Source of the DNA: Octopus vulgaris
Taxonomy: Eukaryota
Length of the DNA stretch: 64,000 nt
Direction of reading: 5' to 3'
Assembly: GCA_951406725.2 (NCBI GenBank)
Contig: OX597814.1
Coordinates: 100,812,001-100,876,000 of the forward strand
The notes beneath the pieces are model-generated. The model had not been told where the DNA came from. It searched no databases and saw nothing but the letters and a program-made list of their open reading frames with translations. Of the stretch, positions 1-64,000 are shown piece by piece. How positions within the stretch are numbered: position 1 is the stretch's first letter; each line of letters starts with the position of its first letter. The position numbers and the translations under genes were made by a program.

Positions 1-138
1 GAGAGGACAAACAAGGACAGACAAACGGATCGAGTCGATTATATCGACCCCAGTGCGTAACTGGTATTTATTCAATCGATCCCGAAAGGATGAAAGGCAA
101 AGTCGACCTCGGTGGAATTTGAACTCAGAAAGTAGCGA
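1..138 (-). mobile_element. SINE family A, partial copy
   Basis: Reverse complement of the family A body (gttctgagttcaaattccgccgaggtcgactttgcctttcatcctttcggg...aagtaccagttacgcactggggtcgat), which recurs many times in the window. Confidence 0.8.
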
Positions 139-145
139 TTCCTAG

Positions 146-352
146 ACAGGGTGGTGCGTTGTGTTCTTGAGCTAAACACTTTATCTCGCTTTGCTCTGCG
201 ATCACTTCGACACCTGATGCGTGGCACACAGTGCACTTATTCAGCCAACGTTGATTTAATGAAGAGAGTGAGCTAATGTGTGGCACGATCATTTGATCAC
301 TGTAAACAAATCATTTGTGCAGGGTTATTGAGCAAAAGCTGAACGCTCATAC
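146..352 (+). mobile_element. SINE family C-related fragment
   Basis: gcgttgtgttcttgagctaaacact matches the post-tRNA core of the copy at 52415-52672 (gcattgtgttcttgagcaaaacact); the 3' part differs. Confidence 0.5.
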
Positions 353-1242
353 GTTATATTATTGTAGTGTTAGTTCTTCTTTGTAGAAAGATGAGGATGC
401 TTTCTCTTCTGAATTACCTACTCCTGTTAGTAGCTTGCATTCAATGACACGTACTCCCTCGACGTAATTTGATAACAGATTCAATGTAACACAAAGCGTT
501 CATTTTAAATTAACAATATACCCAACGAAATTCTATACCATTTCCATCAACTCAATTTCACCAAGATCAAAACCCTTCATTTTTCGTTGCTCATATCTAC
601 TCAGCTAGCAAAAATGAGTACTATGGTGATGTAGAGACATGCGTGGCCAGCCAGTGATAAATGGTACCAACCTAAAAAAAAAACCGCTAGGAGTCATTTC
701 TCGATTTAACGGCTATCTTTCTTGTCAGATCTTCCTATTCTTGTTGGAACTCGCTCTCAACGACGCACCATCAGCTGTACAATAGATTTTCATTATGTTT
801 CCCACACTTTTCATTAATGACCTACTTGATGTTAGGCCTAACCTCACGTACGCATGTACATAATACACGTCTTGTAACTCTTCTTAACCTTTCACACACA
901 TGTGTCATGCACATGTAATGTAGACATTTCACACCAGATTGCTCGACTTTCAAGAACAGGGACATTCACTAGTGATATGATGATATGACAGCCTTATTTT
1001 CTCCAGCAAGACTTAAACACTATTCCTGTACATATCAAGATAATTATTTCGCTTCACTCGTCTTACATACGAACAACACATAATTAGAACTGAACGAAGA
1101 GACAACATACTTTTCTCATTGCTCAAATCAAATTCGCATAGAGAATGTTGGTGAAAATGCAATGCAAGTAATATAACTCCTTTGCAGGACTAGAAAATGC
1201 TTTACCTTTGGCTATTTGCAAACTAGCATTAGAGTGTTTCTC

Positions 1243-1480
1243 AAGGCGGCGAGCTGGTAGCATCGTTAGCACGCCGAGCAAAACGCTTACAGTCATTTTG
1301 TTTGTTTTAACGTTCTTAGTTCAAATTCCGCTGAGGTCATCTTTGGCTTTCATCCTTCCGGTGTCGATAAATATAAGTATCACTTAAACACAGGGGTCAA
1401 TGTAATCGACTTAAGCCGACTGTGAATTATGTGCCAGAATTTGAAATCACTACTGCAGTGCCAAAATTCAAAATCAATAT
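1243..1480 (+). mobile_element. SINE family A
   Basis: Head aaggcggcgagctggtagcatcgttagcacgccg, B-box-like agttcaaattcc, core ctttcatccttccggtgtcgataaa. Confidence 0.8.
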
Positions 1481-2127
1481 TACAGTGTTGCTCTTATATT
1501 TAGTTCTGTGTTGCATCTACCCACGCGAACATTCTTGACTTCGTGATAGCAGGTCGTTCGTATAATCGGCTGACATTTATTGACCAACGTACTGCAGCTA
1601 CTAGCGGAAAGATACTTCACTTCTTCTCTGTTTTTTTGTTATTGTAACTATAACTACTGACCCAATATGCTAAGCAACACCTTGGCATGTTCTTCAGGTG
1701 CACATGAGTTTCATTTCCTCCACACCATTCCTATGTTGTTCCTCTCAGAAACGCAGCACCAAAATCTTTTCAACCAGGAACCAGTCTCTTCTAGAAATTC
1801 TTCTATGTTTTCCGACAGGTATTGGTCTACTCAGTTAATTGCTAGTACACATTATTATTATCCTCCTCTCTGGACCAACAAAAATAGAAACTAGGAATAA
1901 TAGACTTTCGTTGTGGCTTCTACAGAGAAAAACCTGTTACAACCGTCCGCAGCACTGTAATTATTTTATTCTTATCGCACTGTCTATAGTTAGTGAGATG
2001 CCTGATGCAGACCACATGACTGCCGGTTCAATCCCACTGCGCGCTTCCTTCGTCATGTGTCCTCTACTATATCCTCGGATTTTCCTGACCTGACCTAGTA
2101 TTTACATATATTCATACATATATACAA

Positions 2128-2166
<39 letters not shown>

Positions 2167-2226
2167 CGCGTGCACGTTTGTGTATTTATGTATACACAAA
2201 TATGTATATATATATATATATATATT
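2128..2226. repeat. (TG)n/(TA)n microsatellite
   Basis: Read directly from the sequence. Confidence 0.9.
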
Positions 2227-2825
2227 CCTCAAATTTCATTAACCTCTTTACTTTGTCGGATAGCATTGCGATATCTGGAGTTCGTCACCTTATTTTTCAT
2301 CCAAACATTCTCTGCTAAAATGAGAAAATTTCCTCGCAAGCATGATAGTGCTTATTTCAAAATCACTCATGGGTAAAATTCTTACCAAATTCTAAAGAAT
2401 TAAAAATACAGAATTTAGTAACGAACGTGTAAAATTGTACAATATATCCTAGTATTTGCTGTTATTTGTTTAACCAGTTGATTTTAACGTATCTTTTGGT
2501 TGTATAAATATCATATTTAAGCACCCAATTGTAAAATTTTGCTTTCTAACATATATTATTTGTGTAAGATTTTTAGTTAGCCTTCGTTTTAACTGTTTTT
2601 TCGTGTATGCCTTACTCATTTTTCGGTATATAATTTAGAGTTCATATCTTTGTAAATGTATCAAGCATTAAATAATTTAAATATCGTGAATTACATTATA
2701 TTTGTGCATGTGCACACATTATTTTAGACAAGTATACTATGTCCAAATAAGGCTATAACCTACAAAGAAACCTATGATCATGTGGGAAGGCATTGACACG
2801 AAATTTGTACTGTGGTATATCGCAC

Positions 2826-2826
<1 letters not shown>

Positions 2827-2859
<33 letters not shown>

Positions 2860-2882
2860 TATCATCATCATCATCATTATCG

Positions 2883-2945
<63 letters not shown>
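2827..2945. repeat. (CAT)n(ATT)n compound microsatellite directly 5' of a family A SINE
   Basis: Read directly from the sequence. Confidence 0.95.
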
Positions 2946-2947
<2 letters not shown>

Positions 2948-2953
2948 AACCCT

Positions 2954-3560
2954 AAGGCGGTGATCTGGCAGAATCATTAGCATGCTTGGTAACAGTGCTT
3001 AGCGACATTTCGTCCACTTTACGTTCTGAGTTTAAATTTCCTCGTGGTAGTCTTTACCGTTCATTATTTCGAGGTCGATAAAGTAAGTACCAGTTTAACA
3101 CTGGGGTCGATGTACCCCTCTCTCAAAATTGCTGAGCTTGAGCCAAAATTTGAAATCGTTATTATTAATACTAACGTGGCGAGTTAACAGAATAATTAGC
3201 TCACCTGACAAAATGCTAAGCTGAATTTCGTCTGCCGCTACGTTCTGAGTTCAAATTCCGCCGAGGTCGACTTTACCATTCATCCTTTCGGGGTCGATTA
3301 AATAAGTACCAGTTACGCACTGGGATCGATATATTCGACTTAATCCGTTTGTCTGTCCTTGTTTGTCCCTTCTGTGCTTAGCCGCTTGTGGGTAGTAAAG
3401 AAATAGGTATTTCATCCGCTTCACGTTCGGAGTTCAATTTCCACAGCGGACGACTTTACCTGTCAACATTTTTAGGTCGGAAAAATGAGAAGCAGTTATG
3501 CACTGGAGTCGAAGAAATCGACTAACCCAGTTTTCCACAATTTCAGGCCTTGGTCCTATT
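2954..3560 (+). mobile_element. Tandem SINE family A copies (about 2954-3160, 3176-3405, partial unit 3406-3560)
   Basis: Repeated heads (aaggcggtgatctggcagaatcattagc; gtggcgagttaacagaataattagc), repeated cores, and tail ttagccgcttgtgggtagtaaagaaata. Confidence 0.8.
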
Positions 3561-4045
3561 AACCCTCCCTTATATACTCAGTAGTTATTTTAATGTTTGT
3601 CTACATATAAACATGTATATGAATTTGCGCGTTTGTAAGTGTGAAAGTGCGCGTTTGTATGTACATACGAGTATGTGTTTAGGTGTAATACAATATTTCT
3701 CTTCTACCACGATCGTTCAAATACGGCAGCCATTTCCATCTTATTTGAAGTTATGCTCACTGTTATAGTAAGATTGCTATCTTTCCATTCTTACTTTGAT
3801 TTCAATCAGTATGGCAGACTTAACGAAATACGATGTTAATTGCTTGCTGGCTTCAGCAGACAGACATTGAAACACATCAGTTTGTTTCAGGTCAGACTTA
3901 ATTAAACTGAAATTTAGTGTAGGCTGTTCTTCGACAGCTGTCCAACTTTTTTTTAAGTGGCACAATAAAAAAATAATGCTATGGGTGAGGAGGAGGAGGG
4001 GCGGCGAAGGTGAAGGAGATTTTCTTTATTTACTTCAAGTGCACT

Positions 4046-4268
4046 ATAAATACAAAACACTAAGGTGTATCACGACTACAATTTTTAAGGTATACATATA
4101 TATATATATATGTGTCTGACTGCGTGGTAAGAAGCTTGCTTCTCATCCACATGGTTCTAGGTTCAGTCCCACTGTGTGAGACAAATGTCTTCTACTATAG
4201 CCTTGGGCTGACCAATGCCTTTTGAGTGGATTTGGTAGAGAGAAACTGAAACAAGCCCGCCGTGTATG

Positions 4269-4361
<93 letters not shown>

Positions 4362-4618
4362 CTGTGTGTGTGTTTGTGTATACGTATATATCTATGTGTG
4401 TGTGCCTTTGCGCCTGTGCTTACCCTCCCCCTATCACCGCTTGATAACTGGTATTATTGTGTTTATATGTCCGTAACTTAGCGGTTCGGCAAAAGAGAGA
4501 ATAGAATAAGTACTAGGCTTTAAAATAAGACCTGAGATCGATTTCTTCGACTAAAACTCAAGGGGTGGTATTCCAGCATGGTCGCAGTCAAATGACTGAA
4601 ACAAATAAAAGAATAAAA

Positions 4619-4654
<36 letters not shown>

Positions 4655-4829
4655 ACTCAAAAGGCATTGGTCAGCCCAAGGCTATAGTAGAATCATTTGT
4701 CTCACACAGTGGGACTGAACCTAGAACCATGTGGATGAGAAGCAAGCTTCTTACCACGCAGTCAGACACATATATATATATAAACCTTAAAAATTGTAGT
4801 CGTGATACACCTTAGTGTTTTGTATTTAT
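4046..4829. repeat. Inverted duplication, arms 4046-4231 and 4651-4829
   Basis: ataaatacaaaacactaagg...ttttgagtggat is the reverse complement of atccactcaaaagg...ccttagtgttttgtatttat. Confidence 0.92.
4112..4620 (+). mobile_element. SINE family B (tRNA head, internal microsatellite, tail gactgaaacaaataaaagaataaaag)
   Basis: tgcgtggtaagaagcttgct...ggttcagtcccactg...tcttctactatagccttggg...gtaacttagcggttcggcaaaaga; same layout as 30920-31330, 32505-32951 and 44552-44932. Confidence 0.85.
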
Positions 4830-5186
4830 GTTCAGTCAAACATATCAGCCTTGTCTTACGACACCAAACATTGTAACTTGATACTAACACACGGACGTAG
4901 AGGGGAACCAACAAAAATTTCTAAGACCAGTAATTTGACTATACTCTATCAATCAAATCCTGTTCAAAACTTGTACCGATTTGAGCCATGAACTCCTTAT
5001 AAAAATGGGGCAATCTTCAAACACTAATGAGAAGCAAGACAGCTGGGACATAAGCCACGTCTTTGTATAAAAACGTTTTGAAAATCAGAGTAAACTGTGA
5101 AACCGGTTAAAGCTTTAAATATATTTTAAATACATTAATAAAGCATATTTTAACTATTCTCGGTGCATTTTCAACTTTATCTTTTC

Positions 5187-5218
<32 letters not shown>

Positions 5219-5225
5219 TATAATA

Positions 5226-5265
<40 letters not shown>

Positions 5266-5338
5266 GATGTATGTATAGTAATATTCAATATATATATATA
5301 TATATATATATATGAATATGCTTGAATACATACATCTC

Positions 5339-5384
<46 letters not shown>

Positions 5385-5391
5385 AGCTATA

Positions 5392-5429
<38 letters not shown>

Positions 5430-5438
5430 TATGCTATA

Positions 5439-5494
<56 letters not shown>

Positions 5495-5849
5495 AGATAA
5501 AGTTGAAAATGCACCGAGAATAGTTAAAATATGCTTTATTAATGTATTTAAAATATATTTAAAGCTTTAACCGGTTTCACAGTTTACCCTGATTTTCAAA
5601 ACGTTCTTCTACAAAGACGTGGCTTATGTCCCAGCTGTTTTGCTTCTCATTAGTGTTTGAAGATTGCCCCATTTTTATAAGGAGTTCATGGCTCAAATCG
5701 GTACAAGTTTTGAACAGGATTTGATTGATAGAGGATCGTCAAATTACTGGTCTTAGATATTTTTGTTGGTTCCCCTCTACGTCCGTGTGTTAGTATCAAG
5801 TTACAATGTTTGGTGTCGTAAGACAAGGCTGATATGTTTGACTGAACAT
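4828..5849. repeat. Long inverted repeat (arms about 4828-5220 and 5437-5849) around a (TA)n-rich centre; probable PLE pseudo-LTR pair
   Basis: atgttcagtcaaacatatcagcc... versus ...ggctgatatgtttgactgaacat, with few mismatches. Each arm has a degenerate hammerhead-like motif (cttt...GAAAC CG GTT aaag at about 5061-5112). Confidence 0.88.
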
Positions 5850-5909
5850 TTCCAAGCAATCAATGCTATGAATGCTTTCTTTCAAGTTTTGTAGAGATTT
5901 ACAGATGTA

Positions 5910-5978
<69 letters not shown>

Positions 5979-6129
5979 TTCCTGCTACGTTCGTGCGTTA
6001 GTATTACGTGACAGTATATTTTGCGCCTAAATAGAAGCCCGACACAGTTAAGTGAACATGTTTAGTAATAATCAAGGCACTCCAAAATTAATCTATCTGG
6101 TGGGAGAGTGAACAGGAGTCGTTTGTACG

Positions 6130-6480
6130 TAGTGCAGTTTGTACATTTGTATGAATGTACTTCCTTTGTTTATCCGTACTTCATCTGTGGTATTCGCTGA
6201 ACATAGGTATATGGGGAGGACCTAGAATTTAGGGAACTTACCTATTGCACATGTCTTTGTAAACACTCAGTGGAATCTGTATCGTACTAGGGTCTCGTAT
6301 TTGCTGTCGGTGAAAGGTCAGTCTATTTCTTAGAGTAAACTTTGTTTGACCTATGTAACCTTCAGTACATGCTTGACATTTGATGGCGTAGAACATGTAA
6401 AGAACATGTAGAGTGATTTTTACGGTAAAAGTCTATCCTGATTTGAATTTGTATGTTGTGGCGGCAACACTGCATTGCTT
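6130..6480 (-). pseudogene. Penelope-like retroelement GIY-YIG endonuclease C-terminal remnant
   Basis: My translation of the minus strand from 6393 gives FYAIKCQACTEGYIGQTKFTLRNRLTFHRQQIRDP (Y.I.C..C...YIGQT...L..R...H). After a frameshift it reads PKF*VLPIYLCSANTTDEVRINKGSTFIQMYK. Stops and frameshifts are present; flanked by microsatellites. Confidence 0.8.
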
Positions 6481-6570
6481 CAAAGGGAAAATATTTTGGG
6501 AGCGATAAAAGTGGAAACACGGAAAACTAAGTGAATAAAATAAAATTGCAAAATTCCGATATATGCATGT

Positions 6571-6646
<76 letters not shown>

Positions 6647-6929
6647 GTATGTATATATGTGAATATGTATATGTATATATATACATATATATATATGTTT
6701 ATACGTATATATATATATATATATATATGTATATGTACGTCCTTCTCTAATTCCATTTATCTTCCCCTTCCTCCTTCACCGTTTTCTATCTCTATCTCTC
6801 TCTCTCTCCCCTCTCTATCCGCTCTTTTTCTTTTTCTTGTTGATCTTTCTTTTCCTCACGTACACCATCTCCCACTGGCTGGCCACGCCTGTCTCGACAT
6901 CACTATAGTATTCATTTTTGCTAGTTGAG

Positions 6930-7058
6930 TTGACATGAGCAACGAGAAATGAAGGGTTTTGATCAAGGGCTCAACGCATCTCGTGCTCCAGGAATCGAAA
7001 CCACAATGCTAAGATCATGAAGCCAACACGCTAGCCACTATGTCACTTGCCTCCGCAG
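6930..7058 (-). mobile_element. SINE family C-like head, degenerate
   Basis: Reverse complement reads gcggaggcaagtgacatagtggctagcgtgttgg...tggtttcgattcctgg...tgcgttgagcccttgatcaaaaccctt. Confidence 0.55.
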
Positions 7059-7659
7059 CTACATAAATATCAATAACGTTTAGCGAGAGCATGCTACATG
7101 CTACCAAATAATATTTACTTCTCAATGGGGACTATGTATAATAATTCATGCTATTATAGCTTTTTAAAACTGAATATTCATTATTCGATGCTTTTACATC
7201 TGTCTGTTAAGAGATGGGTTAAACATTGCAAACTCGTTCGCTATGTCTGTATACATAAAATCATGTATGCATATGTCTCTATGCATTGCATGTAACACAT
7301 GATAAAAAACAAAACGGAACATATGTAGTATAAATAAGGAACGATGATGGGAGGAAATTGGGAGTGAAAATATAGAGTAAGTGTTATCATTATGTACTGG
7401 GGACATCGTATAGTGATAACAGCGTTAGAAAGGAAATACGTCAATGGAAACTTGATGAATTGACCAGCGTCGGAACCTTGTACGAGAAGGGAGGATGTTA
7501 CAGTGGATAAGATGAAGAAAATAAGATGCCCTGAAAGCGCGACAAAGAGGAAGCCAGGGACGGAAGTTAAAGTAATAGTGTTGAGAGATGATGTAATGTA
7601 ATAAAATATCTGCAAACATGCTGAAAATATAAGTAAAACATACGTTTACAGATGTATGA

Positions 7660-7697
<38 letters not shown>

Positions 7698-9552
7698 ATA
7701 TGAAGTAAATAGAAACGGATACTCTGCTCATATATAACAGAAATATAATTACAAACACAAGCACATACGCACACAAATGCACACAGTGAAACACACATCA
7801 CACAAGAATACAGAATCACGTCTGCATGTATAATAAAAACGTGCACCTGCATACGAATATGCTTGCGCGCGCTTACATGTATATGAATCGCAAACCTGTA
7901 TGTCTGCGCATGCACGTATGTGTGTATGTGTGTATGTGTGTGTGTGTGTGTGTGAGTGTGTTTGTGTGTATGTATGTGTGTATTTGTGTGCGTGTGTGTG
8001 TTTGTGTGTATGTATGTATGTGTGTATTTGTGTGCGTAATCGCCGTGCATGGGTAGAATCCCGATAGTAATGCATTGGGTTACTGTTCCAGCCTCTTAAG
8101 TACCCAGTTCAAATCCTGCAAATGATATCCACGCCGTCCAACTATCCCATGTCGAATGCAGAACTCACGTAACGCCTCTCCATATATTGTGGCCTTATGC
8201 TAGAAATTGATGTGTGTGTTTATATTGGAGTACACATACACGTCCGCGTACGCGAGCGTGCGTTGTCACACATATACATATACAAGAATCACTCTTCATC
8301 CAGAAACAACGTGACAAAATGTGGGTTTGAAGTGGCTGTATCTTTGAATAACAGGATAAATCTATGCGATGGGTAGAGTGAAAATTTCACGTCCTTCCTA
8401 GCGTTATGGAAGGAGTATAGCTATGGTAAAGAACCCCTGGATAAGATGATTGATACACGTAAATGTACTTGTATATTAGATGAGAGACTTCATATAGCCA
8501 AAACAGATAGAGTATGCGTGTATACTTCTCTAAATTTGCATGCATATATATATATATGTATGTATACAAACACGCACACATATATACACACGCAACACAT
8601 ACATTAATAATGTGTACAGTTAATGATTAAATACTTTCGTCTATGCTACAGAAAGTGACAATTGCAAACGCCACGCAGTCGAATCAAGCCATGGACCTTG
8701 TAGTTGCAAAGCCTACACATTTACGCACACACGCACCCTCATACACGCTCACACACGCACCGGTGTGCACACACTCACCTCCACACATACATGCAATCTA
8801 CAGTTGTATCTATTCGATTCGCTAAATTTCGAGAAAAATCACTGTCTGGCTAGAATGATTATTGACTGTTGATCGCAATGATCCAATGTATAACACATTT
8901 AGTTTTATAGATGACCTAGATAGGAATATTCATATTTTTTTGACATTAGTGGATGTAGTTAACAGCCACATTAGGTAAGGATATCCTCAGACATATGTTT
9001 GATATACATTTATGTAGAAACAAAGATTAATCTAGGATTGAATATCGATTACAATTATGAATTTTAGACGAGTATCAATGTAGATATGAAGTATAAAATA
9101 AATAGAATGGCTCCTTACATGTAAACAAATTCTTTTCTCACAACTCCGGTTTCATGCAACAGCAATCGTCGCACGGGATCTGCTTTACTTTTAATGTAAT
9201 GAATAAGGAAATACTAGTAGCAGTGCTCGCCCGTTAACTGCGGTAGCGTATAACTAGAGTGTGATTACGAATGTGTGTGTGTGTATGTTTGTGTGTGTTT
9301 GTCTCTATGTACATGTGCATAGCATTTGTGTAGTATAGTATAAAAGATATGACATCTAACCGACGTATGACTATAGTTTGAGAGATATCAAGAATGCTGA
9401 TTACATATAGAAACACGCTGTTCGAGAAGTGTGTTTCTTGTGAATCTTTGCAATGACAGTCACTTTTTATTTTTATCTTTATATTACATTTATTGTTTAT
9501 ATTTTTACATTCAGTACATCGTAAACTCTAGTAATAAGTGGTTCTTTTTTTA

Positions 9553-9677
9553 AAATTAGTAATTTTTTTATACATTTGTATATCCTTTAGAGAAAATTAG
9601 GTGATTAGTCATACATACATATGTGCGTATGTGTGCATGTATGTATGTATGTATGTATGTACATGTGTGTAATATTA
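9553..9677 (+). repeat. About 125 bp direct duplicate of 15265-15389
   Basis: aaattagtaatttttttatacatttgtatatcctttagagaaaattaggtgattagtcatac...gtgtaatatta appears identical at both sites. Confidence 0.9.
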
Positions 9678-9762
9678 GTAAAATTTTAGTGTTACTTGTT
9701 TTAACTGGCGTCTGTGACCAAGCTGAGGAACTACACACATATGCACACACATGCGCACCCAC

Positions 9763-9840
<78 letters not shown>

Positions 9841-11382
9841 GTGTAAACATATATATGTGTGAGTAGGTGTGCGCGTGTAGAGATGCACACAGACACACAT
9901 GCATACATGCATTGCTAGATAAATATTATTACATGAATCAGATTTGCGTATAAATCCATGTATGTATGCGTTTGAACGAATTCCTCAATAGCTTTCTTCT
10001 AGTATTTTTTTGTTGTCATTTTAATTGTGTGTGTATATATATTTATTTTGTGAAACGTTTTCTATTCTGTTTTTCCTATTTTTTCTTCCACAAATGAAAA
10101 AACAAACAAACACAGAGATATAATAAAATATATAATACAATAAAATGAAAGAACCAATTTTTTCCCCTCCGTTTGTCCATTAAAATAGATTTGAATAAAT
10201 TTGGGGCTCTTTTATTTGACCGGAATATCCCGACTGGCATTTTGATCAGTTGCCACCTGCTCTCATATAAATTAATTTATCTTGTTCCAGCTGAAAAGAA
10301 GTTTGACATTTTTTTATAGTACATTCTAGATTTGTCTTTCTTTTACTTCGACATTTTGCTTTGGTTTTGTTGGTGCTATCAACGCGTATGTGTGTGTATG
10401 TGTGAATTTTATGTGTGTGTGCGTGCGTGCGTGTATATACGTATATTTGGTTTGGCATATTTCATTTATGTGCACAGCTTTCATTTGGTTATATAGATGC
10501 ATACACACACACGCGCGGACACACACACAAACACACATATATATGGATACGTACATACATACATATGCATATGCTGATATTTACTTTTTTTCTATTTTTC
10601 CAAATGAATAAAATGCATTCACTTTTTATTCTGTCTTTTGTATCTTTTTCTCTTTATGTATGGGGAGCAATTTGTCTTTTTTGTCCTAAGTATTTATTGG
10701 ACCAAGCTTCCATCTGTCAGTTCTGTATTCTGTTCGACTCGTCAATCTACATTTTTTTATTTTGTGCTATTTTCGTCTCTTTTTCTTCTCTCTTTCACTT
10801 TTACATTTTCCGTCCTTTCATACACCAGCAGAATGACAGCCCGCCGGGCGGTTTAGTGCTCGCCGCTAAATGATATTTACACGTTTGATTCTCAATTTGT
10901 GTAATTTTTATCTATTACACATTATTCTCCTTTGTATCCTTTATTCGTCTAATTATACTCACACGCTCAGTAAATATTCTTCCTGTATTTTATCGCAGTC
11001 TTAATTTCTATTTTTTAAACAAACTCAAGAGTAGTCTACCGGTGGTCGCTTATTATGCTAGAAATAGCAAGCACTACATGATTATATTCTAAGACGCATA
11101 ACATATAAAACAGCCATACCATCAAATTTTCTTTTCCCAAATTATGCCGGTGTAGCGATTTCAAATTACCTTCCATTCCACTTATCCCCCGGTGATTTAA
11201 AATCGTGCTCAGATTACAGTGAGTCAGGAGGAAATGGTTCCAAATTATACCGGTACTACTTTGAAATCTATTTCACTCTAAGCCATATAATACTAGATTG
11301 GACCACTAGAAATCTTACCCCAAATGTAAGTCAACTTATTGGCAAACAAGTGAATTATCATTATGATAGTGTTATTTGTTTT

Positions 11383-11435
11383 CATCATCATCATCATGAA
11401 AATAATCATCATTATTATTATTATTATTATTATTA

Positions 11436-11511
<76 letters not shown>

Positions 11512-11519
11512 CATTATTA

Positions 11520-11556
<37 letters not shown>

Positions 11557-11586
11557 CGTTGTTGTTGTTGTTGTTGTTGTTTTTGT
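11383..11586. repeat. (CAT)/(ATT)n/(GTT)n microsatellite directly 5' of a family A SINE
   Basis: Read directly from the sequence. Confidence 0.95.
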
Positions 11587-11587
11587 T

Positions 11588-11797
11588 AAGGCAGCGAAGT
11601 TGGCAGAATCGTTAGCACGCCGGGAATAATGCTTAGCGGTATTTCGTCCGTCTTTACATCATGAGTTCAAATTCCGTAGAGGGTGACCTTTCATCCTTTT
11701 GGGGTCGATAAAATAAGTACAAGTTGAACACTGGGTTCGATGTAATCGACATACCCACTCCCTTGCTTGCTGGTCTTGTGCTAAAATTTGAAACCAT
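11588..11797 (+). mobile_element. SINE family A
   Basis: aaggcagcgaagttggcagaatcgttagcacgccggg...gagttcaaattcc...ctttcatccttttggggtcgataaaataagtac. Confidence 0.85.
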
Positions 11798-12707
11798 CAT
11801 TATTATTATTACTTATTTTATATTTTTCTGTAATTTATAATAGCTAACAATAATTATATTTTATAAGTAACTTCTGAAAAACCTCAGAGGAGAAGGAAGA
11901 TAAAGAGTTAGATCAGTAATCAATTCGCAGATATTTCTCTTTCCGTGTACGTATTGGGTACATGTGTGTTTGTATTTAAATGCATAACGTTTTTACTGAC
12001 TTCTCTGTAACTTGAAATCGTGTCTAGATGGGTCAAGGTTGAAATCGAAATTGGAGGAAAATTAAACTAATTACTATTCATAGCAGATTCTAGTAATTTA
12101 AACCGCTATGAAATGCTTTGAAGTGTAGTCTGTTCGTTATGTTACAGCCAAATTGTATGTATGGATATAGATATACATTCATATGTTACATTTATATGTG
12201 TGCCGGACGATGTAGTGTCACTTATGCAAAGTATCATATATTACGAAACAGTTGTTGACTAATGGGGTAAGCATCCATTCTCTCACTTCACTTCTCTTGT
12301 ATGGCTAAATTTTATACAAATTCTCCACCACTGCATATCATGGATTTTCAGAACGATAGTGAAATTTCAGAACGACGGTGAAATTACATGTAAGTATGAA
12401 CCACGGTTTTTTCTTTACAGCTACGCACCAGGCTGGAAGCATATGAAATTTGATTCTTCGAATCCTTAATTTTTAGTATACATAATTATATATGTGTGTG
12501 TGTGTTTGTGTGTATATGTAAGAATGTATTATGTATGTGTGTATGTATCTATGCATGTAAGTATGTCTATATGTATGTACGTATGTATGTATGTATGTAT
12601 GTATGTATGTATGTATGTATGTATGTGTGTGTGTGCGTATGTATGTATATATGTATGTATGTACATATGTATATGTGTATGTATACATCAGAAATGCATC
12701 TTTTAAT

Positions 12708-13510
12708 TGTTTCAGTAACTGGACAGCGGCTACACTTGGATACATTGATGGATTTAGGCGAACAAATCGATCGCTAGATTTTATTTTTAAGTTTGGAATC
12801 TATTACGTCGGTTGCCTTTTTGCAGAACCGTTAAGTTATGGGGACATACACAAACGAACACAGGTTTTCATACGGTGGCGGGGGACCAAGTGAAACAAAA
12901 AGACAAACATAAACATAAATATGTAATGTATGTATCTTTGTAGATATATGTAATTTTCTCCCCCTCTCTCTCTCTCACACACACGATCTGTGTATATATA
13001 TATACATACATGCATACATATTCATACATAAATGTATGTATGTATGTATGTATGTATGTATGTATGTATGAAGGTATATAGGCTAGTGTTAACGTGTTGC
13101 ACTCTCGATCGTGTCACCGTGGTTTCGATTCTTGTACTGGTCTGTGAGTTGTACTCTCGAAGAAAACACTTCATTTCATGATGCTACCGTTCATTCAACA
13201 GTAAATTGGTAACCGTGCAGCGGACGGATGTTCTATTAAGAAAGATAATTGATCTGCCCTCCTAGCCAGCAATGTGGCATCTTTTCATGAAGAGCAGCTG
13301 TGTATATTATAACTACATTCGATAGCCTGGTCGATATGTATATATTTATGACTGGCTTCCACAAAGTTCCCATTTACAAAACTCACGCAGAAGGCATTAT
13401 ATTGACTCTGGTATCTCACATGAGATACCTGCCCATGGTGCCACGCTGTGGAACTGAGCCGCAAAATACGTGGATGCAAAGAAAGTTTCTTAACCATACA
13501 GCTACGTCTG
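12708..13510 (-). mobile_element. Degenerate SINE family B split by microsatellites, with a + strand family C-like fragment at about 13080-13280
   Basis: Tail reverse complement ttgtttcagt...gcagaaccgttaagttatggggac at 12708-12850; head reverse complement cccatggtgccacgctgtggaactgagcc...ttcttaaccatacagc at 13430-13503. Confidence 0.55.
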
Positions 13511-13548
13511 TATGTAAAATACAAATACTAATATAAAATACATATACT

Positions 13549-13753
<205 letters not shown>

Positions 13754-14599
13754 CAATACACCGCAAGTTACATTTTTTACGCTCTACCAACTATGGCACT
13801 CACTAACCTAACATTACTAAACATAGTAACAATATACAAAAAGCATCAAGTTCAAGTTGACCTCAGTAAATAATTTAAAATCTGATCAAAACGCTACTTC
13901 ACTTTGCTTATATCATTAAAGCCTGAGGGGAAAATCATATAGTTTCAACTTCCAATTACTTTGCTATAATTACACGGAATGAGTGTCCAATCAAAGTAAA
14001 CAGATTATATAAATTATATGTTCTTAGGAAAGTTAAATTACCGCATAGAGAATGAAATGAATTCCCAGCAGATATGTCGAGATTTGAAATATGCTATAGA
14101 ACTTTATTTATTTATTTATTTATTTATAATTAGTGCCGAATTTTTTAAAGCTATTCTTAAATTTGTACGGAATAGAGATGAATAAATACTGTACAGAACG
14201 TGAACCAAATGACCTGCTAGAAACTTGAACTAAATATTTCATGATTCACCCGCCAAATATTTTAGAATGAAGGAAAAATATATAGCTATTGTCTTAAACA
14301 GACAAACATATGTACAAACAATAATAATTATATAATGTACACGTCCATTTTGTATGATCAGTGATTTGCCAGCTGGTCGCAGCTTATCGGTTTACTAGAG
14401 CCAATAAGAAAAGACATCAACCCGAATAGATCTTTCTTTCAGAGTTCCAATGCTTTTAATGAAATACTAAAATATCTAATTAGTAAATAGAAATATTATT
14501 TTATTAAGCAAAATATCTTCCTACACATTCTTATTTCTTAGAAAATATATGAAATATAAAGTTAAATTAAACGTATTTTAAAGTATATTTATGAAAAAT

Positions 14600-14726
14600 T
14601 CTTTTCTACTCTAGGCACAAGGTCCGAAATCTTTGGTGAGATGGCCAGTCGATTAGATCGACCCCAGTACGCAACTGGTACTTAATTTAACGATCCCGAA
14701 AGGATGAAAGGCAAAATCGACCTCGG
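14600..14726 (-). mobile_element. SINE family A, 5'-truncated
   Basis: gatcgaccccagtacgcaactggtacttaatttaacgatcccgaaaggatgaaaggcaaaatcgacctcgg. Confidence 0.8.
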
Positions 14727-14775
14727 AAAAACACGCCGCAGTTATTTTCGACACGTCATGCTTATCTGTTGTTAC

Positions 14776-14849
<74 letters not shown>

Positions 14850-14920
14850 CAACAGATAAGCATGACGTGTGGAAAATAACTGCGGCGTGTTTTTCCGAGG
14901 TCGACTTTGCCTTTCATCCT
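14701..14920. repeat. Inverted repeat, arms 14701-14776 and 14845-14920, enclosing (TA)n(TG)n
   Basis: aggatgaaaggcaaaatcgacctcggaaaaacacgccgcag...gttgttaca versus tgtaacaac...ctgcggcgtgtttttccgaggtcgactttgcctttcatcct; about 2 mismatches. Confidence 0.93.
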
Positions 14921-15264
14921 ATACATATATAGTTCGAAGAAATATCAGAGATGCTTTGCCCCATGCAAGAATTACAAGAGCTACTCAGAAGCTTTGCAAG
15001 CTCGTCTAAATCCATTGCAATGCTGGAAACTCTTCTCTATCGTCAGCAGGCATCTCTGGGTTGCAAATGCTTTGCCGCTTACCTTTTACGCTTCGTCTGC
15101 GTGGTGCAGCGAGAACTGAACAAGTCTTCCCTGTGAGATAGTTTCAGCTGCTGTGCCTGTCTCCTTGATGGTTTTATTCAGTTGACTAGGTTCCATAGCT
15201 ATCTCCTGCTTCTCAATTGAAAATAATTTTTTCAGTTTTTTAGTGTGAATACCTTATTCAATTC

Positions 15265-15389
15265 AAATTAGTAATTTTTTTATACATTTGTATATCCTTT
15301 AGAGAAAATTAGGTGATTAGTCATACATACATATGTGCGTATGTGTGCATGTATGTATGTATGTATGTATGTACATGTGTGTAATATTA
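15265..15389 (+). repeat. About 125 bp direct duplicate of 9553-9677
   Basis: Direct comparison of the two sites. Confidence 0.9.
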
Positions 15390-15495
15390 CTACATTTTAG
15401 GTAGATGGTTAGTTTTAATTAAACTACCTTAGTATTTGGCTTCTGCATATCTAGCGCTGAAAGCGACAGTATTTGACATCAGATCGTAAAGATAC

Positions 15496-15833
<338 letters not shown>

Positions 15834-15835
15834 GT

Positions 15836-15854
15836 GTTCGATTCTAGGCAGTGA

Positions 15855-15926
<72 letters not shown>

Positions 15927-16115
15927 CAACAACATCGAAAAATACCTTAGGAATAAGAATTCTGGTTCGAAATTTCCCCAAGACACCTGATGATGGCTGG
16001 AGGGTATATCAGCCGAAACGTTGTGTTAACAACAAACAAGATGAGGACAAATATCCGTCAAATGTAAATAATGTAAATAATGTATATAATTCTTCATCTC
16101 TTAAATATAGAACTG
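15836..16115 (+). mobile_element. Inverted, 5'-truncated second copy of the same element, starting at the B-box
   Basis: gttcgattctaggcagtgacctgaa-(AAT)n-atcgaaaaataccttaggaataagaa...aatgtaaataatgtaaataatgta mirrors 15496-15785 and has a longer tail. Confidence 0.8.
15982..16027 (+). ncRNA. Minimal type I hammerhead ribozyme motif
   Basis: gacac CTGATGA t ggctg-gagggtatat-cagcc GAAAC GTT gtgtt. Stem I gacac/gtgtt, stem II ggctg/cagcc, palindromic minimal stem III aacgtt. Confidence 0.8.
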
Positions 16116-18480
16116 TAAAAGTACTTAATTATGTGCATTAACGTATTTGGTTCGATGCTGTTGTTACTCTGCCAATGTACTATTCCAATTATTTAACATA
16201 ATAAAGTAATAGTCACAAAACTTTGTCAATATATGAAGTTACTGGGAATTTGTTAGAGTCATTATCTGAAGCATTGAATAGATTGACTGAAGTTGTTTGT
16301 TACGACTCTGCGATTTCTAGGTTCAGATCCTCCAAGGCCAACATTGAATTTTATCCCTGTGAGGTCGATAAATGAATTACAAGTCAAAGTAGGAGGACTG
16401 GCAGATTTGCTAGATAGTTGGACAAGATGTTTGCGATATATGCCCTGTTTCTTCACCTCTTCTCTGTAAAGCCAGCGACATATTGCAGCACCTGTGTCAG
16501 CTCTGAGATAATATCTGTTGGGTGAAGAAGTGAGATCTGTACGATTAGCCAACTGCTGATTATCTATTAACCAATATGTTACCCAGACCTATGTATTGGA
16601 AATATACTTTCTAGATGCCAATCTATAGTCCCTCAAGCCGTACGAAATAGAATAAAACATTTTTTTTATTATTACAGAAGTAATAATATTTATTGAAAAA
16701 TAGTCTGCACTACTTAATATATATTAGTCCTCATCTAAAACCATCAAGCCAATATACAAAGTGAAAAGTCTTCTTCTTGTCATCTGTGCAAAACCAGTTG
16801 ATTGCGTTTTTATGTACCCCGGGCCCTTTGAACCTGTATACATTTCTCTTGTATAATATAATTTGCAACGAGTAACAGATGAAGATATGCTGTCGAAGAT
16901 GACAAGCAGGATTTGAAATTGGTCATTAACCAACAGAAATTTATCACTATTCAGCGCATTAATATCTATGCCACCCTTACAGACATAGATATCGCAATAT
17001 ATTGTATTAAGTAGATAGTAATAATAACGACTTCAAATCTGGATACAAGACCTGCAATTTTAGGGAGTGAGGTGGAGTAGTTCCGCGATTACATATGTTA
17101 TGATTTAAGTTGAAATATTTTCGAAATAATTTATGATTGTAGTTAAGCAAAGTCCTATGTTATGTACTTGAGAGGATTAACAATGTTGGATGGACAATAG
17201 TCGTGCTCATGTAACCTCAAGTAAGAATCAAATCAATTCTATAAATGTTTCCCAAGCCCACCATGCCAAGCAAGCTTGGAGCTTGTTCCCCTATATAAGT
17301 TTTTGCTTTTTTACATTTTGACAAGAAATATGAGCAGCTATTTAAAAAGAAGTGTAGTTGATGTAAGAAATTTTACATTAAGTTGTAACTAGTTGTTTCC
17401 GTTCAAACAGGCTTCAATGTGACTAATTATACAGAGTTTAATTAGGGATGATATAAACGTATTCAAGAGTGAAGAAAGGAAAGGAAACCTTACTATTTAT
17501 CCAATAGCCTCAAGTGTTTAATAGGTACAACCGATTGAAACGGTTGGCAATAATTAGTACAGTCTGCTTTGGTTGTTGTTCTTGTTGTTATGTTAGTAGG
17601 GGTTGTATATTTATTTTTCCTTTTTCTTTTTTGTTTTCTTTTTACTGTAAGAAATTCCGCAACTGTGTTAGCCCGCTGAAATATGAGTTACCTTGTAGCA
17701 CCCGTTTACAGCGTGAGAGGAAGTTTACTCTATTAATTCTATAAAGTGAACATAAACAACCGCGGTGGACATTAATTTGTTAATGCTTCAAATAAAACTT
17801 ACAGTTTTGATAACTGAATTTACAACATAACCTTTTGCTCTTGTCCATTTCTTTCTCACTATCGTCCTGACATTTGCTCTCTTTCTACTCCAAATCATAC
17901 TTTCTCTTTTTCTTTAATTTACTTATTTTTCACTTTTTTATTAACCTAACGTTCTCTTCTTTCACATTTTCAGCAATCTTCCTTCTAAACATCTCTTTTA
18001 TCGGATCCCTATACTCTTTCCCTTTGCATCTATTGCTGGTAACGTATTTTATTATACCATTTCACTCTTTTTCTTTCTCTCGCTCTCTTTCGTTTCTTTT
18101 CTCAATTACTCAGTCCCAGTCTTATAAATTTCTTTCACGAACGCCTATACTTCCCTCCTTTCGTTGAATTCCACCTCTCCTTCCCACTTCTTAGCTGATA
18201 AAAACCAGAATCAGATAACCTCCTATATGTTATATGAAGGCCGGAAATCTCTGCTTACACCGACAGATTTCAGGATATATCTAAGTTTAGGGTCTGGTCA
18301 AGCGTAAAGTGTTGTCGTACTCTTACACAACTAACGATCTAGAAAATGTTGAAAGAACTATTAAACGGAAGGAAATATTTGACGATAAAATACTAATTAA
18401 GCTAATCCCTTGCTTTTAAATCAAAATATCAAAATTAATATCACACACACACACATACATATATGCATACATACACATAT

Positions 18481-18546
<66 letters not shown>

Positions 18547-18782
18547 TTGTGAATGTATATAAATATATATATGCGAGTATATTTCAGCAGAAACACATTT
18601 AAAAACGATGAATACGTGTATAAAATGAGTATGTATATAGAAACGATATGTATATTTCCTCATTGCCTTTTTACATGTTCTCATTAGCTTCCATTAACAA
18701 CATAGCTAATAATGAAACGAGAGGAGGTATACACCCCTTATGTGCTGGTGTAATACCACCAGTGATTCAGTTTATTGCCATT

Positions 18783-18819
18783 GACGACAATGACGATGAT
18801 GATGATGATGATGATGATA

Positions 18820-18850
<31 letters not shown>

Positions 18851-18891
18851 CGACGACGACGACGACGACGACGACGATGATGATGATGATT
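18783..18891. repeat. (GAT)n/(GAC)n microsatellite
   Basis: Read directly from the sequence. Confidence 0.95.
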
Positions 18892-19930
18892 TGATATGTG
18901 ATATAAAACACATGTGGAATATCATAAGATATTTCCACAAGTAATAAGTATATATTCACTCAATGAACATTATTTCAAGCGCAGCTAAAATATATATAGT
19001 CAGAATTTTGGGGTTTTTTTTTTTTCTTTTTCAGTCAAACGAATTATTTTATAATTAATAGAATTATGGTGTAAAATAATGTCTAAATGTGCAATACAAT
19101 AGCCTTCTTCATACTGATAATGATCGCTATTCGCGTATGCACAGAGATGAAACATAACATAGCGTTAAAATCCTCATTTATTTTATACTGCATAATACTC
19201 GTCTTCAACGCAAAATAGTATCACTGTTAGTTAAGCATTTAAATTGTCATTACACAAAATTGCGCTCTTGTGAAGTCTGCTGGAATCTGATTAAATCAAT
19301 GAAACAACTGAACTACTACGGATTTCATAATCATAAAAATTGAAAACGTGATATAATTGTTACTAGAGTAAATATCACAAGGCCTTCACGAGAAGGGTGG
19401 TACTACTTATATTTAGGACACAGTCAATTACTTAACTCCAGACAGCTGCTTACGTGCTATGCTAGGCACAGGTGTATTTCCCACACGTCTGTACTTCACA
19501 TATCTAAGAAAGAGTAGTTTTCAAAAACAAAAACACTGTAGATTATATCCTGTAAAACATCTAAAGCTTCAATTTTTATTCGTTACACAACCAATTGCAG
19601 GCTCTGTTTTCCTGTAGAGGCAGATTTTTGCTCGTTTGGAAGGAGCAAGTTATGTACTCTATTCTAGCCAATCAACCCGAACTACGCATTTCTCCCCGAA
19701 TCATTAATTTTAATGTAAAATTTCAATAAAACTCGGCCACAAACGCTTTGTTGAAACATTAATTGCTAAGAGTGAAACTCAGTTTTTGTTAATTTTTTCC
19801 CTACTACTCAGAAGTTTGTCTGTCTTTCTTTTTGTCCGTTTGTCTCTCTCTCGCAATGCATTTATACATTCACACATGCATATGTGCAGACACACACACA
19901 CACTCACACATAGTATATATGGTTATATAT

Positions 19931-20214
19931 TGTTTTTCTTCGACCCTTCTCGAGCCATAAGGGCTGATTTCCCGGTTTCCTTGGCGTATAGGCTCCCCCG
20001 ATCCGTCGTAGGTGAGCTGCATGATGTAGGAGGAAAGAGCGAGAGAAAGTTGTGGCGAAAGAGTCAGCAGAAGTTCGCCATTACCTTCTGCCGGAGCCGC
20101 GTGGGGCTTAGGTGTTTCGCTCATAAACACACACATCGCTTGGCTTGAGATTCGAACCCGCGATCCCTCGACCGCGAATTCGCTGCTCTAACCATTAGGC
20201 CATGTGCCTCCACA
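19931..20214 (-). mobile_element. tRNA-derived SINE (family C/D), near full length
   Basis: Reverse complement head tgtggaggcacatggcctaatggttagagcagcg...gcgggttcgaatctc; tail motif ggaaaccgggaaa shared with 52415-52672; TSD-like tggttatatat / tggctatatat. Confidence 0.8.
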
Positions 20215-20377
20215 TGGCTATATATAGGGAGCATCTCTTCGATTACAAACATTTAACGAAATAATAAGATGTTTGAAACATGTCATTTTTCTTTGTTTTT
20301 TTCTTTCTTTTTGAAAATTTTCTCCTTAATTTGTCTCTCTCTTTATCTCTCTCCTCCTCTGTCTATCTGCCTGTTTG

Positions 20378-20426
<49 letters not shown>

Positions 20427-20970
20427 ACATAGAGATATCAACATACACACACGCACAAACTGACGCGAGCACACACACATGGACTCGCATACATATATAT
20501 TCCCATACACGCCTATTTCAGTTACAGTCGGTCTCATAACTGATTCAAATGATATGTAATACATTGGCAAAAGAAGCGGAGACCACTTGCATCAATTATG
20601 GAAATAGTGACAAACGTCTGTAATTTAAAGGTAAAACGATAACAGTTTTATTACACACTTTCTTCGAATCATTCGTTTTGTATTTTATTTCAATGGGTTT
20701 AATTATTGCGTTTTTTCCTTCAGGAAATAATCAGTGAAATAAATATCACTAACACTTAATTTCTGGGACAGCAGATGCTACGTAAAGCACCATTTCAATC
20801 ACCCTGGGCGGGGGTGCTGCGCAAGAAGCACCACCGAATCCTGCTAGTGCTATTACACGACACAGTTGCAACCATATATATGTGTATGTGTGTGTGTGTC
20901 TGTGTGTGTGTGTGTGTGCGTGCGTGTGCGCGTGTGTGTGTATGTATATATATAAATATATATATATATA

Positions 20971-21097
20971 TATGTGAGTTACAAGTATTGTTATCTGTGA
21001 AGTAACATCTGTAGTTAAAAGGAATAAGATGTCTTTAGCTGCTATTTCTAAATTTTCGGTATGTGGTTAAGCAACTTCTTGCTTAACCCTCAATTAT

Positions 21098-21128
<31 letters not shown>

Positions 21129-21133
21129 CACAT

Positions 21134-21203
<70 letters not shown>

Positions 21204-21446
21204 AAATAAATGTGTATATAGAAGATGATTGGTTCATCTTGACAAATGATAGCCGGCCCATCAGCACACACACTACGCCCCATCATACAGTATCTGTGTG
21301 TATGTGTGTGTGTGTGTGTATAATTGAGGGTTAAGCAACAAGTTGCTTAACCACATGCCGTAAAGTTAGAAATAGCAGCCAAAGACAGCTTATTCCTTTT
21401 AACTACAGATATTACTTCACAGATAACAATACTTGTAACTCACATA
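20971..21446. repeat. Inverted repeat, arms about 20971-21110 and 21304-21446, enclosing (CA)n(TA)n(TG)n; partial third copy at about 21855-21942
   Basis: tatgtgagttacaagtattgttatctgtgaagtaa... versus ...ttacttcacagataacaatacttgtaactcacata. Confidence 0.9.
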
Positions 21447-22192
21447 GGCAAAAGAAGAAAATAACGAAATCAAACAGTCTTCGATTAATTGTGGACGCGT
21501 TTCTGGGTTAGAATTATACAAATTCACTCCTGTCATCAGCACAATAATTCGATAATTTATAAATTAGGAAATGCTATGAACCTACCATCGGGAATGACAG
21601 AAGATAGTCAGCACATCCAAATCTATATAGACGAAAGAATTCGTATTTTTCTTCCAAGATTACCATGTGCATCACAACATAGTACCGCAGAAAGAGAACT
21701 GCAGTTTATTATACGGGGCGTGAAAAATTCATTACAAATATAAGGGTAAATAATTATTAATTTAAAATTAATAAATTTTACCAGGTAGTTTCGGTATGTG
21801 AAGAGAACCATTATCAGTAGGAACTTTTGTAAAAAAGTATTTTTATATATAAATATAATTCAGGGTTTTGCTTAAGCACATACCGAAAATTTAGAAATAG
21901 CAGCCAAAGACAGCTTTTTCCTTTTAACTACAGATATTACTCCATATGGAATACACGTCTCCACACTTTCTATTTGCAATGACAAAATATGAACCCCTAT
22001 CGGAATTTATATACCACGGACAAGAAGCATTTCTACCACTTCTACACACCACTTTCCTTGAATAATGGAACTGCTATAACATCCTACATATATTATTATT
22101 TTTACTTTTATTCTCTTATTTTTCCTTTATACTTCTTATTTCCATCCTTATATTGGATCCTACTATTTCTTTCTATTGAACCATCTGACATC

Positions 22193-22240
22193 GTCTCTGA
22201 TGAAAGGATATCCTTAATAACGCAGAAACAGCCGTAAGAC
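22193..22240 (+). ncRNA. Type I hammerhead-like motif with degenerate stem II
   Basis: gtct CTGATGA aaggatatccttaataacgca GAAAC agcc GTA agac; stem I gtct/agac pairs perfectly. Confidence 0.6.
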
Positions 22241-22681
22241 TAACTTTGTCTTTATAAATGTCCTTAAAATTCCACACAGCCTGGGCATTGTTGTCTCAAA
22301 TTATTTAATACATGCACACACAATCATACAAACACACACATACACACACACATATACACGCACTTTCTTATTACTAAACTGCAAAAACATCACAAAAATA
22401 TCACAAAAAGCTGCAACTCAGAAAAACACGTTCCCGTTTGTCGGACAGTTCAGACTAAGAATGGAAGAAAATAAAGTTTGTGTTTATAAAATATACAATT
22501 TACATTGACAAATACACATTTGAAATTGGTTTCTATTTATTCTTTCTACTAACGGGTTTTTTTTTTTTTTTTTTTTTTTGCAGCAGTCCTTCAGTTTTAC
22601 TAAGCCCTGCAGATACCTTTAAAGCTAGGAGCTTTTCAGCACCCCACTCGTATATATATATGTATGTGTCTGTGTGTGGGC

Positions 22682-22736
<55 letters not shown>

Positions 22737-22864
22737 CCTCCTTCCCTTCTTTCCTGAGCGTCAAATAATACTTTAATTGTTCCACGTCCTCGCGTTGCTG
22801 TTTTTTTCTGTGTTTTCTTGTTTGGATTAACTTTATATATATATATAGATATATATTCTTTTAT

Positions 22865-23512
<648 letters not shown>

Positions 23513-24438
23513 ATAAGAATGTTGAAAAATCTTCTTTTCGAACAGTGGATCTCGAAGCAAAGAAATCTATCAATAACTAAATAGTTACACGTTATCATGT
23601 ATAGCTCAGTCTCTTTTGAGACCTACTGTTCCAAAAGTAAGACGCTTATAAATGTGTGCGTATGTGTCTTTATGTATGTGTGCGTAAGTGGTATGTGTGT
23701 GTGCGTGTGTGTATGTGAGTGTGAGTGCGCTTGTATGTGTACGTGCTGGTGTGTGTGTATGTGTGTGTAAAGTGATTGATCTCCAGTATTCGGCAATGAG
23801 GATTCACTTAGTTTACACCTGCTCATAAATCAACGAGATCGAGCCTTTCCATAAATACATGTAAATGTAGCCTAAATTTCAAGGATATACAATTTGAGGA
23901 TTTTGTTAAGTTCCTAAAAATCATTTAAATGTTTTACAAATTTCCGCAATATTATATTGCAAGTATGTGGCCTCAATACAATTTTGCATGTTAATGGCGA
24001 AAATCGTATAAAATTTTGTTTTAAATTAATATTTAGTCGTGAATATTTAAAATTATATAATTCTACTCAGTCGAAGCTTCGATGGCTGAATATACCGAAA
24101 GTAATTTTTTTGAAGTAAAATTTATTTGCCAACATAATGCGGCAGTCCTAGTTTGGGGTGAATGTTACTGTTATTTAGCGCCAGAAAACATCGTCTCCAT
24201 CTGGCTTACTTTTTCTAGTAATTGTTTTGCTCCATGGGAACAGTAGATACAAAACCTTTTACGTGGTTTCTAAACCTGTTATGAATCTATGGGCCCTTTT
24301 GATAACCATTTCCTTCTGGTGGGCCCCCATAGCCATACATTTATGGGCTTCTTTTAGTTTCTGTCTACCAAATCCACTCAAAAGGCCCGTCACTATGTTA
24401 GAAGACACCTGCCAGAGCTAAGAGCTTCGAGGCATTTT

Positions 24439-25674
24439 GGATCTTTTCTATTCTGAAGCCAGGACCACAGATCTTTCTACTTAACTAAATAATCTGAAAC
24501 TTCGTATGCTGATAGAGTCTAGCAAAACAAGACACAGGTTGGAACTAGTTTATTTGAGAAAAATCTATTTTATGACTTTAATCGTAGATTAAAACTGCGA
24601 ATTTTAACCAATCAGATTGTTTGTTTTCATGTGTAAAACTTGACTGCATTCTATTAGTGTGACGTAGAAAGCGCTTTTGTGACGTACTAACTTTTCGGAA
24701 AACTGTAAACAAACACGGCAGACGAAATACTTTTATTTTTTTACATAAGTAATGAGAGCGAAAGAGACTAAGAGGAAGCGATTTTATGACGAGGGAAGTT
24801 TGTCTTTGAAGTTACCGTCTAGGGCAGGGGTGGGCAAACTTTTTTGAACCTTGGCGGGCCTCATTTATAAAAATCAAGTGAAAATGTTGTGAATTACCGT
24901 ACAGTTACGAAGTATCTGCATAGAAGTTGGGATTCATAAAAGCTCTCGGCGGGCCGCATGAAAACCTATGGCGGGCCGCATGCGGCCCGCGGGCCGTAGT
25001 TTGCCCACCCCTGGTCTAGGGGAAGCATTGATGTACATGTGTGTGTGTGTGTGTGTTTGATGGGGTGTGGGAGACAGTATGTTGTGTAAGTGAAGTGCTT
25101 CTGTTAGTGTGTGTGAAGAGACAGAGAGAGTAATGTGTGAAAGAGAGAGATAACTGAAATTTTTTACTCGGTGTATGTGTATATGTATGTCTGCATGTAT
25201 GTGTGTGTGTGTATGTATCTATGTATGTATGGCCAATTCATCGTAATTACGATTACGATGAATCGGCTATACATACATACACACACACACATACATACAC
25301 ACACACACATACTTACACATACATACACACACACATACATGCAGACATACAGAATGGAAGCATTTTCAATTTAATACATGTGGCTTATTAACTAGTTTTA
25401 AATATTGTTATTAGACTTGTTTACATTTAAGATGTTAAATACGTCACGAAATTGGTGGTCGAGACGGAGTAAATAAAATAAAGCCGAATGACGGAATATC
25501 ATTGGTTAAAATTCTAATTATTAAACAACGTTAAACTTAGAAGTTACAATTCCGTTTTCATTCTGGTTTACAATTAAGTTTACTTTTGACACATTCTACC
25601 AGTATACGAAGTTTCAAATTGTTTGGTTCAGTAGGAAAAATTTGAAAAAACTGGCCTCAAAATAGAAAAGATCC
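24439..25674. mobile_element. Non-autonomous DNA transposon, Merlin-like
   Basis: TIRs ggatcttttctattctgaagccag / ctggcctcaaaatagaaaagatcc with further subterminal inverted similarity; 8 bp TSD ggcatttt at 24431-24438 and 25675-25682. GG termini plus an 8-9 bp TSD fit Merlin. Confidence 0.8.
24825..25013. mobile_element. hAT (Charlie-type) MITE nested in the Merlin-like element
   Basis: Perfect TIR caggggtgggcaaact / agtttgcccacccctg; perfect 8 bp TSD gtctaggg at 24817-24824 and 25014-25021; internal gcgggccgc subterminal repeats. Confidence 0.93.
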
Positions 25675-26406
25675 GGCATTTTCATCGGCTATTTGGACGG
25701 GCTTCTTTCAGTTTCCATCTACCAAATCCACTCACAAGAATTTGGTCGGCCCGAAGCTATAGTAGAAGACACTTTCCCAGGGTGCCACGCAGTAGGACAG
25801 AACCTGGAACCATGTGGTTGGGAAGCAAGCTTCTTACCACACAACTACTCCTGCGCCTTATAGAAAAGCGCTTTAGAAACGTGAGTTTCTGAGTTTCAAG
25901 TTTTACATTCAGTGCACCTCCTCTTCAACATTTTTCGATTCACTATCATCAGCATTAGATACCCTTCTTACAAACTCCAACACTTACTGTAATCAAGTCT
26001 ATTTTCCTCTAATATGAAGAAAAACAAGGATGTAAGCAAAACATCTTAAGTTCAGTGAAGAATGCGTTGACAGCTGCCGGTAAAGAACGTGCCATATGTC
26101 CTGCTTTTAACACTAGGCGAGTGGCGCCAATAAAACCAATCTTTCTTTTTTTTTTTCTCTTTTTGTTATCTGGCCTGTTGACCAAAATTTGACCAAATGA
26201 TATATTTAGCTTCCTCAATTCGCTAGATTTGTATGTACATTAAGCAAGGCACGGTAGTAGGTTTTCGAATGAATGTTAATTCCTCCCCAGAAACCTTTAA
26301 GTGGAAGCAAACACACACAAACAGACACATGCACACACACACACACTTGTATATATACACACGCATGCACACAAAAACGTATACACGTATACACATCTAC
26401 AAACAA

Positions 26407-26437
<31 letters not shown>

Positions 26438-26769
26438 CATACGTAGAGAACAAAAATTAAAGCAGACTCACTAACTTCTAGCATACACAAAGTACACACA
26501 CTCACACAGATTATGCGTGAGTAATTGTGTGTATGTGTGTGTATGTGTGTGTTTGTTTACGTGTAAATTCTGTAAAATATATATTTACAAACATTCTTAT
26601 ATACACATGAACCCCAAAAAGTTGATAGTGGTACATTCGCTTCTCATCCCTCACATATATAATTTCATATACACACAAATATATAAGGCGTGTGCATTGT
26701 ATTATATTTGTAGCATGTATGTGTATGCTTGTGTATGCATGTATACACATTCTTCTGTATGCGTGTCTG

Positions 26770-26773
26770 TATG

Positions 26774-26862
<89 letters not shown>

Positions 26863-27085
26863 GTGTATATGTATGTATGTATGTGTATATATGTATGTGT
26901 GTGTGTGTATGTATGTATGTATGTATGTATGTATGTGTGTGTGTATGTATGTATGTATGTATGTATGTATGTATGTATGTGTGTGTGTATGTATGTATGT
27001 AAGTATGTATGTATGTGTGTGTATGTATGTATGTGTGTGTGTATGTATGTATGTACGTGTAAGTATGTATGCATGTATGTATGTA
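26770..27085. repeat. (TA)n/(TATG)n/(TG)n compound microsatellite
   Basis: Read directly from the sequence. Confidence 0.95.
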
Positions 27086-27628
27086 TTTACATTTGACTAT
27101 ATCTATGTACATACATGCAGTATGTTTATTTGTATCTATCTGTGTATGGATGTTTACAAGTGCTTGTATATGTTGATACAGAATGCCACGCTTCACAGCT
27201 ACTGAATGACTCGCCCGACCAGACCATGTGATAATTTCCTTCCTTCCTCAGTTACTATCTCATCGTGCTGTGCGTACGTCACGTTCCTCAATGGCCCCCG
27301 CCTTGCCATATTTGTTCGACGGCCGAATAGCAAACATAACTGACCATTAAGGCGATAGCATTGTCACCGGGTATGTTTATACTTCCGGGAACCTTATACA
27401 TTTAGCGTGTTTATCAACACACTTGTCTACCCACATAATTCCTTAAAGTGTCTAACAAATTCTGTATTCATTACAGATGGACATACTTATCTTACATACC
27501 GACACATACCATCTGCGCGTCCGTCACAAGCACACGCACATCAATGTATGTATGTATGCATGTATGTATACATATTTATGTATATACATACACACACACG
27601 CATATATATACATACACAGATATATAGT

Positions 27629-27660
<32 letters not shown>

Positions 27661-27706
27661 TGTATGTATGTATGTATGTATGTATGTATGTAGCTAAGTA
27701 TGTATG

Positions 27707-27740
<34 letters not shown>

Positions 27741-27918
27741 CGTATGTATGTACTATGTTTGCATGTATGTATACATATTTATATATATGCATACACACAC
27801 ACGCACATATATATATACACAGATACATAGTTATATATACATTAATATGTACATACGTATATTCATGTATGTGTGTATATATGCACACACACACACAGAG
27901 ACACACACATATATGAGT

Positions 27919-28257
27919 AATGTTTGTTGCCACTTCAACATGGCTGTTCCGTATCAAGCTCTACATTACCACCATTTTCTTAACCCTAGGAGGAATCTCC
28001 AGTTGGTTAACGACACAACCTGTGTCCAATATATTGTGAGCATGGGAGCGAACCCCTACTATCTAGCAGTGACAAGACTAGAAGACATGTCTGGTTTCAG
28101 GGTATATTCTCCGTCAGTACTGGATACGTCTCTACTAGACATGGCAGTCGTTCGTCCTCGGTCGCAATATACAGAGAAATAAGCGATATTCAGCCGCTGA
28201 TTTTGCAACAAGCAAAGTAGCTAGTTCTAAAGTCTCTATAAGAGATGTAAGCTGTAA
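27919..28257. mobile_element. Fragments of the fold-back family seen at 46155-46638
   Basis: gccacttcaacatggctgttccgt matches about 46270; 28025-28125 is the reverse complement of spacer 46370-46470; 28160-28257 matches 46155-46245. Confidence 0.65.
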
Positions 28258-28683
28258 CAGCGCTGGATTAACCATTAAGATAAAATAAGCACGTGCATAG
28301 GACATCAAGGGAAGGAGGAGGCACCACAGAAAAGGCAAATGGTTTACGGCACAACAGAAATCACATTAAACTTGCAAAATAATCTACGAGATGCCTTTAT
28401 CTCTACTAAGTATAGATGCAGAGTTGTTACCTAAGATTAATTTTGAGGATCTGATCAAAGACTTTGCTATTCAAAACTGTAGGAGGAAACTTTTCAAATA
28501 TAAATAAAGTGGAATTATACAGAAGTAAACATTATTTTCCCACTTACAGGTTTGTTTCGGTTTGAAAAATAACATTTTATTTCATGGTTTGTTATTGTTT
28601 ATATTTTGAATTACATAATATTTTATGGCGGCACTAAAATCTTTTAAATGCTTAGGGCCTCGATGGGTTTTAGTCCGGCCCTG
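28258..28683 (+). mobile_element. Internally deleted hAT element retaining the transposase C-terminus
   Basis: Degenerate TIR cagcgctggatta / tagtccggccctg; about 28387-28500 translates to RDAXSLLSIDAELLPKINFEDLIKDFAIQNCRRKLF (one frameshift), resembling the end of the hAT dimerisation domain. Confidence 0.7.
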
Positions 28684-28991
28684 TGTAGTAACTATACTGA
28701 AAAGCACTCTCTATAGCGATCGATGAATGCATGCATTTCGGAGTAATTATGTCCTCTCCAGCTTCATTATTTTGTGTGTGCGTGTGTGTGTGTGTGTGCC
28801 TTTTTTTGTTTTGTTTTTTTGCACAATGTATTATATTTTGGGAACAGTAGTCTCGAAATTTACCTTTTCCTAGTTTCGTATATGTCTTTGTTGTCCCTGA
28901 ACTAACACAAATAAGTTTGGAGAATTTAAATCTTATTAAATTTTCGTATGTCTTCAAAGTTGATGGAAGACTTTCTCTAACGTACCTATTA

Positions 28992-29800
<809 letters not shown>

Positions 29801-30919
29801 TAGAAATGTTCTTTCTAAAATGTTTGAAATGATTTGTTCTATGGGGTTGGGAAGCATTTACTATACCTGTATCCGATCTTTGTTTTAATCGCTGGCATCC
29901 GTATTCACTTTCTTGAAGAAACATGTCCGTTATCTACTCCTCTCATATTCATAAAAGTACACATTTGGAAAAGAAATATAAGTTTTCCATTAGTTTTCCA
30001 CTTTCACTAAGAGAGGTATTTCTAAACTGTACAGATCTTGTTCTATACAGTTTGGTTTCAAAAGGAAATACTTTCCAGTTGTATTTTGTAACAATCATGA
30101 TACAGAAGTAGTTGGTTCATTTAAACACAACTGAGGGGCATTGGCTTACATGATCCGAATAGAGTGCAAAGTGTACAAAAGCCAGAAATAGTGGTAACGA
30201 TGGTGATATTTTAGATGTCCATTCATTAAATCGGAAGTGTTAACAGCTATTTTATTTGATGTGCTATCTCAACTAAAGTGCTTGTCTTACAAAAGACTGC
30301 TTAACAAATATTCTTTCCCATATACAATATTAGTCACGTCTTTTGAAGAATTCTTTAGTAGCCAAGCTATGGCATTTCCGTGCATTCATTGATATAATTT
30401 GATGATTCAAACGAAACATGCATTTTATTGATGTAGCAATCAATAATATTTGGCTGTAGTTTATTTTCTAATTTAAAGTTTATCATAGGTATAGCTGATA
30501 TAATAGTGCCGCTTTTTGATGTCTTACCTTCCGAGATCTTACTCTCTTTTATAATTTGATTTTCCCGGAGGAAATAATTGCAAGATCTGTTAATTAATCA
30601 AAGTTAAATCACGAATCTGGCAACAAAGCTGTTCTCTTTGATTGGCTGAAGATATATTCTGTTAATTTCTCTTCTGACTCTGATTTAATGAAATACTTTT
30701 GTAGTGCTTTTAATTGAAATCATTTTCTCAATGAATTTTTTCTCTGTTCTGAAAGAGTTTCTGCATACATTGGGAGATGGAATGAGCTGTATAACAGTTT
30801 CTGCATGATAGGTAACATGTTGTAACTGCTGAGTACACACGGCAATTACATTGTCAAATGTATCTGCATATCTCCCGATCAGTTTATCTATCTATCTATA
30901 TATCTATCTATCTATCTCT

Positions 30920-31328
30920 TTTTACTCTTTTTACTCTTTTACTTGTTTCAGTCATTTGACTGTGGCCATGCTGGAGCTCCGCCTTTTAGTCGATCAAATC
31001 GACCCCAGGACATATTCTTTGTAAGCTTAGTACTTATTCTATCGGTCTTTTTTGCCGAACCGCTAAGTTACGGGGTCGTAAACACACCAGCATCGGTTGT
31101 CAAGCGATGTTGGGAGGACAAACACAGACACACAAACACACACACATATAAATATATACATATATACGACGGGCTTCTTTCAGTTTCCGTCTACCAAATC
31201 CACTCACAAGGCTTTGGTCGGTCCGAGACTATAGTAGAAGACACTTGCCCAAGTTGCCACGCAGTGGGACTGAACCCGGAACCATGTGGTTCGTAAGCAA
31301 GCTACTTACCACACAACCACTCCTACGC

Positions 31329-31330
<2 letters not shown>
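30920..31330 (-). mobile_element. SINE family B, full length, inserted in (TATC)n
   Basis: Complete from head to tail; (TATC)n on both sides (about 30886-30917 and 31331-31403). Confidence 0.9.
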
Positions 31331-31404
<74 letters not shown>

Positions 31405-31823
31405 TTATTTTAAAAGACCAATGATTAAAGACGAAAATACCTTCAAGCTATAGTCATCATAACTTTTATTCAGAACATCATCCAGCGTGTCCTTACTCGT
31501 TAACACAACAAGGTGCGGTTTCAGGGAAATGTGACTGCGATTTCTAGCAAAACGGTCAATGTGTAGCGACTTTCTCCCATGTTCGACCGTATTTCTAAAC
31601 TCTGATTATGCAAGCCTATAGACAGAAATGTCCTTTTGTAAAGGTATGTGGGGACGCGTTATTTAATGTGTCCTTTTCATACTTTAGCAGGCAGAGAGTA
31701 AATTGAGGGATATATGAGTATTCTGCAATAAAGCTTAGCAAATTGACTGGGTAAGAATTTTAATTTTGTCATATAGTTGTGGAAGGTAAATACGTGAAAA
31801 ATATATATATTCATATGTGGCAT

Positions 31824-32422
31824 AGGCGCATCTGTGTGTTTAGACATTCGCTTCTCAACCTCGCAGCCAGTGTTTTCTACTACAGCGCCGGACCGTCAAT
31901 GCTCTACGAGTGAATTTTGTAAAAACAGGAACTGTGTGTGGGTTTGTGCTTGTGTGTTCGCGTGTGGTGTGTGTGTGTGTGTGTGTGCGTGAGTTTGTAT
32001 GTGTGTATGTGTACGTTTGTTTGTGTGTGTGCGTATTTTTTCTCTGTGTGTGAGTTTGTGTGTGAGTTGGTGTATGTGAGTTTGTGCTTGTGTGTGTGGG
32101 TATTCGTGTGTATCTGTGTGTATATGGGTTTGTGTGTGGGTGTGTTAGTGTGTGAAACGTTGTAGAGTGGGTGCTTGCGTATATGCGTGTGTATATGTTT
32201 ATATGTGCGTTGTCGTTGTGTTTATCATCTACCGCTACACACCATTGCCAGTTGGCAGAAGGTGGTGGTTGATTTACGTCCCCATAATCACGTGGTTTGA
32301 CAAAAGACAACAATAAAATAAATATGAGACAGTGAACAAAATAAACTACTGGTGTCGATTTACTCAACGACAACCTTCAAAGCAGTGCTCCAGCATGACC
32401 ACATTCCACTGACTGTAAAAGA
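31824..32422 (+). mobile_element. Degenerate SINE family B with expanded (TG)-rich interior
   Basis: aggcgcatctgtgtg...tgttttctactacagc...tttacgtccccataa...gtgctccagcatgaccaca. Confidence 0.6.
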
Positions 32423-32504
32423 ATACACACCGACACGCGCAAACATACACACACATATACAACAACATCAACAACACACATACCCACACCATACTGTTTA
32501 CTGT

Positions 32505-32701
32505 TTTACTGTTTTACTTGTTTCAGTCATGTGACTGTGGCCATGCTGGAGCACCGCCTTTAGTCAAGCAAATCAACTTATTCTTTGTAAGCCTAGTACT
32601 TATTCTATCGGTCTCTTTTGCAGAACCGCTAAGTTACGGGGACGTAAACACATCAGCATCGGTTGTCAAGCGATGTTGGGAAGACAAACACAGAAACACA
32701 A

Positions 32702-32776
<75 letters not shown>

Positions 32777-32951
32777 TATACATATATACGACGGGCTTCT
32801 TTCAGTTTCCGTCTACCAAATCCACTCACAAGGCTTTGGTCGGCCCGAGGCTATAGTAGAAGACACTTGCCAAAGGTGCCACGCAGTGGGACTGAACCTG
32901 GGACCATGTGGTTCGTAAACAAGCTACTTGACACACAGCCACTCCTACGCC
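32505..32951 (-). mobile_element. SINE family B, full length
   Basis: High similarity to 30920-31330 and 44552-44932. Confidence 0.9.
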
Positions 32952-33774
32952 ATACATTATGCATTACAAAGAAACCTCTAAAATAAAAAAAGTTAAATCC
33001 GTATCTGTTACCCCTGGACACTTGTATTTTAAGTACTTACCTATGCACTATAAAATAACCGGTCATACTCTAATATTTCGGCCACCAATACCTATATAAA
33101 TATTTATGTACAAACTAATAAACATTGATAAAAAGCAAAACAAATATTAATGTTTCCTGTTATTCCTGGCCATCCTGTTTTCGTGTTTAATTTTCGCTTG
33201 AACGCCTACGTTCACGCAGGAAGATTATTGTTGTCAACAGAGAGGTGGAGATTGAGCGAAAGGCTTGAACTAACTAAAACAATTTTTGGTCAACCGTGAA
33301 GGAACTTTCCATATATATACCGCACTTCCTAAACATGGTTCTTTGCTAATTGTTCTTTGATTGCCGTTTTCGGTCAATAAAGAAATTTGAAACCGCAGAT
33401 GAATGATAGACACAGCAAACGGTGGTTGGGAGAGGGTGAGTACGTGTATGGTTAGGCTTGGATATATGTGTGTACGTGTGTGTGCGCGCGTACGCGTGGA
33501 TGTATGTGCGCGTGCGCATATTTTTTTATATATGTTTTTGCTTGCCTTAATTCTGAAATAGAATCCTCTGCAATATTTGAATATATTCTATAAAGGTCAA
33601 TCTATTCAAATCAAGATCAGTAATTAAAAATTCAGTTTGTGACGTTAATTGAATGGAGGTTAAACTGAACTTCACGATAATCTTATTGCTGTTAAAGTTT
33701 ACTGGATGCACTAATTAATATTTTTTGCGCTCCACACAGTATCTACAACGGAACTTCTCACTTTCATCGGCAGA

Positions 33775-34085
33775 TCGAGAAATTAATTTTTTGTAAGTAA
33801 ACACTTTCAAACTTCGGACACTGGTAGAATGTATCATATAAAACATCTTTTACTTTTAGCGTTGTTGAGAAAAGTTTCTATTTACGAAGTTATTTCGTGT
33901 TAAATTTTTCATATTTCGGTAATTTCAACCAATCAATGACGTGTATTCAGCTGAATAAAATTACTACTGTTGCTTGTCAACAACAATCGGCGGTGTGTAT
34001 TTCGTTTGTTACTGTTATTTATGACATCATTCGTGTGTTTGTACTGGTTTTAGCGTTAGGGTTTTAGGGTTAGGGTTACGGAAAA
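33775..34085 (+). mobile_element. Fragment related to the subterminal region of the Merlin-like element
   Basis: tcaaacttcggacactggtagaatgt and ttcaaccaatca resemble 24495-24615 and the reverse complement of 25590-25620. Confidence 0.45.
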
Positions 34086-34665
34086 AGTGAAAAATGAAGA
34101 AATTGGAGGGGGAGGAGTAAGGGGGCAAAAATATTTCAAAATTCCGATTTTTGGCAATTTTCCGGAATCTCTGTATCCGAAAGGCTGGGGGGGGGGGGCA
34201 AAAAAAAAATTAAAAAAAACAATAATTTTTGAGAAAATGGGGAGCGGTGTGCGGGAGGAAGTCTTTCCGAAAATAAATGCGAAATACACATTTTTGGATC
34301 CATACATTTGCATCCATATGAGAGTTGTAATTTATTTTATCCACTCAGGAAGGATAAATGGGAAAATGGACCGTGGTGAGATTTCAACTTCGAATGCAAA
34401 GAACTGAGAAAAATAACGCAAAGTGCTTTTCTGACATTCTGCCACTTCAGCACCCTTAAAACCTTGTAAGTTATGTGCACGGTAGCAATTTTATAGGAAG
34501 GTTCAGTTAGATAATTTGAATCAGTACAAACTAATGCTTAATTTGTTTTCCATTTCGACAAGGTGAATGCAAAACTAACTCACTGGAATTCAGGACACAA
34601 ATAGTTGGATGGAATACATTTTGTCCGACGGCCAGTCAGTTTAATAATAATAATTTTTTTCTATT

Positions 34666-35228
34666 AAGGCGGCGAGCTGGCAGAAACGTTAGCACGCCGG
34701 GCCAAATGCGTAGCTGTATTTCGTCTGCCGTTACGTTCTGAGTTCAAATTCTGTCGAGGTCGACTTTGCCTTTCATCCTTTCCATCATTTCGGAGTCGAT
34801 TAAATAAGTACCCGTTACGCAGTGGGGTCGATGCAATCGAATTAATCCGTTTGTCTGTCCTTGTTTGTTCCCTATGTGTTTAGCCCCTTGTGGGTAATAA
34901 AGAAATAGGTATTTCGTCTGTCTTTACATTCTGAGTTCAAATTCCCCTGAGGTCGACTTTGCCTTTCATCATTTTGGGGTCGATAAATTAAATACCAGTT
35001 ACGCACTGGAGACGATGTCATCGACTTAAACCCTTTGTCCTTATTTGTCTCCTCTATGTTTAGCCCCTTGTGGGCAATAGAGAAATAAGAAACGTTAGCA
35101 CGCCGGGCGAAATGCGTAGCCGTATTTTGTCTGCCGTTACGTTCTGAGTTCAAATGCCGCCGAGGTCGATTTTACCTTTCATCCTTTCGGGGTCGATAAA
35201 TTATGTACCAGTTACGCACTGGAGTCGA
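34666..35228 (+). mobile_element. SINE family A head-to-tail array of about three units
   Basis: Core ttctgagttcaaa...gaggtcgactttgcctttcatc at about 34737, 34930 and 35142; tail tttagccccttgtggg(t/c)aata occurs twice. Confidence 0.9.
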
Positions 35229-35370
35229 CCTATTTCTTTACTACCCACAAAGGGCTAAACACAAAGAGGACAAACAAGGACAGACAAACGGATTAAGTCG
35301 ATTATAATTAAGACGAAATACGGCTACGCATTTCGCCCGGCGTGCTAGCGATTCGGCCAGCTCGTCGCCT
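35229..35370 (-). mobile_element. SINE family A, inverted and internally deleted
   Basis: Tail reverse complement ctatttctttactacccacaaagggctaaac is joined directly to head reverse complement gacgaaatacggctacgcatttcgcccggcgtgctagc. Confidence 0.85.
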
Positions 35371-35916
35371 GAACTCTAGTATTAATAATAATTTCTGATT
35401 CAAGCAAAATGCCAAAAGATTTCGTGGGAGAGGATTAGTCGAAGCCATTGTGCACAATAGATCGCTAGATCTTTATTTTATCGGCAACGGAGAAATGAAG
35501 AGCTAAGTTGATTTTGTCCAGTTTTGAACGGAAGACATGACGCAAAAGAAAATTTTCCTCCGCTCTCACGAACCTAAGGCTAGTGCTGTAAGTAAAATAT
35601 GAAGCTTTCCTTCTTACTAGGCGTGAAGTCTTAAGTAAATTAATGATTACAACTGGTTGAGAAATTGCTTCCGTTTGCGAGTATATTTTGAGACTATACT
35701 AAAATGGAATCCAGCTTCAAACCATTAAAGTGACAGATGCTTTTTGGTGCGTGAAGAACTTGTCCCTTGAGCGAGTAAAAAGACGAAAGGAAATCAGTTC
35801 ATGGGTACTTTTCTCTACTGGTTCGAACCGTGGTTCAACGACGGAAACACGCGTAAATACACCCATGTACATCGCTTTTTTTCTTTATTTCTCTCTCTCT
35901 CTACACACACACACAC

Positions 35917-35960
<44 letters not shown>

Positions 35961-36168
35961 ATATATATGTATATATACACTCACGCATGAAACAAATGTA
36001 GTACATATTTAATAAATTTAACAAGTTGGTCGTATGTAAGAGGTCAGGAAAAGTAAAAAAGCAAAAACAAAACAACAGTCAAGCGTTGATATCCATTGCA
36101 TAGAAATTTATACACTAATTTCTACAAGTTTGTCAGCCAGTTTCCGTATTTCAAAACACACTTGTTAC

Positions 36169-36208
<40 letters not shown>

Positions 36209-36361
36209 TATTTATTTATTTATTTATTTATTTCTCCCTCTCTTTCTATTTTCCGCTCCCTGTCACATACCTTGTTGCCTCACACAATCACACACATATA
36301 TGCATATATGTATGTATGTTTGTAGTATGCGTGTATGGACGTATGCATGCATGCATGTATG

Positions 36362-36394
<33 letters not shown>

Positions 36395-36683
36395 ACTTAT
36401 ACGTATATTAGTACAAATACGCAAATATGTATACATTTATATACATATGTACATACACCCAGTCGAGTTACAGACGTGTCCAAAAAAGAGAAAACGAGGG
36501 AAATTTGTGTATGTACACATGTATGTATACATGTGTTATACTATCCAAGAATATTCACCAATACGGTTTTTATTATTTTCATATGTATCCAAGACACCAG
36601 GAAGAAGAGAAACCAACCACCTCTCACAATCACTGTCTGTCTCCTGTCTCTGCCACACACACACACGCGCGCGCGCGCGCGCA

Positions 36684-36715
<32 letters not shown>

Positions 36716-37033
36716 TGCACGCACATACACACATACATACACACGCAGACACGAATAAAGCCAAAAACAATTAATACAAATCCGTGGTTGTGTTCCTGTT
36801 AATGCTGTTAATAGTAATCTTTGGTGCTCGTGTTGTTGTTGTTGTGGTTGATATTCATGTTGTTGTTATTGTTGTAGACGATGTGGGGGTAGGGAGCTGT
36901 TATTTGATTTATTACAGTCAACATATAAAATTGGGTGGGTGAATGTAATACATACGTGCGATGAAAGAGAAAGTAAGATAATACTGCTATACATGTGGGT
37001 TGTCAACATCCGTATCAACACACACACACAAAA

Positions 37034-37089
<56 letters not shown>

Positions 37090-37525
37090 ATAGAAATCAT
37101 GAATATATGTCACATCCACTCACACGGAAACACAAGCATAATTATGTATACCAGAGTTTATACACGGAAATACGCGTGGTTCCATTTTATACACAAAAAA
37201 TGTACATATTCCGCAAGCTGAACCATAAACGTGTGCGTATGTATTATGTGTGTGTGTGTGTGCGTGTTATGAATACATACACATATTGCCATATACATAA
37301 ATAACATGTATACATATACACACGTATTAATATAATTATATATACAATCACACATATATATATACATACATATATATATATATATATATATGTGTATGTA
37401 CGTATGTATGCATATGTGCATGTATGTATGAATGTATATTATACATAACATATATAAGTATATGCTATATATATATATATAGCATATATATAAATGTATG
37501 CATATACATGTATGTCCCCCTCCCC

Positions 37526-37601
<76 letters not shown>

Positions 37602-37937
37602 CATTACTAGCATATTTGATTGCATGTCAACTGGAATATTTAGAAGTTTGAACAAACATACATATAAGTATGAATAATTGTATGTAAATGTAGTAATAAT
37701 TTCAGAATTTGGCAAAACACCAATCATTTGAAGGAAAGAAAGGTTAGTCAGTTCTCTCTATACCAGTAAATCATTGGTACTTTTATGAACCTAAGAAAGA
37801 TGAAATCTTAAGTCCGATTTGAACTCCGAATTTAAACTGTCAGAAGAGATGCCGATCTGCAATTTTTTTTTTTTCTTGTCGCGCTAAGGATTCAGCACGC
37901 ATGCTTCTTTGATGATAATATGGAATAAATGACGGCG

Positions 37938-38172
37938 AAGGCGGCGAGCTGGCAGAAACGTTAGCACGCCGGGCGAAATGCCTAGCAGTATTTCGTCTGC
38001 CTTTACGTTCCGAGTTCAAATTCCGCCGAGGTCGACTTTGCCTTTCATCCTTTCGGGGTCGATTAAATAAGTACCATTTAATCACTGGGGTCGATGTAAT
38101 CGACTTAATCCCTTTGTCTGTCCATGTTTGTTCCCTCTATGTTTAGCTCCCTGTGGGTAATAAAGAAATAAA
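37938..38172 (+). mobile_element. SINE family A, full length
   Basis: aaggcggcgagctggcagaaacgttagcacgccgggcgaaatg...ctgtgggtaataaagaaataaat. Confidence 0.9.
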
Positions 38173-39552
38173 TACGGAATGAATGACAACGTATTTTCAG
38201 AAAATTATCAATGTTTGAAACAGATATTTTATAAAAGGTGACAAACGGTTTTGCATTAAGATTAACGTCGATTGGGATTTATTACAAAATCTCTTCGTGA
38301 AAGAGATTTTATAGTGCTGACGGCGGGGTTCACAGAGAGTGAACAAAACGAAATTGCACTTTTGTTGCTCTTCCATGTTATTGATTCTGAGTGAAATCCC
38401 AACCGTATTTATGAAAAGATACAAAGTAGACACCAACCTGAATTTAAAGAGCGGACATTTTAAAATATATTTGTTTACTTTCTTTAAGCCTGGTATTAAC
38501 GAGCTGATGAACATAGGAACATGTGTATTCAAGTTTTTTTGTGAAATTTAAAGGTGAAATATGGTTCACATCAATTTATAATTCCAATTCTGTCATCAAG
38601 TTCTAATTTGGTGATCATGTCTTTTGAGGAAGCTTCGCTGTTGAGACATAAAGCATAACCGGTTTCTTGTCACTTGTAGATTTCAAAGTATGCATTGATA
38701 AGCTTTCTTGTCAATACCGGAAAGGCTCTAGGTTTTATCAGAGTGAACGAAAGAATTATTGATGTTTTCAGTTATATTCATTTTGGTCTAATCTTCCAGT
38801 TACAATTTGATAATTTTGTTATTACACTTCATATTTATGATGATACAAAACTTATCTTCAATAGATTATAAAAGAAAGTTAAGTCGAGGATTTCATGTGT
38901 TTATATACCATATATATTATTATATATGTTAATATATTATTTTAATGTTTACGGAGTGAAAATACTTCTCGCATATATATGTATCTGTTTGTGTATGCGT
39001 GGGCACTGCGTGCATATGTGTGTTTGCGCGCGCATGTGTGCATATATATGTATGTCCATGTCTACAAAGGGGGAGTGAAATCAAACTAATGACTTCCAAA
39101 GATAGTTTTCTTTAGAGTTGTTGCAGAAACCATATCGATATGTGGGCATGAATACTGAACATTTGCAAACATAATAGCAGACCAAATGGAACACATGTTC
39201 CACTAAGGGCTGTCAACAAGGTCTTTTGAAAACAAAATTCACCATACAGTGTATTATATGTCAATATACTAGAATTAACTGAAGACATCAAACAACGAAG
39301 ACTCAAGTTTTTTGCTCAAAGATAAAGTTTTACGTCAGCCAGTACATAACAGAAAAAGAAGCAAAGCTCGCCGAACATATGGACGGCATTTGCTGGAAGA
39401 CATAAACCTTGTAAAAAAACACTTCACTTCAGAGATAACAGAGGTCTGGGAAACGCCGCCAATGGGACGTCTATGCACTCGATATCACACACACACAAGC
39501 ACACACAAGCACATGCACACACATACACAAACACACATACATACATTCTTCC

Positions 39553-39720
39553 ACTTTCACTTGTTTCAGTCATCTAGCTGCGGCCATGCTGGGGCATCGC
39601 CTCGAAGGCGTCTAGTCGGACAAATACACCCCAGGAATTTTTTTTAACCAAGTACTTATTCTATAGGTCTCTTCTGTTGAACCGCCAAGTTACGGGGACG
39701 TAAACACACCAACACCGATG
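39553..39720 (-). mobile_element. SINE family B, 3' half
   Basis: cttgtttcagtc...gcggccatgctggggc...gaaccgccaagttacggggacgtaaacacacc. Confidence 0.75.
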
Positions 39721-40583
39721 AACAACACCAAGCCGAGCAAATTGAAAGTCTTTCATAGATTTAGTATTTTCTATGGAATCTAATGTCAATTTGTTGGTTA
39801 TTTTAATTTCTCTAATCCACATCTGATTGATGGGAAATGTCTTGTCTGAATCCTGCTACAGTTACAATAACTTTTGAACGCTCTCTCAGTCGGTTTTCAG
39901 ATTTCGCTTAGACAAAACGGCTCCAAGATGGCTCCTGATGGCTTCCATCCAGATAAGCCATCACTGAACGATGGCTTAAGTGGCCGAAACTTCGAAGTAA
40001 CTTTCAATATTCTTACAAAAGTACAGAGTAACCCTTTATTTTAATATAATTTTTTTTAATAATAATTAAACATAAAACAAACAATATGTTTGGCATTTCA
40101 CATTGATGACAGCTAAAGCGCTAGAAACACGTCAGGCAATCCGACAAGAATCGGATCCATGTGGTTTTCGCCACGGTTGAAAAAAAATCTTTTTAATGTA
40201 TCATATAGATGTAATTTTTGACGCTGAATCCGAATTTGTTATTCATTTATTCCAGGAAAAGTTTACAAAAATGTCGCAGGTGTTCAAAGTTTGATAGTTT
40301 TCAGAAATTTCAGCCAATCAGAAATCAGCGCGTTCACTGTTTCTTCCATCATCAGCGTTGGGGGACATCGGTATGTCAAAACATTGCTAGAAATAAGAGT
40401 CAAAGTATTAGAATATACATAAATGAAGTTAACATTAAAACATTCGCGAGCAAATTAAATATTTAAAAGCTACGAACAAAGAAACCAAAAGGAGTTGCTA
40501 GAAATAACAGTTTCGATCAGACATTTATTAGTTAAAAAATTCAAACATGAAAGTTTTCAATACACTCTAGGATCTTATAAAAT

Positions 40584-40691
40584 ATACTAGCTGACCCCGT
40601 GCCTTCAAAAATGACAGCTATTTGTAGTATTTTTGTAGTATAGGATGGCAAATCAAATTAATACATTTGTCAATGATATCTAGTGGTTGTC

Positions 40692-40752
<61 letters not shown>

Positions 40753-40914
40753 TCATATACCTCCCTTTTACATTTACACACATATACACACACACAGTTG
40801 AAAAATTCCCACTACCAGTTAGTCATCACCCGTTCCTTCCTTTTTCATTAATCATCCTTTCCTTTCTCATTCATGCATTGTGACGGAGAAAAACACAAGA
40901 GTATTATTATAGTA
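40584..40914 (+). mobile_element. Possible Helentron/HINE-like non-autonomous element with internal (CA)n
   Basis: Starts atactagctgacccc, ends attattatagta, and contains a microsatellite. Assignment rests only on remembered terminal motifs. Confidence 0.3.
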
Positions 40915-41680
40915 TTAGGTTGTTCCAAAAATAATGACCGCTCGAAGTGTTGTGTTTTGGAAGGCAATTTTATCAGATTATTTTAATTACATTTTAGGTG
41001 AATATCGACATACTTAATAATTGATGCATGCTCTTTAACACATTTCTCCTTATTTCAGACAGATTACATTCTTGAAGCATATGCGCCCTCAATTATGAAC
41101 ATGACAAAATAGACCTTCGCTTACTTTTCTCGCATGAGTTCAAGCTTCGGCACAATTCCTCCCAAACTGCTGCCAATATAAACAGAGCATGGGAGAGGGG
41201 TTCACAAGTGATCGCACAGTACGAAGGTGGTTTCAGAAATTCCGTAGTGATGATGAGAGCCTTGAAGATGAAGAAAGCAGAGGACAGTCATGCAATCTTG
41301 TCAATTAACAATTGAAAGCAATTACTGAACAAAACCCACGTCAAAATGTCAGAGAATTGTCTCAGGCATTCGGTGTTGGTATTGCAACGGTCTCACAGAA
41401 TCTACAGAAGATTGGTAGGTGAAAAAATTCGATAAATGGGTACTGCATAAGCCCAATGAAAATGTTCAGTGCTTTGAAGTGTGCTCGATGCTCTTTCTGC
41501 GAAATACCAATGATCCATTTCTTGACCGAATAATCACTTGTGACAAAAAATGGATCCTTTATGATATCTGTAAACGATCGGGTCGATGGCTTGATCATGA
41601 TGACTCCCACAAACATTTCCCAAAGCCAAAGTTGATCAGCAAAATATTATGGTGATTGTCTGGTGGCCTACAATGGTGTT
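40914..41680 (+). pseudogene. Decayed mariner transposon (cecropia/Hsmar1-like): 5' TIR plus N-terminal part of the transposase, truncated at the 3' end
   Basis: TIR-like ttaggttgttccaaaaataatgaccg; peptides DLRLLFSHEFKLRHNSSQTAANINRAW, RTVRRWFQKFRSDDESLEDEE, KKFDKWVLH...PFLDRIITCDKKWILYD...KHFPKPKL, MVIVWW. Confidence 0.9.
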
Positions 41681-42206
41681 AAAATTTCCATTTTAATAAA
41701 TTTTCATTTCCCTTTGATATGATTAAGTATTGTAAGTTTTTGGATAATTTACGGTTTTTAAAAGTTGGCATTTTTTTATTGCCGGCGAAGGGCTGCGGCT
41801 GCGCAGCAGATTTTGAAAAAATTAGAATGTATAAACAAGAGGCACAAAGATTGATTGCCTCGTGTCTGTATATTTAACTAAAGATGTTCCTGCTGAGGAC
41901 GATTTCAACTAGCGAGTATATATTATTTTACTTGGTAAACTAAAATCAGAAACCAGTTGGTCCAGAAAACTAGATGGTAAAATGTTTATATTTTTTCATT
42001 TCGTTCCTGTTGAATGTTATCCCTTTTGTGGTTATGGAACCTAGCTGTTCTTCATAGCGTATTGAATCCCACAAGTGGATTTCTCATATGTTTAAATGTA
42101 TACTGTATTTTGTGACTAATACATAGTCTTTGGACTATATTTTTACACGTTACACCACTGGAAATGAAAAGTTTGATTAATTTCCATTTCCCTTTGATAT
42201 GATTAA

Positions 42207-42210
<4 letters not shown>
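41681..42210 (+). mobile_element. Hammerhead-containing PLE-like insert with partial terminal direct repeat, ending in (TA)n
   Basis: catttccctttgatatgattaagtat at about 41705-41730 and 42185-42210; truncates the mariner. Confidence 0.55.
41886..41970 (+). ncRNA. Type I hammerhead-like motif
   Basis: gttcctg CTGAGGA c gattt...aaatc a GAAAC cagttg GTC cagaaaac; stem III acc/ggt; stems I and II are imperfect. Confidence 0.55.
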
Positions 42211-42267
<57 letters not shown>

Positions 42268-42290
42268 TAGATAGATATATATATATATAT

Positions 42291-42356
<66 letters not shown>

Positions 42357-43062
42357 GCACACACAAATAAATACACAACACACAAAGACTCACACATACA
42401 TAGATGCACATATATTAAATATTTACGTATCTTGAAGTATGTAGCTGCTAATTTTGACTTGTGTCGGACAAGATTAACTATTAATAAGGAATGTGTTATG
42501 ATATGCATCGAAACTATTATGAAGAAACATCCACACCCGAGAAAACAATACAAATTAATGGGTGTGTTTAGAGTTGATGCTGTTAATAGTAATTTTGGTG
42601 TTGCTGTTGCTGTTCATATCGAGATTCATGTTGGTACTCGTGTTGGTGGTGTTCACTATGTGAGAGTGAAACAATTATTTGATTTATTACAGACAACATA
42701 AAAAAACTGGGTGGGTGAATGTAATACAAATACGTGATAAAAGAAAAAGCAAGATTAGCCCTTTAAACATGTGCGGTATCAATATTCATATCGACATACA
42801 TGAATTTCAGCATAAACAGTCATATATACAGTTACAACGTGAATTATGTAAGTCAAAGCATACATAAGGAAATACGTATTGTTCATTATTATTCCCACAA
42901 AGATATAAAAAATGCTTCGCACACACACACACAGACACAAACACATATACACGCACACACACACGTAGAGTATGAATGAATGTGTATGTCTGCGTGTTTG
43001 TGTTACATGTATGTGTCTTTATATATATGTATACATACATACATATATATACATATATATAC

Positions 43063-43095
<33 letters not shown>

Positions 43096-43846
43096 TGTAT
43101 GTATGTATGTATGTATGTATGTATGCATGTATGTATGCATGTATGTATGCATGCATGCTTGTATGTATGTATATGAATGTAAAGGGTGGTACATATATGT
43201 ACATATATGTACAATCTCAAAGATTGAAAAAAATATATGCAGTCACAGACATAAGATTGCGAGCGCATTCGTACAGATACGTATATGTTTCTCAAGAAAA
43301 CGGAATTTTGAAATTTTAAGAAATTTTGGCTCGGCTAAGAAAATAAGTTTAAAATTTGAAAAATCGAAAAACAAGAAAAAGCAAGTGAACATTAAAGTTA
43401 TGTTGGAAAAACCCGGAAAATGTTAGAAACATTGTCAGTTAGAGAGCAGATAACTACAATGAAGATATACAGAAGACATATTCAGCGCGTCGACAAAACC
43501 TCTTGTTCTGATCCTTTAATAAAAGACATTCATTTTGAAGACATTCAGCGCCATCACTTTTAGTACAAGATGATATATTCTATAGTACGAACTACCTTTA
43601 TTCGAATTTGCGTTGTAAATAGTGACTAAGTGAGAACACCCTAATAGTATTTAAAGATTCTAACCGAGAACATAAATCAAAAAGAGCGCCTAATGAAATT
43701 TTAGTATACATTTAAACGAATTTTATCCGCTCTACTATTTATTTAGAAATTTATCTATGAATAGTGGTTTTTAATTTTGGTACAAGTCCAGCAACTGTAA
43801 GTACAATTTACTAATGTTTCCCAAGTAAAACAGCGCTTCATTTTTG

Positions 43847-43925
43847 AAGTCCGATGAAGCTATTGGGTGATTCAAGCACTCAGCTATGAATGTATTGCAT
43901 CCTATCGCAGAAACAACTGTAAGCT
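43847..43925 (+). ncRNA. Degenerate hammerhead-like motif
   Basis: agt CCGATGA agc...gca GAAAC aact GTA agct; its 3' half resembles 22222-22242; followed by a short tail and (TA)n. Confidence 0.35.
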
Positions 43926-43994
43926 AAGGAAGTTTTTGATATAATTCCTTTTATTGCTTTGTCATTTATTTGATTTCTTATATATATATATATA

Positions 43995-44520
43995 TTGGTC
44001 GACATTCTTTCTCTCTCGTCGTCCACTATAATCCAGCGTTTGCATTACTTTTTTCGTCTGGCGTAAACAGCCCTTCTTATCTTGTTCTCCTTGTCCTGTC
44101 TCTCACTGTTATATATTTATTTTTCAACTGTTTATATATAATTTTTTTTTACTGTTTATATGTTTGTACTGTCGTTACCGTCTTGCTTTTTTTACCATTT
44201 TTTACCCCTCTGCGAAAAGATCTCAGAATTTTAATTGATTTGCTTTTCGCAGGAAGGAAGTTTCTTCGAAGTATACGTCTCGCTTTTATCCTTCGAAACG
44301 TAGAGTAGATGAAACCTTAGCGACTGAAGAAGGGGATTTTTCGTTGTGCTTATTGTCCTGTATCTCTTTTTTTTCTTTTTTGCTTGTCCTGTTCCTTGGT
44401 TTGTGTCTATGTTTTTCGTCTCTCTATGTGTTCGACGTCTTTTTGGTGTCCTGTACACATATATGCGTGTATATGTACATGTAGAGGTAGGTACGTACAT
44501 ATATGTTTATATATATGCAT
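43995..44520 (+). mobile_element. Unclassified (TA)n-flanked repeat, related to about 51860-52250 in the opposite orientation
   Basis: ttcgaaacg...tagat(g/a)aaac...(c/t)tga(a/t)gaaggg and the end gacgtctttttggtgtcctgtac...tacatgtagaggtagg resemble the reverse complement of 51860-52110. Confidence 0.5.
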
Positions 44521-44551
44521 ATGTTCTATTTTATTAACATATATATATATA

Positions 44552-44932
44552 CTCTTTTACTCTTTTACTTGTTTCAGTCATTTGACTGCGGCCATGCTGG
44601 AGCACCGCCCTTTGTCGAGTAAATCGACCCCAGGACTTATTCTTTGTAAGCCAAGTACTTATTCTATCGGTCTCTTTTACCGAACCGCTAAATTACGGGG
44701 ACGTAAACACACCAGCATCGGTTGTGAAGCGATGTTGGGGTAAAAAAATACAGACGCGGAAACATATACGAAGGGCTTCTTTCAGTTTCCGATAACCAAA
44801 TCCGCTCACAAGGCTTTGGTCGGCCCGAGGCTATAGTAGAAGACACTTGTCCAAGGTGCCACGCAGTGGGACCGAAGCCAGAACCATGTGATTCGTAAGC
44901 AAACTACTTACCACACAGCCACTCCTACGCCT
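44552..44932 (-). mobile_element. SINE family B, full length
   Basis: Complete from head to tail, flanked by (TA)-rich sequence. Confidence 0.9.
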
Positions 44933-45136
44933 ATATAAATATATATATAATTAATATAGGTTAATTTTTTTTCGGGAAATACTACCAATTATTTTTTAAA
45001 AAGTTTCTTTTAAGTCCTCCCCAAGCTGTCTTCATAGATCTGACTATACGCACCTACTCTCCGCCCACAAATCGTTTAGTCGTTCGGTGCTGATGCAACT
45101 TGTTATTATCCATACATACATATAAATCTTTATAAA

Positions 45137-46152
45137 TATTGGGCCACTCCATGAATAATGCGTTTTTTTTTTAATTGCATGAACTAAAAGTCGTAGGGAG
45201 GACGGGATAAACTACTTGCACCAACTTGCTATAAAAGCAGGTAGTAATTTTACCTTGTCAATTATTCATAGTTTTGAAGAGAGTTAATTCGATTTTAACA
45301 GTTACTTTTTCAAAGACATAATGGAAGAGGTAAAGGAGCATATTCGGCATATTTTGCTTTATGAATTAAATAAAGGCAACAATGCAACGGAAAGTGCATG
45401 GAATATTAATGCAGTATATGGGTATCGGACAATAAACGTAAGCCAGTTTCAAACGGTGGTTCCAGAAATTCCGAGCCAGAAACTACAACCTTAAAAGACA
45501 AGCTTTGTCATGGAAGATCCCTAGAGCTCGACGAGGACATCCTGCAAATCCCGGTGGAACAAAATTCTATCGTAACTGTTGAACTAGCAGAGAAGCTTGG
45601 ATTTGGTCATTCAAACATTCATCGACACCTGCGTGTCAGCAAATTGGGTCAGTGGGTTCCTCACAAACATTCCGAGTCTAATAGCGCGCAGAGAGTGAAT
45701 GTGAGCTCTTCTTCGCTGCCACGTGTCACGAATGAGCCTTTTTGGACCGAATAGTGACTGGTGACGAGAAATAGGTTCTCTATAAAAATGTCAAGCGCCG
45801 AAGACAGTGGGTAGGGGAAAGGAGAAATACCGGCACCCCAGGCTAAAGAAGGTCTTCACCCACGTAAAGTGTGTTTATCTATTTGGTGCGATATGAAAGT
45901 TTTTGTCCATTTTAAACTTTTAAACTCAAACCAAATGATAACAAAGGAGATCTGCTGCAAGCAGCTTGAGCGACTGAAGTCAGCACTTGAAGAAAAACCC
46001 ACCATTTTTGGTTTCAAGACGAAAGATGTTCTTCTATGCTCGGCTATATACAGCGAGGATGATATTACAAAGGCTGGAGCAATTTGAATGGGAAACGATG
46101 CCACACCCACCATATTCGCTGGACATCTGATTATCATATATTTCGCAGTCTT
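45137..46152 (+). pseudogene. Decayed mariner transposon (second subfamily); transposase starts at about 45321
   Basis: MEEVKEHIRHILLYELNKGNNATESAWNINAVYG; KLGQWVPH; IVTGDEK*VLYKNVKRRRQW; LHPRKVCLSIWCD; PHPPYSLDI..DYHIFRSL. Multiple frameshifts. Confidence 0.9.
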
Positions 46153-46154
46153 CT

Positions 46155-46638
46155 GCTCGCAAGATATATAAATTCAAGCGACACATGATTTTTCAACAAG
46201 CAAAAGAGTTAGTTCTAAAATCTCTCTAACTGATGAACGCAGTAGTTGTATTGGCAAGTAATATTCGTAGCCACGTCAACATGGCTGTTCCGTTCGAACG
46301 GACTTTACTGCGATTTTTTTAAACATAAGAGGACATCTCTTCTAGCAGGTTAACGATGCGAAGCTGCATCCAGTACTGAAGAGAGACAGAAATAGCCCGA
46401 AACCATACTGGTCTATTGTTCCGTCGCTAGGAGATGGAAGGGGTTCACCACATTGCTCGTAATATATCGGATGCAGGTATGCATCGTTAACTAGTGAGAG
46501 GAGATGTCCTCTTAGGATTAAAAAAATCGCAGTAATGTCTGTTCGAACGGAACAACTTTGTTTAAGTGGCTAGGAACATTACTTGTTATTACAACTACTG
46601 CGTTCATCTCTTAGAGATTTTAGAACTAGCTTTTTTGC
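46155..46638. mobile_element. Fold-back/MITE-like element, arms about 46200-46371 and 46469-46638
   Basis: agttctaaaatctct...gttccgttcgaacggac...ggacatctc...gttaacgatgc versus its reverse complement on the right arm; lies where the mariner breaks off. Confidence 0.75.
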
Positions 46639-48244
46639 CTCTTCAGATTCACTTATTCGTAATTTTTCCTTTTGTGCAGCAATTATTTCAATTCAGACAA
46701 AAATTATAAAATTATTTTATCATGTTTTCATATACAGCAGACTTCTGTCTGGTTCTGTTGGATGCAGGCTATGAAAGGTAATACTTTGTTTTCACATTCT
46801 TCAGTTCTTTATTTACGTCTATTTTCTTTCTTAGTTGATGTTTTGATTTTATCATCTGCAGTTTTGCTGTTTTTACATTCTCAACCTCTGTGTTGAACTA
46901 AATTGCTTCCTTATCAGTAGAAAATTCTGTCCTTATCATATTCTGCAATTAATTAATAAAATGATATTTTTATTATAATTTTTTAAAAGTTTTATAAAGT
47001 ACTTCATCATTTTTAAATGAATTTCATTTTGGTTAGTATTATCTCGTAAATCATACAAAGACATTTGGTTTTCGTATTAGAGAAAACGTAATATATTGGC
47101 TAGTTTCTTCTTTATGGGTCAAAATATTTTTTATATTGGAGCAGTTATTAGATGATATTTACATTGCAAGGGCATGTACTAATGATTCATTTTTCATTGC
47201 GTTTCGATCAAATACTAACTCTAAGGAATCTACTCAATCGTATTGAGGAATTTTCTCTAAATTACTTAGGCATGGCAAAAGATCAGGATAGCATGGACTA
47301 TAATGATTTGTGTATTTCAGGAGTTCAATATAAGTATGAATTTTTAAGTTATTGAGAAGAACATTGTCTTTTATATATCGGATAAACGAACTACTACTAG
47401 TTAAATTATGAAAAAATTTTCTATACTTATATATATTGCGAAGTTTCTATGTGAAACTTCATTAAATCATTCTAAGATCAATTTAATCTGTGCAAGTTTT
47501 TTTAAACAATTGCATCCTTTTTATAGATGCGGCAGAAGACGAAAGAGAAAAGTTTATGACTTACCTTAGGGCTACTGAAGCTGTAGGATCAAACAGAATA
47601 GATTACCTTCAAACGAAAGGTATGGGTTGAATGCTTATTACATAGTGGGCTTCAAGGCATCAATATGGTAGTTGGGGGCATGAAGCTGGACAGACCAATT
47701 TTTGCTCTCTGAATTTCACACACGAGTGTCTTTAAAATAGTGGTACTGAACTCGAGATCACGAACATCACAGCCTCGTTTGTTTCGACTGATATATTTTG
47801 ATCCAATACACCTCTTCATATTCCTGTAAAATAATCCAGCTTTACTTTTCCTATTATATATGTAGAGGTAACCAAAACATCGCACGGAGGACCGTGTTTG
47901 TGTTACATATGCACATGAGGTTGCGGTCAGCTACATACATATCGGTGCATAATCATCATCATAAGATTAGTGCAGACTTTAATAGTGAATACAGCTACTT
48001 CCCAATATTGACTTGGGTCCCTTTCATCTACAGGAACCAATTTCCTTTCAAGTATGACCACAAGGGATTTCTTAAAAGAAAATTGACAGAAACTGATAGA
48101 CATAGAGAAAGTCATGAATCGACTTCAATGCAAGACTGAAACATATTTTCACTACCTCAAAAACATTACAGAGTTGACCGTTGTGGTACTTGAATCAAAG
48201 CTCATGCAGCCAGAACTCAGACCAATCTATCCGATGTTCTAAAG

Positions 48245-48612
48245 CAGGTTTTCTCAACCATTTTTTAATCTATGGACCTCTTTGATTGCTATTTTATTCT
48301 GGCACACACACCCCTCACGCACAAACAAACACACATAGCTATTCAATGTTAAAAAACTAGTTTTATGGATACTTCTTTCAAAATTCCTGTTTTGTTATTC
48401 ACACACTTGTGAAGGTTGAACTATGTCAAACATAGAATAAGAAACCTAGCTGTTTCTTGCAATACATACCAATACATACATCAAAAGCAAAACAATTTCA
48501 GACGCCCTTAAAATGCTATTGTGGAAGCCCAATTTACTATTTCGTAGTGTAGACCCCACAAAATCTTATATGGATCTTCAGGGCCCATACGGACCCCAAT
48601 TGAGAATCACTA
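48245..48612. mobile_element. Degenerate hAT (Charlie-type) MITE
   Basis: Ends caggttttctcaac / ttgagaatcacta; TSD ttctaaag / ttccaaag (7 of 8); repeated ggacccc-like subterminal motifs. Confidence 0.65.
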
Positions 48613-48999
48613 TTCCAAAGGAACCACAAATTTGTCACCACTTGTACAAATATAAATACATAGACATGATGTGATTGAATGCATTTGTATAAGTGCGTTT
48701 ATAAAGGGAAGCGTTTCTAGATTGAATACAAATAGGTAGAAGGGATATAAAAAGTGCATACAAGTGTAGAGGACAGGTAGCAGGATGCAGGTATATATTA
48801 TCATTCGCGCTGGTGTTCTCACATACAATTAATAGTAATTTTTTTATTATGGTGTGTGACAAATTCAGAATAAAAGATTTATTATAATTACGATTAATGT
48901 GTTAGTATACACACGCGCACACACATACACACGCATGTATATATATATATATATATGCTTATATATGTATGTGTATATGTATATATGTGTGTTTATACT

Positions 49000-49051
<52 letters not shown>

Positions 49052-50074
49052 CACGTATAAGCATATATACCTCTCTGTGAGAGTGTGACTGCATTTAGAT
49101 ATATAAGTGAATATATGTGAATTTACATATATATAAATATATAGCCGTATGTATGTATATGTGTATGTGTATACATACATATAATATATATATTATGTAT
49201 ATACACATAATACATATATATGCGTGCGTGTGTGTGTGTGAATGCGTGTATGTGTGTATCTATGTATATGCATACACACAAAAACACACTAATACAAAGG
49301 CATACAATTTTTGTGTAGTTATATGTTCTTAATATTTTTTGGCGTTCCATTAAGTGGTGAAAAAAAAAAGAAAGAAAACATCAAAATCAAACAAATTAAC
49401 ATCTCTCTCTTCTAAATTAATTTCGTTTAATCTTCAGTCTGTATTTGAAATAGATTTGATAAATAAGAACAAAGTAAGCGAGAAAATGAATCCGGCAAAA
49501 CGAAATAACAGAACATTGTGTTTCGTCTCTCCGCCTTTCAGTCTCAGAAGACTTAACTTGGGTGGTCTAGAATTGAAAGACAGAAATATAACAGTATTGT
49601 TTACAGATAGATGTGTTTTTGTGTTGGTCTCTTTGTTCTATATGAAAAATTCTGCTCAAAGTTGTATCAAATGTAAAAATGAAACAATTATTACATTAAT
49701 TACTTTATGTATTTTGTGTCTTTGTTGATTGTGGACTTTATTCCAGGGAGTTGGGATAAAATAAATATTAAAAAAATACGTACTCAAACGCACACAAACA
49801 CACACGCTTATATATGAACATATATATATATATATATAACGCACGCACATGCATACGTAGATACAAACTTATATACTTACTTACAGGCACGCGTTCATAC
49901 GTACACACATACGGGTATATACAGAGCGTCTGTTTGTCATCTCGAACGAACATCGTAGAAATATATAGATAGATAGATACATATATACATACATACATAC
50001 ATACATACGTACGTACGTACATACATACATGCATGCATACATACATATATACACACACACATCTACATATATAG

Positions 50075-50141
<67 letters not shown>

Positions 50142-50171
50142 TATCTGTGTCTGCATCTGTGTCTTTATGCA

Positions 50172-50370
50172 CGAGGTGGTGGGCTTGAAAAGTTCCTGGT
50201 TGTAAGGCTCTCTCGAAAATTTCCGAGTTCATTCACAGGGATCAAAAAAACTGAAGGATAGCTGCTGCGAGAGTGTGACTATGAGAGGAAATATGTTGCA
50301 TAAAACCATAATTAACTGATCCTCCTGTATTATATTTTTCCCACAGCCAGGAATTTTTCAACGCCCCCCG
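50172..50370 (+). mobile_element. Mariner-derived MITE
   Basis: TIRs cgaggtggtgggcttgaaaagttcctgg / ccaggaatttttcaacgccccccg followed by ta; interior resembles a transposase C-terminus remnant. Confidence 0.65.
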
Positions 50371-50843
50371 TATGTACTTCATCAAACACAGTGTTAAGGG
50401 TTTCTTTGTCTTCTAACCTCTGCATTACCGAGCATCAAACATCATGTCTCCTAGTTAGTAACAAAGGATAAACAAATTTATATTTTCAAGTATGTATGTA
50501 AACTAATAATTAAATATATGAGTTTATGTGTCTATATATTTGTCCACATACACACATATACACATACAGATATATGTGTACATATATGTATATATGTGTA
50601 TATATACCTTACTTGTTAGTAAACCATATTGTTAAATAATATAGGTGTTGTGTGCCGGTGGAATTGCTCGAATGTGTTCGCCAGGGGCTCTGAAATTATT
50701 GTTTCTAATATAGGCACTTTTCTTGAGACAAGAGTGGTTATCTAATTATATTGATCCCCGAAATTGACAAACGCCTTATTTTATAAACTTCGGAAACTGA
50801 GCCGGAACGGAATTTGAACTTAGAACATAAGTCGGAAAAAATA

Positions 50844-51075
50844 CCTATTTCTTTACTACCCACAAGGGGCTAAGCATAGAGGTGATAAACAAGGACAGAA
50901 AAAAGGATTAAGTCGATTACATCGATCTCAGTGTGTAACTGGTACTTATTTAATCGACCCCGAAAGGATAAAAGGCAAAGTCATCCTCGGCTGAATTTGA
51001 AATGAGAATGTAGCGGCAGACGAAATACCGCCAAGCATTTCGCCCGGTGTGCTAACAATGCTGCCAGCTCGCCGC
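50844..51075 (-). mobile_element. SINE family A, full length
   Basis: cctatttctttactacccacaaggggctaa...cgaccccgaaaggat...ctgccagctcgccg. Confidence 0.9.
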
Positions 51076-51391
51076 TTTTCCCGCGAGGTTGCGCAAAATA
51101 GAATGGGAATAATTTGGCATATTTTAAGTAGTAATGTTGTTGGGAACATAACTTATCACTAGGTTAGTCGGTCTTTGCGTCTGGGATGAAAAAACTGGTT
51201 CAAGAGGTTCTTTTCATTTCGTTACTTATTTCGATGCCGTCGTTCGTGCATTTGTAAGTTTCCTCTGTGTCTGAAAGACAAGTCGGATCTTGATCCTTAC
51301 TTTTTCTTTTTTCTTTTCTTCTTTTTTGTATGTGACTGAAGTGGGTGATGGGTGATATGGAGGTTCTTAAGATTATATATATAAAATTATA

Positions 51392-51474
51392 TCATGTAGT
51401 AGTGGTGACAGTCATGCTTCACAATTTTTGACTGTCAAAAATTGTGAAGCATGATTGTCACCACTACTACATGA
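51392..51474. repeat. Near-perfect palindrome, 41 bp arms with a 1 nt spacer
   Basis: tcatgtagtagtggtgacagtcatgcttcacaatttttgac t gtcaaaaattgtgaagcatgattgtcaccactactacatga; 1 mismatch. Confidence 0.95.
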
Positions 51475-51643
51475 ACCCGAAGATTGCAGAATTTAATGCA
51501 TGAAAGTACTAGTTCAATCAGAATGAACATTTAACATTCTACTATTTTATTTTATTTTATTCTATTATATTATATTATCTTATCATATATCATTATAAAA
51601 TTGTAAATAAAACGTGAAAATCAGACAAGGTTGGAATTCCTTT

Positions 51644-51751
<108 letters not shown>

Positions 51752-52414
51752 ATATATATGTATGTTCGTATCTATATATGTATGTGGATAAAACCTCATT
51801 GGAAATGGATGCGTGGGGTTCGATCATATAATAATATATAATATATATATATATATGTCCAAACCTACATATATATGTATATATACATTAATGTATGGGT
51901 ACAGGTCGTCAAAAAAGCGTGAACAAAATGAAAAACGAAGACATAAAAAACAATGCATGAAAACGAACTTTTTTAGAACAACTAAAGAAACAAATAGAGT
52001 CAGGAGACCGGCAACATAAAGGACCATCCCTTCATCAATTGTTCCCTGTTTTATCTATGCAGCGTTTCGAACGTTGGGACAAGACGCGACTTCGTTAAAA
52101 CAGTCGTTCCCGCAAAGCAAATAAAATTGGGATTTGTGAGGGTTAAAGTGGTAACCAAAACAGGACAGTAAGAACAAAACAGTAACAACAAACGGTAAGG
52201 GCTGTTAAGCCATAACGAGGTGAAGTGGAGAACGCCGGAGAAACGAGCTCAGGTGATATTCTTCCGGATATGCTGAGGAGCTTCTAAGTTGATTTGCCAA
52301 GATCTACTCAACACCTTTTTTTGTCATATATAAATACACATGCGCTCTTTCACGCACACCCACGCACACATGCACATACAGAAATGCATTTACATTCACT
52401 TAAGACGTTGCATG

Positions 52415-52672
52415 TGGAGTCGCGTTGCTTAGTGGTTAGGGTGTCAGCACCATGATCGTAAGACTGTGGTTTTGATTACTGGACTGGGCGACGCATTGTG
52501 TTCTTGAGCAAAACACTTCATCACACGTTGCTCCAGTTCACTCACCTGGCGAAAATGAGTAACGTTGCCATGGACTGGCGTCCCGTCTAGCTCAGGAACA
52601 CATACGGCATAGAAACCGGGAAACCGGGACTATGAGCTTGGCTAGGCTTTAAAAGGGCGCATTTATTATTTA
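52415..52672 (+). mobile_element. SINE family C, full length, with 15 bp TSD
   Basis: TSD ttaagacgttgcatg at 52400-52414 and 52673-52687; tRNA-like head gcttagtggttagggtg...ggttttgattact; gactggcgtcccgtc core; gaaaccggg tail. Confidence 0.9.
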
Positions 52673-53556
52673 TTAAGACGTTGCATGCCTACTGACTGTC
52701 AAAGTTTCAGAGAATTTCCATTAACAGTTCTTGACGCCAAAATTATAGCATTTTTCTTATAAATAATAACATTATCTTATCCTCTATGTTAGCAAAGTAG
52801 TTCGCTATTTGAGGCTGGACAATATTTATTGTGAAAATGTATAAGATTGCGATGTGTGATGGCAATCATGCTCCTCCAGTTTCTAACTCAAGCAAAATGT
52901 CTTCACGTATGAGATGAAAATTTGATAAATACAAAACACATTCCTACCGTTTCAGTCACTCTCACAGAAAATAATTTATTTCTCAAAGCAAGAAAATCTT
53001 TCAAAGAACACACATTTAGAAGACGTATTGTTATAATCAAAAATGGCTACAAGGTAAGAAGCGATTTAAATAAGCATTAAAGAGACTGAAGCTCTGTCAT
53101 GAGTTTTAATGGACAAAATCAGCTAAACGCACTCCTGGAGGGCACGAATCACAATGTATTAGCTTTCTTAAAATTTAATAAATATTTATATAAGATTTAT
53201 TGTACATACGCAGTTTTTGCTTATTTTTTTTCCCTTAACAAATATTTTATAACTTTTGTGTTGATTCAATATATATCTAATAGAATTTAACTCACTGCGA
53301 CATGCAGATCGTTTCTTTCTCACGGGCTAGAAACATGTGAATATGGTAGAGATATGACATCTATGAATAAATTATATAACGCTGCGTCGCACGATGCATT
53401 GAATTCACATTTGAATGTGATTTCGTAAGATATTAGCGACGGGGACGTAGAGCATATTTACGTATACCTACCTACCTATCTACCTACCTACATGCATACA
53501 TACATACTTACATACATGCATACATAGGTACATGCATGCATACATACGTATGTGTA

Positions 53557-53594
<38 letters not shown>

Positions 53595-53800
53595 TATATA
53601 CACACACACATACACAAGCACACATGGATGAGTGGACAAGCGAGCGAAAGAGGCACACAACACATTTAGTAGGACATACAAATATTATTTCAAACATTTT
53701 GATCCGGCTCCATGCAACTTGAAGTTTCGTAGGCTAGATTTTGTGAGAAGCCTACGAAATATTTCGTTGCACAGAGCCGAATGAAACTATTTAAAATAGA

Positions 53801-53802
53801 TA

Positions 53803-53870
<68 letters not shown>

Positions 53871-53931
53871 TAATAATAATAATAATAATAATAGTAGTAG
53901 TAGTAGCAGCAGCAGCAGTAGTAGTAGTAGC

Positions 53932-53989
<58 letters not shown>

Positions 53990-53990
53990 A
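53801..53990. repeat. (AAT)n(AGT)n microsatellite at the 3' end of a LINE fragment
   Basis: Read directly from the sequence. Confidence 0.95.
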
Positions 53991-53992
53991 TT

Positions 53993-54225
53993 AATTCTTT
54001 TATTAGCCACAAGGGCTGACAAAATTAATTATAACAAAAAAGGGAAAAACAGGACGATAGGTTACAAAGGGTTTTGTCCGTTTCTCCTTTCGTACTGGCC
54101 ATTCTTGCGACATTTATCCACCTTTCAGAAAACTTGCTATCAAACAGCACTTCCCTCTCTACTCTCACTTTCTTTTTCAATTGAAACTTGAAACAAACGC
54201 ATGAGACCTCGATATTAGGTAAATA
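53993..54225 (-). pseudogene. Probable Tx1/L1-clade LINE 3' end (ORF2 C-terminus plus UTR)
   Basis: FKFQLKKKVRVEREVLFDSKFSERWINVARM resembles the Tx1-type ORF2 end as I recall it; terminates agcccttgtggctaataaaagaa before the microsatellite. Confidence 0.55.
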
Positions 54226-54551
54226 GAGGATTATATATTTATGTATAGTTTGAGACAATCAGTAATCTTAGCTCCGGCATTTGAAACTCCGAGTACTATT
54301 ATGACAACTTACTGATTGTCCTATATATATATATATATATATATATCGATAAGAGAATGAATTATCCTATGTTTACCGTCACCATGGAAAATTCGATGAA
54401 CCGATACCAGGGTAGCAAATTCACGTCAGAAACACGGTTGAAGCGACCTGTCTAAGGGCAGAAACTCCGGGTTCATGTGCAGAAATTTTTGTGTTATATA
54501 TGAATAAATAAATGAATGGAGTTGAACGAAGATGTTAACAGAATTCCTTTA

Positions 54552-54633
54552 CTCTCGACATATGTTTCGAAGACAACATGCTTTCATTCCAAAGGAATAA
54601 ACGGTGCAAGATGCAATCTCCTCATCAGGAAAG
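54552..54633 (-). ncRNA. Hammerhead motif (mirror copy)
   Basis: Reverse complement: ctttc CTGATGA ggaga...tcttc GAAAC atat GTC gagag. Confidence 0.78.
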
Positions 54634-54868
54634 AAAGGGAGCCTCTCTCAACAACAAGACAAGCAAAAATTGCGATGACTGCCTACATGGTAAACAAAAC
54701 GATAATAAGCGTTTTAAAGTGTTATTCCTTTAACCCATCTCTTCCTACTATGTAACTTTGACGTCAATTCTACTAACGGTTTTTTTAAACCACTTATTAT
54801 CGTTTTGTTTACCATGTAGGCAGTCATCGCAATTTTTGTTTGTCTTGTTGTTGAGAGAGGCTCCCCTT

Positions 54869-54950
54869 CTTTCCTGATGAGAAGATTGCATCTTGCACCT
54901 TTTATTCCTTTGGAATGAAACCATGTTGTCTTCGAAACATATGTCGAGAG
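54869..54950 (+). ncRNA. Minimal type I hammerhead ribozyme motif with extended stem II
   Basis: ctttc CTGATGA gaaga...tcttc GAAAC atat GTC gagag. Confidence 0.8.
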
Positions 54951-54988
54951 TAAAGGAATTTTGTTAACATCTTCGTTCAACTCCATTC

Positions 54989-55068
<80 letters not shown>

Positions 55069-55124
55069 GCGTGTATATGCACATGTAGAGGTAGGTATGT
55101 ACATATATGTTTTATTTCATTTAG

Positions 55125-55205
<81 letters not shown>

Positions 55206-56628
55206 ATATATGGAATTTAAATATATACAACTGTTTCAGTAGGATTTTATTGAGGTATTCATAGATTATATCGTAGCATATCCAGGTAAAATTTTAAACA
55301 AATATAAATAGGTGGGATTGTTGTGCCTAGCCACATCTCTGCACATCAGTAGCACACAAAGAAAGCTAGGAATAGCAGAATTAACCTCATATCACCATCC
55401 TGATGTGCTACAACGGAAACAACAAATTCAATCATATATCTTCAGAGGCAACAAAGTTTGAAAAGAAGACGTAATAATTACTCATTCTTAATAACACGTC
55501 GTTGGTGACCACGATCAAGTGATTATCTGAGATTAAGCAAAAAGAAATCCATCCAGCCATTTTCGCCGCCAATTATTTCTGGAATGGTCATGCATGTAGA
55601 ATCCTCAGTCAACCACTCCCTTGGGGCAAACAATTGTAACTACACTTTCCTGCTGGATTCCCAAGCTTGGCTAAGTGTTAATATCGATATTATATTATCC
55701 AACTCTTAGGCCTATATTCAAGGTCTCCCGCCTGTTGGATCGGTGCAAAGATATTCTTCGATTACTTACTGAGGTATTGAGAATCAAACGTCTAAATTTA
55801 AGTGCACGAAATATTTTGAAATCTCAGCAAGAGGAGGGAATGCAGCAACATAGGGAACCTTTGTATAATCGTTTGATCTGCTAGATATAAAAACCGAATA
55901 CTCCTCAAATAAAACATTAGATGTCTTTAAACTACGCAGGGAATAGTGTGTCATGTGGTCATAGATACATTGTATCTGCAGAAAAGATTGTAAAGTCATT
56001 AATGGAATGCCTTAGATCAAAAATTCACTTCATCACAGATGACTTGAACGAAACAAGTCTAATAGCAGACTTTCTGAAGGGAAAAATGTAGATTGAACCA
56101 TAGTATATATAGATGTATATATAAAAGGGAAAAAATGTGATGGTACAAGGCTCGAAAACTTAAATTACTTATATTGGTTCTATAATGTCTTTTTCCTATC
56201 AGTTTATTTTATTTGCACTTGGAAATGGATACACATTTGATAATATTTTTATCAGTTCAGTAACGTGATATTACGGGAATAAAATTCAAACCAAGTGTAT
56301 CATCATGATAAGAAATCAAATGAAATGAGAGAAACATCTGTAAAAATGTTGTGTTGTAAAACATATAATTGTAAATTGAGAACAAACTGCCAAACGAAAA
56401 TTAACTGCTGCAGCAAAGTTGAAAAGAACTGTAGGGTGCCGGGTTGATTTGCAATATTTACGTTCGTCCCTTTCCAGCATATGTGCTTGTCATCCGTCCT
56501 TAATCGTTAATATCCGTAATATACTGTGTCAAAGAAATCTGTTAAATACTGGTGGTTTAACGCGCACGCAGGCACACATGCATGTATATATGAGACAGAT
56601 AGTTGGTGAACCAAACAGCAGTACTCAA

Positions 56629-56661
<33 letters not shown>

Positions 56662-56839
56662 TTGAGTAGTTGAATGAATTATCTTGTTATGGATAATTCG
56701 GTTAACCGATACCTGGGTAGCAAATTCACATCAGAGAAGACACGTTTGAAGCTTTCGTGTGGAAATTTGTATGTTTTTATTTTTAAATGTAAATATATGA
56801 AAGAATGGAGTTGAACGACGAATTAACAAAATTCCTTTA

Positions 56840-56922
56840 TTTTCGACATATGTTTCGAAGGCTGCATATTCCTAATTGCAAAGGAATAAGGAGTATATTA
56901 TGCCACTTTCTCATCAGGAAAA
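56840..56922 (-). ncRNA. Hammerhead motif (mirror copy)
   Basis: Reverse complement of the left arm gives the same core and stem I (ttttc/gaaaa). Confidence 0.78.
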
Positions 56923-57142
56923 GCAAGGAGCTTATGTCAACATCAAGATACACAAAAAACTTTTAGATGACTGCTCACACGGAGCCCATAGTGAAAATGA
57001 GTGTCTCTTTAAAAAATTCCTTTATAAAAATTCCTTTATAAGGAGTGTCTCTTTAAAGAGACACTCATTTTCACTATGGGCTCCGTGTGAGCAGTCATCT
57101 AAAAGTTTTTTGTGCATCTTGATGTTGACATAAGTTCCTTGC

Positions 57143-57225
57143 TTTTCCTGATGAGAAAGCGGCATAATATACTCCTTATTCCTTCGCAATTAGGAATATG
57201 CAGCCTTCGAAACATATGTCGAAAA
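57143..57225 (+). ncRNA. Minimal type I hammerhead ribozyme motif with extended stem II
   Basis: ttttc CTGATGA gaaagcggcata...tatgcagccttc GAAAC atat GTC gaaaa. Confidence 0.8.
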
Positions 57226-57260
57226 TAAAGGAATTTTGTTAATTCGTCGTTCAACTATTC

Positions 57261-57315
<55 letters not shown>

Positions 57316-57479
57316 TTAAACTTAGCAAACGGATTGCATTTAATAAGTGCTTGAGAGAAATCGCATTATAAGTTATTTTTGTATCTTTTCTGATGATCTT
57401 TACACACAAACGGATGTATATATATAAAGAAAGAAGCCAATACCAACCTGAGAAAAAGAACAACTCGGTATGATAAGAT

Positions 57480-57696
57480 ACGCTCTCGAATTTCTCTCCC
57501 TTTTACCTAGCGGTACAATGAGTACGTGACAACTGTAGCGATCGGGCAGTACTCATTTTCAGGTAAGTAGATTGGAGGAACGTGAACTGAAATGCGTCGC
57601 TCAAGGTCGCGACACGCCGCTTGGGCTAGAATTTAAATCCACAATTATGACTCCGTGTGCTGAATACAATAACCAATAGACCACGCGCCTTCACCA
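57480..57696 (-). mobile_element. Degenerate SINE family C-like copy
   Basis: Reverse complement: ggtgaaggcgcgtggtctattggttattg...cgtgtcgcgaccttgagcgacgcatttcagttcacgttcctccaatctacttacctgaaaatgagta. Confidence 0.6.
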
Positions 57697-57735
57697 TATA
57701 TATATATGGTGAAGGCCTATATATATATATATCAC

Positions 57736-57987
57736 ATCCAAGGATCGAGATGTCGGAAGAAAGTTATCTTCAAGCAATCTGTAGTAAATATAACAACTTT
57801 CAGGGACAATAGTGGTTTATTGAGACGGAAGGTTGTGGATTATTTTCTTATCGAAAATAGGACTGCTAGGACCTTTGAGAAATCCAAGGATCAAGGTGTA
57901 GGAAGAAAGTTAGCTTCAGGCAAACCGTAGTAAATATATATAAAAAAACAACTTTTAGGGACAATAGTAGTTTATTGAGACGGAAGG
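57736..57987 (+). repeat. Diverged direct repeat (57736-57832 and 57882-57987)
   Basis: atccaaggatc.ag.tgt.ggaagaaagtta.cttca...agggacaatagt.gtttattgagacggaagg occurs twice. Confidence 0.85.
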
Positions 57988-57992
57988 ATATC

Positions 57993-58127
57993 TTGATTAA
58001 ATGGAAGCTTACATTGTCGCAAGGAGGTATATGTTACCACACGTAAGAATCAATCAGAATGTGTGATTGAATCTTCCATGTGTTAACATGTACCTCCTTG
58101 CGACAATGTAAACTTCCATTTAATCAA
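57993..58127. repeat. Long imperfect hairpin
   Basis: ttgattaaatggaagcttacattgtcgcaaggaggta / tacctccttgcgacaatgtaaacttccatttaatcaa, continuing inward to aatca/tgatt. Confidence 0.9.
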
Positions 58128-58259
58128 CATATGCTTGGCCTGGACAGTAGCCTGCGGTATACACCTCATTTGGATATTTACCTCTTCCGAAGTCCCGCTC
58201 GCTATGAAACATATATAGCCCGGATCTTATCTACTCCATTCCTTAACTCTTGTGTGTAT

Positions 58260-58328
<69 letters not shown>

Positions 58329-61300
58329 GAGAGAGAGAGAGAGAGAGAGAATCGTGGCCAAAAGTTCGGAAGATAGGTCTGAGAATTAGAATTGAACCAT
58401 TGGATCACTTATTAGGTAAGTATATCTCTATGTTGTATATATTCGAATCGAATTGCACTTGGGCATAACAATTTAATTAAAAAAGATGTTCCAAACTTTT
58501 GGCTACGAACGTATATATATATATATGTGATACACAGATCATATACATATGAAATGAGATCTATATATGAATGACCAATGACATTCAAGATGGTGGGAAG
58601 TCAACGATGTTCAATAACTGAAACCTATACAAGAATAAAATATCTGTACTCACATTATGTTGCTTCTATATTTATTAATGCAAGGATTTCATATAAATTT
58701 TGGCATGCTCAAGTTGTTTACGCTATAACATATTTAAAATAATGTTAATAATTGAACAGTCTGTTGGTCGATTTCTATCTTTCTTCAGGTATAGATAAAT
58801 TGGTTCGATAATCATTTCCTAACGTGTACTGAATGGGAGATCACACTGATGCAATAGATAAAAGTGGTATTTTTTACTTTCAATCCCTGTCTTATTTCTT
58901 TAAAGTTCTAGTGAAAATTATGAAATGGTGCTATCTATTCACAATATGTATTTAGATAATAAGGAGTACCATGGATCCCAGCATTATGGATGTCCTGTCT
59001 TCGTGCTAAGCAGTTTTAAAGTGCACATTTTTTCAGTGAGAGAACGCCACTTCTTGTACACTTAGGGCAATTAGATGTCCTATTGTGTATACACTTAGAT
59101 GTTTTGAGTTACTGTCACTACTAATCATACTGTTTTTTTCCTTAGTGCATGAGAAAAAATCCTGAAATCCTGAGTTCAAAATCACACCGAGTTCGATTTT
59201 ACTACTTATATATTTTTAATGAATGAATTTTGTAATATTTATGAAATGTGACTCAATCGATTTTGTGGCTTTTCGACATTTATGAGACTGAACATGTTAG
59301 AAATTATTTTTATTATCAGTGATAAGGGTAAAGAGCAATATCTAGTATTTTATAATATTTAATCTTTATATATCAGTATGCTCTCAATTAAAGTTTGAGT
59401 GTTATCAGTAATGTAAGGAGTTCTGTTTAATAGACTATACCCTTCTTTAAAATCAAACTGAGCATATACTAGAAATATTTTTCAAACAGTCATCTTCAAA
59501 ACAAGCTACTTATGTGTAAAGTTAGAAGTCGTATCCCAGATAAGCATCCATTCGCCTCTAAAATCAAAGATTTAGTATCTTCTTTACATAGACGCTTTAA
59601 TCATTTACTGTTAGCGTTTCCGGTAAACCAAGGGACATATATCCAAACTAATAAAATATATTGAATTTCCTGCCAACAATTTTTTTTTTTAGTGCAGAGA
59701 TTACATATTTTAAATCTTAATCTCTTTGACGACATACTCGAATGAATTGGACATAAATAAATGTCCCTTTTGCCGATAACATTACCAGTCGTAAATTAAT
59801 CTCAATTCTGCAAGTGAAAGAAATACTCGACAATCCTTCTGTATAGACATAGCTTACAATTAATATGATGCAATATATTACTTTAAGATTTGTAAATTAA
59901 ACTACTGGACTTCCTCGTGCGTATGCCTGCGTAAATGTTTCTGTTAACATTTCACAGACCTGGTGACATGCAACAAACTAGTGATCTTGGCTAGTTATCT
60001 GCGACCGTCAGAAAGGAACCTGGAAATTTGCAGAATGTTAACTCTTGTGAGGATTTACAATCATGTAGGTATCAACAATTGTTTACTATGGGTATAGAAT
60101 AAATTTTACACATGAGAACTCATATGTAGAGAATAAACAGAGGTAAAAAATGTTAACAACACCAGACACGTAGAAGAAAATGGACGCTTTAAAACGCTTC
60201 GATTAAGAAACACACGGCACCATTATACCTCACTCAGCTCTCTGAAGTTACTATCATTTTTATCACTTTCTCTCAATGCCAACGTTTGCGTATAAAAGAT
60301 GGAATTAAATTTATTGGTAGGGATAACTGAACCTTTAATAAAATAAAGTGAAACTGAACCGAGAATCGAATCTTTATTTCAATATATAGGTCCGTAACTC
60401 CCACTCAGTAGTAATTAGTTAAATGGACATAAAATTTGAGATAGTATGTACAGAAGAGGAGAAATGGGATGTTATAATACTCATACCTTCTCGAAAACAC
60501 TGGCAGCATGTTTAAAATAACTCCAACTGGGAATAGGAATTACTTGGCAGAAATGCCTGGCCAACTATTCAATAAATAAAATTTGTTACCAAAACCGTAA
60601 ATTAAAATTGTTGACCAATAATTAATTGCAGTATTTGATTACAATTGAAAACTTTTTAAAGAAATTATCAATTTATTGATTAAAATAGTTTTTGCACTTT
60701 TAATTAATTTGAATAAAAAAAATACAGCGAAAAATTCATTAAATGGTCGAATACATTTTATTTAAAAATAAATAATTTAATTTAATTATTTTAGAAAATT
60801 CTGCAATAAATTGCCAATATAAAAAACGATTTCTGATGATTAGTACTTGTATTTAAGAGACGTAATAAACTGAAAGTCGTAACGTTCACACCTCTCTCCC
60901 TCTCTCAAAGGTCCTAGCAGCCAAGTGAATAAAATTACTTCTAGAAAAAGAATCGATCTCCCGAAGTAAATTTGTGTCACCGAAAGACAACTTACTCTAT
61001 ACTAGTAGCTAAATAATATTTATCGGCAACAGACACAAAGTCATTAAATCTTTTTTAGAGAAATATTATTAAACCAAACGACACGTTACTTAGTGAAACG
61101 AATGATTGGCTTGCAGCTTGTTAAGGGAGTGTTATCGGTAGTAGACTGGCGTCGTATCCAAGAGGGGGGAAAGACACCCCTCATTTATCACCTTCTTGAC
61201 GCTACAGAGCTCCGCTAAAGGAAACAAATGTAAATTGAGTTTTTGTTTTCATATTTTCTTTGTTGCTGTTTTCGACGTTTTTATTCAGTTTTGTCTTTCT

Positions 61301-61592
61301 CAATCATATTAGTGGGATAAATGAAGGTAAACTATTTAATTGGGATAGGAAAACAAATTGCAGTCACAATTCGATCAACAACGTCAACCTCACAGCATAA
61401 AGGGAAACCAAACGAAATTTTCTTTGTCATTGTGTTCAACAAAGAAGAATGAATAAGGATACACATCAGATTAATAAAGCCCTGTAAAAAGAACTGTTGA
61501 ACTTGTTGGTAAAGTGGCGCCTGGAAAATTGCAAGATTTTGGTAACAAGATTCCTTAATTTCCGGCCAGTCGGAATGATAAAAAAAAATACA

Positions 61593-61634
<42 letters not shown>

Positions 61635-62630
61635 CCTTAACACAAAAGAAAAAGTATGTTTTCTGTGTGTTTGTAAGTAAGAGAAAGTGAACGGGCGAGA
61701 AAGATAATTAGCTGGATGGCTGACGCGATGGTTGAAGAGATAACAAGGATTATAGACAGAGAAAAAAACTACAAAAGGTATCACTGAGTTAGAGAGATTA
61801 ATAGTTAGACAGATAGAGATATATATAAAGATAAATGCAGTGTAAAACAGTGATAATGATCAAATGAGAGAATGTGAGAAAAGAAAAGACGTGTCACATT
61901 AAGTGAGAGAAAGCTAAGGAGAAATAGATAAAATAAAGAGGTAGAGAATTTATAAGAGAGAAGCAAATTGAGAGAGAGAGAGAGAAAGAGTGAGTGAGTG
62001 AGTGAGTGAGTGATTGAGTGAGTGAATGAGTGAAAGGTGAAGGGAAGATGGGAGGAGGAGGAGACAAAGGGTAAATAGAGAAGGTTGGTTGAGATGAAAT
62101 GGATAGCTTGGTTGCAGGATAGTTTGAGAAGTGGTGAGTAGAGACGATAGTGGGATGTAAAAATAGTCGATTTAAAGTGAGAGAGAGAGGGAGGAGAGAA
62201 ACGTACAGAAAGAGACAGAGAGAGCAAAGAGTAAAGGACTTAAAGATATACAGACAGAGTAATGGCAAAGAAAATGTGAAGGAAGAGGAAAAAGAGCGGA
62301 AACGATTAAAAGCGGAGAAAGGAAATTATAGTCCCGTAAAAAAAAAAAAAAAATTTAAAAAATAAAAATATAAAACAGAGAGAGAGAAAAAAAAACAGAA
62401 TTAAGATAAACCAAAAGGAGAAAATAACTCAAATTGATGAAGATAAATATACAAAATAAATAAATAAATAAAAAGACATAAATTCGGAAAAAAAAAATTG
62501 TAACAATTCTAGAAGTAATAGCAGCAATCGACAAAGGAATAACAAATAAGAGAATCACCAATCTTGTCATTAACAAGAACAAGAACAAAAGCAACGTAAT
62601 CAACAACAATAATTGAAGAATATATATGCA

Positions 62631-63030
62631 AGGCGCAGGCGTGGCTGTGTGGTAAGAAGCTCGCCTCCCAAACACATGGTTCTGGGTTCCATCCCACTGC
62701 GTGTCACACTGGGCTAATTCCTTCCGCTATAGCTTCGGACTGACCAGGGCCTCGTGAGTGAATTTGGTACACGGAAACTGAAAGAATCCCGTCGTATATA
62801 TAAATATGTGTGTGTGTGTGTGTGTGTGTGTTTGTCTTCCACCACCGCTTGACAACCGGTGTTGGTGTGTTTACGTGCTCGTAACTTAGCGGTTGGCAAA
62901 AGGAAACCGATAGAATTAGTACTAGGCTTTTAAAAGATTTCCTGGGTAGATTTGTTCGACCAAACCCTTTCAAGGCGGTGCCCCAGCATGGCCGCAGTCA
63001 AATGATTGAAACACGTTAAAGATACAAGAT
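62631..63030 (+). mobile_element. SINE family B, full length
   Basis: aggcgcaggcgtggctgtgtggtaagaagc...gtaacttagcggttggcaaaagg...ccagcatggccgcagtcaaatgattgaaac. Confidence 0.88.
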
Positions 63031-63344
63031 AAATATATCTCATAGTATTAATCAACAGTAGCATCATTGATTATACGACTAGTCTTTTGCCACGTATAAT
63101 ATAAACCTCCGCGATTGCCAACCAGATTCCTCGACTACCTCAAAGGAAAATAGATGATGCAATTTGTTTAGTGCCTTATAATTTAAGACACTCACATGGC
63201 ACTAAAAGAGAATGACTCACCCCAGACACAACAGAATACGCTTCAACACACGAACTCACATAAAAAAATCTTGCAAACCAAATCCAAAAGCGACAGCAAT
63301 TTATTTAGATATATTGGAAATAATCGTAGTATTGAAAGAAGGTT

Positions 63345-63680
63345 TGTCTGTGTGGTTAAGAAGATTATTTTCCAACCAACTGGTTTCGGATTCGGCCTCA
63401 CTGCACCTCACTTCAGACAAGTGTTTCTACTATAATCTGGGGTTGACCGATGCCTTGTGCGTGAATTTGGTAGACAGAAGCATTGTGGAAGCCCATAACG
63501 TGTGTGTTTGTGTGAGTGTGTTTGATCCCCACCACAGCTTGAGTGATAGTATATTTACCAACTCCGAAAAGATGAAAGGGATAGCTGTCCTCAGCGGAAT
63601 TTGAACTCACACAACAGAAAACCGAAGAAATGCAAGACATTTCACCCGATGTTCCAACAACTTTAGCAAGCCACCACCTC
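63345..63680. mobile_element. Degenerate SINE B (+, about 63345-63560) abutting degenerate SINE A (-, about 63560-63680)
   Basis: ctgtgtggttaagaag...agtgtttctactata...gaatttggtagac, then cgaaaagatgaaagg...gcggaatttgaactca. Confidence 0.6.
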
Positions 63681-63701
63681 TTCCTTATTGTCGTCCTTCT
63701 C

Positions 63702-63815
<114 letters not shown>

Positions 63816-64000
63816 TTCTGCTTCTACTTCTTGTCCTCTTCTTCATTCCTTACATCAGAAAGCAGTAACGCTATAAATTATCTCCAACGAACCTGTACTT
63901 GGTACAACGTAACGTACTGAAAGAAAGAAAAAAACCAAGAAAGAAAGAGAAAAGGAAAGAGAGTGGGGAACAGAGAGAGGCAGAGAGAGAATGGAGAATC

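Follow-up and report, generated by a model that had tools for sequence, protein, structure and literature searches.

Two palindromes of the 64-kb window, by which we mean the whole stretch of Octopus vulgaris DNA analysed here, are 5'-truncated insertions of two separate, related, high-copy families of Penelope-like retrotransposons (PLEs). Very probably they are old insertions of elements whose ORF has Hydra-clade motifs, the mirror half of each palindrome having likely been made during insertion. The window is AT-rich and microsatellite-rich and belongs to a genome of 2.8 Gb. We regard its palindromes as ordinary PLE by-products and not as a new ribozyme system.

The inverted arms of element 1 span 54495-54718 and 54784-55007 (224 nt, 96%), and those of element 2 span 56744-57013 and 57052-57321 (270 nt including TA, 88% ungapped). 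Gapped alignment of arm against arm gives 207/215 identical aligned bases for element 1 and 223/229 for element 2; arms of element 1 aligned in the same manner to arms of element 2 are 72-79% identical. All four outer ends are flanked by (TA)n. In both elements the left arm, in sense on the minus strand, continues into a tail and then (TA)n, the right arm, in sense on the plus strand, ends at an inner end point adjoining (TA)n, and the truncated 5' ends abut in the middle. The repeats of both elements are not terminal because of the extension of 110-150 nt found on the left arm only. Alignment of the arms, together with reading of the cores and flanks, confirmed the earlier note's description of two palindromes with hammerhead cores on both arms and (TA)n at the ends. 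Its term "tail-to-tail" is wrong, since it is the truncated 5' ends that meet; the arrangement is head-to-head, as Arkhipova 2013 (PMC3846280) names it in describing it as the usual form.

Element 1 starts at its tailed end with (TA)n (54322-54346), followed on the minus strand by the family-1 tail (54346-54494). This tail is delimited by the inner and the outer 3' end point, about 150 nt from each other, and in near-full copies continues into the 5' leader of the ORF. The left arm, a 5'-truncated pLTR in sense on minus (54495-54718), contains a type I hammerhead motif at 54557-54628 (minus; stem II of 53 nt) with predicted cleavage after 54557. The head-to-head junction (54719-54721) has about 3 filler bases. 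The apparent spacer at 54722-54783 (plus) is ordinary upstream element sequence that belongs to the right arm and is present in this arm only. The right arm proper is an inverted tail-less pLTR (54784-55007, plus) reaching (TA)n at the inner end point, with a type I hammerhead motif at 54874-54945 (plus) and predicted cleavage after 54945.

Element 2 has (TA)n at its tailed end (56628-56661), a family-2 tail of about 110-125 nt (56662-56769, minus) and a left arm that is also a 5'-truncated pLTR (56770-57013, minus), with a type I hammerhead motif at 56845-56917 (minus; stem II of 54 nt) and predicted cleavage after 56845. Its junction (57007-57066) is rearranged: 14 bp are duplicated within 57007-57041, and 57043-57066 form a perfect 24-bp palindrome. 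The right arm, an inverted tail-less pLTR (57052-57266, plus), has the type I hammerhead motif at 57148-57220 (plus), with predicted cleavage after 57220, and is followed by the (TA)n of the right end (57265-57312). The predicted cleavage C residues noted previously on the plus strand, 54945 and 57220, were correctly positioned; 54557 and 56845 are their minus-strand counterparts.

Other repeats are present in the window. An inverted repeat of 73 bp (89%) and two direct repeats (57 and 46 nt, 146-155 nt apart) lie just to the right of element 2, at 57984-58136 and 57736-57987. A third head-to-head palindrome, with 226-nt arms (94%), occupies 15497-16084; it has hammerhead-like cores at 15594 (minus) and 15987 (plus), belongs to an unrelated family and carries (AAT)n in its inner arms.

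Exact genome matches to a 17-base core number 4,360, against none for its reversed control, so the palindrome families are not due to chance. At about 1.6 core matches per Mb, rough arithmetic gives some ten pairs as close as these two elements genome-wide, and their 2.3-kb spacing needs no special cause. A first look returned 2,956 candidates for element 1 and 2,123 for element 2; 40 of each were scored and the top 30 of each fetched, sets that are biased toward copies with a long tailed arm. Families 1 and 2 are about 70% identical, with synonymous sites near saturation. Their unit is about 3.2 kb long and the 5' ends vary among copies, as in 5' truncation. Copies that have extra 5' sequence lead into an ORF with a GIY-YIG endonuclease at its end, and the same type of RT-EN ORF is present in family-2 copies. 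L085 and L086 are near-full, consisting of pLTR and tail, a broken RT-EN ORF and a second pLTR, with direct repeats around the ORF that are 98% and 96% alike; ORF pieces with RT and IY...YIG motifs are found in L085, L086, L031, L080 and L117. The PLE origin proposed in the earlier note is thereby supported, the longer family copies holding an ORF with RT and C-terminal GIY-YIG.

At E<=0.001, relatives number 3,072. One annotated in Octopus bimaculoides is 65% identical to the family RT, and Argonauta provides two further close matches. The public proteins XP_014779971.1 and GAB1599935.1 are fragments of an RT of this PLE type, and their name, "GATA zinc finger domain-containing protein-like", looks like a mis-annotation. 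A Pfam search of the family ORFs gave no RT or GIY-YIG family match, and a word-based protein search with the endonuclease part gave no match among longer proteins. Neither linker-less Hydra families nor the present hammerheads are treated in the literature covered, which leaves out most subscription papers, Repbase and Dfam, and both families are apparently undescribed.

Motif reading and by-eye comparison with the alignment published by Craig et al. 2021 (PMC8557442), the source of the RT and endonuclease marks of the Hydra clade used here, indicate that both families carry such marks. SDKT, with DKT instead of DKG, is found in L076, L078, L080, L085 and L086; the family RT also has YRDD, and RIRWL stands at the place matching the N-terminal RWK motif of Hydra elements. 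Around the conserved E and N, the family-1 endonuclease reads CNIC..E..N..CKH and that of family 2 reads CGVC..E..N..CMH. A Neptune/Nematis placement was dropped, as the RT has DKT and fits the Hydra alignment. Of 80 loci examined, 13 family-1 copies were readable across the region of the CxCx5C linker, and the linker is absent from all 13, as it is from the two family-2 copies read. Its position is occupied in both families by an in-frame Asn-rich stretch of about 115 codons. CxC is present in 37/37 endonuclease-bearing homologs among the best 150 homologs (29 scored by script and 8 by reading, one with longer spacing) and in the 9/9 Hydra rows published in Fig. S7 of PMC8557442. Given the absent linker, we would file families 1 and 2 as Hydra-derived and not as typical members.

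The hammerhead core CTGATGA...GAAACATATGTC is found on all four arms of the window, and the elements CUGANGA, GAAA and UH on 4/4. Both core halves are intact in 31/37 family-1 arms and 36/41 family-2 arms. In genomic copies, selection on the core gives no clear signal, with changes of 1.3% vs 2.7% in family 1 and 1.9% vs 1.9% in family 2. Applied to 24 aligned copies, the named structure has 91.5% of its cells paired, against 35-44% in slid controls, and the paired-cell count was equalled by 0/500 shuffles. Four pairs are changed on both sides, a number equalled by 174/500 shuffles; the 24 rows come mainly from two families and thus record few independent events. Energetically, the minimum is 2.2-4.3 kcal/mol below the hammerhead fold; z is about -1.5, and the consensus fold is without stem III. 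Rfam made no hammerhead call on the window elements. Its microRNA and WsnRNA46 matches were discarded, being below gathering scores and on simple repeats or hairpins. As Rfam misses this long-stem hammerhead, similar motifs are likely undercounted in genomes of this kind.

In both window elements, either strand bears a single sense hammerhead, with the antisense arm transcribed first, and the predicted fold of the whole element pairs the hammerhead core fully. The earlier note's picture of dsRNA bounded by self-cleaving sites is not supported, because there is a single sense core per strand and this core is predicted to be buried in duplex. For read-through RNA the prediction is a long hairpin in which the ribozyme is silenced and which is not bounded by cuts.

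An inverted arm is present within 1.5 kb in 13/30 family-1 loci and 18/30 family-2 loci. For family 1 its outer end falls at reference position 286-287 in 13/13 cases, and the inner ends are spread from 1 to 241. When 30 core matches (25 loci) were taken in chromosome order, self-inversion was seen at 11 loci; the first (TA)4 after the core came at 47-86 nt in 17 matches, at 185-220 nt in 9 and elsewhere in 4. The 3' ends are of two classes, tailed and tail-less, with end points about 110-150 nt apart. The tail can be borne by the inverted arm (L074, L075, L078, L080, L084) and can be missing from a direct arm (L085). Minor alleles are common to paired arms more often than expected, 24 vs 4.3 over 13 loci and 15 vs 5.2 over 17 loci (L045, whose inverted copy is tailed, excluded). 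In the window, the arms of element 1 have none in common and those of element 2 have two (0.6 expected).

Because the junctions vary and paired arms share minor alleles, the inversion was likely formed at each insertion, from one source, though the shared variants could alternatively come from later gene conversion between arms. A fresh inversion at each insertion had already been put forward in the earlier note. The varying inner ends, the fixed outer ends and the shared rare variants speak for it; the identity argument given at the time falls, having compared arms of different families. The check suggested with it, identity of arms within versus between elements, does not bear it out either: own-arm identity is 95.5% in element 1 and 95.0% in element 2, equal to the family background (means of 95.3% and 95.6%), and 11/29 and 21/29 other copies, respectively, match better than the own arm. 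Identity within an element is rejected as proof of fresh inversion for both. Averaged across loci, paired arms are slightly more alike than the family background (96.3 vs 94.9 and 96.1 vs 95.5).

We favour a mechanism with two priming events at one target. By analogy with PAc, for which in vitro work (PMC11167929) describes cleavage and extension of both target strands and RT starts at two internal sites bounding the tail, the GIY-YIG endonuclease would nick both strands of a (TA)n tract and each nick would prime reverse transcription on pLTR RNA. Two fixed start points, separated by about 110-150 nt, would serve for priming, one generating a tailed and the other a tail-less end. Both cDNAs would stop early and be joined head-to-head with few or no filler bases. 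The hammerhead would be the normal pLTR motif of the family, carried along. The family ORFs, the two end points, the variable inner ends, the (TA)n at the ends and the variants common to paired arms are directly seen; the nicking, priming and joining steps are our interpretation.

The inverted arm might instead come, in the same element class, from fold-back self-priming of one nascent strand, as in the Discussion of Arkhipova 2013 (PMC3846280). This possibility, which we consider doubtful, predicts a palindromic junction like the perfect 24-bp palindrome of element 2, is compatible with the shared rare variants as well, and accounts for the 27/31 inverted arms that lie within the span of the tailed arm; these loci fit fold-back equally well, in a locus search that favoured long tailed arms. 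At the other 4/31 inverted loci, of which element 1 is one, both arms contain sequence absent from the partner, with the tail-less arm extending further 5' than the tailed arm, and hence neither arm was copied from the other. Two priming events also account better for outer ends that are fixed and adjoin (TA)n on either side. With thousands of copies in the genome, a statistical test of two-nick priming versus fold-back is within reach.

That the palindrome itself propagates, as a MITE or palindromic retrozyme with fixed terminal repeats, is very improbable, even if small size, lack of coding sequence, high copy number and palindromic form would suit it. The repeats do not lie at the termini, the arms range from 46 bp to several hundred bp, the junction is different at every locus, 17/30 and 12/30 loci are without an inverted arm within 1.5 kb, and the upstream sequence leads into the RT-EN ORF. 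A MITE, with its fixed terminal inverted repeats and uniform length, was accordingly rejected, and so was a non-LTR retrozyme, defined by direct tandem units each with a hammerhead (definition from bioRxiv 10.64898/2026.07.22.740005), since the unit forms no tandem array within the window. Inverted repeats beside microsatellites are hard to assemble (PMC8557442), yet an artefact of fold-back chimeric reads is scarcely credible when the arms differ at 8 positions in element 1 and 6 in element 2, besides indels, end at family-specific end points, and include one arm with sequence absent from the other.

(TA)4 is found at 58/60 3' ends. For a background of 5.2%, it also flanks 36/44 inverted outer ends and 12/27 uninverted 5' junctions; 9/80 loci ran past the fetched DNA in the left-end tally. 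Several of the 15/27 uninverted 5' junctions without scored (TA)n are chaining failures. Insertion into (TA)n, another proposal of the earlier note, is supported by the 58/60 3' ends and by the left-end counts relative to their 5.2% background. The presence of TA at truncated 5' junctions favours a pre-existing tract over one added by RT. Any target-site duplication would be masked, both ends being in (TA)n. AU microhomology priming is not needed as a cause of TA targeting: TA-like bases do occur at the end points of families 1 and 2, but the outer end of the young family described below has only one base in common with its target.

Craig et al. (PMC8557442) tie the linker to (TA)n targeting, and also report Chlamys elements that favour microsatellites without it. 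As the linker-less octopus families still sit in (TA)n, the linker is likely not needed for this targeting. We think it probable, with some reserve, that two autonomous Hydra-derived families lost the linker and gained an Asn-rich spacer, yet filled the genome with copies by the thousand, with priming on both strands of (TA)n; the linker would then be dispensable, and targeting would reside in the endonuclease core or in the priming step. The surprise is only moderate, given the Chlamys elements and the N-rich RT-EN inserts already known from Adineta.

The same genome has a separate, very young family of Hydra-type PLEs (L119-L130, e.g. G000:C13:36410251-36412377). Its 63 scored matches are nearly all stop-free, most with an open frame of 727 aa, and 12 copies differ from each other by 0-28 positions per 2,127 nt, from which recent activity seems likely. 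It has an intact CxC linker, a hammerhead motif with a short stem, a distance of about 70 nt between its two 3' end points, and (TA)n at 12/12 3' ends. In two of its loci, L120 and L126, long inverted copies of the 3' half of the element are found upstream of the ORF, joined directly at the inner end point of the 5' pLTR, which suggests that this point is a joining or cutting site too.

A linker-bearing Hydra family of this kind could have mobilised the linker-less families in trans, in which case they would be uninformative on the role of the linker in (TA)n targeting. The young family with its intact linker and (TA)n ends makes this conceivable, as does the lack of any uninterrupted full-length ORF among the copies of families 1 and 2 that were read. 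We nevertheless find it unlikely. Between single natural copies of the family-1 and family-2 ORF, pN is 0.13-0.17 and pS 0.63-0.79 in thumb and endonuclease, the GIY-YIG residues are retained, and the Asn-rich linker is common to both families. Estimates of dN/dS are 0.10-0.14 for the thumb and about 0.4 for the linker, dS being saturated in the endonuclease. These values point to purifying selection on the ORFs of both families and, pN being low relative to pS, linker-less proteins were likely the working enzymes. The flanks of the young family match neither pLTR, except for one 19-base match. Retrotransposition of families 1 and 2 by their own proteins thus remains our preferred reading; that they retrotransposed is deduced from copy number and ORF selection. 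Linker-bearing and linker-less families in one genome are a ready pair for in vitro comparison. Microsatellite choice and inverted-copy formation by PLEs are stated as open in PMC8557442, and the linker-less families amount to a natural loss of the proposed targeting motif.

The layout of the window elements, pLTR with optional tail and inverted 5'-truncated copy, is already published (PMC8557442, Fig. 2 legend; PMC3846280; PMC11167929), and hammerheads on opposite strands and (TA)n targets are in print as well. For Penelope-13_HM, PMC8557442 lists a hammerhead on either strand together with an inverted copy that is 5'-truncated. Like the canonical PLE insertions described in these sources, those of the window have a head-to-head inverted copy, a one-sided tail, two end points and a palindrome or microhomology at the junction; their tail of about 110-150 nt is longer than the 30-40 bp given there. 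Longer tails may be common in the Hydra clade, the young family of this genome having about 70 nt.

The closest relatives are the C-terminal EN+ PLEs of the Hydra clade, exemplified in PMC8557442 by Hydra-1_Obim and Penelope-13_HM. Families 1 and 2 resemble them in the DKT motif and a putative RW(K) motif region, in the C-terminal GIY-YIG whose E and N are framed by CxxC and CxH, in (TA)n targets and in a type I hammerhead motif with a predicted short palindromic stem III. They differ from them in having an Asn-rich stretch and no CxCx5C linker, RWL for RWK, a stem II of 53-54 nt (against about 11-24 in the Hydra motifs listed), a unit of about 3.2 kb and a hammerhead sequence unlike that of Hydra-1_Obim. 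The type I core and the predicted stem III of 1-2 bp with palindromic loop are shared with the PLE hammerheads of Cervera and De la Pena 2014 (PMC4209133), which are thought to act as dimers; that paper also records pairs of motifs on opposite strands, at distances of 100-700 bp. The very long stem II with internal loop and the lack of an Rfam call set the octopus motifs apart from those described. An in-frame asparagine-rich insert (about 30%) between RT and EN is known from Adineta vaga Pen2a (PMC3846280). The Pen2a insert is 1.5 kb long, in low-copy elements, unlike the roughly 115 codons that replace the cysteine linker in thousands of copies here. New at the level of the families are the replacement of the linker by the Asn-rich stretch, the stem II of 53-54 nt and the tail of about 110-150 nt. 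The structure is therefore real but known, and the two Hydra-derived families add one testable twist to it.
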